Assembly: GCA_050178385.1 (NCBI GenBank)
Contig: JBFXGD010000105.1
Span: forward strand, 1-12,145
Direction: 5' to 3'
DNA length: 12,145 nt
Source of the DNA: Calditrichaceae bacterium
Lineage (GTDB): Bacteria; Calditrichota; Calditrichia; Calditrichales; JBFXGD01
Each line of letters opens with the position of its first letter. Position 1 is the first letter of the stretch. This document shows, in pieces, positions 1 through 12,145 of the stretch. Made by a program: the position numbers and the translations under genes. Under the pieces are notes generated by a model. The model saw only the letters and a list, made by a program, of their open reading frames with translations, was not told the DNA's origin and did no database searches.

Positions 1-2
1 TT

Positions 3-1109
3 ATTGATTCAAGTCCCGTATTTTCAATCCCGTCATATTCTCTGAACAGCGTGTCAGAATATCCGCTCTATCTTCTGATGGGTCTTCTCGGAGGCGTAGT
101 CGCGGTATTATTTATCAAAACGCTGTATGGAGTCGAAGATTTTTTTGAACAAAAACTGAAAGCCCCTGAATATCTCAAACCGGCCATCGGCGGGCTCTTT
201 GCCGGATTACTGGCATTTAAACTGCCTGAACTATATGGTTTTGACGATTCAGCCACATATACCGCGCTGACAGGTTATCCCGAGATGTATCTACTGCTGA
301 TTCTTATGCTGGCAAAAATACTTGCCACTTCATTCACACTCGGGTCCGGGGGAACGGGAGGGCTGTTTACACCTTCACTCTTTATCGGAGCGATGTATGG
401 AGCGCTCTTTGGTGAAATTGCCGGGTATTTTTTCCCGGAGATAACCGCTCCGCCCGGCGCTTATGCGCTGGTGGGGATGGGTGTCATTGTGGCCGGAACC
501 ATCCACGCCCCTTTATCCGCATTTTTGATCATATTTGAAGTGACGGCAAGCTATCAGATCATTTTACCTTTGATGCTGGGTACGGTCGCTGCTACACTCA
601 TCGCGAGATGGCTTGAACCTGAATCCATCTATACAATGAAAATATCCCTGTTTTCAAACCGCATTTCCGGAGGCCGGAACCTGGATATTCTTCGCAGCAC
701 AAAAATACGCGGACTGATCATCAGGGATGCGCCCGTCGTTCATGAGAACACAAGCTTCGAGAAGATACTTGACACGCTTATGAGTACCCATTATTCGGCG
801 TTTCCGGTGATTGACAAAGGCAATAAAGTAACGGGTATCATAACCCTTCGTGATATCCGGCCTGTCCTGTTTGACCGGGATGTGGCTCCGCTTTTACTCG
901 CGACAGATGTAATGAGCGCGAATATTTTTGTTCTCAAACCTGATGAAACCATGGCGGACGCCTTGCGAAAACTCGAAATAGATGACCATGAACTGCTCCC
1001 GGTTGTTGATTCCACGGAGAATATGCTGTATCTCGGTGTGGTCACCAAGGACGCTATTTTGAAACGGTACGCAAAAGAAAATCTAATGATGACGGAAAGC
1101 GGAGATTAG
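3..1109 (+). CDS. CLC-family chloride channel / Cl-/H+ antiporter with C-terminal tandem CBS domains (5'-truncated; gene starts upstream of the window)
   Basis: The frame is open from position 3 (IDSSPVFSIPSYSLNSVSEY...), so the GTG at 51 is not the true start. CLC motifs: LAKILATSFTLGSGGTGGLFTPSLFIG, YALVGMG, HAPLSAFLIIFEVT, and ESIY (central Tyr). These are followed by a CBS pair (SAFPVID...GIITLRDI; LLPVVD...LGVVTKDAIL). Confidence 0.95.
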   Translation: MDSSPVFSIPSYSLNSVSEYPLYLLMGLLGGVVAVLFIKTLYGVEDFFEQKLKAPEYLKPAIGGLFAGLLAFKLPELYGFDDSATYTALTGYPEMYLLLILMLAKILATSFTLGSGGTGGLFTPSLFIGAMYGALFGEIAGYFFPEITAPPGAYALVGMGVIVAGTIHAPLSAFLIIFEVTASYQIILPLMLGTVAATLIARWLEPESIYTMKISLFSNRISGGRNLDILRSTKIRGLIIRDAPVVHENTSFEKILDTLMSTHYSAFPVIDKGNKVTGIITLRDIRPVLFDRDVAPLLLATDVMSANIFVLKPDETMADALRKLEIDDHELLPVVDSTENMLYLGVVTKDAILKRYAKENLMMTESGD

Positions 1110-1114
1110 TTATC

Positions 1115-1906
1115 ATGCAAACCATTTCGAAAAATCAGATTCGCGAGCTGGCGAAACTGAAGCAAAAAAAATACAGAGATAGTTCGGGGACTTATTTGAT
1201 AACGGGTATCCGCGCGGTCAGCAGCGCGCTTGAAAGCGGTTCACTCTCTGCAGAACAAATTATTTTCGATGAGAGCCGTATCGATCTGACCGGCTACCCG
1301 GAACTACAGAATATACATGCATTAAATATTCCTGTATTCACTGCGGGAGAAAATGATTTCAAAAGAATTACCGATGAACAGTCCCCGCAGGGCATCGCTC
1401 TTGTGGCGCGCATTCCGCGTTTAGATTTCCTGGAAGATCCGCCCGAAGACCCGGTAATTATTTATCTGGACCGGATAAACGATCCCGGAAATCTTGGTAC
1501 CATTATAAGGACCGCTCTCTGGTTCGGCGTCAATTCTATTTTGCTAAGCCCCGGATCGGTGGATCCCTATAATCCAAAAGTCGTACGGGCATCAACCGGA
1601 TATATAGCGCATTTACGTGTATATGAGGAAGTTAATATACAAGCGCTCCGCGAATTTAGTCGTAGCCGGAATTATTCGGTCGCATCAACAATCATCGAAG
1701 GAGGAACCAGCCTTTATGATTTTAGAACCGCCGGGAAACAGATCATTTTGTTTGGCGCTGAGGCCGATGGTATCAATCCGACTTTAAATGAGGTTGCCGG
1801 ATCACAGATCACTATACCAAAACCCGGTCATGGGGAATCGCTCAACCTTGGGGTTTCGGTCGCTCTGGTTTTATATCAGATTAAAATGGCAAAAATTCAG
1901 GTTTAA
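1115..1906 (+). CDS. TrmH/SpoU-family (SPOUT) RNA 2'-O-ribose methyltransferase with N-terminal substrate-binding domain
   Basis: SPOUT motifs DRINDPGNLGTIIRTA, DPYNPKVVRAS, LFGAEADG and IPKPGHGESLNLGVS. The N-terminus (KLKQKKYR) is typical of the family. Starts 5 nt after the CLC stop. Confidence 0.95.
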   Translation: MQTISKNQIRELAKLKQKKYRDSSGTYLITGIRAVSSALESGSLSAEQIIFDESRIDLTGYPELQNIHALNIPVFTAGENDFKRITDEQSPQGIALVARIPRLDFLEDPPEDPVIIYLDRINDPGNLGTIIRTALWFGVNSILLSPGSVDPYNPKVVRASTGYIAHLRVYEEVNIQALREFSRSRNYSVASTIIEGGTSLYDFRTAGKQIILFGAEADGINPTLNEVAGSQITIPKPGHGESLNLGVSVALVLYQIKMAKIQV

Positions 1907-1922
1907 GTGAATTTTATTTTTA

Positions 1923-1950
1923 TTGATTCATTTGTAACTTATAGTATTTT
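1923..1950 (+). promoter_or_regulatory. Possible sigma70-type promoter for the aroF-CPBP pair
   Basis: The AT-rich 90-bp gap (1907-1996) contains TTGATT (1923-1928), a 16-nt spacer and TATTTT (1945-1950). A GGGAG SD-like element precedes the ATG at 1997. Weak match in AT-rich DNA. Confidence 0.3.
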
Positions 1951-1996
1951 CAGCAATCTGAATTAGAATATTAATATTTAGATTTCGGGAGACGGA

Positions 1997-3025
1997 ATGT
2001 TAGTTGTTCTGAAAAAGAATGTTTCAGAAAATGAAATATTGACGATAAAGAATGCCATTAATTCTATGGGGATTGAATCCCGTCTTATGATTAGCGGTGA
2101 AAACAAGATTATCGGTACAACCGAAGTAACTCCGGGTATTGATGATGAGCTTCTGCGCCGGCTGGGGGGAATTCAGGACATCTTCCATAGCGCGAAGCCT
2201 TATAAACTGGCAAGCAGGGATTTTCATCCCGCGGATACCATTGTCAAATTGGGCGATTATCCAATAGGTGATCAGAGTTTTACCATAATCGCGGGTCCGT
2301 GCTCAGTTGAATCAGAAGAACAGATTATGAGGACCACGGAATTTCTGGCATCCAGGGGTATAAAAATAATGCGCGGAGGAGCGTACAAACCAAGATCCAG
2401 CCCTTATTCGTTCCAGGGACTCGGGAAGGCGGGTCTTAAATTATTGTCAAATGCCGCCGCTAAATTCGATATGAAAATCGTTACCGAAGCAATGGATCCG
2501 GTAAGTCTCATGGAAGTGGACGAATTCGCTGATATGATACAGATCGGATCGAGAAATATGCAAAATTTTTCTCTTCTGAAAGCCGCCGGCAAATTAAATA
2601 AACCCGTCCTGCTAAAACGCGGTTTCTCAGCGACGCTTGAAGAACTGCTTCTCTCCGCGGAATACATATTAAGTGAAGGAAACGGAAACGTTGTTCTGTG
2701 TGAAAGAGGGGTGAGGACATTTGACAGCCAGTCCCGCAACATGCTTGATATTAACGCCGTTCCCGCGTTAAAAGAATTGACACATTTGCCGGTGCTTATC
2801 GACCCCAGCCACGCCACGGGAAACCGGGATCGCATCATTCCGCTTTCGAGAGCGGCGCTCGCTGTCGGAGCCGATGGAATAATGGTGGAAGTTCATCCGC
2901 AGCCGGATAAAGCGCTCTCAGACGGTCCGCAGTCATTGTCATTTGATGGTTTTGATCAGCTTCTCGAACAGTTAAAGCCCATCGCCCGGGCTTTGAACAC
3001 ACAGATTAGAGGAATTCATGAATAA
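1997..3025 (+). CDS. aroF: 3-deoxy-7-phosphoheptulonate (DAHP) synthase, type I-beta, with N-terminal ferredoxin/ACT-like regulatory domain
   Basis: Motifs IAGPCSVES, RGGAYKPRSSPYSFQG, QIGSRNMQNF, KPVLLKRG, LCERGVRTF, DPSHATG and EVHPQPDKALSDG. About 70 aa N-terminal extension (MLVVLK...) as in Thermotoga-type enzymes. KPRS is the DAHP synthase signature, whereas KDO8P synthase has KANRS. Confidence 0.95.
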   Translation: MLVVLKKNVSENEILTIKNAINSMGIESRLMISGENKIIGTTEVTPGIDDELLRRLGGIQDIFHSAKPYKLASRDFHPADTIVKLGDYPIGDQSFTIIAGPCSVESEEQIMRTTEFLASRGIKIMRGGAYKPRSSPYSFQGLGKAGLKLLSNAAAKFDMKIVTEAMDPVSLMEVDEFADMIQIGSRNMQNFSLLKAAGKLNKPVLLKRGFSATLEELLLSAEYILSEGNGNVVLCERGVRTFDSQSRNMLDINAVPALKELTHLPVLIDPSHATGNRDRIIPLSRAALAVGADGIMVEVHPQPDKALSDGPQSLSFDGFDQLLEQLKPIARALNTQIRGIHE

Positions 3026-3830
3026 CAAATCTTATCCTGAACCGGTTGAAGCGCTGATACTTGTGCTGGCAGTGTTTGCCGGCCTGATTCTTTTGGCGGC
3101 GGTCTATGCGTTCATATCCGGCACACTGGTATCACCGGAATCAATCGAGAAAAATACCAGACTATTTTTTATTTTTGGCGGAAGCCTTTTTCTGATTATA
3201 CCCTTGCTGTATTCACGCGCGAAGAAATATCCCATTCAGTCACTTTTCCGTTTTAATCCGGTTTCTCCGGAAGTCATTCTTCTCAGCATAACAACCGGCA
3301 TTTCGCTCAGCGTTGTCGGTGATGAACTTGACCGTCTGTTGAGCAGGATCATACCCATTCCGGAATGGATCCTTGAACAGATGCGTCCGCTTGTGGTCGA
3401 AGGATGGACAGATTGGGCGCTTGTTATCGGCGGGGCGGTATTCGTCGCGGCAATTGCCGAGGAAGGGTTATTCAGGGGTTTTTTTCAGGTAACTCTGGAA
3501 AAAAAGGGCGATGCGACACGGGCAGTGATGCTTTCATCTCTGACCTGGACCATTATCCACATGAATCCTTACTGGGCGATTCAGATCTTTGTTATGGGGA
3601 TTATTATGGGATTTCTTGCCTGGCGGACGGATTCTATCATACCATCCATCATTGTGCACGGAACAAATAATTTTCTGGCTCTGATTATTATTAATTATAA
3701 AATTGATGAAAAAGCGGAATGGTATCTCTGGGGAGAACATGTATCGCCGGTTGTATTTATCGCGGCCCTCGCGGTTCTCGTGATATCTATCCGCCTGATT
3801 TCACAGTTTTATCAGCAGTCTCAGGAGTAA
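3018..3830 (+). CDS. CPBP-family (Abi / type II CAAX) intramembrane glutamic endopeptidase
   Basis: Multiple hydrophobic helices. Motif 1 EExxxR (AEEGLFRG), motif 2 variant WTIIH and motif HxxxN (VHGTNN). Start overlaps the aroF stop by 8 nt (ATGAATAA). Confidence 0.9.
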   Translation: MNNKSYPEPVEALILVLAVFAGLILLAAVYAFISGTLVSPESIEKNTRLFFIFGGSLFLIIPLLYSRAKKYPIQSLFRFNPVSPEVILLSITTGISLSVVGDELDRLLSRIIPIPEWILEQMRPLVVEGWTDWALVIGGAVFVAAIAEEGLFRGFFQVTLEKKGDATRAVMLSSLTWTIIHMNPYWAIQIFVMGIIMGFLAWRTDSIIPSIIVHGTNNFLALIIINYKIDEKAEWYLWGEHVSPVVFIAALAVLVISIRLISQFYQQSQE

Positions 3831-4464
3831 TTTCCTTCTCCTTCTTTCGGATAATCTTCATCAATACCTGCTCGGCGTTTATTACATCCATAGCGCTGGC
3901 ATTGTGCAGCGAATCCCATACGGCCTGCGGAGAAACACCTTCCTGCTCCGCTACACGCTCGTAGGTTCCCATCTCTTTGTATTTCCAGTATCGCTTAAAA
4001 TTGGTCTCGCTCCAGCGTCCCTTTATGGCATAAATCAACTGATAAAAAGTGTTAATATTTAAATCGAACCAATCGTCACCTGTACTAAACTGAACCACGC
4101 ATTTTTTCTTTTTACAGGTATTGAGCGCCGCGTTGGCGCGATGAAACGCGCGTCCGTCCATCTCAATCGGAATATTACTGCCCATTTTCTGGATGCTGCC
4201 GTAACCAATCCCGTAACGCATAATCAGCGGAAACAGAAGACGTTCGAACTCCATCATGACCGCATGCACATCCGCCACATTAAGCAAAACACCCTGAAAT
4301 TCATCACCCTTTGTGATCATGAACGGGGCATCTATACAATCGGCCCAGTTCTCGTTTACCTGAACAATCGCAGATTTCAGAAATAGCTGCCATTCGTACC
4401 TCTCCCTGTCGTGCATCTTTCGGGAACCTTTAATGTCGGCAATAATTACAGCATAAGGATTCAT
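3787..4464 (-). CDS. SatD-family protein (nucleotide-cyclase/GGDEF-like palm domain plus C-terminal helix-turn-helix)
   Basis: Family-typical blocks AVIIADIKGSR, FMITKGDEFQG, RYGIGYG and MDGRAFHRA. C-terminal HTH-like TYERVAEQEGVSPQAVWDSL. Confidence 0.85.
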   Translation of the reverse strand: MNPYAVIIADIKGSRKMHDRERYEWQLFLKSAIVQVNENWADCIDAPFMITKGDEFQGVLLNVADVHAVMMEFERLLFPLIMRYGIGYGSIQKMGSNIPIEMDGRAFHRANAALNTCKKKKCVVQFSTGDDWFDLNINTFYQLIYAIKGRWSETNFKRYWKYKEMGTYERVAEQEGVSPQAVWDSLHNASAMDVINAEQVLMKIIRKKEKEITPETADKTVKSGG

Positions 4465-5015
4465 GATAGCACCCAGCCAATTTTATACTCTGCGGTTATA
4501 TCGGTGATCCTCCTTATTTCGGTTTTTACTTTTTTTGCTCCGCATAATCTCAAACCTTCTTCAATAAAACCCAGTTCACTGAGACGAACCGATTCAAGAA
4601 ACGTTTGCCCGTAATCGATACTCACAGAATAAGAATTCGAATCAAGATCTTTAATTCTCATTTCTCCGCTTCCTATCAAAATCTTTCGCATATTTGACAT
4701 CTGTCTTAAAAAACCGCGTGGATTTCTGTCATCCATGTAAATCTGAAAGTAGCGGTGCATCAAATGACCCGCGTTCCAGTTACCAAGTAAAATAAAAGAT
4801 GATTCGTCATTGGCAAAAAATTCTTTCTGAATGTACTCATCGATTATTTTTAGATATTCTTCAGGATATTCTTTTGAAATACCAATCGGCTGAGTCAATT
4901 GATCTTTATCTTCACTTTTGACACTATCAAAAAATTGAATCAGTTTTTCCCGCCCGTATGTCTTTTCTATATAATCGAAACGCGATAAAATAACCAAGCC
5001 CTTAATTCCGCCCAT
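4461..5015 (-). CDS. Hypothetical protein of probable H-NOX/V4R-like fold (resembles DUF2378/TIGR02265 proteins)
   Basis: 184-aa ORF in the operon. N-terminal IKGLVILSRFDYIEKTYGREK, then YPEE, GNWNA, PRGFL and GFIEEGLRLCGAK, a pattern seen in H-NOX-like and DUF2378 proteins. The stop overlaps the SatD start (ATGA). The gene is well supported, the fold assignment less so. Confidence 0.6.
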   Translation of the reverse strand: MGGIKGLVILSRFDYIEKTYGREKLIQFFDSVKSEDKDQLTQPIGISKEYPEEYLKIIDEYIQKEFFANDESSFILLGNWNAGHLMHRYFQIYMDDRNPRGFLRQMSNMRKILIGSGEMRIKDLDSNSYSVSIDYGQTFLESVRLSELGFIEEGLRLCGAKKVKTEIRRITDITAEYKIGWVLS

Positions 5016-5042
5016 ACCGTTTCACTTTCCTTCACAAAAAGA

Positions 5043-6218
5043 TTAAAATATTTGATTTAAAATCATTCCCTTTATTTTTTCCGTGTCACACTCCGCCGCA
5101 ATCCCCTGGGCAAATCCTTCAGGCCCGCCTCCGCGAAGATTGAGGGACGCGCCATGGGTTTTCAAAAAGTTTTGAGTGCTGAATTTTGAATCCGCCGGCG
5201 CTGTCAGATAAAAACGATCAGCAAATGTCATGAATGCTATTTTTGCAAACTTTCCGGACAATGTCCTGGCCAGATCCTGAGCGTCAGCCGGTTTACCTTC
5301 GGATAACCGGTGAACAATCAGAATACTGCCCGGGTCAGATTCATTAATGATGTCCTGACATTTACTGTCAATATAAGTTTGCCGGTAAAATTCCACATCT
5401 TTCCCGAGCTGTTCCACATCACTTTTCAGTCCCTGTACCCTTTCGACAATATGCTCTGTTTCGGAACTTAATTGATTTCTCAAACCGGTATTAAGCACAT
5501 GCAGCTGCTCAAAATAATCATCTGCTTTCTGGCCAATAAACGCTTTGATTCTCGCTCTGCCGCGTATTTTTTCCAGAGCGGTTATTTTAATATATCCTAT
5601 TTCCGCCGTATTTTTTACATGCGTTCCGCCGCAGGCTGAATAATCAATTTTTTCAATCTCAACCAGGCGAAGTGTTTGCCAGTCCCCGGCAGGCCTCCGC
5701 AGCGGAAATTTGTGGATATCTTCACGGCTGACCCACTGCCAGGATACCGGTACAGACTGACGAATGTACGCGTTGCTTTGTTCTTCAGCTTTTTTAAGCA
5801 GTCCGTCAACAGGCCACGCACCTTCAACTTCGATCAAAGTGTAGGAATCACCAAGGTGTACCGACACGGTTTTTTGTCCCAGTTGATCGAGCACATGAGA
5901 AAGAAGATGCTGACCGGTATGCTGCTGCATATTATACAATCGTTTTTGCCGGTCGATTTCCATACCTATATTATCACCAATCGAAAAATCAGAATCAGGA
6001 GCGAGACAGTGCCAAATTTGTTCATCTTCAATCCGGATACCGTTTATGGGTATACCATTTATTCTTCCTTCATCCCTGGATTGTCCGCCTCCCCCGGGAT
6101 AAAAAATCGTCCGGTCTGGAAGAACCCAAATACCATCCTTATCCATTTGTACATCAAGGATGGCGGCTTCAATCTGATGACAATCGCTGTCCTGATAATA
6201 TACTTTTTCTGTATTCAT
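5043..6218 (-). CDS. Alanyl-tRNA editing protein AlaX-L (free-standing AlaRS editing domain with C-Ala/DHHA1 domain)
   Basis: Gly-rich N-terminal DRTIFYPGGGGQSRDEG, Zn-binding HxxxH (QQHTGQHLLS) and CxxxH (SACGGTH), a coiled-coil linker and C-terminal RGGGPEGFAQG. There is no aminoacylation domain. Confidence 0.92.
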   Translation of the reverse strand: MNTEKVYYQDSDCHQIEAAILDVQMDKDGIWVLPDRTIFYPGGGGQSRDEGRINGIPINGIRIEDEQIWHCLAPDSDFSIGDNIGMEIDRQKRLYNMQQHTGQHLLSHVLDQLGQKTVSVHLGDSYTLIEVEGAWPVDGLLKKAEEQSNAYIRQSVPVSWQWVSREDIHKFPLRRPAGDWQTLRLVEIEKIDYSACGGTHVKNTAEIGYIKITALEKIRGRARIKAFIGQKADDYFEQLHVLNTGLRNQLSSETEHIVERVQGLKSDVEQLGKDVEFYRQTYIDSKCQDIINESDPGSILIVHRLSEGKPADAQDLARTLSGKFAKIAFMTFADRFYLTAPADSKFSTQNFLKTHGASLNLRGGGPEGFAQGIAAECDTEKIKGMILNQIF

Positions 6219-6253
6219 CTCATTCCAATGATTGCTTAGCTTTCGGTGATTTT

Positions 6254-7669
6254 TTAAAGTTTGAAGTACTGATCAAACTTTAAGTCAAAATTTTCAGGTT
6301 TATATTCCCCGGTACACTTTTCCTGTCTGTATTTACCCTTGAATTCATCTCTGGCAATTTTTTCGATCATTTCAATAAACTGATCGATTTCCGATTCATC
6401 GTTATACATGCCAAAACTCATTCTTACCGCGCCCGGGATAAGACTGCGGTCTTTATGAAGAATACGCTCCTCCAGCTGCAAATTCTCATCAACCGTAACA
6501 CCTAGCAGGCATTTAATGTAAGGATGAGCGCAAAAACATCCATTTCGAACTCCGACACCGCTTTCATAATTCATTATAGCCGCGACAAGCGCGTGGTCTT
6601 TGTTCAGAAGATTAAATGAAATCACACCAAGACGATTTTCCGCTTCTGATTCATCTATGGAACCGTAAATCATCATTCCCGGAATTTTTTTCATTTTCTT
6701 GAGCGAGTACGCCGTAAGCCTTGCTTCATGCGCGGCGATTTGATCCATTCCGATTTCCGAAACAACCTGCAGGGCTTTTGCAAGAGCGATCGCCCCCACG
6801 ACATTTGGAGTACCGGCTTCTTCTTTCTCCGGAACATCAGTCCAGAACACATGATCAATAGAGACAATATCCACGGTGCCTCCACCGACATAGTCAGGAC
6901 TGCCTTCGGAGAATGCCTTGCGATTTGCAACCAGAACACCCAGACCGAATGGCGCGTAAATTTTATGAGCGGAAAACGCCAGATAGTCAATATGCGCGGG
7001 ATCATCCTGCGCGCCCATATCAATGGCACGGTGCGGGGCAAGCTGCGCCGCGTCCACCATTAATTCCGCGCCGTGAGCATGTACCATGCGCGCGATATCT
7101 TTCATGGGATTGATAAAACCGGTTACATTTGATGCTCCGGTAATCGCCACCAGCTGAATGCGTCCTTCATACTTATCCAGTTTTTGTTTTAGATCATCCA
7201 TATTCAGACGTCCGCTTCCGTCAACATCTACATGCACCACCTTAGCGCGCATTCTCCATGGCAAATCATTAGAATGATGCTCCATCTTCGAAACGAGAAT
7301 GACACTATCATCTCTTAATGGTATTCTCCGCGCCAGTTTATTTATGGCCTCTGTCGCGTTTTTTCCGAATATAATGGTGTGTTCATCATCGTGGACATTA
7401 AAAAATTGTCTGACAATATCTCTGCTCTGCTCATACAGATGTGTGCTTAACTGTGATTTAAATCCTGTACCGCGATGAATGCTCGAATACCAGTTCATAA
7501 ATTCATTTACGGTATCTAATACAGGCCTGAGCGTTGGTGTGCTTGCAGCATTGTCAAAATTAATATATCTCTTACTCTCCCCGTTCAGAAGAGGAACAGA
7601 TTTATCATAGCCTACAATATATGATTTGATACTATCAAGATTGTATTTTCCGTTGGCTCCAGTGAACAT
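6254..7669 (-). CDS. Class V PLP-dependent enzyme, cysteine desulfurase / selenocysteine lyase-like
   Basis: INFDNAASTP, KNATEAIN, MEHHSNDLPW, TGASNVTG, VDAAQ, PLP lysine in FSAHKIYAPFG, EAGTPN, catalytic-Cys loop RNGCFCAHP, and VRMSFGMYN. GGAGGT SD-like sequence upstream (7673-7678). Confidence 0.9.
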   Translation of the reverse strand: MFTGANGKYNLDSIKSYIVGYDKSVPLLNGESKRYINFDNAASTPTLRPVLDTVNEFMNWYSSIHRGTGFKSQLSTHLYEQSRDIVRQFFNVHDDEHTIIFGKNATEAINKLARRIPLRDDSVILVSKMEHHSNDLPWRMRAKVVHVDVDGSGRLNMDDLKQKLDKYEGRIQLVAITGASNVTGFINPMKDIARMVHAHGAELMVDAAQLAPHRAIDMGAQDDPAHIDYLAFSAHKIYAPFGLGVLVANRKAFSEGSPDYVGGGTVDIVSIDHVFWTDVPEKEEAGTPNVVGAIALAKALQVVSEIGMDQIAAHEARLTAYSLKKMKKIPGMMIYGSIDESEAENRLGVISFNLLNKDHALVAAIMNYESGVGVRNGCFCAHPYIKCLLGVTVDENLQLEERILHKDRSLIPGAVRMSFGMYNDESEIDQFIEMIEKIARDEFKGKYRQEKCTGEYKPENFDLKFDQYFKL

Positions 7670-7721
7670 AATACCTCCGGATGTGCGGATTTAATGATTA
7701 TTCTTATTTTTCACATAACTC

Positions 7722-8294
7722 TCAGCCAATGAAATAAAATCTCATCGCGAAAACCATGAGAACGGCAAATTGCGCGTAAAAGGTGCTGCGCTCTGATTTT
7801 ATCGCGCCTTTTACATCTGGAATAAAATCTGACTTATTTTTATATGGTACCAGCTTCGGAAAAAATCTCGGAACATTTTCGAAATACTGCGAATATTCCT
7901 TACCGAATATTTCACTGAGTTTTCCTTCTTCCAGTTTTACAATAAAGTGATACTGTACAAGAGAGAAAATGAACATCAGGATCAGCGAATATGGCAGTAA
8001 GCTCCCGCTAAGAATCATAACACCGTTATACATTAACATATTACCCAGATACAAGGGATTTCTTACGAAGGCAAACGGACCGTTGGTCACAAGCTTTTTC
8101 GCGCCGACATTTCTTGTTCTTGTGGCGCCGCCGGCATAACTTACCCCCCATACTCGAATGACTTCCCCCAATATCACCATAAACACTCCGGTGAAGAACA
8201 AAATACTGTTGGGCTCAGCCCAGATTAAAGCAACAATTATAAAAGGGACAGGCAGATAGCCGCGTGTTTTGAATAGAATTTCTCCGAATTTCAA
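7722..8294 (-). CDS. Isoprenylcysteine carboxyl methyltransferase (ICMT/Ste14/PEMT) family membrane methyltransferase
   Basis: Hydrophobic protein with LVTNGPFAFVRNPLYLG, EEGKLSEIFGKEYSQY and VPRFFP, which are ICMT-family SAM-binding motifs. TTG start with AAGGA 6 nt upstream. Confidence 0.88.
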   Translation of the reverse strand: MKFGEILFKTRGYLPVPFIIVALIWAEPNSILFFTGVFMVILGEVIRVWGVSYAGGATRTRNVGAKKLVTNGPFAFVRNPLYLGNMLMYNGVMILSGSLLPYSLILMFIFSLVQYHFIVKLEEGKLSEIFGKEYSQYFENVPRFFPKLVPYKNKSDFIPDVKGAIKSERSTFYAQFAVLMVFAMRFYFIG

Positions 8295-8309
8295 TTGAGA
8301 TCCTTTCGA

Positions 8310-9320
8310 TTAAATTTCCTTTATTTTAATTCTGTGACTCTCTATTTTTTGAAGTACCTGATTAGCAAGACGCAAAGCTTCAAGACCGTCTTCCGCCGAA
8401 ACCGGAACCGGAATATCGTTTCGAATCGCGTCTACAAAATGACTCAATTCCGACTTTAACGGATTGGTGTTTGACCGCTGCAGCCGGTTATACTTAATTT
8501 CACGCTTATTCTCGCCTTCATCTATCTGTCCGAGAGAAAAGGCCAGAGTACCGTCATGAAACGGCATCTGATTTTCAGACGGTATAAAGAAGATTTCAGA
8601 AAAACCATCAGCAAAATCCAGTGATATATACGCATTCTTCTGGAATATTCGCATCTTGCGCATTTTTTTTGCCGAGATCCGGCTTGCGGTTACATTTGCG
8701 ACACACCCGTTCTCAAATTCAATCCGCGCATTGGCAATATCAATGGTCGATGAAATAACACCGACACCGCTGGCATCGATATGTACCGGCTTACTCTTTA
8801 CCAGATGCAGAATCAGATCTAAATCATGGATCATCAGATCAAGAATCACCGCCACATCAGTGCCTCTCGGATTAAAGGAAGCCAGACGATGCGCTTCAAT
8901 AAACAAAGGATCCAGCGCCACATCTTCGAGCGCGAGCAATGCGGAATTGAATCGCTCAATATGCCCAACCTGAATCTTACAATTGTTTTTTGCCGCGGCT
9001 TCTATCAACATCCGGGCTTCATCTTCCTTATAAGTAATCGGCTTTTCCAAAAAAACATGTTTGCCCTGCTCCAACGCTTTTAACGCGATTTCAAAGTGCG
9101 TGATTGTCGGAGTAACAATATTTATCGCGTCAACCTGTTTTATCAGACTGTCCATGTTTTCAAACACGCTTACCTGTAATTCTTCCGCGACTTTTTTTAA
9201 TTTTTCTGTATCAACATCATATATACCAACCAGGTATGCATCATCAACCTCCCTGTACAGAGAGGCGTGTAATCTACCAAGGTGCCCCACACCGATTACT
9301 CCGACTCTGGTTTTATCCAT
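8310..9320 (-). CDS. Gfo/Idh/MocA-family NAD-dependent oxidoreductase, GnnA-like (putative UDP-GlcNAc 3-dehydrogenase)
   Basis: Rossmann motif VGVIGVGHLG, FLEKPI, QVGHIERFN, RGTDVAVILDLMIHDLD and DIANARIEFENGCVANVTASRIS. The family is well supported. The GnnA substrate assignment is inferred from subfamily resemblance. Confidence 0.9.
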   Translation of the reverse strand: MDKTRVGVIGVGHLGRLHASLYREVDDAYLVGIYDVDTEKLKKVAEELQVSVFENMDSLIKQVDAINIVTPTITHFEIALKALEQGKHVFLEKPITYKEDEARMLIEAAAKNNCKIQVGHIERFNSALLALEDVALDPLFIEAHRLASFNPRGTDVAVILDLMIHDLDLILHLVKSKPVHIDASGVGVISSTIDIANARIEFENGCVANVTASRISAKKMRKMRIFQKNAYISLDFADGFSEIFFIPSENQMPFHDGTLAFSLGQIDEGENKREIKYNRLQRSNTNPLKSELSHFVDAIRNDIPVPVSAEDGLEALRLANQVLQKIESHRIKIKEI

Positions 9321-9326
9321 AATTAA

Positions 9327-10640
9327 TTATTCCTTTCCATTCACATTTTTCAACAAACGGAACTCTCCGTTTTTATCCTGATCAACAAAAATAAACGATA
9401 CCATTCCTTCCTCATAAAGCCATACGATATAAGGAACTGTTGTGGTCGCGTACCGACGGTTTTCAATTTTTTGTGGCTCTCCATACAGAAGAAAAATCTG
9501 TCCTCTGTCCGTTTCCCACCCTTCCTTAAACCGGGACGGAAATTTTCTGTTTGCCTCACCTACACGCTGATAAAATTCGTCCTGAAGTTCATTATAGACC
9601 GTTTCCGGAGTGGGATCTTTTTCTTTCCAGTAATTCATAAACCAAGCTGACATCTTATCCGCACTCATCTTTTTTACTATTTTCAACTCATCTTCTTTGA
9701 GAAGATATTTCATTGGCCGCAGTGCCAGGTCCGTCCTATATAAATATACCGGTTTTGTAAACCATACCACCGAGAATTCTTTTATCTGGTTGACAGGACG
9801 TTCCTTCCCGTCTGTACTAAACCGGATTTTATATTCCCCTTCATCCAGTAGATTTGACGGCATCTTGTAAATGATGTCAGCAATTTCTGCTTTCGGAATC
9901 ATACTGATAAATTCCTGATGAATAAGTTTATCTTCCAGCTTCCCCTTGCGGTACAATCTGACATTTACCACAAGACTGTCATCCGGGACCGACATTAATC
10001 TGAGATAAGCATAATTTTCCCCGGCAAAGTCGATAGCGGAAAAACTCGGGAGAAGCGGAATATCATCCATATTTATCGGATTTTTTATTAAAAACGTTAC
10101 TTCAGAGCTTTGATATTTTTCTTCGGCGGATTGTTTTTTGATAGAAAACGGCCGTTTACCATTATATGTTTTTTTACTTATCAAATCTCTAATTTCGAGA
10201 AGACATTCATATTCGCCGGGGACTAGCTTTATATTTTCCGCAGAATTGAGATCAGGCAATTTGTAGACCTTATACTGGTATTGGTACCTGGAATTTGTCT
10301 CTTCAAAATTTTCTATGACCACATCTTCTGAAAATGTATCGGTGAGAATTGTCTGTCCGCCTTCTTTGCTTCTGACAGCTACCGTGATCTGATAAGCCGC
10401 CTGAAATACGGATTCCTTTCTCTCAAACTGAATGACGTCATTTTGAATCTCTGTGGCGAAGAAGACTTTTGGATTATTCTTAATATTATCATAATTCACA
10501 AAAATATTGAAATTAATAGCAGGCCTTCTGTCAATTTCGTATCCGTACCGGGTCTTAACTTTCAGCACATCCTGCTGTTCCTGCGCTATCAATGAAGAAA
10601 TCAATACAAAAATGATCACTAAAGCCGGAAAAATTCTCAT
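9327..10640 (-). CDS. GWxTD domain-containing exported protein
   Basis: Signal peptide MRIFPALVIIFVLISSLIA/QEQ. The C-terminal domain has YWKEKDPTPET, NELQDEFYQRV, GWETDRGQIFLLYGEP and IVWLY. Confidence 0.9.
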   Translation of the reverse strand: MRIFPALVIIFVLISSLIAQEQQDVLKVKTRYGYEIDRRPAINFNIFVNYDNIKNNPKVFFATEIQNDVIQFERKESVFQAAYQITVAVRSKEGGQTILTDTFSEDVVIENFEETNSRYQYQYKVYKLPDLNSAENIKLVPGEYECLLEIRDLISKKTYNGKRPFSIKKQSAEEKYQSSEVTFLIKNPINMDDIPLLPSFSAIDFAGENYAYLRLMSVPDDSLVVNVRLYRKGKLEDKLIHQEFISMIPKAEIADIIYKMPSNLLDEGEYKIRFSTDGKERPVNQIKEFSVVWFTKPVYLYRTDLALRPMKYLLKEDELKIVKKMSADKMSAWFMNYWKEKDPTPETVYNELQDEFYQRVGEANRKFPSRFKEGWETDRGQIFLLYGEPQKIENRRYATTTVPYIVWLYEEGMVSFIFVDQDKNGEFRLLKNVNGKE

Positions 10641-10648
10641 AATACCAC

Positions 10649-10683
10649 CCTGATTAAAACGTATAATTTAACCTGATTAAAAC
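10649..10683. repeat. Perfect 12-bp direct repeat CCTGATTAAAAC x2 (10649-10660 and 10672-10683)
   Basis: Read directly from the sequence. Start-to-start period is 23 bp, immediately upstream of the GWxTD start codon. Confidence 0.8.
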
Positions 10684-10687
10684 ATCA

Positions 10688-10709
10688 AATCAAGTCATAT
10701 AACTTGATT
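10688..10709. promoter_or_regulatory. Perfect inverted repeat AATCAAGT-N6-ACTTGATT, candidate operator for a dimeric DNA-binding protein
   Basis: 8-bp arms at 10688-10695 and 10702-10709 with spacer CATATA, in the AT-rich divergent intergenic region. The repeat is read directly from the sequence. Its function is inferred. Confidence 0.5.
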
Positions 10710-10843
10710 ATTTTTATAGATTGCCTTATATCCGGTGTCTTACCCTGTAAATTTTGCTTTACTTTAAATGATTGAATTTTTATTTTTAAACTGCCGGTAA
10801 ATAATATCTTACAATTATCAGCTAATTAATTTCCGGAGAAAAG

Positions 10844-12145
10844 ATGCCCTTAGCCAGATCTGTTTTCATATTCCTACTTCTGCTCGTTCATTATTCTCTA
10901 TCCGGAGAATCCGGATCAGGTCGTTTAATTGATAAAAAAGCGGTTTATATATCAGATGTAAATTATCAGTTGTCCTTTCGGGCAGATTCAGGAGCTGTTT
11001 CTTCTTCCGTTATTTTTATTGAGAGAGAAGGTACAATACTATTTAAACACGAAGTACCTGTTTTGGCCGGGCAAATGAAGTTACCGGATGTCAAATTCCC
11101 GGAATCCGGCACATACAGGCTCTTTGATGAACACCATTATATTGATCAGGAGATGGTTGTCATCCCCGGCTGGCTGAGTCTTTTGCCTCCGATTATAGCG
11201 ATTATTCTGGCTCTCGTGACCCGGCAGGTACTGATCGCTTTATTCGCCGGGGTATGGATTGGAGCGGTTTTCATTTACGATTATAATCTTTTTACAGGTT
11301 TTTTATACAGTCTGACGGAGTATATCGCAAAGGCTCCGGCGGATCCCGAACGAACTTCAATTCTGATATTCAGCCTGACCCTTGGAGGCATGGTTGGAGT
11401 AATTAGTAAATCTGGTGGCACCCAGGGCATTGTCGAAAAGTTATCCCGTTACGCATCCACCGCCCGACGGGGTCAAATCGCCACATGGCTGATGGGTGTT
11501 CTGATATTTTTTGATGATTATGCCAACACCCTTATTGTAGGCAACACAATGCGCCCGCTAACTGATCGGCTTAAAATCAGCCGTGAAAAACTGGCCTACC
11601 TTGTCGACTCCACCGCGGCGCCGGTGGCAAATATTGCTATCATTTCAACCTGGATCGGTTACGAATTAAGTCTCATAAGCAGCGCTTTCCAGACAATCGG
11701 TTTGAAGGAAAACGCCTATATCGTTTTTTTTAAAACAATCCCATTTAATTATTATCCCCTGTTCGGATTGCTTTTCGGTTTTGCCATCGCCTTTTTCGGG
11801 CGTGATTTTTTTTCAATGTATCAGGCGGAGAAACGCGCCGCAAATTCTGAAGGTCTGTTACGTGACGGCGCTGTCCCGCTTGCCGATATCAATAATTCAG
11901 AATTATCGGTCAGAGAAGGCGCGCCGTTGCGCTGGTACAATGCTTTTATACCAATTGCGGTGGTCACTCTGTCGACTTTACTGGGTCTTTGGTTTACCGG
12001 ACTCAACAATACGGATCTTTCCCAACAGCAGATTGATTCGTTGGGTTTTATCCGCTTTACAAGCACAATAATAGGAAATGCCGACTCATTCGCTGTTCTT
12101 ATGTGGGCCGCGTTTTTCGGAAGCATCTCGGCTATTATTCTTGCG
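10844..12145 (+). CDS. Na+/H+ antiporter NhaC-family protein (3'-truncated; absent from the supplied ORF track)
   Basis: Manual translation from ATG 10844: MPLARSVFIFLLLVHYSLS...IPGWLSLLPPIIAIILALVTRQVLIALFAGVWIG...LIFFDDYANTLIVGNTMRPLTDRLKISREKLAYLVDSTAAPVA...ISTWIGYE...LMWAAFFGSISAIILA, still in frame at the window end (434 codons). FFDDYAN and SREKLAYxxDSTAAP are hallmarks of this NhaC subfamily. Confidence 0.93.
   Translation, partial: MPLARSVFIFLLLLVHYSLSGESGSGRLIDKKAVYISDVNYQLSFRADSGAVSSSVIFIEREGTILFKHEVPVLAGQMKLPDVKFPESGTYRLFDEHHYIDQEMVVIPGWLSLLPPIIAIILALVTRQVLIALFAGVWIGAVFIYDYNLFTGFLYSLTEYIAKAPADPERTSILIFSLTLGGMVGVISKSGGTQGIVEKLSRYASTARRGQIATWLMGVLIFFDDYANTLIVGNTMRPLTDRLKISREKLAYLVDSTAAPVANIAIISTWIGYELSLISSAFQTIGLKENAYIVFFKTIPFNYYPLFGLLFGFAIAFFGRDFFSMYQAEKRAANSEGLLRDGAVPLADINNSELSVREGAPLRWYNAFIPIAVVTLSTLLGLWFTGLNNTDLSQQQIDSLGFIRFTSTIIGNADSFAVLMWAAFFGSISAIILA

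Follow-up and report, generated by a model that had tools for sequence, protein, structure and literature searches.

An H-NOX-fold protein without heme-binding histidine and a Calditrichota-specific SatD protein: old neighbours in an operon, more probably than the two halves of a signalling switch

The window, i.e. the whole 12,145-nt stretch of DNA from a Calditrichaceae bacterium that was analysed, contains a gene for a heme-less H-NOX-fold protein directly followed by a gene for a SatD-family protein. A survey of both genes across Calditrichota led us to favour, by a modest preference, the view that they are two long-standing operon neighbours rather than the two parts of a signalling switch. 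New here is a phylum-wide SatD clade that is stripped of the membrane partner, the operator array and the arginine conserved in the family.

We propose that both genes, each present in one copy and passed on vertically within Calditrichota, close a housekeeping-type operon; they would be co-transcribed while their products function largely independently. In this view the clade SatD is a "domesticated" paralogue of ordinary SatD regulators, now without the membrane partner and the operator array that mark the ordinary cassettes. It is most likely a one-component regulator, presumably dimeric, whose palm would bind a Mg-nucleotide as a ligand via D10, D54, R83 and K118, with probably little or no cyclase turnover. 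The ligand-bound palm would then set the state of the strongly conserved helix-turn-helix (HTH), which may act at sites elsewhere and not at its own promoter; DNA binding by the clade HTH is assumed here, since no clade operator was found near the loci. The H-NOX-like protein would be a heme-free protein of TIGR02265/DUF2378 type whose pocket has its own ligand and which has its own target.

Two overlapping genes at the end of an operon

The 184-aa H-NOX-like protein (4461..5015) and the 225-aa SatD-family protein (3787..4464) are both encoded on the minus strand, and the stop codon of the first overlaps the start codon of the second in an ATGA (4461..4464, 4 nt, read as ...tcATGAat), as the first-pass annotation had described. 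It had also rightly called this the tightest junction of the operon, the six junctions of the seven-gene run measuring 6, 15, 52, 35, 27 and -4 nt. By chance, such an overlap is uncommon, not rare: in the source genome, an in-frame ATGA is shared by 84 of 1459 ORF pairs that lie close together on one strand (5.8%, on a crude ORF set). The distance between the two genes was -8 to +4 nt in 31/31 measured genomes of families f1, f3, f4 and f6, with the exact -4 overlap in two of them, both from the genus of the source genome. Families f5, f7 and f8 have gaps of 21-430 nt, and in f5 and f7 the stop/start overlap moves to the AlaX junction. Of the translational coupling suggested earlier, the overlap itself is present in this genome, but coupling has not been retained in f5, f7 and f8.

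Upstream of the pair lies the gene of an AlaX-like tRNA-editing protein (5043..6218, minus strand), characterized by profile matches and by its gene-presence pattern. It is preceded by genes for a cysteine-desulfurase-like aminotransferase, a PEMT/ICMT-like methyltransferase, a Gfo/Idh/MocA oxidoreductase and a GWxTD-domain protein (6254..10640, minus strand), and the order of these upstream genes is conserved in f1-f4 and f6. Transcription of the pair, as the last two genes of the operon, most likely starts from a putative promoter, TTGATT-N17-TAAATT (10665..10693, minus strand). Each of the 42 GWxTD leaders inspected has it, with 10-12 of 12 consensus positions matched. No internal promoter was detected between the H-NOX-like gene and SatD in any of 22 gaps. 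As a synteny control we used the convergent gene of a CAAX/Rce1-like membrane protease (3018..3830, plus strand; PF02517, E 1e-20), the 3' end of which overlaps SatD by 44 nt.

An H-NOX fold without the heme and zinc sites

The AF2 model of the 184-aa protein (pLDDT 93.9) resembles 6bde (Foldseek E 2.6e-8, TM 0.72) and 4u99 (VIA Z 16.6, rmsd 2.5, 167 residues aligned), so that the protein as modelled has the full H-NOX fold. The Foldseek comparison thus returned the fold that had been predicted for it. Of its description as an H-NOX/V4R-like sensor, the fold holds, but the heme His, the YxSxR motif and the zinc cysteines are absent here. The proximal heme His is described on helix F, as His103 in S. 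oneidensis (PMC7108781). The 184-aa protein has no His at residues 97-117, where a true H-NOX from another Calditrichota genome (G049) aligns its His at 110-111; across 44 orthologues, column 110 holds R in 35, Y in 8 and F in 1, and column 112 is His in 8/44. The propionate-binding YxSxR motif, seen as YSSPR in the aligned true H-NOX, is missing as well: the Tyr is kept in 43/44 orthologues, the Ser position is Q or E and no Arg follows, the sequence here being Y-G-Q. Instead of the three cysteines that form the zinc site in the C-terminal subdomain there is one (Cys158). A V4R-like C...C...C pattern is retained in most orthologues of f5, f6 and f7, and the order of the source genome has no V4R-type Cys set.

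Profile matches place the protein near, though below the thresholds of, known families. Pfam gave sub-threshold matches only (HNOB E 0.0045, DUF2378 E 0.058), and for TIGR02265/DUF2378 the scores are under both cut-offs (18.5 vs 25 and 13.6 vs 22.2 bits). Among the 44 orthologues, 24 matched HNOB, 22 DUF2378 and 9 V4R at E<=0.05, with a best DUF2378 E of 7.6e-7; orthologues are named "TIGR02265 family protein" in the sources, and the nearest Atlas clusters include DUF2378 (PF09536). In contrast to TIGR02265/DUF2378 and V4R proteins, the protein has one orthologue per genome at a fixed location and has lost the Cys set. The hinge Gly of true H-NOX is in register with its G78, whereas identity to H-NOX sensors is 10-16%. 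A PDB sequence search with the family profile gave no significant match to the H-NOX-like domain.

A SatD clade with a palm and an HTH

The SatD name derives from the streptococcal sat operon. The protein matches PF16264 (E 5.4e-20, 72.4 bits vs a gathering cut-off of 29, model positions 1-193 of 211), and its AF2 model (pLDDT 92.4) comprises a palm at about residues 1-147 and a C-terminal HTH at about 150-190. The modelled palm is of the class III cyclase/GGDEF type (VIA Z 13.4 to 3et6 and 13.0 to 2qv6), and palm-fold scores range from Z 11 to 13.4; the fold score does not single out one family. Three features read from the sequence at first pass have therefore found support: the cyclase/GGDEF-like palm (Z ~13), the two acidic positions, D10 in ADIKGS and D54 in KGDEFQ, and the terminal HTH, a helical region at 153-188 in the model. 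Both Asp residues are invariant in the clade and conserved in distant SatD-family members (D10 in 135/137, D54 in 137/137); since they are common to the whole family, they are not special to this gene pair.

With class III cyclases, GGDEF proteins and GTP cyclohydrolase III the protein shares the palm fold and the two Asp residues, one closing strand 1 and the other in the turn between strands 2 and 3. Class III cyclases are described to use a substrate-specifying Lys/Asp pair and a transition-state Asn/Arg pair (PMC4886424, PMC4215837). Neither pair is recognisable in the clade, which has I50, E101, H108 and N/S111, these roles being assigned by motif order and not by superposition; position 111 is N, S or another residue, vs Arg in 109/137 family members. 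A His in place of the Asn is tolerated in Rv1900c. The GGDEF signature is replaced by K/R-GDEF in 45/45 clade members instead of GG[DE]EF, there is no Pfam GGDEF match at E<=1, and the profile alignment of DosC with the SatD family is non-significant (E 0.15). Unlike these enzymes the clade SatD carries a fused HTH. In mCpol/Panoptes anti-phage nucleotide signalling, too, a partner gene accompanies a small nucleotide enzyme of palm fold, but SatD has no PADLOC match or effector gene and shows core vertical inheritance, and no mCpol structure was among the 50 fold matches listed for it. A PDB sequence search with the SatD family profile gave no significant match to the palm; matches to gp120 and SipB were rejected as chance, and HTH matches of the profile reached E ~0.002.

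In a quick tree, a branch with SH-aLRT 100 sets the slow-evolving clade apart from the other sequences. The SatD protein described here shares 28% identity with the ordinary paralogue that the source genome carries on contig C20. Ordinary SatD cassettes, often present in the same genomes, share PF16264 above cut-off, palm and HTH, and the D10, S14, GDEFQ and MDG motifs. They differ in that the clade lacks the membrane partner, the operator array and Arg111, has another recognition helix and has the H-NOX-like gene upstream. A membrane-partner gene within 3 kb was found at 0/72 clade loci vs 6/8 loci outside the phylum, and the sole partner gene of the source genome adjoins the C20 paralogue. 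The DUF3307 Pfam model matched in none of 5 genomes and none of 16 partner proteins, which reflects a sensitivity limit, since these partners match the partners of SatD genes outside the phylum. The operator array (TATAAG-N7-CTTATA) occurs at 0/72 clade loci vs 14/19 ordinary paralogues, the latter count being circular since the matrix was trained on them. A de novo dyad search gave z 8.9 for ordinary paralogues, whereas the best clade dyad (4.3) was present in 4/34 gaps only. A palindrome over the -35 box of the operon, ATCAAG-N8-CTTGAT, was discarded as a conserved operator, its left arm being kept (>=5/6) in only 8/42 leaders and the palindrome being absent from most SatD-bearing genomes.

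Distribution and rates do not tie the two genes to each other

Among the 86 Calditrichota genomes searched, 60 have both genes, 16 SatD only, 6 the H-NOX-like gene only (4 of them clear) and 4 neither. In these counts, a true H-NOX paralogue (G045) and a 21-residue contig-end fragment that is probably a real copy (G050) were not taken as H-NOX-like, two genomes ending at contig edges (G044, G078) were taken as having one gene alone, and one genome (G037) has a split SatD. Co-occurrence was weak, at phi 0.14 and with a Fisher p of 0.23 before any correction for kinship. One genome assembled as a single closed contig (G002, 98% complete) has AlaX followed by SatD, and even a broad profile revealed no H-NOX-like gene in it. 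Conversely, in four genomes (G025, G035, G040, G048) the H-NOX-like gene is intact and has a different gene behind it; a family search that detects two SatD copies in G000 found none at all in these four.

Neither protein appears relaxed when the other is missing: relative to two reference genes, the distance of the H-NOX-like protein is 0.91 with and 0.95 without SatD, and that of SatD 0.63 with and 0.66 without the H-NOX-like gene. Across 24 H-NOX-like copies from genomes with SatD, 18 columns are invariant; in five copies from genomes without it, these columns are unchanged apart from K5 (R in 2), V8 (A in 1) and Y93 (L in 2). The partial rate correlation between the two proteins was -0.07 (231 pairs), lower than for most of the other pairings within the block; such tests, which use pairwise distances between related genomes, are weak and blind to small interfaces.

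The earlier suggestion that the pair recurs was borne out far beyond close relatives: in 60/60 genomes with both genes, spread over seven families, the two remain adjacent with unchanged order and strand. This linkage exceeds that of either control, SatD-CAAX (66/74 genomes with both) and AlaX-H-NOX-like (48/54), and the pair stayed together in two genomes that left AlaX behind and in f6, which left CAAX. The further claim of a dependent two-gene signalling module is not supported, given the 22/86 genomes with a single gene, the lack of relaxation and of rate covariation, the coupling that was not kept and flanks that are nearly as linked.

Alternative explanations

A weaker form of this idea, which we hold to be possible but clearly less probable than operon neighbourhood, is an optional sensor-regulator module, in which the H-NOX-fold protein became the input of SatD after the loss of the membrane partner. 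With similar reserve, the sensor might take up a small ligand in its vacant heme pocket, dock on the SatD palm and tune nucleotide binding or turnover, and hence HTH output, each protein having a basal function alone. The invariable adjacency and the tight junction in four families are consistent with it, as is the fact that a membrane-partner gene follows ordinary SatD and not clade SatD. In f8 the two genes stand by themselves as a unit, behind a perfect promoter of their own; such a promoter was found at 7/12 loci without AlaX in front vs 0/42 AlaX-preceded loci reaching 11/12 positions, and it is this that keeps the optional link in consideration. H-NOX genes are reported usually to adjoin the kinase or cyclase they regulate, and H-NOX groups without His and Cys exist (PMC8738867). 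Against it stand the single-gene genomes, the unrelaxed and uncorrelated rates and the wide gaps of f5, f7 and f8. No fusion of the H-NOX-like protein was found among 7112 longer candidates (a weak test), and the pairing was not seen at 8 genome and 5 metagenome loci of ordinary SatD outside the phylum, a small sample for which the scan used clade-biased patterns.

An unlikely, more specific version is a split, soluble, heme-free counterpart of the soluble guanylate cyclase layout. An H-NOX-fold sensor of a small molecule would switch an active palm enzyme fused to an HTH, combining signal synthesis and transcriptional output in one protein, and the layout would have arisen in the Calditrichota ancestor by exchange of the membrane partner for a cytoplasmic sensor. 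H-NOX sensors with an adjacent DGC/PDE or histidine kinase are described in Shewanella, Legionella, Paracoccus and Vibrio (PMC8738867). As in these pairs and in soluble guanylate cyclase, a full-length H-NOX fold directly precedes a gene with a cyclase-type palm; here, however, the neighbour is an HTH protein of putative activity and the genes are lost independently.

Less likely still, the true partner of the H-NOX-like protein may be the AlaX-like protein, for example in sensing of amino acid or thiol state, with SatD as a bystander. The presence of AlaX follows that of the H-NOX-like gene more closely than the presence of SatD does (phi 0.64, 54 genomes with both and 18 with neither, vs 0.14), their junction overlaps by -4/-8 in 15/42 cases, their partial rate correlation is 0.34, and both were jointly lost in G056 and most of f2. 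However, 16 f8 genomes have no AlaX at E<=1e-42 and 9 of these keep the H-NOX-like gene beside SatD; AlaX occurs without it in G002 and G013, and the two are separated in G012 and G031. Moreover, the joint loss may be a single deletion of neighbours, and kin are not independent.

The least probable of these readings is that clade SatD has ceased to regulate transcription, its HTH binding protein or RNA and its palm being a nucleotide-binding or nucleotidyl-transfer enzyme of housekeeping metabolism. The recognition helix is of the AVWDSL type with acidic D/E at position 184 in 45/45 clade members vs mostly K/Q in the family, the surroundings of 72 loci and the 42 operon leaders yielded no operator apart from the patchy palindrome, GTP cyclohydrolase III fits as well as cyclases (Z 13.0), and YlxM-type proteins match the family profile weakly (E 0.089). 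On the other hand, the structural residues of the HTH and Q180 are invariant in the clade, ordinary paralogues clearly accompany operator arrays, and the site search covered nearby DNA only. An anti-phage defence role was rejected, SatD having no PADLOC match, the upstream protein a weak JAB match (E 0.0046) and SatD a distribution that is not patchy (76/86 genomes, one locus), and a mobile element reading of the locus was rejected too.

Significance of the clade

The literature searched, with most subscription papers and supplements outside its scope, held no biochemical study of SatD or DUF2378/TIGR02265 and no description of the pair. The SatD family is widespread and its two-metal palm site intact, with no activity found in print. 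The clade offers a natural experiment, as a soluble, single-copy protein that lacks a partner and is conserved phylum-wide, often with an ordinary cassette in the same genome (Arg111 vs Asn, another recognition helix). Together with a cultured host, these features make it easy to test whether SatD makes or merely binds a nucleotide. If the H-NOX-like protein does control SatD, heme-less TIGR02265/DUF2378 proteins would gain their first partner and their first function; otherwise, the two genes are a conserved pair of uncharacterised core genes. The cultured Caldithrix abyssi carries an orthologue of the H-NOX-like gene.

Conservation of the gene pair

The two open reading frames reported in the first-pass annotation, a 184-aa H-NOX-like gene (5015-4461, minus strand) and a SatD gene (4464-3787, minus strand), are present with their ATGA stop/start overlap, an arrangement that occurs at 84 of the 1459 close ORF pairs of this Calditrichota genome. 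The expected recurrence beyond close relatives was borne out by the neighbourhood survey: among 86 Calditrichota genomes, the pair is adjacent and in the same order in all 60 that contain both genes, across seven families. The junction measures -8 to +4 nt in 31/31 measured genomes of families f1, f3, f4 and f6, and no promoter was found between the two genes in the 22 gaps checked. Seven loci of family f8 have their own perfect promoter before the pair.

The proposal of a translationally coupled module was not well supported. Single genes occur in 22 of the 86 genomes, co-presence gives a phi of 0.14, and in f5, f7 and f8 most SatD genes are preceded by a gap of 21-430 nt; the overlap sits at the junction of the upstream AlaX gene instead in 15/42 cases. 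SatD is found without the H-NOX-like gene in 16 genomes (eight of f2, seven of f8, one of f6) and the reverse holds in six (four clear, two at contig ends). AlaX is joined to SatD in the closed genome G002, which contains the H-NOX-like gene nowhere; G069 and G056 lack the gene while members of their respective genera keep it, and a promoter stands directly before SatD in five f8 loci without it. Neither protein drifts when alone: the relative distance is 0.95 without SatD versus 0.91 with it for the H-NOX-like protein, and 0.66 without versus 0.63 with the H-NOX-like gene for SatD (0.34 within f2). Their rates show no covariation after accounting for other genes (partial r -0.07, 231 non-independent pairs). 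The surroundings are stable in any case: as control links, the CAAX gene adjoins SatD in 66/74 and AlaX adjoins the H-NOX-like gene in 48/54, some misses being contig breaks. With no breaks in the pair against two or three in each control, the contrast is too slight to demonstrate that selection keeps these two genes together.

On balance, we lean towards two co-transcribed, largely independent core genes. SatD would be a nucleotide-binding HTH regulator with distant targets and probably weak or no catalysis, and the H-NOX-like protein would be a heme-free pocket protein with a ligand of its own. An optional sensor-regulator link between the two is a tentative alternative, to which the invariant adjacency lends some weight and which the single-gene genomes speak against. 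No fusion involving the H-NOX-like protein was seen among longer proteins, nor was pairing seen outside Calditrichota in ordinary SatD loci (eight genome, five metagenome).

The H-NOX-like protein

The H-NOX/V4R fold suggested earlier is supported: the 184-aa model (pLDDT 93.9) matched H-NOX domains across its full length (Foldseek E 2.6e-8, TM 0.72; VIA Z 16.6, 167 residues), V4R/TRAPP relatives ranking lower (Z 8-10). Alignment with a true H-NOX from the Calditrichota genome G049, whose His corresponds to His103 of the S. oneidensis structure, places the heme-His position at R110/K111; column 110 holds Arg in 35, Tyr in eight and Phe in one of 44 orthologues. Y135-G-Q aligns with the YSSPR stretch. 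Heme ligands are absent from the protein in this alignment and that of the 44 orthologues. PMC7108781 treats the proximal His as absolutely conserved across its H-NOX set, and His-less H-NOX groups are known from PMC8738867. As modelled and aligned, the protein is H-NOX-shaped, yet it falls outside the usual definition of a heme-gas sensor, as it has no heme ligands.

In f5, f7 and f8 orthologues, Tyr occupies the place of the heme His. PMC7108781 also describes a three-Cys zinc site. The V4R-type Cys pattern is mostly kept in f5-f7 orthologues (loci L063-L069, L077-L082) and is missing, in the orthologue alignment, from the window protein and its order, Calditrichales; the set was lost separately there and in f8. 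The orthologues carry the source label TIGR02265 family, and DUF2378 proteins are called functionless so far in PMC9257966. Contig C302 of the window genome carries another, only distantly related TIGR02265-like gene, which the orthologue profile matches at E 3e-10. Elsewhere, locus L189:1879-4388 (G045:C7) contains two H-NOX genes in tandem, the proximal His kept in one and apparently absent in the other, followed by a hybrid histidine kinase.

The SatD palm domain

The claimed cyclase/GGDEF-type palm and HTH were recovered in the predicted SatD structure (225 aa, pLDDT 92.4). The palm (residues 1-147, before the HTH) gave a near-tie in VIA among class III cyclases (Z 13.4), GTP cyclohydrolase III (Z 13.0) and GGDEF domains (Z 12.2). 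Both acidic motifs are there as described, with D10 at the end of strand 1 and D54 in the strand 2-3 turn, the metal-ligand places of cyclase/GGDEF-type palm families. A non-significant DosC alignment agrees with these positions, which are common to the whole SatD family (D10 in 135/137, D54 in 137/137 distant members). According to PMC4886424 (on DUF2652, not SatD) and PMC4215837, class III catalysis further needs Lys and Asp to set specificity, plus a second pair of Asn and Arg, in which His can stand in for Asn. By motif order, His108 and Arg111 of SatD may correspond to the latter pair; ordinary SatD proteins have them in 97/137 and 109/137, respectively. The Calditrichota-specific clade containing the window SatD keeps His108 and has Asn (33) or Ser (9) at position 111 (n=45), so on this mapping its odds of cyclase activity would be lower than those of the family. 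We consider the full model proposed initially, a sensor controlling nucleotide synthesis, unlikely.

In two proteins of about 420 aa (P0112, P0170) the SatD-HTH unit is repeated in tandem, consistent with SatD working as a dimer.

Operon, leader and promoter

In the window annotation, the pair closes a seven-gene minus-strand run encoding, 5' to 3', a GWxTD protein, a Gfo/Idh/MocA oxidoreductase, a PEMT-like methyltransferase, a cysteine-desulfurase-like enzyme, an AlaX-like editing protein, the 184-aa protein and SatD. The leader element TTGATT-N17-TAAATT (10693-10665, minus strand), matched at 10-12 of 12 positions in 42/42 operon leaders and recurring before other f8 genes, is likely the Calditrichota housekeeping promoter consensus.

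A perfect palindrome, ATCAAG-N8-CTTGAT (10689-10708), overlaps the -35 box; the genome has one other perfect copy (C41:11162), and the left arm is kept at 5/6 or better in only 8/42 leaders. It could be an operator limited to certain lineages, or else supply the -35 box for the divergently oriented transporter gene. The DAHP synthase gene (1997-3025) and the PEMT-like gene (7722-8294) are patchy insertions in an otherwise fixed block.

AlaX might itself be the partner of the putative H-NOX-like sensor, whose presence tracks AlaX (phi 0.64) better than SatD; AlaX was found in 0/16 f8 genomes at E<=1e-42, and we judge this reading improbable. The window AlaX-like protein (5043-6218) has 391 aa, is longer than AlaXM and lies under every NCBIfam cut-off. 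The CAAX protease gene (3018-3830) converges on SatD (3787-4464) with a 44-nt overlap at its end; antisense overlap or a functional link to the membrane protease is a candidate only.

A partnerless SatD clade

What is new here is a SatD clade that is conserved across the phylum, lacks the usual partner gene and has an H-NOX-like neighbour; its kind is itself known but uncharacterised. A search of largely open-access main texts turned up no functional work on SatD or on the two genes together, and PMC10326533 only repeats the acid-tolerance label. Of 1.84 billion representatives, no more than five clusters are at least 46% identical to the window SatD, the next being at 37%, and 72/72 loci with SatD at least 45% identical share one locus type. 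A quick tree places 15 clade members on one side of a branch (SH-aLRT 100) and 19 ordinary same-phylum paralogues on the other.

Ordinary paralogues have TATAAG-N7-CTTATA sites upstream and, downstream, a coupled gene encoding a membrane protein of 240-270 aa. The window genome's own cassette (G000:C20:22678-22783; L031:1489-2897) has four such sites spaced at exactly 29 bp, followed by SatD and by a coupled gene whose 255-aa membrane protein is missed by Pfam DUF3307. In contrast, the membrane-partner gene is near clade SatD in 0/72 loci (versus 6/8 outside loci) and the sites in 0/72 (versus 14/19 ordinary paralogues), and the recognition helix is of AVWDSL type rather than AVSQ/K. That clade SatD is not a transcription factor would suit the missing sites; with the HTH present, we hold it to be the least probable reading. 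The clade SatD of G037 (L110, G037:C438) is split over two frames, by a frameshift or an assembly error.
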